Positions 1-64,000 of a stretch of 64,000 bases of DNA are shown here, in pieces. Both the position numbers and the translations under genes were made by a program. Numbering within the stretch: position 1 is the stretch's first letter; every line of letters begins with the position of its first letter. The DNA comes from Hydrolagus colliei (lineage: Eukaryota): positions 2,728,001-2,792,000 of the forward strand of contig CM068752.1 of the NCBI GenBank assembly GCA_035084275.1, read 5' to 3'. Under the pieces are notes generated by a model. It was given only the letters and a program-made list of their open reading frames with translations. It searched no databases and was not told the origin of the DNA.

Positions 1-1574
1 ACCCACAAATAAACAGTCAATTCACTTTACAGAATATTCTATAAAGCACTTTGAGAAGTCTAGAAGATGTGAAAAGTGCTATGTCAAATGGCAGGATTAT
101 TATAATTCTTATTAATATACCTTTGGTTCCATTTAATCATCAGAGCCTCGTGGCTAGAGAGCACAAGCAGATGCTGAGTGTGATAGAGTAAGCAGCTTTG
201 AGCTGACTGATCAAGTGCCTCACGGATAGATTTTCTTAGATCACTTGTTAAACTCATTCCAGTATTAGCAAAATGGCTCATTAGGTTCATCAGCTCCAAC
301 TGATTCCATTATTGAAGGCCCGTTATCGATAAAGGCATTGACCAGCTGATTGCCAGTCAGTGGCCAGGACACTGGACTCATTTTAGAAAAGGCTGGACTC
401 GTAACTCAATGATCTCCTTCATCCAAACCTCTTGCGACCTAACTGTATTGCAATTGTAACGTAATACAATGCAATGTCCCAGCACAATAAATATGATTTA
501 GTGAACGCTTAGGGAAGTGGAATGTACACCAGCCATCTAGCATCGTTGCAGAAATACTAGGAAATGCAGTGATTTGCTGTTATAGGATACGCACCTTCCT
601 GATTTATTGCTTTAATTTTGGTCTTGTGATTTCGAACATGTTTATATGATTAAAAAAAACACACAAAATAAAACTGTAGCCCATCAGGACAGCAGATCAC
701 ACAGAGCCTGGCCTTGCGAGATCAGGGCCGAGTTATTGCCTTTTAAAGCTGTGTGCGCGGAAAAGTCAGACTGTAAAATAATAGCATTGTCCAAACAGAA
801 GGAAATAGTTGAGGGCCGGTCTGCTGCGAAGAGTTTTGACATAAACATGGAACAGATTCAAGTTAATCGGGACTGTCAGGAAACTAGTCTAGACTGTTGG
901 CAATGTTCCATTCATCAATTGTTGATGCTACACGGTTTAGTTATGTTCTGATCTTTTTCTCACTGAAGTTGTGTTAATGAATCGCGGTTTGTAATACAGT
1001 GTAACCGTTGTAAGAATTGCGCTTTTGGTAACACGAGCGTTAATCGCTTTGACCTCACGGTGGGTAAATGAGTTGCTTTCGTGTCGCGGGCAAGATTACA
1101 GTGAAATTCTTGTCTCCCAGGACACCTTCTAACCTGCCTCCTCAGCACCATATGTGGCTTGCATGCTGAGTAGATGGACAGATAGACAGACAAATGTGTG
1201 TGGGGAGAATCTGTTCTCTTGTCAAACCAGTGCGCATGGGAGCTGGGAATTCCAACAGATCGAGTGGGACGGGCTCCTAGAGGCTTGTGTCTTTGCGCTT
1301 GTCATTCAAGCTTCTTGGGTTTGGCTGTGTCCCGAGCAGCCGTTTCCATGCTGACCTTGTGACGGACATCTAGGCAGAGATTTATCGTAATGGAGAGAGA
1401 GAGAGAGAGTCAAGTCAATCTGACTTCATCCACCAATCCTCTCTGTGGACAGATAACGATTGCTGCCGTCAAGGGGTGGGGTGTGCACTGCTCTGACCAG
1501 TCAGTTCCCTGGTAAGTTGGGACGAGGAGTAACAGTGACACTGCGATATTAGGGCAAAGAGTGACTCAGCCCCT

Positions 1575-1940
1575 ATAGACTTTACCCTGAGCCCTTCCCT
1601 CTGTGGCCTTCCAACCCCCTACCAACCTGTCCACTCCCTCCATTCAGCTAGCTCCAGCCTGCTTCACGTCACCCGCCTCACCCACTCCGTCATAAACCTC
1701 TCTGCCCCACCCTCTGGAACTCCGTCCCACAGTCCCTCCACCTCAACCCCCTCTCTTGCTTCCTTCAAGGCCCTTCGCGAGACCCTCCTCTCCGAACATG
1801 CCTCTGGTCAGCCTCCTACCCCTACCCTCCACCCTTCCTGATCCCAGCCACCGGGTGTGGATGCCTGACTGTCCAGCACCTTGGGACGTCCTCCTGATGT
1901 GAAACGTGCTGCACAAATATAATTAGTTGTTGTTGTTGTG
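1575..1940 (+). mobile_element. L2-clade LINE 3' fragment (RT C-terminus remnant, 3' UTR, (TTG)n tail)
   Basis: ctctggaactccgtcccacagtccctcc...ctgactgtccagcaccttgggacgtcctcctgatgtgaaa...gttgttgtt. Same sequence family as 62735-63810 and 60516-60900. Confidence 0.8.
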
Positions 1941-1946
1941 TTGCAG

Positions 1947-2060
1947 GGTGGTGGTTCGTCAGCTCAGCTGATGAGCAGGGCTGGGTCCCAGCCACATGTC
2001 TAGAAGCCCAAGATGGAGCTCAGGATGATCTTCTGGTTGTCAGCGCCAAACCAGGGGAAG
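1947..2060 (+). CDS. SH3PXD2B: SH3PXD2B (Tks4) internal exon: C-terminal half of SH3 domain 1 and linker
   Basis: ttgcAG acceptor (1945-1946) and G|GTAAGC donor (2061). Translates (G)[37 protein letters not shown], matching recalled Tks4 [20 protein letters not shown]. Phase 1-1. Correct frame not in the ORF track. Confidence 0.95.
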
Positions 2061-2499
2061 GTAAGCATCCGAAACGCACATGGTTTCACATCCTCAACAC
2101 CCATTATCATGCAAGTCCAGGCTTCTGTATTTGCTTATCAGAAACCCTTGGATAATTTCACTCGCTTGTGTTTGAAGGCTTTTTATTGTCCTTCGTTCGG
2201 ATTAAGTTAAACTTGTTCAAATCAAAATACACAGCTAAACCAAATTGAACTATAATTAGTCGTTGCAAAGCTTCGCAATTTTTTTAATTAAAAAGATGCT
2301 CTAAAAACAATTCCTGTGAGTGTACAGCGCCTTTAATGTCAGGATGACACACCCAAGATTGTAACCGGCTGAGGCAGAAGGGGGTGGGGTTGTGTATTTG
2401 TGTATCTCTGTTTGCTGAGATGTTCAGAGTACTTTGCACTGTAAGCGAGGCAGAGACAGTCCCCAGTGAGCACCACACGTTGAGTTGCTTTTGACATTT

Positions 2500-2542
2500 A
2501 TTTGTTTGTTTGTGTGTGTGTGTATGTGTGTGTGTGTGTATG
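2500..2542 (+). repeat. (TTTG)n/(TG)n microsatellite
   Basis: Direct inspection. Confidence 0.9.
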
Positions 2543-2654
2543 TCAGGCATTTAGTCTCTTCCTTCCCCCTCCCCACCACCACCCGGGATACATGGACACC
2601 ATTTGTTGTCCAGCTCCTTGCCGTTTTCTGTGACTGAGCCTGTAGAAACACGGA

Positions 2655-2810
2655 AACAGGAGGAGGCCATTCAGCCCCTCGAGCCTGTTCCACTATTCTA
2701 TAAGATCGTGGCTGATCAGTATCTCCAGTCGCTCGCCCAGTATCTCTTATTACCCTGATGTAACAAATCAGTCTCGAAGATGTGAATAGATCCAGCCTCC
2801 ACAGGGAGAG
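2655..2810 (-). mobile_element. CR1-type LINE 3' end fragment (degenerate)
   Basis: aggccattcagcccctcgagcctgttccactattctataagatcgtggctgatc, homologous to 11065-11200 and 44335-44475. Confidence 0.65.
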
Positions 2811-4078
2811 AGAGTATCTAAGGGTAGCCAGGGAATTGTCATGACTGTGTCTGACCTGGCTGAGTTCGGGAACTTGAGATCGACTAAGGATCGAACCCAG
2901 GACCTCACTAGCCAGTCGGTGACTTAGGTCCTCACTGGGCTACCAGGGAAGCTGCTCGTACCTGATAAATGAGAGGGAAGAGTTGGGCACGTATTATCAT
3001 TGGCTTCGATACAGTAGGTCCATTAACAAGTGTTAACGCCTATTGATATGAAACTGAAACAATATTAAGATAAGAAATACCAAAAATAACACTCAGGAAT
3101 AGTGGTTGTAAAGCCCTTGTTGATTTAAGATTGGGTTAAGTTATGTTGGACAAACTAATTGGTGGCCAAAGATAATTTAATACAAACCAATGTAAGATTT
3201 CGGAGATACTTAGGCTGAGACTGCCCTGGAAAGCTTCCCTTGTGGGGATGTTTCTCATTCAGTATTTCTTTTGACTGATGTTGTTCGCCGAGGTAATGAG
3301 CCTTTCCCTCCAACCTCAACCCCCCCCTCCAATGCCCGCTGAGAATTGTGCCAAATGAAGGCGAAAGGAGAAAATCAATCACTGAGATGCTCTGTGATGA
3401 TACTTGCCTGCCGAAAATCACTGCAAGGAGTTAGGGTAGTGGGCGAATCGATTCCCAGTGCTAAACGTGTGCATTGAGAGTCCTATTTGGGCGGCTCTAG
3501 AGTCTCGCAGCTTTGAAGCCACCGGGTGTGTGTGTGTGTTTGTTTGTGTATGTGCGCTTGTTTGTGTGTGTGCACACAGATGTCCCTTAACATTTAGCAC
3601 TGTGTCTGGCCTCAAATCACCTCCCTGATGGAAACAATTTAAAATAGCTTCTCCCAGTATAAACAGCGCGGGGGAAATCTGAGCAGATCTGCTTTTATTG
3701 GACACATTTAACCACTTCGAAAACAAACGGGAGCTTTTTGCTGAATCTTAATTGGGACCATTCGTAACACCTTCTTCTTTTGTTTTTTGCCCCTTACGAC
3801 CATCAGTAGTTTTGTCTCCATTCACAGTTCGTTCATTTAAATAAATACATTTTATCGGTGGAAACGGTAGATTAACGGAAGAAATTTCAGATTTGAACCT
3901 GCGCCATTTGTCCATGATTTATCTTGTGATTGGGAGTAATCTGGCCGTTTGGGGGCTTTTTCTACTGAGTTGAGGAATGCACACAGCAAAGAGTTTTATC
4001 ACAGCGCAGCGATTTGTGAATCATTAATGAGCTGTTTACACTCTGTCGTTCCCTTCCTGCTTTTCAACATGCTTTCAG

Positions 4079-4162
4079 TCACTAGGAGATACTGGTCTTT
4101 GCCAAGACACGTGGGCTATCGACAGACGTTAGGAGACCTGTACACCTGTATCTGGGGTCAAG
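4079..4162 (+). CDS. SH3PXD2B: Candidate 84-nt in-frame alternative (cassette) exon of SH3PXD2B between SH3-1 and SH3-2
   Basis: Pyrimidine tract cccttcctgcttttcaacatgctttcAG, donor AAG|GTGGAT. Phase 1-1 like the flanking exons, no stop. Encodes (V)TRRYWSLPRHVGYRQTLGDLYTCIWGQ(E). Resembles the recalled 28-aa alternative insert at this position in Tks4/Tks5 isoforms (R..TLG motif). Confidence 0.75.
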
Positions 4163-5337
4163 GTGGATGGAGACGAGCGCTTGTTGTTACAGTGTCCTGT
4201 GTTTGTCGTTGCTTGCTCTGTTTGTGTCGCACACACACATTGTGTCCCCCCGCCCCCCCCCCCCACATCTCCCCGACTGGATGTTTTGCATGAACCTGCT
4301 CAGCAGAGTTTGTTCCTGTGAGCTTGTGACTCATAATGTAACAAATCACAATAATAATACTAATATTAATGATCCTTGCATTTGATATAGCGCCTTATCG
4401 CGTCTTCGAGACTTCTCAAAGCGCTTCACAAAATATTCTGCGAAGTGCAATGACTTTAATGTTTTGCGGACGAAAGGCGGCAGCCGATTGCACCCCAGCT
4501 GGGGTCCCACAAACAGTCGTGGATTAAATAACCAATTTCTTATTACGTATTAAATATCCAGTAAGTGAGACAGTGCTTTGACTCTTGATAAAAATTGATC
4601 TGGTTCTTCGTTTTCACAGCCGACCCTGTTAAGTAACCAGCACTCATAATAAATAATAAGCGATGAATGACACCGAATCAATTGCAAGATTGGGATTACA
4701 TGAAATCTCTGTCACGTTAGATAATTAAACGATGACATTGGCTTCACTCCCCGAAGATTTTGACTCCTTTTTTTCCCCCGGCGTTCTGTGAGAGAGAGAG
4801 CATTCACCTCCAAATGAATAGGTTTGAGACACCACCTCTCCCAGGGTAAATTATTGAATCATTTTTTTTGTAGGTTATGCAAATGGATTGGGATTTTTTT
4901 TCTCTCCTTTTACCGCAATAACTGCAAAACTATCGTTTTAAATAAAGAATAATTAGTTGTGACGCTTTCGGCGATTCAACCAATGGCCGTCCGCTATAAG
5001 CCACTCGATTTCCAATTGGAGTCATCCTTGCGTTTCAATTATAATATAATAATCATTGGATTTGATCTAACGCTTTTCATCTTAGCGACGTCTCAAAGCG
5101 CTTCACAGAATATACTGTAAAGTGAATTGACTGTATATTTGTGAATGGCTATCAACCGCACTCCACACACCTTAACTTAATCTTGCCTTCACACGAGGTC
5201 CAGAGCAGTGTGTGTGGTTAGTGGTGGGGGGGGGGGGGGGGCTCCGATTTCTGGCCAACTCAAGACACCTGTTATAGGAAATATTTCACATTTTTACTTT
5301 TCACATCCAGACTATTACTGCTACCTACTGCTACAGT

Positions 5338-5630
5338 AGTAATAATAATCCTTGCATTTGATATAGCGCTTTTCACGTCTTCTAGACACCTCAAAGCGCT
5401 TCACAGACTGTACTGTAAAGTGAATTGACTGTATATTTTGTGGGCGAAATGCGGCAGCCAATTGTGCACAGCAGTGTCCCCCAAACAGTCGTGATTGAAA
5501 TGACCCATTTTTTTTTCTTGAGGGATTATTATCAGGTGGGTGGAGAAAGGAAACTTGACCAAAGGTTCGCCTGGAATCGAACACAGATCTCTCGCTTGCA
5601 AGGCGAGTGCTCTAACCACTGAGTTACGGC
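5338..5630 (-). mobile_element. tRNA-headed Deu-domain SINE, near full length
   Basis: Reverse complement has A box (ctcagtggttagagc), B box (gttcgattcc), core gactgtttgggggacactgctgtgcacaattggctgccgc and (TTA)n tail. Confidence 0.88.
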
Positions 5631-6668
5631 ACTACATTCCAACCATTTGTAAAATTGATGGCTGACATCCCCTGACATAGGCATGTAGACACTCCCAGTT
5701 GAAGACCAGCCCCTGTCCAACTCTGCCATCCGGCAGCAATGAGCAAACTTAAAAGGGTTCAGATTCACTTCTGAAACAGCTGTAAATTCCAGATATTCCC
5801 AAATGCAATGAATTATTTCTTGTCCTGCAGAGACAAAGGTAGACCTGTTTGTAAAGCACTTGCTCTGGAATGGAAACAAACTTCTCTGTGTCTGCTGTTA
5901 TACCACATGCTGTAAAATCTTTGCTTCCCTGCTATAAATGTCACATCGACTGTCAAGGTCAAATTCAAAATCAGCATTCTTTGGGTTGAAGTCTTTTAGC
6001 CAGTTAAATGGAGCTTCATTTCAATGTTGTATCCAGTAATCAAATCACTATGTGTCTCCACAGTTGCCAGCTAGCTCTCTTAAGTGCTCTGGCAAACAGG
6101 AGAGTGCTGACAATGCTTCCTGTAAAGAACAGCCCCAAATTGCTTTCCTTAGCAAACGGCATGGCTTTTTCTGCGAGCCTGTGGCACAGCGGCTTATTAG
6201 TTTTTTGCGATGAAATGTACCGTGACATCTGGACAGTGGAAATTTTAATTGAAAATCTGCATGGTTTTCAGTTTTCACTGTACTTGCGGCTTTGAACATT
6301 TGATTTCCACTTCCTTCTCTCTCACCCTCCTCTCTTCCACTCCACCCCACCTCCCTCCTTTCCCTCCCTCCCTCCCTTCTCACCCACCCCTCCCGGCATG
6401 AAGTCACACAACAAAACTTGCAGTGAATTATCCATATACAAACCCATTGCATCCACCGAACTGCAGTAAAATTCTACATCAATGGACCCGTTTGATATTT
6501 ACAGGAACGTTTGCATTCATCATTCAAAATGCATTTTTTTTTCACAGTTTGGTGGCATTTTAACTGTACTCCAGTCACTGTATTAGCGGCTAGACACTGG
6601 CCGCAGTGAGTTCGCTCTGTTCCATGTGCTGCGGAGAATGAACGAATGTTCTGCTTATTCTTTTTCAG

Positions 6669-6786
6669 AGGAGAACTTTGCGGTTATTTATTCGTACTCC
6701 GCGAGGGATAATGATGAGATTGATCTGGAAAGAGGTATGGTGGTGCAGGTCATACAGAAGAACCTGGAAGGTTGGTGGAAGATCAG
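6669..6786 (+). CDS. SH3PXD2B: SH3PXD2B exon: N-terminal part of SH3 domain 2
   Basis: tttttcAG acceptor, AG|GTAATT donor. (E)[38 protein letters not shown](R) is an SH3 signature matching recalled Tks4 [13 protein letters not shown]. Confidence 0.95.
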
Positions 6787-6849
6787 GTAATTGGATGCTC
6801 TGTTGAGCTGCTAAGGTTTACTGCGACTTGAAGTTCCCATCGCCCTTAC

Positions 6850-7170
6850 ACCCTGTGGCTCAGTGGTTAGAGCATTCGCCTTTACAAGTGTGAGACCTGT
6901 ATTTCGAATCCAGGCAGGTCAGGGTGAAACCCTGGGCATGTTTCCTTACTCCATATACAAGCCTAATAATCCGTCCCAAGAAAACCCCACAATACTAAAA
7001 ATTGGTCATTTCAATCCACGACTGTTTGTGAGGACGCCGCTGTGCGCAATTGGCTGCCGTGTTTCGCCCACCAATATGCAGTCAATTCACTTTACAGCGT
7101 ATTCTTGTGAAGCGCTTTGAGATGTTGATAAGGTGTGAAAAGCGCTATATCAAATTGCAAGGATTATTGT
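6850..7170 (+). mobile_element. tRNA-headed Deu-domain SINE, full length
   Basis: gtggctcagtggttagagc...ttcgaatcc...ctgtgcgcaattggctgcc...gcaaggattatt. Confidence 0.9.
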
Positions 7171-7364
7171 TAATGTAATTTATACATTAACATGTACAGC
7201 GCCTTTCATGTCTGGAGGGCGTCCTCATTGTTCTTCCTGCAGTGTTGTACTCCAGACACCCACATGTGGTCACCTTGGAGCCAACTCTCCATTTTATTTC
7301 AGGTTGCAAAGAAGCAGACTTTTAGTTTTAATTTCCCCGAGTAGCAGCAGTAGTAGTAATACTA

Positions 7365-7520
7365 CTCAGTCCCATCAGTCGGTCACCTCAAATCCCCCCC
7401 TTCCCCTCCACCCTCCCCTGTCCCCGACCCCAGCTCGGGTCTGAAACAATGACTGTCCAGCGCCTTGGGACGTCCTCCTGACGTGAAGGACGTTATACAA
7501 GTGTCATTTTGTTGTTGCTG
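7365..7520 (+). mobile_element. L2 LINE 3' UTR/tail fragment
   Basis: cccagctcgggtctgaaacaatgactgtccagcgccttgggacgtcctcctgacgtgaa...gttgttg, closely matching 63660-63810. Confidence 0.8.
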
Positions 7521-9279
7521 TAATAATAATAATAATAATAATAATCCTTGCATTTGATATAGGGCTTTATCCCATCATCGAGACTTCTCAAAGAGCTTCA
7601 CAGAATTATACTGTAAAGTGAATTGACTGTGGGTGAAACCATGCAACCAGGATGTGGGGGGAAAAAAGTCTTACTCAATGATTAAAGGCTAGACAGATGT
7701 ATCGAGGCAGAGATTGTGTCTTGCGTTTGCTGATGTATCTTCTATTTTGTCAAGTTTTATGACCTCAAGTGGTTTAATGCAAGGGTGTTGGTTCCGTTCT
7801 CCCAATCCCTTTCGTCAAACAGAGTCCCATTACACATACCAAAAATAAGGGCATTGAGTCATAGCTGGGTCAACAGATGTGTGGGGTGGAATAGCTTTCA
7901 GTCATGCTTCGTAATTGCTACGTATCGATATAAAAATATACCAGAAGTTATATTGTCATTTCTTTCTTACCCTAATTTGCCCAAACTCCCAATTAAACCA
8001 TCGTGGCCAAGCAACCCATTTTAGGTTGATATGGTCAGTTCTCAATGAGATCCACAAGTGATTACTCTTGAGACAACAGAAACACATTGTTAATGTAAAA
8101 AATATTTTTCGCTGCGTCCCGAGGTTCTGCTCTCAGCCCTGAATTAAGAGTAAGACACACTCACGGGTGAGAGTTTGATGGAGTTGGTAATATTGGAATA
8201 GGTGATAGTTGTTGGGAGTTGGTAATTGGTTTGGAGTTGAAATTGAAACGCAATGGGAAGTAATACATATGCTACATCGCCACCTGCAGTCAGAGAGTAA
8301 CATATTTGTCAGACTTTTCTCCTGAAGTATTGTAATGTGTTCTAATGCAAATTATCGAGAGAAGTATAGGGTTGGAGAATGATTTGATTCCTCTTTTTGC
8401 TCGCGGTGGGTTTGCATGCCAGCCAGTGATGTGACAGCTAAAGGCCCATCGTTCATGACCGTTTTGGTAACGTTTTGAAATGAGCTTGTTTTATCGTGAG
8501 ACAGTTGTTAAATGCTGCCACACAGTGGCTTAAGATTGTATAAGATTCATGATTCATTCGGGCTATATTTGTGCTAGGTCTTCCTGGGGTTTGTTTGGGG
8601 GTTGGCATCATTTCATTCAAGGGATATGATTAACACAGTAGAACGAAATTACTCACAACATTGTGTAACTTCCAATGTACCCAGTTGAGAGAGGATTAAC
8701 ATATTTTTAATTAAAACAATATTGTTCAGGTCCCTTTTCCCTCCCGGCTGCTGTTACAGGGATTTACTGTACGTTGTAAAGCTCCATGTTACAGCTTAGG
8801 TTAGAAGAAGGACTTTCATGTCATGTTGTAAGTTTCCAGTCTCAACACACATAGCTGGAGATGCTACTACATAAAATTCTGCGCATGTTCTTTGATGGAG
8901 GAACAATTGGTCGAGCACCTTTTAAGGGCCAGTTTAGATACTCTGTGTAAACCAGGGAATGACTAACCTTCCTGCTCTCGGTACAGTAATGGTGTGTCAT
9001 AGAAACCCAGGAATGCTTGCGTCATTCCAACTCGCACTTAGTTTTGTAAGATAGTGTGACACAAAAGGGTGACACTGTTTGCAAAGAGAGTCGATGATTC
9101 TTGTGCAGGCTGTCGCTCTTGGGTCAGTTGGCAGGAAAAATGAGCAAAGCAGCAATTTTAATTTCAAACCCCAGAGCCTTTATTTATCCAAGAACTCTTA
9201 TTTACAGAGCTTGTAATCTGAACTTTAATTGTCAAGTTGTGAAGTGAAGTAGAAACTCTGCACAGTGACCAACAAGGTT

Positions 9280-9475
9280 TAATAATAATAATACATGCAT
9301 TTAATACAGTGCCTTATCATGTCTTCTAGACGTCTCAAAGCGCTTCATAGAATGTACTGTGAAGTGAGTTGACTGTATATTTACGGGCGAAACACGATAG
9401 CCAATTGCGCACAGCAGAGTCCTCCCACAAACAGCCGCGGATTGAAATGACCAAATTATTCTTATTAATGTTTTT
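9280..9475 (-). mobile_element. Deu-domain SINE 3' half
   Basis: Tail and core in reverse orientation, ending ~45 nt upstream of exon 9522. Confidence 0.85.
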
Positions 9476-9521
9476 TTATGTAAAGTTTCTATCTTACGAG
9501 GTGCATGTGTTTCCTCAATAG

Positions 9522-9754
9522 GTATCAAGGCCGGGAAGGTTGGGCTCCAGCCTCGTACCTAAAGAAAGCCACCAATGAACTGTTGGATCAGAAGCTAACC
9601 TCAGGGCAAGCTATCCATTCGAGCGCAACTGACCTTGATGCAATTGGCAGTCAGCCGAGCTCCGCCAAGGATACCAAAGAGAAGGCCACCTTATTTGACC
9701 AAAAAGGTGCGAAATTAGAGTTCCGAGGGGCAGGGCCGTCTGACTCTAAAGGGA
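9522..9754 (+). CDS. SH3PXD2B: SH3PXD2B exon: end of SH3-2 and linker
   Basis: caatAG acceptor, GGA|GTAAGT donor. (R)YQGREGWAPASYLKKATNELL...SDSKG, within ORF 9505..9762. Phases join the neighbours. Confidence 0.93.
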
Positions 9755-9849
9755 GTAAGTAACAGCATTGATCAAAACACTGACCTGAAATACTTTGATA
9801 AATATATATACCACTGAACTGGTGTGGATTTGCTTCTTGTACCTTCTTG

Positions 9850-10177
9850 TGGAGCTCCTGTAGCTCACTGGTTTAGAGTACAAGCATGAGACCTGTGTTC
9901 GAATCCAGGCAGATCAGCGCGAAACCTTGGGCGCAAGTTTCGTTACTCCACACGCCTAATAATAATCCGAAAAACCCCACGATAATAAAATTGGTCATTT
10001 CAATCCACGAGTGTTCGTGGGGACACTGCTGTGCATAATTGGCTGCCGCGTTTCGCCCACAAATATACGGCCAATTCACTTTACAGTATATTCTGTGAAG
10101 CGCTTTGAGACGTCGATAAGATGTGAAATGCCTGAGGTAATGCATCAAATGCAAGGATTATGATTATTCTTATTATT
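9850..10177 (+). mobile_element. tRNA-headed Deu-domain SINE, full length
   Basis: tggagctcctgtagctcactgg...gttcgaatcc...core...gcaaggattatgattatt. Confidence 0.9.
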
Positions 10178-10541
10178 GTACCTGCGGGAATTCTCAATCG
10201 CACATCATCAATACAGGAGTTGACTGAGATACACAGCGGCTGAAAGTTGGGGCAAAATACGAGTGAAGGAGATACACACTTGTGCGGTATTGTCCGGTGA
10301 AGAAAAAGAATCACTTTGACCTTTGAGAAATTCACTCAGGTGATGATTATTACTATTAAAAATGGATTATTACCCTCCGGAAATCAACCCACAAACGGGT
10401 TCCTACTTACTGCTGGGTAAACAGAGGCGCGTGGAGTAAGGAAACTTGCCTCATGTTTCCCCCCCTGTGGGGGAAGGTAGAGTGAGACAGATTCTTTATC
10501 CGTAGAGCAAATGGTAATTCAGTTTCCTTTAAACAATACAG

Positions 10542-10591
10542 AGTTACCCAGCCTGAGGCACAGACCACCACCTCGCAGAGATCTTACCCTG
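10542..10591 (+). CDS. SH3PXD2B: SH3PXD2B 50-nt exon (basic proline-rich RPPPRR motif)
   Basis: atacAG acceptor, CTG|GTGAGT donor. (K)LPSLRHRPPPRRDLTL matches recalled Tks4 RQRPPPRRDMTI. Converts phase 1 to phase 0 as the flanking exons require. Confidence 0.9.
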
Positions 10592-10720
10592 GTGAGTATG
10601 GGAAGGTTTACTCAATGAAATGTTCCCCTGTGTTGACTTTCAAAATCCCTCCCAGAACCTAATGTGAGCTGCCAGTAACTTCTCTCGACAAAAGACAATT
10701 ATTTGGATATTTGATTTTAG

Positions 10721-11200
<480 letters not shown>

Positions 11201-11787
11201 CCATAAGAAAGATAGTTTCCCATTGAACACCAATATACCTGATGCTTCCTGAAGCCTCTGTAGTTAGTTCCAGCAGTCTGAGTTTGTCCCTATCTAACTG
11301 TACAGCGTCTTGGGACATCCTCTTGACGTGAAAGGCGCTATATAAATGCAAGTTTTAATTGATTGTTTGATGGATTGGTAGCAATTATTTGGTGAATGTG
11401 CTTCAAAAATAATTCATTATAATAAAAATTAATAATAATTGTCACGACTACGTTTCGCGGAATCTACGGTAAAGTTAATTGACTGTCTATTTGTGGGAGG
11501 AAACATTACAGGTGAACGAGGAGACTGATGGTGATGAGAGCAACGACATTACAAACTGATGCCCCTCCTGTAATGGCTACAGTCTAGCCTGGGTGAAAGT
11601 TGCCAGATATATAAAATATGTTGTTGTTGTTGGTGGTGCAGTCATCCCATATTTGACCTGCTGTTTAAGAGGAAGTAGAACAGAAGGAATGTTAGTAATA
11701 GCTCATGTTTCTGTGATGCAGTCTTTAACACGAACTTGAGTGAAAACGCTGTTTAAAGAGCAACTTGTTTGTTCGTTTAACCTTTAG

Positions 11788-13527
11788 GTGATCGAGAAGA
11801 ATCTGAGTGGCTGGTGGTACATACAGATCAACGCTGAGGAGGGTTGGGCTCCAGCCTCGTTCATTGACAAATACAAAAAAACCAGCAATGCTTTGAGAGC
11901 CAATTTCCTGCCACCTTTAGCACATGAACTGGCTAAACTGAAACTTTCGGATGGAGCGTCTGGGAGCAGCACTAACGGAGGAGAAAGCACGTTCCCGACC
12001 AGACCTTTGCCCAAAGAGCCTCAGGCCTTGAACCACAATGATGCCGTCGAGCCTCTCACCCACCCCAAACTGAAGGACTGGAGGACAAAGGATATCAGTA
12101 AAAGTCCACCTTCTGCCAACGTATCCAGTGTTTCCCCCGACGGGGAATCTCAACCCAAGCCCTGTCCTTCTTCGAGTACTCCAACTGCAGACGTTCCTAA
12201 GTTAAACAAGGAGAAATCACTTTTCCCGTTAAAGAAAGAGCAGGTTAGCGGTAAGCTTGAGGCAGAACCATCAGAGAAACATTCCAAAGGTTTTCCCCCG
12301 AAGCCTCCTGTGCCAGGGAGTAATTTACCCATTTTACCTCCAAAACTAGGACCAGGGAAAGGCGATAAGAAGTCGGGTGCTGAACCGAAACCCAAAGGCC
12401 TTGAAGCTGGGCCTAAGATATCAGTCAGTGAAGTGACCAGGCCTCATCTCAAGCCTGTGGCAAGACCGCCAGCCAAATCAAAGTCTGATTTGGAAGACAA
12501 GTCGATGGAGCAGCCACCAAATCTCGGCTTAAAGCCGAGGCCCTTGCTGCGGCCAAAGCCACTTCCTGCCACCAAGGGGGATGTGCAGCCTGACTCCGAG
12601 CTCGACATTTCCAACCTGAGGAGTAAGTTGAGGCGTCCGAAAGCCGTGGATAAGGTGGGAGAGCAGGAGCCTGGCCAGCCCCCAGCAGGGAATCAGAACT
12701 CCTCCAACAACTTGCCCGCACTCGCTTGCAGCGGCTCCCCTGGCAATACAGATAACAGTCTCCACCAAATGAAGCAAAGCTCAGGGACGAGCTGTAAGGG
12801 AAGCGATGCCACCAAGGCTTTCCAGAAGGAGCAGAACGGCCATGAACATGAGCCGAATGGGCCGAGCGTCGGGCAAGAGAAAGTCGGGGGGTCGAAGAAT
12901 AACGTTGCTCTCTCGAAACCCTTCGAGAAGAAGGCGGACGACACTCAACTGAAGAAAACGCCTTCGTTCAACAGGGAATGTCCACCCCGCCCACAGGTCC
13001 CACCCAGGAGACCCGCGCTGCCAAAGAAAACCTCGGGAGAATCTGCGGTGCAACCGAAAGATACGGTCGAGAGCAAACCGGCCTGGGGGATAGGTAAACC
13101 GGCCATACCTCCCCCCAGGCCCAAACACGGCACGCCTCACGATCACGGCAACGATGATCTCAAACCCAGAGTTGGGCCGAGGGATGCCTTAGCGATCAAA
13201 GGAGCCCTTTTTCCCAAAGCTCACGAGCACAAGAGAGACCCGGTCACCCCTCCTAAGGAGGGGCCAAAGTTGCCGGAGAAATCGGATCAGGGGAAAGAGA
13301 AGGTTCACTTCGCGCCCGTCAACCTCGGCGAGGAATCCTCGAAGCAAAACCTTTATGTGGCTCTCGCTGATTTTGTCGGCGACGAGGAGACTGCTGGATT
13401 TAAGGAAGGCTCAATATTTGAACTCTTTGAGAAAAACACCAATGGCTGGTGGTACTGTAAAATTCTGAATCCTGAGCCAACCTGGGAGGGCTGGGTCCCT
13501 TCCAATTATCTGACCAGAAAATGTTAA
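11788..13527 (+). CDS. SH3PXD2B: SH3PXD2B terminal coding exon: end of SH3-3, long Pro/Lys-rich linker, SH3-4, stop
   Basis: cctttAG acceptor then VIEKNLSGWWYIQ...GWAPASFIDKYKK (the GTG is Val, not a start). C-terminal SH3 LYVALADF...GWWYCK...WEGWVPSNYL. 579-codon open frame ending in TAA. Confidence 0.97.
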   Translation: MIEKNLSGWWYIQINAEEGWAPASFIDKYKKTSNALRANFLPPLAHELAKLKLSDGASGSSTNGGESTFPTRPLPKEPQALNHNDAVEPLTHPKLKDWRTKDISKSPPSANVSSVSPDGESQPKPCPSSSTPTADVPKLNKEKSLFPLKKEQVSGKLEAEPSEKHSKGFPPKPPVPGSNLPILPPKLGPGKGDKKSGAEPKPKGLEAGPKISVSEVTRPHLKPVARPPAKSKSDLEDKSMEQPPNLGLKPRPLLRPKPLPATKGDVQPDSELDISNLRSKLRRPKAVDKVGEQEPGQPPAGNQNSSNNLPALACSGSPGNTDNSLHQMKQSSGTSCKGSDATKAFQKEQNGHEHEPNGPSVGQEKVGGSKNNVALSKPFEKKADDTQLKKTPSFNRECPPRPQVPPRRPALPKKTSGESAVQPKDTVESKPAWGIGKPAIPPPRPKHGTPHDHGNDDLKPRVGPRDALAIKGALFPKAHEHKRDPVTPPKEGPKLPEKSDQGKEKVHFAPVNLGEESSKQNLYVALADFVGDEETAGFKEGSIFELFEKNTNGWWYCKILNPEPTWEGWVPSNYLTRKC

Positions 13528-16417
13528 GTGTCTTCTCTTCTTCGTATATTATTTTTTACACCACAAAAGGCTTTTTCATATGGTAATATTTAATTGGGTT
13601 GTTAATTTATAGGTTAAAGCTTTCCAAACGCCACTAATTACATTCCACCAATGTATTTCTCTCCCTTCCCCCCTACACCCACCCCCCCCAGCCCCCCCCC
13701 CCCCACCCCTCAATCCTAAAATGGAGCACCTTTCACATTTGCCGTTAGTTCATTTGCTCAATTGTTAAAAGCGTTGAGATGATCTGCCAGTTGAAGGAGG
13801 GAGGAAGGAATCTTTGAGATTTTGCTTAACAGTACGTTTCAGATAATGCCACTCTTCAGTTTACCAATAATGATTCGAAAGGATATTTTTGGGTTGTGGT
13901 TGTTGTTGTTGAACGTTTAAGAAACACACAATACAATGGTCAACACATTTGAGCTTGTTCTTGTGAACTATACTTCAACTACAGAACAAATGTCAGATCT
14001 TATTGGCGAGAAATTAAGATCTTTTTGCATTGTTAGTTAACTGCGGTATATGCCTGAATCTTGAAGTTCTGAAAGTTCCAATATTTAGACGTTTGTACTA
14101 ATTCCAGGCAGTTTATTGTGCAAATCACGCTGAAACACATATTTTTGTTCCTTAAGTTATCACATTTTCTTTTATATACATTGCATTTTCTTTTATAATA
14201 CAGAACTGTTTTATAGTATTGTAGTAAAATAAATCGGTAATGTAAATTTAAAACATTTTAGTTATATACTGCTTCAGTAAAGGCCATCATAAAGATACTA
14301 CTAGGTTAAAATAGATAGAGTAGTTTAGTCACTAACATAATGCATGTAAAGGACAACTATTAGTTGTATCACAGATAATGTGTAGTCTTCTGAACGCTCT
14401 TCAGGAAATGAGCTATATAGGATCCTATATTCAGTACATATTCTCAATGCTAACTGCAGTTAAACATTTAATATGCCTCTCAAAAATACTTCGAGACGAG
14501 CGGTTATTCAGTTTGCAAAGTTTGAAAATAGGAATAGGAATTGATTAAGCTACAGTCCGTGAATTAGTGACATTGAATTGTTTTAGAGGGATCGGGATGT
14601 AATAAAACATGGTGTACAATGTACACTGAGAAATCAGACCTATGATGGACTTGAAATCTGAATAACTCCTCGCGGAGAATTCTTATTGCACAGACTATAC
14701 TCAAGACTAATTCCTCATGAATGTAAACACATGAGGCCTTTAACGGTATTACCTAAATGCTTTAGTTGTATCTTAGTGTAGAATTCATTAGGATTATTTG
14801 TTTTGTGAGAGCTTGACTGGTATCAAGCGTATATACTGTGGAGCAAAAGACTTGAAATGTGAAACATGTTTTTAAAAAAAGTGTTTGTTAACATGGCTTC
14901 TTTTAATAAAATTGGCCACAGTCAAAAGCATTTCAAAAATTAAGAAGAAATCAAATTACCTCACATTATACCAGGGAACACAAATCACTTTGGAGTAATC
15001 TTGATAAATATCACGGGGAGGGAGGAAGGGGACTTTCAAAGAAGCCGGCTGCACAAGTCACTAATTAAACAGATGCAATCAAACTTGGTTGTGAGCAAAC
15101 AAAACTATTTTTGGTGTAATGTACTGAAGATTACACTGATTCCCAAACTCATTTCCGAAACATTTGACATTGTCTGACGCGCCCAACTAATTTGTGAGGT
15201 TGAACGATGGATATTTTGAACACTTTTTGCAGGTGATGGCTGATTAAACTTTTGTCGTGTGCTTTGCTGCTTGTCTACACACTGGTTTGTGTAAATTGTC
15301 ACCCCGCACTAGACCAGACTGCGTATAGCTAAACCCTGCTGGAATGCAGGCCAGACCAGCAGACTGCCTAGCTCTGAAGCAATGTGAACAAACAATGTAA
15401 CTAGGTTTACGTGAAGTGCCAAATCAATTGTGAAAAGTAGGCAACGATTGCATCATGTTCATAAAATTATCAGCCTGCAAAAAAATACATTTTTTTTTAC
15501 AGGCAAGTGAGTCAGTCCCTTGGTGAAAGCCGAAACCAGATTGTGTACCTTATTACAGTGCACAAGTCTGTTTAGCACTGTGACTAAAATGACTTTACAC
15601 AACCTCAGTGATTCCTCACCGTGACCTCTACTGTATTTCCATCGTAGAAGATTTGGGTTGTGAAGTTGGGTTTTGGAGACCGGGGTGGCAGTCAGTGAAG
15701 CAATGGCATCCATCTGCTCATTTACCAGACAGATTACTAAAGAATTCACTAGTTCACAGGCTCTCATTCCCAGGTCGTGAACCGTGAACCGTGACCCTTA
15801 GATAATTCTCTTGTAGTTCATTTTTTTTTAAGAGTAACTATTTTCAGGAGTCATTTTTATACTACTTCCCTTACAGAGAGGTCGAGTTCATCTGTTGGTA
15901 ACTGGTAACAGGAAAGTAGTCGCACACACACGCACCCGTGAATTAATTTTACTGGCCGTAACTGACGGAGGGGCAGAGTGAAGAAAGAGAGCGAAAGATA
16001 TTTAAGTTGAGAAAGTAATGAGGAGTAAACAAAGGAGGTTGGAGTGTGGGTGAGCATTCAGGGGTTGTCTCAGTGCATCCTGATCATATGTGAGAGTTTA
16101 TGGAGAGGTGATGGAGGCAAGTGTAATGTTGGGGAAAGAGGGTGACTGGTTCTGGACTTTTTGTGTGTGTGTGTGTTGAGGGATGGGGGGGTGGTGGGTG
16201 GGAGGGAAGAGGAGGCAAAACTTCTTGCTCACACAGTTGACAACCTACTGTGTTTCATGAGCAGTGCCACCTCAATAAGCACATTTATACAAAGAAAACT
16301 TGAGATCACATAAAGTACAGGGTATGTAGCAATAGGTTTACAATGCGTAGCTCCTTATTCCATCCAATACTCTCTTCAAGATTCAGAGACGAGTAGCACT
16401 AGGTGCCAACAGGAGAT

Positions 16418-16720
16418 ATGCCTTACAAGCGTGAGACCTGTGTTCAAATCCAAGCAGGTCAGGGCGAAACCTTGGGCAAGTTTCCATACTCCACACACAC
16501 GCCCAATAATAATCCCTCCCAAAAAAGGAAAACAATAATAAAATTGGGTCATTTCAATCCACGGCTGTTTGTGGGACACAGCTGTGCGCAATTGGCTGCC
16601 GCATTTCGCCCACAAATATACAGTCAATTCACTTTACAGTATATTCTGTGAAGCGCTTTGAGACGTCTAGAAGACGTGAAAAGGCGCTGTATCAAATGCA
16701 AGGATTATTATTATTATTAC
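16418..16720 (+). mobile_element. Deu-domain SINE (5'-truncated, little diverged) in the probable SH3PXD2B 3' UTR
   Basis: Starts at the anticodon-like gccttacaagcgtg; near-consensus core and (TTA)n tail. Confidence 0.9.
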
Positions 16721-16984
16721 TAGTATGCCGAGAGCGATACCAAGTGCTGTCCTGCAGTATGGAAAGGGAAGGGACAGCAGCTGATTGCTTTGTGAGCTGA
16801 TGTGTGGGAGTTTTAGCCTTGATGTATCCAGGTTGTCTGTAACTCAGATTCCTTTACTGTAAACAACATGATATAATGGTTAACTCGATTTTAGTTTGAA
16901 AAAAAAGCCTTTTTGTTTCTTAAAAGGTTGTAACTGTATTTTTGTTTCCCTCTCCTGTTACAAACGTTTCTTTTGTGGAACATT

Positions 16985-16990
16985 AATAAA
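16985..16990 (+). promoter_or_regulatory. Candidate distal polyadenylation signal of SH3PXD2B
   Basis: AATAAA with upstream TGTA motifs and U-rich sequence, and downstream U/GU-rich sequence. Confidence 0.5.
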
Positions 16991-17955
16991 CAAATCACAG
17001 CTTTTGTTTTAAACCGCTCTTTAGTGTATTGTGGGAAAGCTTGATAGGGGGTTGGGTGCTCGAGAACAAAATCAAAAATATATATATCTATATATCTCTT
17101 TTGCCCTGTGACACTGAAGTATCAAACACACCCACGCAGAAAGTGAGCCTTCGAGAAAACACTTGTTAAAATCTTACTATTGCTATCATTCCACAATGCA
17201 GTCATTGTAACCAAATCACTTGCCCCTAGGAAAGCTCAATTTTTTATCAGTCAAAACACTCAAACCACAAGGCGATGGATCCTGATTGGTGAAATGCTTT
17301 GCCAGTTTTTTTTTGTGTGAGCTTTAAATAACAGGATTTGAACTACATAACTGGACCCTTGTTCTCTGAAACCTTTCGATTCTTGCAAGTTTACAACGAC
17401 TGTTAAAAAAAAAGGAAAATACAGAACTGAACTGGAGCTAAAGAGAATCCAATAATGATTATTTTAACAAATAATGTCACTCAATCCACGACTGTTTGTG
17501 GGACGCTGCTGTGCACGATGGCTGTTGCACCTCACTCACAAAATGTACAGTCAATTCACTTAACAATGTATTCTGTGAAGCGCTTTGGGACATCTAGAAG
17601 ACGTGATAAGGCGTTATAGGAAATGCAAAGATAATTTCATACGGTATATTATTCACCTCCATGTTAAAATCTGTGGAACGTACATTACATTGTATCAGGT
17701 AGATTGCAATGCATGTCTTTTCACTTGGAACAATTCGCTCTAATTCTGCTGGTGGCCAAGGTATAAGCAGACAGACATCTGTCCTTGGATACCACTCATA
17801 GACTAGAATAAGTTTCTAAAAAAGTGTTTGGGTTGCAGAATTTAAACAATATTCAGAATTGATGCACATATAGATTATTTTTTATATTTACTTTAAACAA
17901 ACAAAATGATTGTATTCTCCAGAAATGCTTTTTTAAAAAAACATATAACATACGG

Positions 17956-17961
17956 TTTATT
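17956..17961 (-). promoter_or_regulatory. Candidate distal polyadenylation signal of NEURL1B
   Basis: TTTATT on + (AATAAA on -) at the low end of a ~5 kb SINE-free stretch below the NEURL1B stop. Alternatives at 18386, 21901 and 22282. Confidence 0.4.
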
Positions 17962-18898
17962 CCTGTAAACCATCAAATCAAAAATGATCAGATTGTCATG
18001 ACACAGTGTGTCCACAGGGCTGCAGTAATCACCAAATGTTCATCCCTTTCTTGATAAAACCTGGTGATTCCTGTTTGACGTAACTTGCAAGCGAAAACGC
18101 TGAACAGATGTCAGATAAGAAAACATCATTAATCAAATAGAAACAAGAGCAACTCTTCTGTGTGATAGCAACCGAGTTAAAATCCCTGCCAAACACGAAA
18201 CGCTGCATTGGACCCAAAGGAATTGTCAAGTTGCAATACTTGTCAACTGAACATCCAAACTGTTGTCTCAACTCCCTACCCAATTTCTTTGTTTGGCAAC
18301 ACATCCACTGGTCCCTGAATTAAAGGCATGAGCACAAGGAATCTTAAAAGCTTAGAGAGAACCGCAGGTAAGTGGAAAACAGCTGTTTATTATGAGAATT
18401 GGTTACGATGAAAACACTCAAAAACTAAATACAACAGAATAGGTCTCAAAAGAGACTTTATATGGTTGAGCACATGAGCAACAGTGAGGCATTTGGTCAC
18501 AGAACAAAGGAATGTCACAATTTGTGTAACTGTTTACAACAGCAAAAGACTGTCTTTTAGAGTAAAAACCTCAGTGCTCACGGCAAACCAGATAGACGTA
18601 TGGTTCGGAATCTTAATCAACGGCTTTTGATTTACAAAATAGTAGCAAAACAACTGTTGCGATTTTCATAGAAATATCTCGATAGCAAATAGGGGTGAGA
18701 CAAATGTTGGATTTGACGATTCCCATTTCAGGCGGTGGGATGTTAGTGCATTTTACCTTTTTGTTTTTGTTCTTTTGCCAAAAAACAGAAGAAATACAAT
18801 TTGTGCATAAGGAGTTTCTTTGGCAAATTCAGTCCTGTATTTTCTGGGATCTGCCTGAACTCTAGATTTGAACAAAGCAGTTTTCTTTACATGGAAAA

Positions 18899-18948
18899 TA
18901 TATATCGATATATATATATATATATATACAGTATATATACGTATATAT
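18899..18948 (+). repeat. (TA)n microsatellite, imperfect
   Basis: Direct inspection. Confidence 0.9.
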
Positions 18949-20951
18949 AACACATAGCCTCTGGGATTTAGCCAGGCAAAGTGGATCAGTTTTCTCCTCG
19001 GAAATGCCAAATCCATGTTTTTTTCTCTTCCCTATCAACAATTTCCTCTACCTAAATGGGTAAATACTGTAGAAATATAACCTCTTGTCTTGCTCCCGAC
19101 AGAAACAATCAACCCAGCAACCAATGGACAAGCCTGTGCTTGGTGCAAGGGCATGTGGCCTGATATGAAAGATGCCATACCAAATGCAGGGATGGTTAAT
19201 ATTATTATTATTGACAGTATCAGACTGTTCATAAATCGGCCCTTTTATGATCGGTTGAAAATAATTGGATCGCTGCACTATAAAATCTGCATCAGGAGAA
19301 CCACTGATTAACGATGGTTCTGCAGATTAGAGACCGTTCTACATATAAACCTCTTTTTTAAAAAAAAAATCATCAGTACAGTACTGAGACTCAGTGAATT
19401 TCTATGAGACCGAATCTTGTCATTATTTTAGAGCCAAAGGGGGGAACATGAACAAGCCTGACCTGGAGGTAGGTGCAGCACGGCTAATTAGCTGCACATC
19501 CCATTAATGTGAGAAACCGATCCCAACTACATAAAGTGTAACTACTTTAGAACATGATTGGAGTCAGCAGATCACCTCCTCTTTGATCATCTCTTATTAA
19601 CCTTACAGCAAAGGGGAAGTTTATAATTGGGCTGACGTTCTGCTTTGCATTGTTACAATTATCTAGCTTCTTTGGAGATATTAGTCGGCAGTTAATGGGA
19701 TTTTCCCACCTCACAAGCGTGCCTCGCTAAAGGCGCTACATGCAACGTTGACCAGGATTTCAGCGCAAAAGGTCTGTTAAACCATGGAGAAACTGAGGGC
19801 AACTTGCCTGCTCCACAAAGGGTGATGCCAGTTAAGATTCTACATTCCCCCCATCACAGAAAATCTAGGCTCGCCCGGTTCCCTCCAGCCCACCCCATGA
19901 CATCTGTTTCCAGATAGAATTCCAAACTCAAAGTTCCTTAGCTAGTTTCACTTTAACCGTTTATCCGACTGGTCCCACAAATTCAGAGACTGAGGAATCT
20001 ACAGCTTTCTAACAGTATCCGCAGTCTTTAGATAATACTTAATTAACTTGTGTTTAGCAAAGGGACCATTCCTCATTAGTGTCACCACAACACGCTTGGA
20101 TGGGAAAGCCCCTTTGATGCATTTGATCTCATCTCCCCTATATAACCACCATCTCCCTATTGCAGCATCAAACCAATTCTTATACCTCTCCAGGGTCTTG
20201 GCCTAAGATAGCGTTCCCAGTAACTGCTGTTGATTGCCATCTGTGTAAAATAAATATTTCACAGTATCTGCCCATCGCATCCTCGGGTCTCTTTTTTTGT
20301 GATGTTTTGCCGTATCAAAAGTCTTGTTGTGGGTTCATTTTCCCTAAGCCATTTAAGGACTTTTATATATGCTTGAAAGGTCTCGTCTGTGACACCTGAA
20401 TTTGCGGCTGAAATAAGCTGTGGTGGATCTCGCCATTTCTCGAAACTATCTAACTAAATGTGGTTCAGCTCCAGTGGTGTCCCTGAAGTGTAGATATCCT
20501 CGAGATGGGAACACATTTCCCAGTGTCCAGTATTCAGATTGCTGCCGTCGAATCCAATCGGGAACCCTTTGCTCAGTGACAAACAGCGACAGGCCATAAG
20601 AACTAATCATAACAAAGACAAAACTCACTGGTTTTACAATCTGACTAACAGTCAACAAAATGTAAACAAAGAAGCAAACAGATCTTACCTCTCTTACTCT
20701 AAACACGATTCATTCGCTGCTCTCTTCACCCCCCCATCCCGTTATTGTGTACTTGCTTCCAAACGGCTTAAAATAAAACGTTACAAAATGTTCTAACTAA
20801 CTGTAGCTACATTGAGAGGCTGGCTGTCGCTCATCTCTCAATGATTTGTCCAGTCAGGCCACAATAGAATGAATGGGCCATCGGTGAAAATGATGGATTA
20901 TTCCCTTTTTTGTAACCCATTATCAAATTTTGCATTTACAGTGCAAAAACT

Positions 20952-20986
20952 CACACACACACACACACACGCACACGCACACACAT
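20952..20986 (+). repeat. (CA)n microsatellite
   Basis: Direct inspection. Confidence 0.9.
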
Positions 20987-22880
20987 ATATGGACAACAAA
21001 TATAACATTTAAAATAAGTGCAAAAACAAATTAAAATGTTTACACTATATGGGCTGAATTTATACAAAGTGTCTATTGACGTTCACGGTTTGCTACATGA
21101 ACATTGAAACGATAAGCTAAGGAAACAGTAGGTATTTTTGTACAAAGTCAGCAAATTAGGCAAGATATTAAATATATTTTGTGTTACATACCATTCTCAT
21201 TCCATTATCAAAAGGAAAATATTTTAGTGGTTATCACATAATTCCTATAAAGCTACCACTAATCAGTGAGTCTATCACTGTCAATCAAAGTTCACAAGGG
21301 AATCAGAAAAAAGTGCATCCACCTTCCTATGTAAGGCACCTGTAGCTTTGAATCACCACAGAAAAAAAAAATCCAGCATTAAATCCACATCTGTTACCGT
21401 CGCGTCCAAAGTTGCTATATCCTTTTTGTTGGCATGTTGAAGATAACCAGAACAAATGCGTGCGTCTGATACAGCGCCTTTCACATCAGGAAATACATCT
21501 CCAAGGGCTTTCGCAGGATTTTCTGAAAAGTGTGGTGACTGTGTGTTTTGTGGGTGAGCCAATTTTTTTTCCCCCCACAGTGATTTCACATCTTATTTCT
21601 CTAGCAGCAGGTAAAGGATTCAGAGTCTCTACCATAGACCAACAATCCAATTGATGTTGGGTTACAGCGAGATGTCCCGAGGGGATAAGGCAAATTAGGG
21701 GGCTTCAAATCTCGGGTGGAAAATCTCAACTTGAGGGTCATAGAGAACTCAAACCAATCTTGAAACCTCCTGGGAAAGTGGATAAGAGGATTAACCTCAC
21801 CTGACAATTATCAGGAGTCAGTCAATACTGTGGCTAATTTTAGAACAAAAAAAAACAAATTTCACATCAGAAAGCAAAGAAGAAATGAGAAAGGATGACT
21901 TTTATTTAGAACTGTTTTGAGGTTGATAACGGTCGCAAATGGTTTAAACGTGATGGTTTAAGATCGAGGTTGTCACGCCAACAAGAAGCGATATTGGAAC
22001 TTGAATCATTCCGCTGAACTCACTGACCCTCCCAAAGTCCTCCAGTTAAAAGATAACCGTTTGTTTCTCCAGAGAGAGAAAAGAAAATGGAGTTTCAATC
22101 CAGAAAATGGAACGTGGTGACAGTCCCACTAACAGTGATGTTAGCGCGCGTGTGTGTGTAACAGCTACAATACAGTATTGATTCTACCAAGAAAAATCCA
22201 CGTTTTCATTTCGGTTTTTTATGAAGCACTCCCAAGACGTTGTCTTGCGTGAAGGGCGCTATTATAAATGCAAGTTGTTGTTTTATTCCCTCCAATAAAA
22301 AAAGGGCTTTTTGCAATTAAGATTCTAACGAATGCTAAAAACAACGTGTTTTTGACCAAACCTTTTGAGATTGTCGTGAATGAAGCGGACACAAAAGTAC
22401 GTCTTGGAGCTCGAGAACGAACTGTTTCGGAATAACAGGTCTCGGTACAAATGTTCCGATTACGGGCATCAAGACCTGTTATTGCAGACGCTGCCTGACA
22501 TGGCAAGGCTCGTGGAAAAAAGTTCCTTTCTCATGGAATTATGGTCTGAATCAATGATTTGTACGCGGATTTGTACGGTGATCACGAAACAGAAGATACT
22601 TGGTGTGGAAAAATATTGGAGAGAGTGCCTCCCGCTTTCCCAGACTGAAGTGACTAATAACTGTAATGGGGGAGGGGGTGGGGGATCAGAGGATAGAGAG
22701 AGGGAACAGTTGACTAGGCGGGGAAATAGTCACAAAATAGCCATACTGTGTGAATGAATGTTTATAACTGAAGTCGGGCTGAACGACAGAGGAAGCTTTT
22801 AACCATCTATTAAAAAAAAGTCTACTTTTGAAACTAGAGAATACAGATCACGAAAGAGTCCTGTTGAGAGGGGGGGCGTA

Positions 22881-23125
22881 TCACGGACGGTAGATCTTAA
22901 TGACATCCTTGATGACTCGCCTGCAGATCGGGCAGCAGGCGTTGATCTGTTTCTTCAGCTTAAGACCACAATCGTAGCAAAGACACATATGTCCGCAGGT
23001 GTAAATCACCGTCTCGACCTCGCTGTCGAAACAGACCGTACACTCTCCGTTTTTGCTGCTCAGGGCTTCGGGCGGAGAGACGGACGGGGAGAATTGAGGG
23101 CTGAGCGGTGAGCTGGGTGCCGTCA
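22881..23125 (-). CDS. NEURL1B: NEURL1B terminal coding exon: C3HC4 RING finger
   Basis: cccgcAG acceptor (23126-23127). (V)TAPSSPLSP...[57 protein letters not shown], matching the recalled NEURL1B C-terminus KDVIKIYRP. Confidence 0.97.
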
Positions 23126-26100
23126 CTGCGGGAAATAGAGAACAACATTTCTGTTAAACTTGACCCCCACAGACACGACAGTACGGAATAATCGACGATA
23201 ATCCGTGCGTTTGATAAGGTGGCCCTTGTCACGTCTTCGAGACGTCTCACAGCACTTTGCAGAATACACGCCATGCTGGTAAAACACTGACGTAAGGATA
23301 AAATTAACCAGGGTTTATACAGTGAAAAGGAATTGGGTAAAAATGTTACACAACGTGTCCATCTTGCAGGGCGTTCGGGAAACTAGTTTCTAGCTGTCAT
23401 TTTTTATATATAGCTTGTTCGTTCGAAGCGCTGTTTCAGCCCTGAGGAATTTATCATATAAAAAAATAGTTACTTCAACATTAACTTTTCCCAGCTGTCG
23501 TCTTCCAACTCATGAATATTTTAAGACCTTGGCTCGTGGCTTGGATTTAAAGAGACTTGGGGATTATCACATTATTATTGTCTTTATTCTTCCAAGTCAC
23601 TTCACCTTCGTCACCTCTTCTCCTGCTTCAGACGTTCATTAGATAAATATTTCTTTGACCATGGCCTCTATGTTCTACTCAGGTTTTCCTCAGCGCTCCC
23701 GCTGTGAAACACTTAGAAAACATTAGAACCAGAGTTTGAATTCTGTGCGTCAGCCTAGTTGAATGCCTCTGAATCGGAAGGCTAGGTTCAAGCCCCACAT
23801 CAGACTTTGAGTGGTTTCTTATACATCAATGGCACTGTATGAAACGAACATTTCTGTTGCTCTTAGCTGCAGCGCAGTTCATCTTCAATATACTGAGAGG
23901 GCTTTGAAAATATAAATTTTATTCAGGAATGGATTTCCTCAAGGATATTGGTCTGCACATTCAGCGCCTTGGGACGTCCTCCTGACGTGAAAGGTGTGAT
24001 ACAAGTGTGATTTTGCTGCTGTTGTTGTTGTTGCACAGCACACAGCAAGGCAGGGTGCAGAGATGAATGCTGATGTTCATCTCTCCCGATCGAAGCGATG
24101 AAGAGGGCGATTTGGCACTTATCGTCTGCTATCCCACTAAAGATTTCTAATTTGCAAAACTCTGTTGGTTACTCTGTTTTCTGACGAGTATATTGGATGG
24201 ATTATCATCTTCTACAATCAAGGACAGCTGCTGCAAAGCTGAACCATAGACATCTGACACTCACTATTGTTCCTGACTACAGTCTAATTATATCGGTCTC
24301 CCTAGTTACACAGTGCTGCTAAGCGAAACCAAATAAACGCGCACTCACACACAACCGAGGGCAAACTACGCCATTAATTGCGATCTGGGCGTGACCACGA
24401 GCCTTCATCGCCAACGTACGCGATTTTTAATTGAATGATTTATTATTTTCATGTTAATAACCCCGGTGACAAAGTCAGGAGATAATGAAATAGAGACATC
24501 TTTGGCGACGCCTCAAGAAGGCAGCCTTCACTAATGAAATACCCTTTAGATGGCGCTCGCATCTCAGGTTTTGCGTCCTCTGAACTTGTCTTAACCCGTT
24601 ATCCTTCAGGAAATTCGCTTTGGCATTAATACAATTGGTTGTAAAAATTCCCATGACATCCAGCGTGGTCTTTAACCTCGGTGTCTATTTCTGTTTGAAT
24701 AAAGGCTATGAAGTCCACGAACGATATGACTGACAAAGATTACACACAACAGTATGCAGTATGTGCTTGCACAAACATTTCTTCTTGGTTAGAACGGGGA
24801 TGAAGATTTCACTACAGAGGAATGGGTGCTTGTGCACTATGTTACTCTGTTGTTAGCGATGTCCGTTGGGTTAAAATAAATATTATGAAATTACACAACT
24901 GTCTTATAAGAACTCTCGGTTGCAACTGACAGATTTCCTTCAGTTTACAGTACTTCTCGTGGTGATCTTGCCAATGCGTTGTCTACTTTTGGTTACAGTG
25001 TATTTTACTACGTACACTTTTGCACGGGACAGATTTATGCTGCGATCTTGCCTGATTAAACATTTAGAACTCTCAAGTGTTTCATCATTTTAGAGAGGAA
25101 CAGAGAGCTTGAAAGAAGTCAATCTCCCTCTCTTCTGCTGCGGATGAGCTGTGATAGAAAACAGTTCCTCTCTCCTGCTATCGATTCTTTCAACCTCAGC
25201 TCAATGTTTGCATTCGGATCAAGGGAGAGACGGACAGTCCTTTATAGATTTACCAGACATCTTCATGGTTTTGGTAGCTGCCCACTACAGTAATAATTAA
25301 GCATCTTGCATTTGATAATGCCGTATCACATTGTCTCAGAAAAAGCTTCGCCGAATGTGCTGTACAGTGAATTAACTACATTTTGTGGGTGAAACAATTT
25401 GGGAGCAGTCGATTCAGAAATCCCATTGCCTTTTTTTTATTTTAGTCCGAAATCTTCATCACAGTTGAGGTTGGTAAAGAGAAATGATTAATATGATTAT
25501 TTCACTGGCAATTTGATACTGAATTCAACCGCCTTCAGCACAAATCCAGCTGTAGCTTCACCGCTGGCTGTACTGATTGCCTGAAATCGATACCTCGGTC
25601 TGAGAATACTTTCATCTTGATTTGACTCAAGTGGAACGATTGGACTCGAACACAGAGTGAATGAAACCCAATCCACACATTCACTGATGTGAGCCAACAT
25701 CTGGTTTAGTGCAAAAATAAACCCTGCGCTACACACAAGCGGGGGGTTCTCTCAATGTTTAACTGAACTCAAAACGCTGCAAAAGTACAACTTAACGGTG
25801 TGGGTGGATTGATGCTCTGTATATGGCCCACGATGATATCATTCTACTATTCTTGGACTTGAAGAGAAGTGTCTCCCAGCAAATTGTAATTGAGAAAAGT
25901 ATCGTCTAACCAATTTTTATTATTCAAGTAAATTTATTGTCTTGACGAACGCATTCCTCCGATGAAGTTAACGGAGAGTGCATTTCAACCAAACGTTTCC
26001 TAGACATTTAGTGATTTGTTTTGCAGGTTCTCCAGCCTTTCCAATCTGCATTAGAGCCATTTGTAATTATGGATTGAAACCCTATTGACTTATTATAGAC

Positions 26101-26201
26101 AATAAGAATTTATGTGGTTGATCGTCAGCCATGTGTGGTTAGAGTTTCAAATCATATTCTCATTGCCCTTGAGTTAAGAATTTCCCCACGAGCTAGAGGG
26201 G

Positions 26202-26505
26202 ATAATAATAATAATCCTTGCATTTGTTATAACACTGTTCACATCTTCTAGATGTCTCAAAGCGCTTCTCAGAATATACTGTAAAGCGAATTGACTGTAT
26301 ATTTGTGGGCGAAACGCGGCAGCCAATTGCGCACAGCAGCGTCTCACAAACAGTCGTTAATTGAAATTACAAATTTATTATTGTGTTTTTGAGGGATTAT
26401 CATTAGTGTAGAGTAAGGAAACTTGCCCAAGGTTTTGCCCTATCTGGTATTGAACCCACGTCTTTCGCTTGTCAGGCGAGTGCTCTACAGGACTGAGCTA
26501 CAGGA
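26202..26505 (-). mobile_element. tRNA-headed Deu-domain SINE, full length
   Basis: Tail, core and head (actgagctacagg) in reverse orientation. Confidence 0.88.
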
Positions 26506-26953
26506 ACCCTTGGATGGGCTGAAGATCATGAAAGAGTGGATTTTATTTGGCCTTTTCGAGGTAGTGAATAGCCTTTTTCTCGTTCTGTGGCTTCTTCTGT
26601 TCTTCCATAATGCAAACACACACATATGCTGTATTTGTATAAGGATTAAGTCCTTGATTGATTGAGGATTAAGAGAACTGGGTTTCAAAGCTGTTCGGGA
26701 TACATTACCTCAATGTTTTTGGATTTTCTTTCCTGCCATAATTAACACGTTCCTTCTCAAGTCGTGTTTATTGTCAACGGTATTTCTGCGGACGGCGGCA
26801 TGGCGTGCCATTGTCAAGCTGTCTAGGACGCTACTCTGCGTGTAGGGCACTGTGTAAATGTAGGTTGTTGTTAAAAACTGCTGGTATCTGTACTGTGGAG
26901 GATCCCTTTCCACGTTGCCTATTGTTCCATGCAGCCTACCCACACTGCCCGCG

Positions 26954-27273
26954 TGGAGCTCCGGTAGCTCAGTGGTTAGAGCACTCGCCTTACAAGCGCG
27001 AGACCTGTGTTTCGAATCCACACAGGTCAGGGAGAAAGCTTGGGCAAGTTTCCTTACTCCACGCACGCGCCTAATAATAATCCGTCCAGATAAAACAACA
27101 CAATAATAAAATTGATCATTTTCAATCCACGACTTGTTTGTGGGGGACGCTGCTGTGTGAAATTGGCTGCCGCATTTCGCCCACAGATATACAGTCAATT
27201 AACTTTACAGTATATTCTGTGAAGCGCTTTGGGACGTCTAGAAGGCGTGAAAAATGCAAATATTATTATTATT
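26954..27273 (+). mobile_element. tRNA-headed Deu-domain SINE, full length
   Basis: tggagctccggtagctcagtggttagagcactcgccttacaagcgcg...core...tattattattatt. Confidence 0.9.
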
Positions 27274-27942
27274 GTGAGTCCTGAACAGTGAGATTGTGGC
27301 TTGCCAATGATTCCCCGCAGAAGTGCCTGACCCCGCGGCTGTAACGAGCCATATGCATAAAAACAGGAAACAAGTTGAAACGCTGATCATTGACCGTGGC
27401 CTTTTCTTGAAGAATTCCAGTCAGTGACTCACTAGATAAGCTGCTCCTACAGAAATCAGACAAACACATGCACCATCTCCCGATCGTTATTCCGTTCGAG
27501 GTTTACGCTCTGAAACGCAGCTCACCAACACAAGCAAATAACAGGAAATAAAAACTCTTAAACTGTTTCAAATCAACAGCTAGATAAATGGTCTGTGTGT
27601 GTGTGATAGACCACTGTAAAACTGGTAAAGACATTCAGGCCACATTCTCAATAGCAGCTGTCAGTGGTAGATGATCTCAGCGGGTTGATAATAGAGACAT
27701 TACAATTGACTCGGGCACCAAACTGAGGGAGGCGGAGAGGAGATGACAGCAACTCAGGTTCTCACTTGACCACTAACCATGGATCCCAACCACTAGAGAG
27801 ACTTGCACCACAAAGCACCAGTGGGAAATGTTTCACTCACCACTCAACCTTGTTAATGGGCCCACCATGTTATTCTCTCAGTGAGATTGCAATCATTACT
27901 CCGTGTGCTTGCTCTCACGGCGCTGAAATATTATTACATTCG

Positions 27943-28268
27943 TGGAGCTCCTGTAGCTCAGTGGTTAGAGCACCCGCCTTACAAGCATGAGACCTGTGTT
28001 CGAATCCAGGCCGATCGGGGGCGATAGTGGGGATGGTTTCCTTACTGCACACGCCTAATAATAATTCGTCCACGAAAACACATAATAAAAAATTGGTCAT
28101 TTCTATCCACGACTGTTTGTGGGGACGCTGCTGTGCACAATTGGCTGCTCACAAAATATACAGTCAATTCACTTCACAGTATATTCTGTGAAGCGCTTTG
28201 AGACATCGATAAGATGTGAAAAGCGCCATATCAAATGCAAGGATTATTATTATTAGTAGTATTATTAT
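27943..28268 (+). mobile_element. tRNA-headed Deu-domain SINE, full length
   Basis: Head, core and tail present; tail ends ~28 nt from the NEURL1B exon 4 donor. Confidence 0.9.
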
Positions 28269-28296
28269 AGGGACTTTCCAAGTTTTGTTTCCTCAC

Positions 28297-28422
28297 CTAG
28301 TGATGACTCTGATGCAGATGATGACCTGTTGACGCTGAAGGCCATGTCAGAGTCACTGTCGTAGTGAGATCCAGCTGGGGAACCTGAGGGAGAGACATCC
28401 ACTGGGCTGGCCTGGGAGGTAC
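28297..28422 (-). CDS. NEURL1B: NEURL1B exon 4: Ser-rich linker between NHR2 and RING
   Basis: ctccgcAG acceptor, G|GTGAGG donor. (G)TSQASPVDVSPSGSPAGSHYDSDSDMAFSVNRSSSASESSL matches recalled DSDSDMTFSVNQSSSASESSL. 126 nt, phase 1-1, absent from the ORF track. Confidence 0.93.
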   Translation of the reverse strand, partial: VPPRPAQWMSLPQVPQLDLTTTVTLTWPSASTGHHLHQSHH

Positions 28423-28529
28423 CTGCGGAGAGAACAACAGTGGTCAGTCCCTAGACGTTCTTGCCCCATTCTACAACCTGCGGAGTCTCAGTGGACTCCG
28501 GATCCAACACAAGGGCAGGGTGCAGAGCA

Positions 28530-29170
28530 TGGTAGAGTACTGTAGTTCTCAAGCAAGAGATCTGGGTTTGATTCCAGACAGGTCAGGGTGAAACCTTGGG
28601 CAAGTTTCCTTACACCACACACCAAATAATAATCCCACCCCAAAAAAAAATTATTTGGGTCATTCAATCCACGACTGTTGGTGGGACACTGCTGTGCGCA
28701 ATTGGTTGCCAGGTTTCGCCTACAAATATACAGTCAATTCTCTTTACAGTAATATTAATAATAATCCTTGCATTTGATATAGCACTTTTCATATCTTATC
28801 GACATCTCAAAGCGCTTCACAGAATATGCTGTAAAGTGAATTGACTGTATATATTTGTGGGCGAATCGCGGCAGCCAATTGCACACAGCAGTGTCCCCAC
28901 AAACAGTCGTAGATTGAAATGACCAATTTTATTATTGTGTTTTTTTTTTGGAGGGGTTATTATTAGGCGTGTGGAGTAAGGAAACTTGCCCAAGTTTCGC
29001 CCTGACCTGCCTGGATTCGAACACAGGTCTCCCCAGCTTGGTCTCCCCAGCTTGCAAGACAAGTGCTCTAACCACTGAGCCACAGGAGCTCCAATATATT
29101 CTACAAAGCACTTTGAAACGTCTAGAAGATGTGATAAGGTGTAATATCAAATGCAAGAATTATTATTATT
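28530..29170. mobile_element. Nested SINEs: + copy (28530-28750, resuming 29093-29170) interrupted by a full-length - copy (28752-29092)
   Basis: The + copy breaks at ctttacagt and resumes at atattctacaaagcactttgaaacgtc after the inverted copy's head (ggagctcc). Confidence 0.85.
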
Positions 29171-30667
29171 TTGGTGCTAATGCTGTGTTGCTCTAAGCAG
29201 CAGGCTTATTCAATAGTTATTGATTTACAGTTTGTGATGCCCAAAGGGCGAAACGATAGGCAAGTTTCCTTACTCCACACGCCTCTATTTGCTCAGCAGC
29301 AATGGGAACTCAGTTGTTTGTCGATTAGCAAATCACCTTTCTGTTAATCCCTTCCGAAGAAATAATTATTATTTTACTATTACTTTGTCCCTCAATCCTG
29401 TTTGTTTGTGAGTCACTGTTGTGTGCAATTGGCTTAATTCACTTTACAGTACATTCTGTGAAGCGGTTTGAGACAAAGGCATAAATAAGGCACTCTATCC
29501 AAAGCAAGGATTATTATTTTCAAATAGCCGCATCCTGCATTGAAGAGCACTCCCTTTTCTCCCATTTGGCCCGGTTGTGGTGATAAAAAGAACTATATGT
29601 GCACCTTTAGACATTTGAATTTCACAATTTAAATAGTATTATTTTTCTGGCACAGACCTGATTGCAGACATCAAAGCAATTTGCTGAGTGCTTACACTCA
29701 CCCACAAGAAGGAACACAAATTGCAAGTATTGCTGCTCCTCTTGAAACCCTTAAGATTGGTTCCCACGAGCCAAATGAAACAGGGAGTGAAATCTCACTC
29801 TTTGAAACAACTGCAGCTTTTTTTTTTGTGGTGAAAAATAAATCTGAAAAGACCAGCAGTTTCAAGGGGCACAAATCGTCTGGTTGATTTTTTGTTGTTG
29901 CAGTAAATAGATTGCATGGGGAAAGTCTTGCGTTTACTTGCGTGAAGTAAACGCTTCCAATATATCCGAGCATTGCTCTCTCACCCCGAGTACAGCAGTG
30001 AACAACAGGAATTGGGTTCACGTGGAAAGACTATGAAACTGTTGGGCAACAAACATGAATAATAATAATAATAATCCTTGCATTTGATATAGCACTTTTC
30101 ACATCTTATCGACGTCTCAAAGCGCTTCACAGAATATACTGTAAAGTGAATTGACTGTATATTTGTGGGCGAAACATGGCAGCCAATTGCGCACAGTCCA
30201 CAAACAGTCTTGGATTGAAATGACCAATTTTATTATAGTGGTTTTTTTCAGATGGATTATTATTATACTTTAATAAGAGTATTTCATGCCATGCAACTCA
30301 ATAAAACAACTACAACTCGCATGAACATGTTGCCCTTCACACAGGGTAGCATCCTGGAACAAGTCAAACTTTGTAGAAAGTTTGAACAGTCAGAGATAGA
30401 AAGAGTTTTGCGAGTGAGAAAGACTCAATAGTAGTACTCTGAAGAATTGGCAATATCCACAGATACCAAATTGTCAGAAACCCACTGTTCTGAAGAGAGT
30501 CTGGAAATCAAACTTATTTATTACCAGCCAAACACATGCAATTAAAGGCTTTGTCCAACAGAGCAACTGGAGGTCTCAATGAAATGCAAAAAAGCTCGAT
30601 GGAACATCCATTTACAGAGCCCTCCCACAGGTATACATAGGGAACCCATGTGCAAGCTATTAAGACG

Positions 30668-31082
30668 AGAGTCTTCGAGCTTAGTGGTTAGAGCACTCGC
30701 CTCGCAAGCTAGAGGACCTGGGTTTGATTCCCAGGCAAGAAGGTTGGGCAAGTTTCCATACTCCACACGCCGCTGTTTACCTAGCAGTAAATAGGAACCT
30801 GGTTATTAGTCGAATGGCAGACCATTTTTCGAGGGGGCCATAATCCCTTTCAAATAAATACTGTAACATAATGATAATAATAATATGATCACTCAATCCA
30901 TGACTGTTTGCGGGACACAAGCTGTGCGCAATTGGCTGCCGTGTTTTGCCCAGAAAAACTGTACTACTGCACAGTCAATCCACTTTACAATACATTGCGT
31001 GAAGCGATTCGGGATGTCTCGGAGACGCGATCAAGGCACTACACCAAATTGCAAGGCTTATCATTATTATGATTCTTATTAT
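30668..31082 (+). mobile_element. Long-form SINE (tRNA head + extra central segment + Deu core + tail)
   Basis: Contains cgctgtttacctagcagtaaataggaacc...gatggcagaccatt-like segment between head and core, absent from the short form. Ends ~25 nt from the NEURL1B exon 3 donor. Confidence 0.8.
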
Positions 31083-31107
31083 TCTTGGCGATGCGCTGAG
31101 CGCTTAC

Positions 31108-31815
31108 CAAGTATCTTGAGTTGATTCACCACACCGTGCAGGCTGAAGAACACCCACAGGGACTGCGTGGTGTCCACGCAGATCAACATGCCCATGTTTG
31201 TGCCATTCACCCGGTGGTGAAGCTCGCTGTTGGGCATTATGGTGAAGCTGAGGACGTCGCCGCTGTTGGGCACCGAGAAGCCCCTGTAGACCACCCAGTA
31301 CTCCTTGCGATCGAGCAGGCAGTCGGGATCCGCCGGCAGCTCGTTGACGCGCAGAGTGCTCGGGTCGCAGGACGTCACCCCAAACAGCAGAGAGCCGTAG
31401 TACGGCAGCCCCAAGTGACCCGCCTCCACGTACAGGGTCTCGCCGGTGTGCAAAGGCCGATCGGAGAACAGGAGAGTCCGGTTGCTCTCCTTCCAGTTTG
31501 TGCAGGCGCGCATCCTGTCCTGTGACAAGGTGACGTCGGGCCCTCGGACCAGGTGAAAATGGAGGTCGGAGTCGAGGACGGACGGCAGGCCCCGCGAGCG
31601 CAGACGCCTGTTGGGGCAGCACGGCAAAGCCTGATTGTCCGGCGCCAGAGCCTGGACCTCCCTCAGGTTCAGGTTGGTGATTTTGGCCACCACCACGCTG
31701 TTCTCCAGCTCGTTGTTGTTGAAGTTGGCGTTGTCGTGGCTGGTCTGCGGGAGGTAACTGCTTAACCGGGCCGCGTTGAGCCTGGCCGACGTCACGGTCT
31801 CGGCCAACATGCTGT
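31108..31815 (-). CDS. NEURL1B: NEURL1B exon 3: inter-NHR linker and NHR2 domain
   Basis: tttacAG acceptor, G|GTAAGC donor. (D)SMLAETVT...LHFHLVRGPDV...LLDRKEYWVV...VNQLKIL. 708 nt, phase 1-1. Confidence 0.95.
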
Positions 31816-31859
31816 CTGTAAACAAAGAAGAAATGGGGGATAATATGGGCATGGCGAGG

Positions 31860-32005
31860 TTACGGAATGGAATTCTACAATCGTGGAATGTTACAGCACA
31901 AGAGGGAGGCCATTCGGCCCATCATGCCTGTGCCAGCTCTTTGGAAGAGCTACCCAATCAGTCTGGCTCCCCTGCTCTTTCCCTATATTCCTTAGAATCA
32001 ATCGT
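31860..32005 (-). mobile_element. CR1-type LINE 3' end fragment
   Basis: gttacagcacaagagggaggccattcggcccatcatgcctgtgccagctct...cccctgctctttccctat. Confidence 0.65.
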
Positions 32006-32029
32006 ATTACATTAAAAATAAGAATTATA

Positions 32030-32355
32030 GATGATAACAATAATAATCCTTGCATTTGCTGTAGCACTTTTCATGTCTTCTAGACGTCCCAAAGCGCTTC
32101 ACGGAATATACTGTCAAGCGAATTGACTGTATACCTGTGGGCGAAATGTAGCAGCCAATTGCGCAAGCAGTATCCCGCAAACAGTTGTGGATTGAAATGA
32201 CCAATTTTATATATTGATTTATTTTGGGGGGGATTATTATTAGGCATGAGGAGTAAGGAAACGTAGCCAGGGTTTCGCCCTGAGCTGCCTGGATTCAAAC
32301 ACAGGTCTCACACTTGTAAGGCGAGTGCTCTAACCACTGAGCTACAGGAGCTTCA
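32030..32355 (-). mobile_element. tRNA-headed Deu-domain SINE, full length
   Basis: Reverse-oriented tail, core and head (gagtgctctaaccactgagctacaggagct). Confidence 0.9.
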
Positions 32356-35300
32356 CATTATATTGTGATGCCATTACAAGGTGCTGAGTGAAAGCGGTTC
32401 CATTCATCAGAAAATACTTAACAACGCCTTAAATTGCGGGATTAGTTCTGTTTGCCTTTTACTTCCAGTTCATCCTTGCCTTCCCTTTCGCAGTTTCCTG
32501 ATTCTCAAATTACATCTCCAACCACGCAGTTTATCAACAACTCATTTTCATACTAGGAAGATAATATAATAATCCTTGCATTTGATATCGCGCTTTTCAA
32601 CATCTCAAAGGCACTACAGAATATACTGTAAAGTGAAGTGATTGTATATTCGTGGGCGAAACGCGGCAGCCAATTGCACACAGCAGGGTCCCCACAAACA
32701 GTCGTGGATTGAAAATGACCAATTTTTATTATTGTGGTTTATTTGGAGGGATGGTAATATAGGAACAAGACTACAGTTTAACACAGTGCCTTTTGCATCG
32801 ACAGGATATCTCAAAATGTTTCACAGGATGTATTGTAAAGTACTGAGCGACTGTGTATGTTATAGGTTCACTCAGTTCATTGAGATGGATATGTTTTATG
32901 AGTCCATGGCAGCTCCTTATCTACAGAATTTAATATTGATTTCTTGCGTTTTCTCCACATCTCTTCGTACTTTTTCCATGGGTTATAAAATGCAGTACAA
33001 AATTACATTTGTATAGCGTCAGGAGGACATCCCAAGGCGCTCCAAAGAATATTGTAAAGCGAATTGACGATATTTTACAGGCGAAACGCAGCAGCCAATT
33101 CCACTAACAGTCGTGGATCAGTCAATTAAATTTTTTATTTTATAAAGTACCCATCCATCTCCTTCTCAAACACTTTCAAATTAATTTGACAGGCTCAACG
33201 TCACTTCAGAAAAGTATCGCTGCGTGGAAAGTGTTAACGTTTTGGTTTCCTGTTTTGACGCTATTTTGCCAAATCCATTAAGTTTCAGGGTTTGACGCTG
33301 TGAAGGCAGAACGGGAGGGTTAAGTGTACAGAAAAGCTGTTTCACCCAAACCTCCCCCTGATCTCTAGTGTAATGGTACCCCGTGCCCTGGTACGTTTTA
33401 ACAGACATCACACTGCTGGGAAGTTGCTGGAGGAGAATAAATCAGGCGTGAATTTCTATAAGGTTCTGCCTTTACCACAGTGCCATTGTTGGTCTGTCAA
33501 ATCTAACTGGCAGATGATAGGTGTGGGTGGACTGTGTTTTGAGTGCTGTCACAGCTGTACAAACCAAGGCTTGGCTACAGCAGACATGTGCTCAAGACAA
33601 GAGTATTGCCGAGCACTGTTTAACACACCCTCGGTCACCGTGTGCTGGTTAGTCAGTGATCCTCAGTCACTTACGGGCTGTTTCTCACACCCTCCGTCAC
33701 AGTGGATTGAACTGGTGAAACCAGACAAGATTTACACAGCTTGGCTTTTGGTCATTTATAGGAAAACACCTGAGGAAGAGCTCGCTCAGAGATGTCTGAA
33801 AATGAAACTCACAGACTGCCTTTAATTTAGACAAATTGATCCCTTGGCAGGATCTAACACTGAAAGTGTTACCTTGACTTTGTTTAAAGCATGTTTAAAC
33901 CACTGGTAAGTTACAACAACAACAACAACAACAGCAAAATTACGCTTGTACAGTATAATGAATGCTTTTCCCAGTAGGAGGATGTCCCAAGGTCCTGTGA
34001 CGTTATCCAGTCATTCGGGAAGTTTTAGTTTATGTAGGAACAGTTCTATTATTTTTCCTGTTTCACTGGGAGACCTCGTGTCCCATCAAAAAATCATGAA
34101 CTCAATCAAAAGTAGCCGCTAATTATAGTTAATTTGTCTCCAGGGGGCCATCAGTCATCACTCGTGACAAGCGAGTGCTCTGGGACCAATGTGTTATTCG
34201 CGTTTCCAGGTGTTTCCTCTATGTTGGTGAGTGGGAAGAGGGAGGGACCTTTCTTGCAGGCAAATTTCAATCCATTTGGAATGATCTTTCAATGCACTAA
34301 AATTAGAGCATTTAAATAGCATATATCTATAAATATACCACATTACCCTCCGTAATGTTGACTTGGAAGAGTATAAGCACACAGAACGTTAACGAGGGGA
34401 TAGCAAATGGATTAAAGCTTCCGTGATTGCTGCACTCATTATTTGCACCAGGACTTGGCCTGCGATACTGACAGAAGGCTAAGAAACTGCGGCGTTTCGG
34501 CGTGGAGTGAGAAAACTCATTTGGTCAAGGATAAGGGTTTTGGTGTCATTGTCGGAGAGACAGACAGTGCTTTGCTTGTTCCAAGTGTGCATCCGGCTCC
34601 TCACATGACAGCTGATAGCCTTGGAATGGAATGTGAGAAACAACAAATGGTTCTGGAGCTTCTGTATCTATTCATTGATCAGGTCAAAGCGATTGGCATT
34701 GGGAGGCATTTTTTAAGGTTGTGAATATTACCACATTCGAGACTACAGTTAGAGGCTGTGCTGGCTGATTTATGCTTATACATAGCTCTTGTGGGCAACT
34801 TTTGGGTTGAAATTAAATGGAAATAATAATAATAATAACAATAATAATACATCCATTTGACACAGCACCTTATCTACTCTCTGAGGCACTGCTCAGGACA
34901 TGATGTAAAGTGAATTTACTGTATATTTTGTGGGCAAAATCAATCCTTCATCCCTGATGTATCCATTGCAGCCAAACGATGGCACTAGATTTCTATGACT
35001 TTAGTCCTCCAGGAATCAGAACCAAACGTGTAGGCATTTAAAATCGCAAGATCCATAGTGAAGTTCGGATACTCTGAATTCCCCCTCTGATCCTGTCCCC
35101 CCGAAGCTCAATCCATCCTCTCAGAAAAACCAACAGAGCATTTCTTCGTCACAGCATCAAGCTGTGTTTTTCCCCACCAGTGAATCCAGGAACCTTGCCT
35201 AATCTCAAGCACCATTTTTGGTAACCTGTTCCAAGTGTTAATTAAAAAGTACTACACGGGGTTTGATCTGAAATTGTCTTAAATCTATGTCCTCCTGTTC

Positions 35301-37831
35301 TGATGTCTCCGAAAGTATTGTTCTGGATCACTATCTCAGCGGTGTCAAGATTCAAAAAGCCAAAACAGTGTGACAGTAACATAAATTAATTGGATTGTTC
35401 CACAAAAAGAATCTTCTGGTCGAGGTACCAGCCTTAACCAGGGCTGATCGCGATTTCACGGCCTTAATGTTTAATGGTGTAACTGTGGACCAAACCACTC
35501 CCTGATTGATGGTGTGCTACATAGAATCATAAAACGTTCATAATAATGATAATAATAATAATAATTCCTTGAGATTGACACAGCACCTCATCACTTCTCC
35601 ATCTGTAACGTGAACTGGTGAAACGTGGGAGCCAATGGCACATGGCAATGACAACACAAGCAGACGTGGATTGAAGTGACCAATTTTTTTTACTAGATGA
35701 ACAAAGGAGTGTGGAGCAAGGGAACCTGACCAACGTTTCGCCCGGCTGGGAATTGAACCCGGGTTTCTCACTCGCTGGGGAATCGGAATGATGGGGAAGC
35801 AGAGTGTGTACACTGCTTGGCACAGAGCATGTTCATATTTGGAATAGCAATGGAGGAAAGGGTGTCAGAGGGAAAGATTTGGGTGTGGGAGGAACAGCTG
35901 AAGGTAGGAATGAGGAGGATCAGAAAACATCACTCAGGCTGTTTTGGCTGATACGAGTGTTTGAAGCTGTGCGACCACAAAACAAAGAGATGTGAAGCCA
36001 CGTGCTGTTCTGAGGGACACAGGGCGATTTGTAAATGACTGGGTGTAAATCATCTACCGATCTCAATACAACAGAGAAGCGAAACGCCAATTGAATGCGG
36101 GTGGCGTGACGCGCAAAATCCTCTGGAGATGTCGGAGGTAGTAACGTTTGGTGCCAAGGTGGAAACTCGATCACACACTGTCCTCGCGGTAAGATGTTTG
36201 TGTCTCTAATACACTACATAAAAGAGGGCGAGACTTCCTCATTTGAAAAAGTCCCATCTGCTGAGCCACATGACCCCTGCCAGAGCCTGACTTTTCAGCT
36301 GCTTCATTAACAACATCGAGAGAGAGAGAGAGAAAAGCCCCCCACCCCACCACTTTTATTCACGAACAAAAAGGAAACAGGATCCATTCAGCTTATTTCT
36401 GCCTCGTTTCTATGCACTCCACTTGCGGTGTCCTGCGCTAGTATTAATTCTCAGTCGTCTAAGAAAGAAGTAACTGACATTTTGAAAAAAAAACTTATTT
36501 TTCTTAACTATATGCCTGTTATTTTATCACAGGGCACCCCCGCCCCCATTCCTTTTAATTGCTGGTGGAACTATCACCAACTGACCTACACACAACCTTG
36601 TCAATTAAACCTCCATCGTTCGCGGGCTGACAGGTTAAACTTGCCTGTTCTGGTCTGAGCACCAGAGGCTGGTTAAAGCAACACTCGCACACACAGCGAA
36701 CGAAGCAAACAATGCACGTAACTGTGTTGGAACTCAGCTCTCAACTTTTAATTCAAACTTCCCTGAACAATGTGCACAATGTACCAGAAAACGCAGCTGC
36801 CGTCTGGCCCGCATCCCATAACGTACTGGAAATTGCAGCTGTAGCCTCCCAAAAACCAGCCCACGTACAAAACAAAAAACGCCGCTCCATTTGAACTCTT
36901 ATGCTAATCTAAAGAAATCGGACTTCATTTGAAACTGGGAGAATTTTGTCGGTGGCAGGACTCCAGGGCTTGCCAGACTGCCATTGGGTGTTTTCAGAAT
37001 GCTCAAAAGTTAAGATGGAAATCGAAGGATAACAGGATAACTCAAAACTGACACTCTTGTGTTCGAACGCCCAACGGCTCGGTTGAATAAACAGTCTGTT
37101 TCATCCCTGAGATGCATCACCAGGTCTTATGCATCATCTGTGTTGCCTTATTTCTCCACCCAAAAAAAAAAATTCTCCACCCAGATTAATTAATTAACCC
37201 TATTTGACCATTAGCCACATGATTCACAGTGGAGAGATCACATGCATTTTTTTTTCGTCTTGAATCTATCCTTAACAAGTTGTTTTCTACTTAATACATG
37301 GAATCTGTTACTCGATGAAGTCATCGGAGAAGAAGGGAATGAAAGGGTTAGGGCAAGAGGGACGGATAAGCCACTGTCTTGCTGAGACTGATAAGGATTT
37401 TGGAATGTGCACCACATCTGTGCTGGGGACGAGACACCAACTGGGGGATTTGAGAGAGAAATTTGTGATGTAAATCTATTAAAATGTGTAGTGGGGTGGG
37501 TGGGGCGGGGGGTGGGGGGAGGGGAAACAGGATGTGGGTTTACACAGTTTCGTGGAATGGTCTGCGGTGCAATGCGTTCATGGTTTCCCTGGGTTAACCA
37601 GGTATTTTCTTCAACAGAAAAGCTACTCACTGGACACAGAGAGTTGTGGATTATCGAAAGATCGTCACCAATGTTGCTGTGTGAGTGAGAAATGATCTGT
37701 TTTCCCTTCCCCTCCCATCTCACTTACTAGACTGCATGGCAACGGTTGCTCACAATGGTGGGTTTGTGGGATGACCAGTGGCTGGTTAGTAAGGAGGTAA
37801 CTATCACGCTCTTCACTAATTATCCCAATTT

Positions 37832-38130
37832 GCGGAGTCCTGCAGCTCAGTGGTTAGAGCACTCGCCTTACAAGCGAGAGACCTGGGTTCGATTCCAGGC
37901 AGGGCGAACCCTTGGGCAAGTTTCTTTTCCTTAATAAGTAATCCCTCAAAAAAGTATTGGTCGTTTCAATCCACCACTGTTTGTGGGACACTGCTGTGCA
38001 CAACTGGCTGTCGTGTTTCGCCCACAAATATACAATCAGCTCACTTTACAATATATTCTGCAGACGTGCGAATACAGTAATGTTGTGCACACGTCTAAAA
38101 CGCTACAGCAAATGCCAGGGTTATTATTTT
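37832..38130 (+). mobile_element. tRNA-headed Deu-domain SINE
   Basis: cagctcagtggttagagcactcgccttacaagcgagagacctgggttcgattcc...core. Confidence 0.88.
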
Positions 38131-38221
38131 TAATTCTTACATTTCTGCAACAATAAAATAGTTTTGAAGCTTTTTAAAAATATATATAAAGATATACATT
38201 AATAACCATTGAGGCACTCAC

Positions 38222-38782
38222 CGAGCATTTGGACTTCTTGCGTAATTCCGTAAATGTCGATCAGTGCCCAGAGTGTCCCCGAGACGTTAATGCCGCACTG
38301 AAAGAGGATCGGGTCCTCGTCATTCACATTGTAAAATACTCGTCCGTGTCGGTCCAACCAGAAAGCCAGGACGTTGTCCCTCAGGGCAAACCTTTCGGGC
38401 AAGGCCTTTGCCCAGTAGCCTGGTCGGGTCACCAGGTCGGGGCAGGCGTATTTTGGGATCTCCGCTGAATTCATCAGCGAAGGATCGTGGCTGGTGAAGC
38501 CGAACCGCAGGGCGCCGCTCCATCCGTGAAGCACCACCGAGAGCCGGAGCCTGACTTTCTCGTACAGGTGGATGGGGCGGCTGCTGAAGGTGATGCCGTT
38601 GCAGAAGCTGCTCTTCCGCGTGGCTTTGCGAAGGTTCGGGTCCAGGCGTATGTTCTTGCCTTTGGCGTGAGAGTGAAAGCGCGGCGTCTCGGCGATGGTG
38701 GGGTGCGCCCGCCTCTCATGACCGCCGGCGGGGAGCGTGTAGTACTGGCGAGCCGTCCCAGGGCCCGAGTGGTGAGTCGTGT
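38222..38782 (-). CDS. NEURL1B: NEURL1B exon 2: NHR1 (neuralized homology repeat) domain
   Basis: cttacAG acceptor, G|GTGAGT donor. PRFHSHAKGKNIRLD...SFCNGITFS...GWSGALRFGFT...PKYACPDLVTRPGYWAKALPE. 561 nt, phase 1-1. Adjacency to SH3PXD2B supports the 1B paralog. Confidence 0.96.
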
Positions 38783-41761
38783 CTGTAAGTGACACAACCG
38801 CGGTTATTACGTTGCACCTTTCAACAAAAACCCTTATCCTTTCGTTCAGACGATCGAGGCACAATAATATAATTAGTCATTTTTGAATCCACGAACGGCT
38901 GCTTGTGGGACACGGTGGTGCGCAATTGGCTGCCGTATTTTCACCCACAAATATACAGTCAATTCATTTTACAGTACATTCTGTGAAGTGCTTTGAGACG
39001 TCTAGAAGACGTGAAAAAACGCTATATCATATTCAAGGATTATTATTATAAGGCGTACACCTATTGTATGCCACTGTTTGCCAATTTGGCTGAGATCAGC
39101 TTAAAAAAAAAGAAACTAAAACTTTCCCACAGTTTAAGCGCTCCGAGATGCTGTCCGGCGTGAAAGGCACTACATAAACACAAATTGTTGATGCTGTGCG
39201 TAGCAATATACTGAGTGGATTCCATGTCCTCCCCATTCCCCTGATAGATATCCATCAATCCAAGCAGAGCTATAAAAAGTCAACAAACTCTTGTTTTCTC
39301 ACTAATCGTAGCAATTAAACTGGAACAAAGATACAATTAAACGTTTACTGTTTGGTATGGTGGATTTGGTTCAAGATTTTCAGATTAGTGTTGTATGTAG
39401 TGAGGTTTAACCCTCCAATAAAAAAGTGGGTATCAGTGCATTCTTTCAGGCATTTGCGAATACACAGTCACTACATTGTACAGCACTTTAGACATGAAAA
39501 ACGCGGCACCACAATTCAAGGACTATTATTGTTACTGATGTTTTAACTGAAGGCAACAGACATCACTGTTAGAGATTGCTGATAACAATAGATGTATTAT
39601 TCACTGAATACCAATTGATCCAAATGATTTTGTAGCTACAGTACATCAAACCATAAATCTCCTGCGTGAAGATTTTCAACGAAATGAACTTTTGAATCGG
39701 GGACCGTTACATTTTGCCCTTGGATAGCACGTTAAGATGTTCTCTTTTCATAGCGTTGACTACATTACACGAACCACACACATTATCAGATTAAGATATC
39801 GATCCAGGAAACTGTGGGGCTTTCTAGTTGAATTATGGCATAACATATGTCCGACAGAACCGTTTCCCTCCGAGGCTGAAAATAAAAGCCATAACCCAAC
39901 AGACACCGTGACCGAGCCAGGATTCATGCGAAGTGGTTCTTAAGATTGTAGCAGAAGCTGTGTGACCACAAAACAAACAAGGTTCTCACCAGTCACAGTG
40001 AGCTGCAAGGGTTCATCCACCCACATGAAGGCAGTCATCGTTTACTCCCCACCCCCATACAGCGGGCAAAACGTTATGGGTCAGGCCTGATTGTGAGAGA
40101 AATGTCATCATGTTTATGCTCCCAAAGCTTAAGACGGGGGGGGGGGGGGGGGGGCAAGAAACGGAATGAAACCTACACAGTCTGGCTTCAGATGTTTGAC
40201 CCTGATTTAGGGCAAGCCAAAGCCCCCAAAATCTGCAACGCAAATGAACGATTCGGTTGATGAGCACATGTTTCGAATATGCAAAGCATGTCCTTAAATC
40301 GGGTTGACTGCGAATATAATCACACAGCCTAATCTGCTCAGTTGAGCCGAGAAGCGTTTCTTCGAAGAATTTCTGCCAGCATCACAGAGCTGGCTGAAAT
40401 ATCAAAATATTGACCGCAGCAAATTCTCCTCGTTAATTCGCACAGACATCAGTGCATAATTCACACTGGGGGGAGAAAAGACCAGAGAGAACGACTGATA
40501 TTCATCATTGGAACAATGGAGCAGCTGACAGTCAAATGATTTATGAAAAGATTATTACCCTGCAGGCTACATCATCTCTGGGCACACATGATGCTTATTT
40601 AATTATTTGCTTTTCAGACCCACCCATTGGTCTCAATAACCTCAGCTCCTTTTATCCGAGGACAGCGAGGCAAGTCAGGGTGCATTGGGAAGCTTGTTAG
40701 TGGAAGAGAAGCAGGTTGGTTACAAGGATCAGCGGAATCGAAAAGTAACTTACGTCCTCGATCAATAATCCACGACTGTTTGTGGGACACCGCTGTGCGC
40801 AATTGACCGCCGCGGTTCGCCCACAAATATGCAGTCAATTCACTTTACAGTTTATTCTGTGAAGCGCTTTGAGGCATCTGGAAAACGTGAAAAGCGCTAT
40901 ATAAAATGCAAGAATTATTATCATAAAAAAAGCAAACAACACTATTAACTGTTAAATACCGGATAGTATGTTTAACGAGCACAGGCATTCTGGCTGTTTT
41001 GATGTTTGATAAAAGTCTCTATTTCTTAATGTTTGATACAGGTCCCTATTTCTATGGGATGTGATTTACGAAGTATATATCCTCAGCAGCTGAATCTTTG
41101 AGGTAAGTTTATTTTTGTTTCACATACAAACGAGGACAGATATCCAGATTTGTTTCCCTGTAAAAACCACTTGAGTTGAATCGAAGGATCCACTTCCTCC
41201 ATGTTCTAAGGTTGGTTCAGGTTGGATATTTCTGGGAAATGGTTTGGCCCACTTTAATGAGCCCCAGCCATAAACTAAGCTGCAGAGAAACAACGCAAAT
41301 TCTTCCTCCGGTTGAGATGCAACAAAAATAATAAGGTACGTAGGAAGTCAGTATTTTATTATTCTGGATCCATGGAAACTTCACACCAAATAGAAGAAAG
41401 ACTTCGGCTGGATAGACCATATTTTGAGAATTCCAATTGCTGTGACCTTACAGGAAACTCAATTAAAATATGGAAAGATAAAAACAGTCCAGGAATCGGT
41501 TGTGTTTTACGTTTAGGTGAACTTTGAATATTGAATGAAAGCAGTGTGAATCCTACACTTAAACCTCACCCATTCCCAGAAATAATTAACAAGCACCAAG
41601 CTACAATCATATATTGCCCTTCACGGCAGGCAGGTACACAAAGTCCTTTGAGAGCAGTGATCCATTTAAGAACTAAACAAAAACACCTCAAAACAAGGAA
41701 TGCTTCCCTGGAAAAGTTGGAAAGTGCTCTTGAACTGTTTCCAAACTGCAGCCGCATTGGA

Positions 41762-42748
41762 AATAATAATAATAATAATCATAATAATAATCTTCTAGAC
41801 GGCTCAAAGCGCTTCACAGAATATACTGTGAAGTGAATTGACTGTATATTTGTGGGCGAAATGCAGGAGCCAATTGTGCACAGCAGCGTCCCTGCAAACA
41901 GCAGTAGATGGAAAATGACCAATTTATTATAGGTTTTTTTGGGATGGATTATTATTAGGCGTGTGTGTGGAGTTAGGAAACTTGCCCAAGGTTTAGCCCT
42001 GACCTGCCTGGATTCGAAACACAGGTCTCACGCTTGTAAAGTGCGCTAACCACTGAGCTACAGGAGCTCCACAAATGTAACCGAACTCTATTGTAATAAT
42101 CCCTGCATTTGATATAGCTCCTTATCAGGTTTTCTAGACGTCTCAAAGTGCTTCTCAGAGTGTACTGTAAAGTGAATGCACTGTATACATTGTGGGCGAA
42201 ACCTTCCCTTCCTCTCACTTTCCTTTCTAACATGAGCTGCTGCGATGACCAACGATCAGTAACGGATGCAGAATGACCTCCGTGAAAGGGGCCCTTGTAC
42301 AGACAAATGGAACAAAACAAAATCTCCGCCAGTTAAAAGAAATGTGCCTCGTTCCATGTGACATATTCCAATGCGAAAGCAATCTGTGGCCGCGCTGATT
42401 AGGAATTAATTTGTTGGTCACAGAAAATGTAATAATAATAAATAAATAATAATAATCCTTGCATTTGATATAGCCCTATTCACATATTCTGGGTGTCTCA
42501 AAGCGCTTCACAGAGTACACTGTAAAGTGAATTGACTGTATACTTGTGGGGGAAACACGGCAGCCAATTGCGCACAGCAGTGTCCCACAAACAGTCGTGG
42601 ATTGAAATGACCAATTTTTTTTTTAATTGATGGAATTATTATTAGGCGTGGAGTAAGGAAACTTGTCCAAGGTTTTGCTCTGATCTGCCTGGATTCGAAC
42701 ACAGGCTTGTAGGGCGAGTGCTCTAACCACTGAGCTACAGGACTCCAT
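41762..42748 (-). mobile_element. Cluster of reverse-oriented SINEs (41762-42072, 42095-42205, 42430-42748)
   Basis: Two near-full copies and one tail fragment, all reverse oriented. Confidence 0.85.
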
Positions 42749-43763
42749 ATGGTATCATGAACGTCTCCACGCTGTCATTTCAGTTAAGATGACTGTTGTT
42801 TTGTTGGAAAATCTGAGCTGAACCTGAAACCAGAGAGGCGAGAGCTCCTGTTTATCACAAGAGGAAACATCTGGCTTCTAAATATTATATATCTAGCCGG
42901 GATTACGTAAACATGAACCTGGACTCCGCAGATTATTACCAGTGTGTAAAGCACTGCGTTACACTGCCTGACCATTCCCTCTTAAATCTACATTCCACTT
43001 TTCCTTCAACACTGAGGAAAATTTGCTTCAACCACTTGCTGTCTGAAGGGCGCAGAATTTGCTCCTTCCACTCTAGGTGGGGCAGCCAGACAGGTGGTTG
43101 AGTCCAGCGTTGCCTGTGTGCAATGCTTCCCCCAGTACAGTGTGTTTTTCTGCAGCTCAGAGAGAAGAGCCATTGTATAATAATAATATTATAATAATAA
43201 TAATTATCCTTGCATTTGATAGGTACCTTTTTTACCACAAATATACAGTCAATTCACTTTGCATTATTATCATTATTATCATTATTCTGTGAATAATTTG
43301 AGACGTCTAGAAGACACGAAAAGCGCTATATCAAGTGCAAGGACTGTTATTATTATTATTATTATTATCTTCTGTAGGCAATTTTCAGGGGACATTCAAA
43401 GTGATGGACTTTGTTGAGCAGAAGTGACACAACTTAGTGCTATATTAAAAAAAAACTTGCGTAACCATTTCATACAGCGCCTTATCATATCTTCGAGACG
43501 TCTCAAAGCGCTTCGTATAATACACTGTAAGAAGTCAATTGGCTGTGTATTGTGTGAGGGAAGCCAATTGCACACAGCCTTAAAGTGTCCCACAAACAGT
43601 CGTGGATTGAGTGACCAAATTATTCTTTTATTTGATCCGTTTCTTTGAAGGGATTATTGGCCCTGGGAAGCGATCCGCCAATCGACTAACAAGCGTCAGG
43701 GAAAGAATATTGAGATTAAACAGAATCAATGCTAGTTCCCTCTGGGACAACAACTACTTACAT

Positions 43764-43802
43764 TACACACATACACATACACACACACATACATACACAC
43801 AC
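43764..43802 (+). repeat. (CA)n/(CATA)n microsatellite
   Basis: Direct inspection. Confidence 0.9.
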
Positions 43803-44334
43803 GCGTGCAGAGAGCAGTGGAGGCTGCAGTTTGTGGTCACAGATGACATATGGCTATTTGTGTGCTCAAGGATATAAAGCGTCATGGGAAATCAAGGTTT
43901 AGTAAAAGGAGAAATCACGTTTTGTAACAGGGGAAAACTCTCCACTAATCATTCATAGAAATTAACTGAGCATCGAAATCTTTACCACAGATATACAGTC
44001 GATTCACTTCACGGTGTATTCCGTGGAGCTCTTTTAAGACGTCTAGGAGACGTGAAAAGCACTAGGTCAAATGCAAGGATTATTATTATTATTATTTGCT
44101 AGCCGTTTTTAGGTTACTCAAAATAAACAGAAATTTACAACCGCCTTGTTACTCATGTATCTCCGTTCGAAAAAGATGACTTTCCTCTGGACTAATCTCT
44201 CTGCCAGAAAGACGTGAAAATGCTCAGTGAGAAATTAGAGATGCAAACACTAATGCGAGAATAGGAATGCCCTCAATTTTTCAAACCCTGTGTTTTATTA
44301 TATATTATATTTATTATAATATATGCCTGCAATA

Positions 44335-44475
44335 AGAACATAAGAATCAGGAGCAGGTGTAGGCCATTCAGCCCTTCGAGCCTGCTCCGCCATCCAATAA
44401 GATCATGGCTGATCTTCTCACCTAACTCTGATTACCTGCCCTATGCCCATATCCCCTAATCTCTCTATTCTTCAA
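44335..44475 (-). mobile_element. CR1-type LINE 3' end
   Basis: aagaacataagaatcaggagcaggtgtaggccattcagcccttcgagcctgctccgccatccaataagatcatggctgatc. Confidence 0.75.
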
Positions 44476-44533
44476 AATTAAGGCATCTTTTGAGGCATCT
44501 CAAAGTGCTTCAAAGAATATACTGTAAAGTGAA

Positions 44534-44647
44534 ACAAAAACAGAAGTTGCTGTGGAAACTCAGCAGGTCAGGCAGCATCCATGGAGAAAGGAAAAGGAAT
44601 CAACGTTTCGGGTCTACAACCCTTCGTCAGAACTGGGGCTTGTTTGC
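44534..44647 (-). mobile_element. Penelope-like terminal-repeat remnant (single arm) inserted in a SINE, with 14-bp flanking duplication
   Basis: TACTGTAAAGTGAA at 44520-44533 and 44648-44661. The insert matches the arms of 50060-50190 and 63467-63647 and carries a CTGACGA...GAAA motif on the - strand. Confidence 0.7.
44599..44633 (-). ncRNA. Minimal hammerhead ribozyme motif (Penelope-type)
   Basis: - strand reads GTT-CTGACGA-A-GGGTT-GTA-GACCC-GAAA-CGTT-GAT: intact core, stem II, palindromic ACGT in place of stem III, weak stem I. Confidence 0.55.
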
Positions 44648-46761
44648 TACTGTAAAGTGAATTGACTATCGAATATTTTGTGGGTGAAACTGAGCAGCCA
44701 ATTGTGCACAATCGAGGATTGAATGATCAATTTATTATTATGATTATTATTATTATTATTTGGGTAATTTTTTTCTAAATGGAATTTTACCCCCGGAAAA
44801 GCATTCCATCAATTGACTAACAACCAAGTTCCTACTTACTGCAAGGTATGCAGAGGCAGGCGAGTAAGGGGAGCAAGGAATTCAATGCTTCGCCCTTCCC
44901 GGGAACTAAAGTTAACTCACTTTACACTGTTCATTCCAGGCTTATCCCTTTCACTTTTACATTCTCTCTCAGGTAAGTACTGTACTGCAGCTCAAATGGG
45001 AAGAGCTTAATTGTCACTGACCACCTACCCCAGCGTCCAAAAGCAACAAAATGATAATTGAATATAACTCAACCCAATTTACAAAATAAGGAAAATAATC
45101 ATAATTTTCAGCTTCATCTTTAACTTTATACATTTTCCAACCGCAAATAGAGTGACTGTTTATTACAGTTTTATTCCATGACAACTTCTTGATTAGTCCA
45201 GATCTCTTCTGGATGCTTTGGGAATGCCATAACTTTTTATCCCAAAAAAGGCACACGGGATAGGTTAGGTTTGCTGGAAAGGTTCGCTTTAGCTGTGAGG
45301 GCTTTTGGCTAACATTTTGCTGAAAAGCGATTTTAGATTCCAAACAAAACAAAACTTCAATGAGACGAGAATTATCAATTACAGAAAACAGATTCTTTTT
45401 AATCAGTTCACTGCAAACCCACAAGTAACAGGATTATTACTAGATTAATGGTTTGTTAAAAATCACAGAGTAATGAATCTTGTTACAACTCTACCTGCCA
45501 ACTTCAGAAGGAAAGTGAAACCCTCTGATTGTTCCTCCTGATTAAATACACTTAAAAAAACAACTAAGAAACACACCCTCCCGTGGTTTTTAAGATGTTG
45601 TTCTGACCTACTTATTGCCTCCCCCTGTTTCATTTGTATAATATTTCAGAAAGATCTGGCACATATATTTTGGAAAGAATATGTTTTATTGCTCCATCTT
45701 TTAGACATCAAATCAGGTTGTTTATATACCTAATCGCTCACACACATGAATATACTGCATTTATATGTTAAGTTTTAAATAGTGCATTACTTGAATGTTC
45801 CATCTAGCCGTGCCTTGGCAGAAAACAAAATCTTCTTATTATTTTGTAGTTAATTTTGCTGAAACGCTGCTTTACTTAGTAACATTTTAACATCGCGGTT
45901 CTAAAACTAAGCATAAATATTTATAAATAATGAAAATGTGATTTATTCAATGTAAAGTATCCTCTGGTAGTCACCAACAGCAACTCTTTCAGGCAAAACA
46001 TGATTAACTTGTGATGAGAACATGGACATAGATACAATGTAGAGGGCTGAGAGGAAGCAAACTACAGTGGAGTACTTAAACATGCATTAAAAATAAAATT
46101 CTAGATAAACTTGAAACTTTACATTTGCTATATTAATAATCCTTGCATTTGATGTCTTCTAGGCGTCTCAAAGTGATTCACATATGTGTGGGAGAAACGC
46201 AGCAGCCAATTGCACACAGCAGTGTCCCACAAACAGTCGTGGATTGAAAATGACCAATTTCATTATTTTGTTTGAGGAATTATTATTAGGCGTGTATGTG
46301 GAGTTAGGAAACTTGCCCAGGGTTTCGCCCTGACTGGAATTGAACCCAGGTCTCTCGCTTGAATATTAAACCCATATTCACAATAAGATAGTTTCAGTGC
46401 CTTGGGATGTCCTCCGACGTGAAAGGTATTGTATTTTGGTGATTATAATACACTCGTACATGCAAAAAGGCAACAGCAAATTCTCAGCACACATCAAATA
46501 GAACGGGAAGTGATAAAGAAAGGGATAGCTGTAAACAGACTGCATCACGATACGTGAGAGGATTTTCTTCCACCAGTTGATAAAAGAATAGCATCAATAA
46601 ACTGAGGAAGTTGACAGAGCCAAGTATCATTGCTTTTATTTATTTTGCCTGCAAAATTCACGTTAAACTACATGCACAGTTTAGTCTGAGAAATGCGTTG
46701 CGATGTATGTACATCCAATGTGACAGGAGCTATATCAAATGTAAGATTATTAAAAACTGTT

Positions 46762-47125
46762 AATAATAATAATCCTTGCATTTGATAAAAGCGCATTATC
46801 ACATCTTCGAGACGTCTCAAAGCGCGTCACAGAATATACTGTAAAGTGAATTGACTGTATATTTTAATGGCAAAATACAGCAACCAATCGCTCACAGCAG
46901 GATCCCACAAACATTCATGGATTCAGTGACCAAATTATATTTTAAAGGATTATTACCCTCACAAAAGCTATCTGCTTAATATTTGGGTTCCTGCTTACTG
47001 CAGGTTAAACAGAGGTGTGTGGAATAGGGAAACTTGCCCAATGTGTCGCCCTGCCGGGAATCAAAACCCAGGTCCTCTCACTTGCAAGGCAAGAGTGCTT
47101 CAACCGTTCAGTTACAGGACTCCAC
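46762..47125 (-). mobile_element. Long-form SINE, full length
   Basis: Includes the central segment gggttcctgcttactgcaggttaaacagagg; head with TGC at the anticodon position. Confidence 0.82.
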
Positions 47126-48804
47126 ATTGTGTTATTGCAACTGAGCACAAGGATCTAGGCAATTCAAAAGCGCTTGTGGTTTTCTCTGTGCAATTTTCAG
47201 GAACCGTGACCATCAAACCGATTGACATTTTGTCCCCATGTCGCTGCCACCACACGGTAACCGAAATAACCGTTTACAGGCATTGCAAACCTCACACACG
47301 TGGAGTGTTTCACTTCAAACGGATTAACAGTGACCTGACAACAAAGTCTTACCAGCTCTCAATATTCCAGTGGCTTTCAAGGTGGCATTGTTCTTATGGA
47401 TATTTATATAATACAATTCTAACCAGAAAACAAAACACAGTATGTACAACCGACAACTGTTTCAAAAAAAAATTGGACGAGATCCATATCTTTGACCTGT
47501 TTCGGAGAGATTCACCAACTCGTACTTACTTTGCACGCTACTGATGCTCAGCTTCAAGTGCCACTCACCAGGACTCTGGTTTTGAAGCACTCCTTAAGAT
47601 TTGGCCTCGATCCTTCGACAGGATTCTCACATCGAGTGAGATGTGCTTTTGGAGGGAAAATTTGGATTTGCTTGGATTCAAATTCATACCAAATGTTCGT
47701 TGGGAATATGTGAAGGGTGTTACAGTGAATCCCGACACCCCTGACTGTCCAGCGCCTTGGGACGTCCTCCCGACGTGAGAGGCGCTAGACAGATGTGTAA
47801 ATATAATTTTGCTACTGTTGTCTTAAGCCGGCTAAGGCATGAGGTTAAGAATTTGACCGGTCGGGGAAATTAAAAGATAAAACAATGATCAAAATTAATT
47901 TTTTCGACTCCTTGGTTTTAGACGATGTCAAATTACTGAAACATTTTAAAAGGCCAGGAAATGTAGCCTTGCACAGTCCAACAAATCAAAATGGCAACTC
48001 AGTTCCCATCTTGGCCCTCGGTTGCCTCTCTTTAATCAAGTCTTGTGCAACGCTCCCCATTATTTATTTGGTCAGCCTGGTGTCTGACAGATGAGAGAAT
48101 CCATTACGAGGGTAAGAATGCACAAACCAGACTGAGGTTTCCACACATGCCATCTTCACATGGAAATTCCCTTGTCTGGAATGGAATACATTCTTTCTCT
48201 CTCTCTTGTGTTTGGAGGGACTCACTGATTAACTGACGCTGGAGAGTATTAGAACAACAAAGAAAATACAACGGCAAAATTACATTTGTCTAGCGCCTTT
48301 CACGCCAGGAGGATGTCCCGAGGCACTGACATCTGAGCTGGTTGAGGATGGGCGTACGTTGGCAACAGCCAAGTTTTGGGTACCCCAAATTGTGATTGGG
48401 TTATTGATGGCAGTAGGAAACAGCTAAAACTGCACAGTTTGCCATCGAAAGGACTGTCTGGCAAGCTTCCCGCTGCCTGTCCAACCAGCCTTCCTGTAGC
48501 TTGCGGAGCTTGACAGGAACTCAGTGGGAAGAATTCCTATCTCTAACGGCCCTCGGAGTCCTGTTGATGAGCCAGGCTGATGGGTGTCTCACAGGCAGTG
48601 CCTGAATTGCTGTATTCTTTCCTGGTTCAGGTTGAGTCATTTCAGAGATTGTTCCCATCAGTACAATTGGTAGTAAAGATAAGTTTCACTTGTTTATGAC
48701 TAAATATCCTTTGAGGAGTTTACTGACTCATTTCCTGTGTACCTACCTACTTCACAGGTAGACTGACAACTGAAGGCAAACAAAAGAGCAACAGCCCCCC
48801 AGAA

Positions 48805-49265
48805 ATAATAATTATTATAATCCTTGCATTTGATATTTCACATCTTCTAGACGTCTCAAAGCGCTTCACAGAATATACTGTAATGTGAATTGACTGTGTA
48901 TTTGTGGGCAAAACGCGGCAGCCAATTGCGCACAGCAGTGTCCCCACAAACAGTCGTGGATTGAAATGACCAATTGATTATCGTTTTTTTTTGACGGATT
49001 ATTATTAGGTGTGTGGANNNNNNNNNNNNNNNNNNNNNNNNNNNNNNNNNNNNNNNNNNNNNNNNNNNNNNNNNNNNNNNNNNNNNNNNNNNNNNNNNNN
49101 NNNNNNNNNNNNNNNNNNNNNNNNNNNNNNNNNNNNNNNNNNNNNNNNNNNNNNNNNNNNNNNNNNNNNNNNNNNNNNNNNNNNNNNNNNNNNNNNNNNN
49201 NNNNNNNNNNNNNNNNNTCTCGCTTGCAAGATGTGTACTCTAACCACTGAGATACAGGACTCCAC
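48805..49265 (-). mobile_element. SINE spanning the assembly gap
   Basis: Tail and core left of the Ns, head (tctcgcttgcaag...ctctaaccactgag) right of the Ns. Confidence 0.8.
49018..49217. other. Assembly gap (200 N)
   Basis: Run of exactly 200 N. Confidence 0.99.
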
Positions 49266-49694
49266 ATAGCTACAGGACTATTTATTTCATTATTTGCTGC
49301 CTGACCTGCTGCATGTTCCCAGTGACTTCTGTATTTTAATACGGAATAGGTATCGGGTTATGAAAATAAACTCTTTCATTTTTGCAGGAGTTGAGGGCTT
49401 CATAGGAGGAACCACAGGGAACAGAAATAGAATATGCAAATGTCAGTTCAACTGCTACAAACTGAACTCGGGTCATAATTTGCATACGTTAATTAAGGAA
49501 ATGATTGGATGGAAATAAGTGCTGATGAGGTTTATTTGTCCCATCCACTCAGGTGTAAAATACCTCATCTTTCTGCCATCAAGAGCAATAAACAGCATTT
49601 CAATTCCTGAAGGAGAAAGAAAGCAAGTGGAATCCTCGTACGAGGGATGATGATAATAATAATAATAATCCTTGCACTTGATATAACGCTTTTC

Positions 49695-49870
49695 AACAAC
49701 AACAACTTCAATTTATATCACGCTCTCCACGCTGGACGACGTCTCAGAGGGCTTCACAATGACGGATCCCGAGCCCGAGCCAGGGGCAGGGGGAAAAAGG
49801 TGACTGAAGGCACGGTCAAACAGAAAGGTCTTGGCTACAGAATCTAGGAAGAGAGGGAGCGAGGCGAAGG
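49695..49870 (-). mobile_element. L2 LINE 3' fragment
   Basis: aacaacaacaacttcaatttatatcacgctctccacgctggacgacgtctc...ggaagagagggagcgaggcgaagggag, matching the L2 3' UTR seen at 60700-60730. Confidence 0.65.
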
Positions 49871-50009
49871 GAGTGTCTAGGCGTCTCATACTTCACAGCA
49901 TGTAGTGTAAAGTGAATTGACTGTACATTTGTGGTCCAAATGCGGCAGCCAATTGCGCACAGTAGTGTCCCCACAAACAGTGATGTCTAAGGATTGCATT
50001 AAACACAAA

Positions 50010-50260
50010 GGGAGATGGATGGAACTTCTACAAAAATTGTTGGGAACACTCAGCAGGTCAGGCAGAATCTATGGGGAAAGGAAAAGTGAGTCAACGTTTC
50101 GGATCCACGACCCTTCATTAGAACTGTTCTGACGAAGGGTCGTGGACCCGAAATGTTGACTCACTTTTCCTTTCTCCATAGATGCTGCCTGCCGAATGTA
50201 CCCAGTGAGTTCTGTAGGAATGTCAGATTTCCAGCTTCTGCAGTATCTTGCGTTTTTGTT
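50010..50260. mobile_element. Penelope-like inverted terminal-repeat remnant (palindrome) with hammerhead motifs on both arms
   Basis: Arms 50061-50124 and 50126-50189 are reverse complements (6 mismatches in 64 by my count, 1-nt spacer). + arm reads GTT-CTGACGA-A-GGGTC-GTG-GACCC-GAAA-TGTT-GAC. Confidence 0.7.
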
Positions 50261-51401
50261 GGATGAATCTTCTGACGGGTTGAAAGGTTAAACATCTTGT
50301 ATGCTTAAGATTTATTCTGCTCCCTGTCCAAATAATTGTCCCCAGATGTGGAAGGGCTTGCCCACACACATCTGTGCAGCCCATCAACCTACTGAGGAGG
50401 ACCATTAAATAGTATATGAAGGAGTCATCTTCTCTCTGAATGGTTCCTTCTCTGAACAGGACAACCATCTTATGGAGATGAAATTTAATGAACACATCTA
50501 TTTATACAGTGTCTGACTCCCAAGTTTTGCCGCTAGTAGAGAGATTTTAAATTATTTTTTATCCAAGTTTTGGGAGCCAAAGGGTTTAAATACAATAGCA
50601 GGAAACGGTTATTTATTTTCTTTGTATATTATTGAGCTTGAAAGAGTTTCCCCCAAGAAGTTTATTGTGAATAGAAAATGACGACAGCCTCCTACAAACC
50701 CAGTGAAGTCAATTTCATGTTAGTTTGCGCTTTGAGACGTCGATAAGACGTGGAAAGCACTATATAAATGTAAGAATTATTATACATATTATTATAGTTT
50801 CTTACACGACTGTTGCGGAAGATGAAAAATATCATTATCAACTATTCCCGAAGTCACCAATCTGTTCCATACAAAGAGTAACTCTTGTTTCATGTCCACC
50901 TGCGCTCTGCAGCTCTCTTAACAACACACTAGATTTTAAACAAACTAATTTAAGATCCCCCCACCCCCCACAACCACCACCCCCAATCAGTGGCAAGTTA
51001 ATAATCAGGGCTAAAAGACAAGTTTTGTGTTACTTGGTCAAAATTGGAACAGTATTATGTAGCCGTAACATGTTAGTTGATAGGATGTGATCAGGCCTTA
51101 TATTAAATTGCAAGGGTGATTATTTAACACGCAAAAATGAATGGAATCATCTGAAGCAAAACATGGAGGTTTGCCAGTGTTAAAAACTAATGCATTTTCA
51201 GCCACCCAACCTCAGACAGGGTAGATCTCGTCTACAGGAATCTGGAAAGATGGGCTCCTGTAGGTTTCAGTGCCCTGGGCCATCTCCTGACATGAAAGGC
51301 GCTATACAAGTGTAATTTTATTGCTGTTGTTGTTATCACCCTACATCTCTGGTTGTCTACTGAGATCAGGTTTCCATCTGTGGTGGATCTCCAACTTAGC
51401 C

Positions 51402-51419
51402 CAGTGCCCTCTAGTGGAC
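51402..51419 (-). promoter_or_regulatory. Candidate CTCF binding site
   Basis: - strand GTCCACTAGAGGGCACTG is a near-perfect match to the CTCF core CCACYAGRKGGCRS. Confidence 0.55.
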
Positions 51420-51949
51420 TATAATGAGAACTCCCATTATTCATTTTATGTCAAACCTTCTCGATGGTGACACAGAATTGCTAAATAGAGTTCTATGTGG
51501 AAAGTTTAGATTCTAATAACCTGAACTCAGCAACTACGTTGCTACGTTGGGTAAGTTTTCGCCTCCGCAGAAAAACATCAACAGTAGGGACCCGCTTGGT
51601 AGACGATTGGCGGATCGATTTCCGGGGATACTAATCCCTTTAAAAATAAGTATAATTTGGTCACTCAACTCACAACTGTTTGTGGAACACTGCTGTGTGC
51701 GATTGGCCGCTACGGTTCGCCCACAAAACATGTCATTACAATTTGCAGCGTATCCTGTGAAGTGCTTTGAGGCATCTCAACAATGTGATACGACGCTATA
51801 TCAAATGCAAATATTATTACAAAAACACAATTCCAAATGAGGCATTAGTGTGGGCATAACATAACAGATCAATACACCTATCTTTTCCCCAATACACCTA
51901 TCTTTGTTTTCTTTTGTAACCACTGAGTTTAGGTTATATAAACGCACAT

Positions 51950-52262
51950 AATATTATTAATAATAATAATCTTTGCATTTGATAATGCGCTTTTCACATC
52001 TTCTAAACGTACCAAAGCGCTTCACAGAATATACTGTAAAGTGAATCGATGGTACATATATGTGGGCAAATCGCGGCAGCCAATTGTGCACAGCAGAGTC
52101 CCACAAAGAGTCTTGGAATTGAAATTATTAGGGGGTTTTTAGGGATTATTATTAGGCATGTGTAGTAAGGAAACTTGCCCAAAGTTTCGCCCTGCCTGGA
52201 ATTGAACCGGGGTCTCTCGCTTGTAAGGCAAGTGCTCTAACCACTGAGCTACAGGACTCCAC
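51950..52262 (-). mobile_element. tRNA-headed Deu-domain SINE, full length
   Basis: Reverse-oriented tail, core and head. Confidence 0.88.
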
Positions 52263-52703
52263 GATGCCACTTTGTGAGTACATTTTGCCCCACATTTCAT
52301 TGGTATTTTGAATCTTCTCACCGTGGAAGACTTGCTCTCCTTATACAGTCGTGTGCACAAATCACTAAATCAATCAGTCCCCCGGAGGCTGCTATTGGTA
52401 ATATAAAAGGTGTCCCTTCAAGTCAAACATTTCAGAACTTTCTAGGTTATAAACGAGCACCTCTCATCCCTACAGTAAATAACGTCAGGGATGATTAACA
52501 GTGCAACGGGATCCCAACCATTTGTTCAACTTTTCTTTGAGATGGAACAAAACGTGTATTTTTATATATCGAGACATCTGATAAAGAGTTTTTTTTAATT
52601 ATTGCTGCGTTTTTGGGGGAGTCTTTGTTATTTGTTCCTGATTTGAATTGTCTATCTCTCTCTCCCTCTCCCACCAGTCTGATTTAAAAATCCACAGTGG
52701 AGA

Positions 52704-52743
52704 TGGGAGGGAGGGAGGGAGGGATGGATGGATGGATGGATGG
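52704..52743 (+). repeat. (GGGA)n(GGAT)n compound microsatellite
   Basis: Direct inspection. Confidence 0.85.
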
Positions 52744-52901
52744 AAGAAAAGCTCTTGAAATTGGTATCTGACAACTATGTTGGGAATCCTCAGTGAAGTC
52801 ACTATCAAGGGATGAACATTTTCACTCAAGTGCCTTAGGAAAAATACAGGACTTAAAAGCAAAGCAAAAATCGCTATAGCCAAGGTATCAGCCTTATGTA
52901 C

Positions 52902-53218
52902 ATAATCTTTGCATTTAATATAGCGCTTTTCATGTCTTCTAGACGTCTCAAAGCGCTTTACGGAATATACTGTAAAGTGAATTGACTATATTTGTGGACG
53001 AAACGCGGCAGCCAATTGCACACAGCAGTGTCCCCACAAACAGTCGTGGATTAAAATGACCCATTTTATTATTGTCTTTTTTGGGGGATGGATTATTATT
53101 AGGCGTGTGTGTGGAGTAAGGAAACTTGCCCACGGTTTCTCCCTGACCTGCGTGGATTCGAACACAGGTCTCACGTTTGTAAGGCGAGTGCTCTAACCAT
53201 TGAGCTACAGGAGCTCCA
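52902..53218 (-). mobile_element. tRNA-headed Deu-domain SINE, full length, little diverged
   Basis: Near-consensus copy ending ggagctcca. Confidence 0.9.
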
Positions 53219-56200
53219 CCATGATCGGACCAGCGTGCGCTCTCCGTTTCATTAAAGCACGGGTCTGCACCGGACTGAGCAAACGTCAGCCGTTTCTATG
53301 TAAGTCTTACTCAAGGAGAAGCCGTGCCTATAAGGTCACATCTTAGGGCTCGTTGTTTTCTGTCAAAATCTGGATTTGACGCTGAGTTGTTCCTCGAGGC
53401 TATTGAAGTGATGGGACTAGATTGTTAAAGGAGAAAGTCACTCCCAGGCAAATACTTTCCATCTCAAGCACTGTGCTCACTTGGCTCCCTTGTGGGTTTG
53501 GTAGATCCTGACATCTTTGCTTTGCAGAGAAACCCATTAATGTAACCCTCGCAACAGAGCCAAGAAAGTAAATCAAGCACAGATCCTCCTTTGACATCAG
53601 ATAAGGTACTTTCGCGGATAGTCTGGGAGTTCGCTTGAATTTGCACACTCTCTGGATTCTCCTCTTCTCATCCTGTTCCCATTCAGTCATACCTTGATAC
53701 CAAGAAAGCACATCAAATACATTCCGAGGTTGATTTTACAACTGTCACAGCTCTCCTGATACTTTTGAGTGCCAAAACTTTGTCAAATTCTCACACGTTG
53801 GCCTTATTAGAGATACGCAAGATGATGAACAGAATAAAGCCAGAACAATATTTTTAGATGCTGTTATGAGCTACAAAAAACAACCCTCGCATTTGATCAA
53901 GCGCCTTATCATGTCTTTGAGACGTCTGAAAGAGCTTCACAGAATATACTGTAATGTGAATTGACTGGATATGTTGTGGGCGAAACGTGGCAGCCAATTG
54001 CGCACAGCAGCATCCCACAAACATTCAAACATTCGTGGATTGGGTGACTAACTTTTTTAAAAAAAATCAATTATTACCCCTGGAAAAGCAATCAGAGATT
54101 TGGACACACATACATGAGACCATCAGAGGACATAGACTGATTTGAAGTTCTAGTTTCCAAATCCAAACAGACTCATTTTTGTTCATGTAGGAGATTTAAG
54201 GTGACGCTACATTTTAATAATAATAATCCTTGTTAGAGCACCTTGTCACGTTATTCAGACATCTCAAAAGTACTTCACAGAATATAGTGTAAAGTGGAGT
54301 GACTGTGTACATTTGCTCAGAATGCAGACTATGAGAACAGCTCCAAATCTTTGAAAAGCGAGCTACGCCAGAACAGGAGAGTATTTCGCTAATATTAATC
54401 TTGCACTTGGTATAATGCCTGATCACATCTTGAATCGTTTCACAGAATATACTGTAACGTAAATTGACTGTATATTTTGTGGGAGAAAACATAAGATCAT
54501 TCAAGCGCACACATTTTGCCAATGCTTCCAATCAGTGGGAGGAAGGAGGAGAGGAAAGTAAAGCCACTAAACTAACTGATAGGAATTCTCAGTGAAAATG
54601 TTAACAGGAACCTGCCCCGCAGTACAGTGTATGCCCAAAGCTAATCTTCACCGTAGACGTACACCTCGACTGTTAAAAGCTCCAGGTGCATCTGTAAATC
54701 CATTAAGGTAACGTTAATTGAAACAAAATTCAGAAATTGCTGCTCAATCTTGTATTTAATACCAATATCATTATCTGGTGTGGTATTGTTTGTAGCCACA
54801 GCCTGCTCCAATCTTTCTGTAATTACAAGTCTAGGGCCTGTGAAAGGAGCATTTTGTGGTTTTAAGCGATTTTTCCCAAGAGGGTTAGGAACACGGAGAG
54901 AAAAAAAACAAGAGACAAAAGGTTGCCAGAGTTCACAGTTCTTCCCCGCTTTTTTTTTCTCTCTCTCTGACTCACTCGTCTACCAAACGATGAGAAAGTG
55001 AAAAGAAATGAGCATTGAAAGATCCCAGACAACTGTTTTTGGCACCGCTTTGGCCTTCGCATCTCTTGAGAAAGAGTTTAAGTACCTTCCCATGTTTAAA
55101 AATATGCAACTAGACAAATTAATACATTTTTAAAATCTGATATAACGCGGCCTGTCCCGGGTGAATTGAAAGCAAAAAAAAACCACACAGAGAATAGCAA
55201 ACAAGTTATTTTATGCCTTCATGCCTTGTTAGCCAAACAAAACAAGCATTGTGGCTCCTGCAGATAAGATAGGGATCCAAATCCTCAGGCACTATGGCTC
55301 AGGGCTGGCGTTGCACAGATAAACCACACTCAAGTCTGGAACTGGGCAAGATACAGTGCGTGTCACATATAAGACACCACAGTCAATCCACAGGTTATTT
55401 AAAAGAATTCCTTCCTCCTCTCTCCCTCGTTAAAAAAGAAAAGTTCCTCTAGAGTTTTGAGATGAGGCATTCGTTTTGCACGTTGATCGGGCAGAAAGGA
55501 AGAGAAACGGGGCAAAGCTTTGAAACGGACACAATCCTCGTGGAATTGCACCATTCCTCTTCTGTTATATCCCCACCACCACCCCTCCCCCACTCTCCAC
55601 CTCCCCCCCCAAAAAAAGGGTTTTACTGTGACATTGCCATTGTCGGGCACAGCCGTGTAAACGTTCTAACTTCACAGCAATGTGGAAAGTTCTTAAAAAT
55701 ACAGGTGTCTCAAATCAAACCAAGCACAACAGCATGAGATGCCCAATCAAAGCTCACTTATCATAATAATAATACTGTACTAATAATAATCCTCGCATTT
55801 AATACGGCGCCTTATCACACCGTTGAGACATCCCAAAGTGCTTCACAAGGACATACTGTAAATAGGATTGTTTGTGTATTTTTATGGTAATTCAGAAAAA
55901 AACTATTCGCATCGTTACTGCCTCGTAGCGATTTGCAGTAATTACCCTCCCATGTGCAAGACTTGTTTTGGGTGGAAAACAAGGCAGACATTTCACACTT
56001 TCATTTAAACTTCTGTTAAATATCTCCTTATCCTCCCGTGCTCCAGTTAAAACGCATCTGAACTCTCTATCTCCCTGTTGGTCACACAGTACAGTAGTTA
56101 CTGGAGTTCGGGATCTCTCCCGTTGTGTAGGTGTGGAACTTTTACATTCCTGTGTGATGTGCCCTCGATGAGTGACCCAGCCTTGTGATAACAGAGCTAC

Positions 56201-56654
56201 ATATTCCCAATTTCCCTATTAATCCTCCTACCATCAGGGATTTGTTAAATGGGAATATAGCAACACGTCACACTGGTGACCTGGTATGTGCTCCAGGGAG
56301 ATTCACTGGCAATAAAGAATGTGACTTTTATTTAAAGATATGCTAACGTTTTTTCCTTTTATAGCCTTCTGAAAATATTACAGCAAGTTCGCAGACACAG
56401 CTGCCAAGGTTCTCCTTAGGATGCATAGCCATCAGACAGGAAGATTGGAAAACAATGCGGTTTCCATAATATGCAGTTCCGTTAGGAGAATAAGCTTTAT
56501 TTGATAATATCTGCATTGGAGAGGTGACACTCTAGAATTGCCATCGTCCCTTGACAAGTTGTCTCGAAGAGGTGAAAAGGTGCTGTATCAAATTAAAGAT
56601 TATTATTATTATTTTTATTAATCAACTTAAGAATACAGAGTCGAAAACAAAACA

Positions 56655-56962
56655 ATACAGCTCAGTGGTTAGAACACTCGCTTTGCCTGGGTTCAATTCA
56701 ATTCAGTTCAATTCCGGGCAGGGCGAAACCGTGGGCAAATTTCCTTACTCCACACGCTTGATAATAATCCCTCAAAAATAAACAATGATAAATTGGTCAT
56801 TTCAATCCACGACTGTTTGTGGGACACTGCTGTATGCAATTGGCTGCTGAGTTGCGCCCACATATATAGTCAATTCACTTTGCAGTATATTCTGTGAAGC
56901 GCTTTGAGACATCTAGAAGATGTGAAAAGCGCCATATGAAATGCAAGGATTGTTATTATTAG
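56655..56962 (+). mobile_element. Deu-domain SINE with TTCAA pentamer expansion in the B box
   Basis: gggttcaattcaattcagttcaattccggg in place of gggttcgattcc; rest near consensus. Confidence 0.85.
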
Positions 56963-57849
56963 TTTCAAGTTATAGTTTTTTGGATGCACTATTGGTTCGC
57001 CCACTTTCTTATTTTTTTTAAAACACGTCCAAGTCATGGAAAAAATGTACGTATTAAAGATCAGAAGAGAAAGCTGCGGTTTCTGGCAATCGGCATGTGT
57101 CAAGCGAAAGTTAAGTCACACTTCGGTCTTAGCCCTCCTCCATCAGAACTGAAACAGCCAGTGCCTGAGGCGTAGAGGCACATCACGTAACATTGAGGTC
57201 AACTTTCAATGTTTTATTCATGGCCTTTCCTGGTCTGGCGCCTTATTCCTTTAATCAACATTTGTTTGAATATATATAAAAAAACATGGAATTGTAGCGC
57301 TTCCAATTGGCACCCAAATCGGACTCGATTGATGTCATTTTTTTTGCATTGATGTGCAATTGTTATGGTAATGAGATGGTGAGTTTCCAGGTTAGCCAGA
57401 ACAAAGCTTATCACAATTTGGTGAAAATCCATCAATTCATTGTTGCAAATAAATGAGGGGTGGACAATGTTCCAGAATAGATTTTACTGACTGACTGAAA
57501 TGTTAGAATGTATATAAGCCAGATGTGATTTTAATGGGGGGGGGGGGTGATGTATAACGTAGTACTGGTGCCAGTATGTGTAACCACCTCTCCATTATAA
57601 TGAGGAGTGTGCTACAGTATAGTAACGAGAACCCGTGTAAGATTTCACGTTTCCTTCTCTGAATTACAGCCACCAGAAGCCCTCCTACTCCCACCCCCCC
57701 AACAGATTTATCTAACAATGTGCTACACATTGTGTATACACTATATGTTGTATATATGTTGGGGAGGGAATGAGAAGAAAGACATAGGTAATAGAATTTT
57801 AACTTGTATTTCAGATCAAGATAGTTTGTGAGCAACCCTCAGCAATATT

Positions 57850-58243
57850 CGGAGTCCTGTAGCTCAGTGGTTAGAGCACTCGCCTTACAAGCGCGAGACC
57901 TGTCTTTCGAATCCAGGCAGGTCAGGGTGAAACTTCGGGCAAGATTCCTTACTCTACACACCTAATAATAATTATTCCAAAAACAAAACATCTTCACGTC
58001 TTCTAGACGCCTCAGAATATACTGTAAAGTGAACTGACTGTAAATTTATGGGCAAAACGTGGCAGACAATTGCGCACGGCAGTGTCCCCACAAACAGTCG
58101 TGGGTTAAAATGACCACTTTATTAAAAACATTTTTAGAGATTACTATTAGGAGTGTGCAGTAGGAAACTTGCCCTGCCTGGAATTGAACCCAGGTCTTTC
58201 GCTTGTAAGGCGAGTGCTCTAACCAGTGAGCTAAAGGAATCCA
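57850..58243. mobile_element. Adjacent inverted SINEs: + head (57850-57985) fused to a - copy (57990-58243)
   Basis: Both heads present, pointing inward and mutually complementary. Confidence 0.82.
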
Positions 58244-60515
58244 TGAGTAGTACATATGGTATATGATTCAGACAAGGTCTTAAATCGCTCAAAATTCACA
58301 ACCTCTGAAGTAAGTGCGTTTTCTGGGAGTCAAAATTGGTGCAGGACAACATGACAATCAGTTGAGAGTTTGTTTATCCAACAGTTAGACAGATTTGGGA
58401 ATGGAGTCATTTTCTGGGAAGACACAACATGAAAGGGAAGTGTCTTCTCAGTGACTCTTCCCCCATCGTTAAAGGTTACGCATGAGCCATACCGCAGTAT
58501 TCTGCTTCAAATGGTTCCATGATTATTTTAACCAGGAAACAATAAATTATTTCTGGTTCCTCTTCGAGGGTGCAACGACTTCCTCGGATTCGGATTTCAA
58601 CTGGGTTTGATTGTGGAGAATGCAGAGCGAGTGGGAGATAAGGAAATGGAATAAACATGTACACCCTACACTCCACTCGGCGATACAATACAAACAGCCA
58701 GCAGCTGCTTCACATGAGCCACCAAAAACAAAGATCACAAGTCATCGAAACCGTTCACATAGTAACTGCTGAAGCGTCTCACAATAATACATTTTTATTC
58801 AATCGTGTCTGCCATATTCCTAAGGTTTTAGAGCCCAGCTCGTACCGTTTAACGTGGTTTTAATCAAGCACAGGCTTAACCCACTGACAGAGAATTGTTT
58901 AGGCAAATTAAAATCTGTGGGAAATTGCAATGTGATAATTAGGTCGGGGAGTGGGTGGGGGGGAGAGGAGGGCGGTGGGGGTGAAGTGGGAGAAGGATTC
59001 AATCTCCCCACAAATTTCATGGGATGGATGGGCGAACGCAACAGGCTTCATAAAGAGGGCGCCCTCAATCACAGCAAAACTCACACTTCACTATGCCGGG
59101 GTAAAGGGTTGCAGATAATAATACAATAATCCTTGCATTTGATACACAGCCTTTCACAATGGTGAGAGGCCTCAAAGCATTTCACAGGACATGCTGTGAA
59201 GTGGACTTTGTATTTTGAGGGTAAACGCAGCAGCCAATTTGCACACAATAGTATTTGGCAAACATGAAGTTTATCGTGGCAGACACTGTAGGCCAGGCCG
59301 TCAATTCAACAACAATTCAAGTTAAAAGAACAATAATAACTCGGACAGGTGTGAGGACTCGGGATCGAGTTCCAGATAACTTCTGCATAACACCTGCTTG
59401 CGCAAATGGCAGACTTGTCATCAAACACAATGCAGAAACTAGGCCATGGCAGAAGGTAATCCACACGTCAACAGATGCCTCTCAGTTCAGAGCGATTGGG
59501 CAAAGACCAGAACAAAAGCCTCAGCCAGCAGATCAGTGCTCGTTTCGACACTCGAAATGTTTAAAAGGAAAGACAATCAGGAGGGGCGCTCAGACGCCAC
59601 TTGGTTTTAATGAATAGAGGATTCATAAAGGTTTAATATTTCGTGCGCGTGATGTCTTTGATGACGTTGAGGGTTTGGCAGCTGTGAAGCGAGGGTGGCG
59701 AAGGCATTTACAATAAGTGCCGGTCGTCTTTTAGGGTTAGCTTTCCGGTAATGCCTACATATACTCCTCGAGATGTCCTTGTTTGGTATGGTATGTGAAT
59801 GTTTGTATCGGTTACCCTCACCCCCAAAACCTCTCAAACCAGCGCAGTTTGATTTATGACAGTTATTCTAATAAGTGATAGGAAGTATTCCCTTCAGGAT
59901 AAACATAATGATAACAGCAAGTACTGTAGTAGTAATATTCCAGTTGAAGGCGTGCCAAGGGATCCATTGAACTGTAAATGTCCAACTTAATGAATCAACT
60001 CGGGTCTAAGGCACTACCTGATCCGACTGAACTGAAAGGTCGAGCGATGGGAGAATAAATCATTGCACGGATGATTTCTGTGTTTCTGAATTTAGAAGTT
60101 TGTTTCAGTGTTAATTATTAACGTCACTCACCATTTAGAGCGCTCACCAAACTGAGCGAACATGTTTGAAAATGTCATTTTATTATTTTTTCATTTACCC
60201 CCCACCCCACCTCAAACACCCCACTCCCATTCAACCCTACTCCCAAATCTTTCTGATCAAAAGAGGGCTTCACTACTGCTGTCCAAAACACCACAAGAGC
60301 AACTTCTGCGTATCGCAGCACAAGACATGGCATTGATGTGCTACAGCATCAAGGCACATATACTACACACATATATATATATATATATATAAAAAATATA
60401 TATATGTTATTGAGTCCTGTAGCTCAGACCACTCGCCTCGCAAGCAAGAATTCTGGATTAAATTCCCGGCAGAGAAAAACCTTAGGCAAATTCCCTTTCT
60501 CAACACGTCTGGTAA

Positions 60516-60900
60516 TATAACAACAAATTTTTTTATTTATAGAGCGCTGTTCACGGCAGGAAGGGCTGAACAGTCAGGTTGGGACCCGAGCAAGGGGGAG
60601 CAGCAGGATAGGGGGGAGGGGAGGGAGAGAGTTGGGAGGGGAGGGAGAGAGTTGGGAGGGCGGCAGAAGGTATGATAGTAGAGGAGGTCTTGAGACCAGC
60701 CAAGAGAGGAAGCGAGGCGAAGGGACTGTGGGATGGAGTTACAGAAAGTGGGGGCAGAGAGGCTGAAAGCCAATCCACTGATGGTAGGGCGGGTCGGGCG
60801 GGGGATATGAAGCAAACCGGAGTCGGCTGAATGGAGGGGGGCAGGCAGATTCACAGGGAGACAGCAGATCAGAGAGATAGGTGAGGGAATGGCCTTGAAA
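60516..60900 (-). mobile_element. L2 LINE 3' fragment inserted into a + SINE (head 60412-60512, resuming 60901-61108)
   Basis: Reverse complement encodes ...LHSADSGLLHIPR...AFSLSAPTFCNSIPQSLR, an L2 ORF2 C-terminus-like peptide, plus 3' UTR. The host SINE continues on both sides. Confidence 0.8.
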
Positions 60901-61714
60901 GTGATAATCCCTCAAGAAAAAAAACAATAATAATTTGGTCACTTGATCCACGACTGTTTGTAGGACACTGCTGAGCGCAATTCACTGCTGCGTTTCGCCC
61001 ACAAATATACAGTACAATTAATTCACTTTACAGCACAATCTGTGAAGCGCTTTGAGACGTCTCGTAGATGTGAAAAGCACTAAATCAAATGCAAGGATTA
61101 TTATTATTAGGGAAAGCTGTAAGAAAGGTCGGACATTGAAAACAGGGAGTGGGTGGTGGGAGATGGTGGGATTGAAATACGCAACACATGACCTCATTGC
61201 ACTCTCGTAAACCTTGGTTTTTACGGGCGGAATCCAAATAGATTTAGGGACGGTGCCGTCAAGAAGAATAAATAAGATGGATGGGAAACTCTGCTCAGTA
61301 ATGATAGAGACCACTGGGGCCGTTGACGCTTGTATAAATCACAAACTTTAAACGCTCAACAAAAGGAGTAGCAGCAAATGTAAAAATATCACAAGAATTA
61401 TTTGTGTAATCTGCTTGACACAGACTTTAAAAATAGGAAACTGCAACCTACAGAGTACAATTATAACCCTCTTTCCACAGTAATATTGAAACGACCGCCA
61501 CAAAGGGAATGTGGGTGGAAAGCTGCCTGCATGACTCATTCACTGCAAATCAGGAGTTGATCTCCCCATTCTCTTTCGTTTGTTTTTCTATTTGTGAAGC
61601 TGAAAGGGAGGGTGGGGGAAGGAGGTAATGCCCGTCTCGTTGGGGCTGAGGTGAGATGTCTGGCAAAGGCGTATCGAAATCGACTGGTCACTGAATCAGG
61701 AAATCTTCCCACTC

Positions 61715-62032
61715 AATGATCCTTGCATTTGATAAGAGCGACTTATCACGTCTTTGAGACGTCTCAAAGCGCTTCGCAGAATAGGCTGAAAAGTGAATTG
61801 ACTGTATATCTGTGGGTGAAACGCGGCAGCCAATTGCGCACAGCAGTGTCCCACAAACAGTCGTGGATTGAAATGACCAATTTTTTTATTATTGTGGGTT
61901 TTTTGGAGGGATTTTGTATTAGGAATTTGGAGTAAGGAAACTTGCCTAAGGTTTCGCCCTGACCTGCCTGGATTGGAAACATAGGTCTCACGCTCGTAAG
62001 GCGAGTGCTCTAACCACTGAATTACAGGAGCT
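61715..62032 (-). mobile_element. tRNA-headed Deu-domain SINE, full length
   Basis: Reverse-oriented tail, core and head. Confidence 0.9.
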
Positions 62033-62439
62033 GTAATCAGGTAAGTGGGGTGCGCCCATCAAGGAGAGAGAATCAGACAAAATGGGTAATTCCCATGGAA
62101 TATGATGTGCATTTACTTTCCCATTACGTTTTACGAGCAATAAGTTTTCTAAATGAAACACAAATTAATTCTTATGGGCGATATTGAAGACACTAAAATT
62201 CTAGTCATAAGACATTAAAAAAAATCTAGTTTTACTTTCTCAACTAAATCACCACCTACTTCTCGAGTCAATTCATGGCAAATAAATCAAGCCAAGGTAC
62301 AACTCAACAGCACCAAACTGAGTTGACTCTCAAGACCTCAAAGCAATTTCCAAAGGAGTCTAAAATCCCAAAACCATCTCAAGCAGACTGTGGCTAGACA
62401 TCGATTGACCTGACTTGGCTCAGGAGGTGACTGGCTCAC

Positions 62440-62620
62440 AGGAGTTAGGTATTCAGATCCTGAAGTCTGTTCCACCATTTTATAAGATCATGGCTGATCT
62501 ATAACCCAAGTCCAGTTACTCGCCTTAATGCCTGACCTAACAAATACCTATCAACCTTAAATGAGGTGAATGGATCCAGCATTCACAGTCCTTTTGTGGG
62601 GAGGGAGTCCCAGATTCCAG
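62440..62620 (-). mobile_element. CR1-type LINE 3' fragment (degenerate)
   Basis: ctgttccaccattttataagatcatggctgatc...gggagggagtcccagattcc. Confidence 0.55.
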
Positions 62621-62734
62621 CACAGTAAATCATAGCTTCCCACACGTTTATAAGGAAACAAGTTATTGCTATAATTTGCCATACAACCCAGAACCACAAA
62701 TATTTGTACAAAGTTAGGCCGTGCTAAATGGATA

Positions 62735-63810
62735 ACTCACTTGTCAGACATCAAGTCCTGGATGAGAGCTAACTTTCTACAGTTAAATATCAACAAGACC
62801 GAGTCTCCCCTGATTGTGCTCGTGCCAGCGCCTTCACACATCAGGCAATGGCAGCATCAACCTCACTAAGCCAGTCAGGAACCCAGGTGTCTTGCTCTTT
62901 CCTCCCACACATCCAAGACATGACCCACTCTGCGTTTCCTCACCTCCGCAACATTGCCCGACTCCGCCACTATCTCACTCTTCAGGCTGCTGAAACTCTA
63001 ATTCGTGCCTTCATCATATCTAGGCTCGGCTACTCCAAAACCTTGCTTGTCGGCCTTCCCAATTCCTCCCTTCATAGGCTGCAGATAATCCAGAACTCTG
63101 CAGACCGCTCCAAACTCCGTGACCCCATCTATCCCATTCTTGCCCGACTCCATTGGCTCGCCATCACCCAGAGAATTCAATTAAAAATCCTGGTCCTCAC
63201 CTTCAAAGCCCTCCATGGCCTCGCCCCACCATACTTCTGCGACCTCCTAACCGCCTACCAATCTACCCACTCCCTCTGCTAAGCGGGCTCCGGCCTGCTC
63301 CATGACCCCCAACCCATCATCGGTGGGCAAGCCTTCAGCCACTCTGCCCCTAACCTCAGGAATTCCAACCCACAGTCCCTCCACCTTGCCCCCTTCATGG
63401 CTCCTTTCAAGTCCCACCTCAAGACCCTCCTCAAATAAAGCACAAAATACTAAATTGCTGGGAATCTGAAACAAAAACAGAAGTCGCTGGTGAAACCCAG
63501 CAGGTCAGGCAGCATCCATGGAGAAAGGAAAATGAGTCAACCCGTTCTGACGAAGGGTTGTAGATTCGAAATGTTGACTCTTTTTCCTTTCTCCATGGAT
63601 GCTGCCTGACCTGCTGAGTTTCTCCAGCAACTTCTGTTTTTGTTTCAAGGCCATCCTTTCTGACTGTCCCATCAGTCGCCCCAAATCCCCTCCTTTCACT
63701 CCACCCTCCCCGATCTCGACCCCAGCTAGGGTCTGAAACATTGACTGTCCAGTGCCTTGGGACACGTTCTTACGACGTGAAAGGCGCTATACTTTCACGT
63801 TGTTGTTGTT
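62735..63810 (+). mobile_element. 5'-truncated, decayed L2-clade LINE (RT C-terminal region, 3' UTR, tail), interrupted by a Penelope-like remnant
   Basis: gacatcaagtcctggatg...NFLQLNINKTE-like coding, then HLRNIARLRHYLTLQAAETLIRAFIISRL..LQIIQNSA..PILARLHWL..RIQLKILVLTFKALHGLAPPY (ORF 62848..63282), typical of L2 ORF2. Frameshifted; ends gggacacgttcttacgacgtgaaaggcgctat...gttgttgtt. Confidence 0.88.
63432..63647. mobile_element. Penelope-like inverted terminal-repeat remnant with a hammerhead core in the spacer
   Basis: ~75-bp arms 63467-63541 and 63573-63647. Spacer and arm read GTT-CTGACGA-A-GGGTT-GTA-GATTC-GAAA-TGTT-GAC. Confidence 0.68.
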
Positions 63811-64000
63811 GAAAATAAGCACGTGATTTTAGTTTTCTTTAAATAATTAGCCACATGATAGTTTTCAGTTCAATTAATATATTCTATTTCCATGACATAT
63901 TTTTACGGTTCATTTATGAAAACATATGTACATTCAACCGAAAAAGCAGTCAACATGTGGCAAAATATAGTATACCATGAAGAAAAACATTCGCTAAAGT

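Follow-up and report, generated by a model that had tools for sequence, protein, structure and literature searches.

The class of minimal hammerhead motifs was reportedly described in 2014. The accessible text of PMC4209133 names an extra nucleotide after A9, a short helix I and palindromic positions 15.2-16.2 as features of the minimal type I form, and describes it as working weakly and only as a dimer. According to the accessible parts of the reports on Adineta Pen2a (PMC3846280), the general scheme (PMC8557442) and Penelope of D. virilis (PMC2377424), EN+ Penelope-like elements (PLEs) carry a hammerhead in the pLTR and leave insertions with an inverted 5'-truncated head-to-head copy and a target-site duplication (TSD), with a tail of 30-40 bp on one end only; the family described here shares these features. 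For PAc, the Poseidon element of Anolis carolinensis, the available text of PMC11167929 reports that both target strands are cut and extended in vitro from two adjacent internal RT start sites, that ribozyme cleavage is not needed, and that the protein is predicted to be a dimer. How inverted ends and one-sided tails are formed and what the hammerhead does in PLEs are stated as open in the accessible text of PMC3846280 and PMC11167929. The element class, motif, inverted arm, tail and duplication discussed below are already in print.

The window, that is, the whole stretch of 64,000 nucleotides of Hydrolagus colliei that was analysed, contains at 50030-50260 an insertion of two head-to-head arms centred on 50125 and separated by a 1-nt spacer. 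Unit coordinates are used throughout, counted from the first C of the core CTGACGA as 0, with cleavage predicted after +28. The short, tailless arm (50030-50125, minus strand) is a copy of the element leader from -4 to about +91 and is 91.8% identical to subfamily A over 97 nt; the long arm (50126-50260, plus strand) covers -3 to +136 less a deletion of 5 nt, includes the PLE tail of about 35 nt and is 86.4% identical to the same subfamily. The left copy of a 14-nt TSD (50016-50029, plus strand) matches the right copy (50260-50273, plus strand) at 12 of 14 positions. Arm boundaries, duplication and the presence of one tailed and one tailless arm are read directly. The inverted arms and 1-nt spacer noticed in the preliminary description were recovered, with complementarity at 58 of the first 64 positions, and the palindrome folds as RNA with z = -16.6 (equally good folds in 0 of 200 shuffles). 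The extent of 50060-50190 given there has been corrected to 50030-50260, since the minus arm continues to about +91, the plus arm continues to +136 and the duplication flanks both. With a probability of roughly 0.7, we read this insertion as a single decayed two-armed leader insertion of a Neptune-type PLE, in which both strands of a staggered cut were primed on uncleaved RNA and the copies ran off the cap. With one long arm, one short arm and a duplication of about 14 nt it matches the family pattern exactly; as a locus it is ordinary, one of tens of thousands of copies of a known class of element, and dead.

Both arms carry a minimal type I hammerhead motif and both motifs are damaged. The plus-strand motif (50126-50161) has the core CTGACGA at 50129-50135, helix I GTT/GAC, the extra A at 50136, helix II at 50137-50149 and GAAA at 50150-50153, with a predicted cut after 50157. 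Its letters from 50126 to 50160 (GTT-CTGACGA-A-GGGTC-GTG-GACCC-GAAA-TGTT-GAC) are the same as those first read. This arm keeps the core without the self-complementary tetramer ACGT of helix III, which is changed to ATGT by a C>T substitution at 50154 and is needed for helix III of the dimer. The minus-strand motif (50089-50125) keeps ACGT and has the mutated core CTAATGA that had been noticed at the outset (G5>A at 50119), together with changes at N7 (C>T, 50117) and in stem II (C>T, 50103). Either strand of 50030-50260 is predicted to fold into a long hairpin in which the motif is buried. That both strands encode a functional ribozyme is not supported, since a transcript through the locus would carry one sense motif predicted to pair with its antisense partner. 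Cleavage at this locus is unlikely on these predictions, given that both arms are mutated and pair with each other. The motif is likely cargo, and because it is predicted to be sequestered in a hairpin no cutting of host RNA is expected. No hammerhead family appeared among the 25 Rfam matches at the locus. Locally, the suggestion that the inactivating change lies on the host-transcribed strand fails as well: the minus-strand copy at 44599 is intact, and neither arm at 50125 is free of damage. A search for the first exon of the neuralized-like gene, which is on the minus strand, did not locate it, so host transcription through 50125 is putative.

Additional copies are present in the window. A solo short arm of subfamily B (44530-44646, minus strand, unit -16 to +100) has an intact core and ACGT and sits inside a tRNA-derived repeat, flanked by an exact 14-nt duplication. 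The second head-to-head pair, also of subfamily B (63434-63647, both strands), combines a tailed minus arm from +26 to +134 with a tailless plus arm from -6 to +100, whose motif has stem II GATTC and helix III ATGT; its 13-nt duplication is identical at 11 of 13 positions. A 42-nt scrap of the hammerhead-bearing unit (49295-49336, plus strand, +54 to +95) contains no ribozyme motif. Sixteen arms were counted in the 264 kb around the window, four with the exact 21-mer used for the genome-wide count. Subfamilies A (50125) and B (44599 and 63544) are the same in short units and in long copies. Stem II at 50125 had been described as differing from the copies at 44599 and 63544 with pairing kept; this stands for 44599, while the copy at 63544 reads GGGTT-GTA-GATTC and not GACCC. 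The difference between 50125 and 44599 separates the two subfamilies and is one-sided (C-G to U-G in helix II), not compensatory, and helix I likewise differs on one side (U-G/C-G) with pairing kept. When more divergent stem II sequences were sought for covariation, all of the 100 matches listed (of 182) were mutants of the 50125 family.

Other features of the window are given for completeness. A LINE-like ORF fragment with no Pfam match (62773-63282, plus strand) adjoins the 63434 pair. The tRNA-derived repeat is very abundant (for example 26204-26382, 42445-42623 and 52187-52258), with tRNA-like heads and one 64-nt part that occurs in as many as 26 direct copies, and we take it to resemble the Deu-domain SINEs of cartilaginous fishes. 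Host exons are arranged tail to tail, with the last exon of an SH3-domain gene at 11788-13527 (plus strand), presumably SH3PXD2B, and exons of a Neuralized-domain gene at 31079-31921 and 38199-38876 (both minus strand), presumably NEURL1B.

The identity of the element was established from its protein-coding copies. In 20 of 20 loci chosen by protein similarity alone, the unit lies downstream of RT/GIY-YIG remnants in the same sense, which bears out both the proposed Penelope-like origin of the minimal type I motif and the adjacency to RT and GIY-YIG ORFs for which a check had been suggested. The element protein has the RT motif YIDD, a CxxxxCxxC linker and a GIY-YIG domain with two internal cysteines; the linker and a CxxC within GIY-YIG were seen in three loci (L066, L075 and L076). 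Pfam searches of the broken copies gave RVT_1 at E=3e-4 and GIY-YIG at E=5e-4, both under the curated cut-offs. The Neptune clade is defined in the accessible text of PMC8557442 by a CX2-5CxxC linker between RT and EN and a CCHH motif in EN. Both are recognizable in this protein, and judged from its sequence the layout would be of the Neptune/Nematis type, the linker being common to Nematis. Copies that extend upstream of the unit show a pyrimidine-rich stretch followed by GIY-YIG and RT remnants. Seven of the 30 loci selected by the N-terminus also have part of the unit immediately before the ORF (L213, L214, L215, L222, L225, L238 and L239), of which L222 and L238 start at -3 and, having a common flank, were counted once; in L213/L196 the unit is found both before and after the ORF. 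Near-full-length copies thus also start with the hammerhead-bearing unit, and the first ATG of the ORF follows about 170 nt after the core. Because the unit both follows and precedes the ORF, it reads as the autonomous element's 5' leader, which occurs as a pLTR at both ends. An intact ORF of the 50125 family was not found among the 150 + 150 matches listed; the longest open frame among the copies examined is 535 aa with stops read through, and all are broken.

A different and intact PLE family, with 31% identity to the 50125 family, was encountered on another contig (L281 and L282, G000:C21:18684000-18704000). It forms a head-to-tail array with a period of 6,627 nt near the contig end and has further matches on C18, C20, C2, C38 and small contigs. 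Its ORF1 (566 aa, stop to stop) has no Pfam match and contains a GDxN motif reminiscent of SGNH esterases, and its ORF2 (783 aa) matches RVT_1 and GIY-YIG above cut-off. Every repeat period includes a brief stretch of TTAGGG, and next to the array is a field of degenerate TTAGGG; a search of the 20 kb for a CTGANGA..GAAA motif found none. This element may be telomere-associated and recently active.

The 50125 family is dispersed, as had been proposed, and comprises at least 7,656 arms, counted as exact 21-mer matches in the 1.0-Gb own genome (control 0); 3,806 are on the forward and 3,850 on the reverse strand, counts that are not relative to genes. Extrapolation from the 16 arms (four exact) in 264 kb gives a total of roughly 30,000-60,000. 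The anatomy of the family was evaluated in the first 97 exact 21-mer arms on contig C1 (first 7.9 Mb), a sample that the exact match biases to younger copies. Fifty-nine arms had a partner match; after three distant or upstream-only partners were dropped and reciprocals merged, 44 pairs remained, and exclusion of five pairs with a decayed 3' end from the long/short tally left 39 classifiable pairs. The 97 arms represent 85 insertions (44 head-to-head pairs and 41 solos). Their 3' ends are bimodal, at about +97-103 and about +131-137, and the difference of about 35 nt is the PLE tail. Among the 39 classifiable pairs, 37 are long+short, two are short+short and none is long+long; the solos comprise 20 long, 20 short and one unclear arm (contrast with pairs p=1.4e-9). 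Such asymmetry speaks for coordination between the two priming events, which plausibly use one common RNA. Flanking duplications, 10-18 nt long and for the most part 13-14, were seen at 29 of the 44 pairs and 10 of the 41 solos, or 39 of 85 insertions overall against 9 of 7,140 shuffled control pairings. The sample therefore contains the combination of inverted 5'-truncated copy (44/85), 30-40-bp tail and TSD (39/85) by which EN+ PLE insertions are recognized. Twelve of the 97 arms reach more than 60 nt upstream.

Several smaller observations concern the structure of the insertions. The fillers at head-to-head junctions (for example L157, L188 and L192) often consist of 5-12-nt pieces from the ribozyme region patched together, which suggests repeated template jumps at the RNA end. 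Arms of one subfamily B pair have variants in common beyond shuffled pairs (2.1% vs 1.1%, 0 of 2,000 permutations), and no such excess was seen in the 14 pairs of subfamily A (0.8% vs 0.9%, p=0.61); gene conversion or co-active subfamilies could also produce the sharing in subfamily B. The leader holds two further acceptor-like sites (a pyrimidine run followed by AG), at about +52 in subfamily A and about +103 in both (L136, L146 and L185), and no splice donor was identified for them in these loci; PLE leaders are known to contain introns. Six copies of one motif variant about 18.9 kb apart (G000:C3:71071417-71164338) belong to a large tandem duplication that carries the stub passively.

An insertion of this kind would arise as follows. 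The element RNA would start at A(-4), four bases before the core and the first base of helix I (50125 on the minus arm). The RT-endonuclease would cut both target strands about 14 bp apart, and priming would occur at about +100 from one target end and at about +136 from the other, giving two internal start sites. Both cDNAs would end at or short of the cap and would then be joined head to head. The leader lies at the 5' end of the full-length RNA, and priming there gives only stubs of 105-140 nt, which would explain why stubs outnumber long copies. The most serious competitor to this double priming, though we consider it unlikely, is that one cDNA or antisense template turns at the ribozyme and copies back, so that the palindrome comes from a single priming. 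Self-priming of this kind has been proposed for the palindromes of rotifer PLEs in the accessible text of PMC3846280, and it is in keeping with short inverted ribozyme-region pieces in many junction fillers and with the variants shared by subfamily B arms. The arms at 50125, however, reach -4 and -3 with a 1-nt spacer and leave no room for a priming loop, and self-priming alone accounts neither for outer ends at the two fixed positions of the solos nor for ordinary duplications of 13-14 nt.

The 5' ends of the arms fall in -8..+1 in 38 of 60 arms at risk, as compared to 4-15% per 10-nt bin downstream, and are spread across this interval rather than placed at one base; both arms end there in 7 of 44 pairs, and neither arm is at the hot spot in 16 of 44. 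Among genome-wide arms with an exact core, 821 leave the upstream sequence at -4, 575 at -5 and 500 at -6, and 964 continue to -8, departures at -7 and -8 falling outside this tally. Of the 575 arms whose base at -5 differs from the genomic C, 292 have G and 283 have A or T, against an expected 28% (p=4e-30); the control base at -6 (500 arms) is G in 37 and another base in 463, but TCAG microhomology with the inverted arm inflates this contrast, which makes 28% the fairer reference. Inspection of 38 G cases showed 25 to be solos, in which the duplication abuts the G in 11 and is absent beside it in 14; in the former the G is untemplated by the target in 8 of 11 and templated in 3 of 11. Microhomology in helix I was considered as the source of the extra G and rejected, as it accounts for only 1 of the 38 cases. 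The sequence CCAGTTC around A(-4) (50125 on the minus arm) agrees with YYANWYY, the initiator consensus. D. virilis Penelope has, according to the accessible text of PMC2377424, a TATA-less internal promoter that includes an initiator, and the untemplated G at full-length L1 and SVA 5' ends is attributed to cap copying in what is available of PMC3287187. The excess G at -5 fits a copied cap.

The same pile-up could in principle mark a splice acceptor or a stall of the RT at the ribozyme fold, the stubs being ordinary 5' truncations of long RNAs. The CCCCAG that follows the pyrimidine run upstream of -2 is also splice-acceptor-like, the end of an intron in D. virilis maps to helix I in the accessible text of PMC4209133, and the 964 arms that continue upstream would be expected. 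We nevertheless regard this explanation as improbable, somewhat more so than self-priming. Solos with abutting duplications leave no space for an upstream exon; a fold would be expected to halt the RT at its 3' side (+33), and the ends show no accumulation there (7 of 97 in +26..+33); and a stall offers no reason for the G at -5. The count of 7 of 97 compares with about 6 expected from neighbouring positions, so there is no excess of 5' ends at the cut site, with low power for a one-base peak; paired arms likewise show no enrichment there (6/88). Because of this missing excess, cleavage is apparently dispensable in the 50125 family, in keeping with priming on uncleaved, capped RNA.

The state of the ribozyme across the family bears on whether the stubs are elements in their own right. 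The core and ACGT are retained in 25 of 62 sampled arms that span the motif, and such members have the minimal type I features. Core positions decay like their neighbours, most at CpG, and this lack of extra conservation, named beforehand as an outcome adverse to a functional family, was indeed found; it is the pattern of dead copies and no argument against function in the source element. By nearest-neighbour energy the active dimer of an intact natural copy is not favoured (-14.5 vs -28.3 kcal/mol), in a model that omits core contacts and protein help. An independent, non-autonomous retrozyme-like element with a palindromic unit of about 230 bp, selected against on host-transcribed strands, is very improbable. 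Short copies do far exceed long ones (12/97 arms reaching >60 nt upstream) and have their own TSDs, and retrozymes are reported as PLE derivatives in the accessible text of bioRxiv 10.64898/2026.07.22.740005. Against this, the arrangement is head to head at the locus and in 44 of 44 pairs (inverted partners were systematically searched), not a head-to-tail tandem with two complete hammerheads; the core positions decay like their neighbours; and an intact motif persists on the minus strand at 44599. Junctions vary among insertions, with no recurring fixed palindromic master among the 39 classifiable pairs, the unit equals the leader of the autonomous element, and the subfamilies are those of the long copies. 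The earlier idea of a unit mobile by itself therefore survives only in part: short copies were inserted as units, because they have their own duplications (39/85 insertions), and an independent mobile palindromic element is unsupported. A DNA-transposon MITE without a PLE link, or a microRNA hairpin, has only the fold-back shape and generic hairpin matches to Rfam miRNA models below the gathering scores (62.6 bits against a threshold of 249, 56.6 bits against 90; rejected) in its favour and is extremely improbable, the MITE reading being refuted, given linkage to RT and GIY-YIG in 20/20 loci, variable duplications of 10-18 nt and unequal arms in place of equal terminal inverted repeats and a fixed short TSD.

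Returning to double priming on uncleaved RNA, we see about an even chance that the stubs constitute an in-genome record of PLE transposition, in which RNA capped at the first base of the hammerhead is copied by a dimeric RT-endonuclease after a staggered cut of about 14 bp, with two cDNAs primed at fixed sites, 35 nt from each other, on a single uncleaved RNA. If this is true, the inverted pLTR and one-sided tail are explained without antisense self-priming, and the ribozyme would be a switch for cap removal, not a template-making step, as the cap would be lost on cleavage. The insertion is of value for its family statistics, namely the long+short rule, the 5' pile-up with its cap-like G and the lack of a cut-site excess, from which specific predictions follow for the in vitro system and for CAGE data. 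The long+short rule and the cap-like G were not found in the literature searched, with most subscription papers outside the search. No account of a Penelope hammerhead in sharks was found there either; the supplements of PMC4209133 and bioRxiv 10.64898/2026.07.22.740005 may list motifs of cartilaginous fishes.

Comparison with the described systems serves to place the family. Relative to EN+ PLE insertions, 50030-50260 is reduced to two leaders without an ORF, and, relative to the Neptune clade, all copies examined are broken. The tail is 'often' one-sided in the accessible EN+ PLE literature, whereas the 50125 family shows a near-strict long+short pattern (37/39) and a cap-like G that is absent from those texts. 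With the minimal hammerheads of metazoan PLEs (PMC4209133, accessible text) the 50125 motif has in common the short helix I, the extra nucleotide after A9, a G10.1-C11.1 pair, the palindromic 15.2-16.2 and the absence of a helix III loop; it differs in its 5-bp helix II (7-8 bp in S. mansoni), its GUU cleavage triplet and the mutation of both motifs at the locus. Non-LTR retrozymes, according to what is available of bioRxiv 10.64898/2026.07.22.740005, are likewise short, non-coding and PLE-derived with a type I hammerhead, but form head-to-tail tandems with two motifs on one RNA, whereas in 50030-50260 the two copies are inverted and each strand has a single sense motif. PAc (PMC11167929, accessible text) is similar in that two RT start sites define the tail and ribozyme cleavage is apparently not needed. 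The ORF of PAc starts in stem II and its RT start sites lie 111-118 nt into the ORF, whereas the first ATG of the 50125 family comes about 170 nt after the core, so that the whole stub is untranslated leader.
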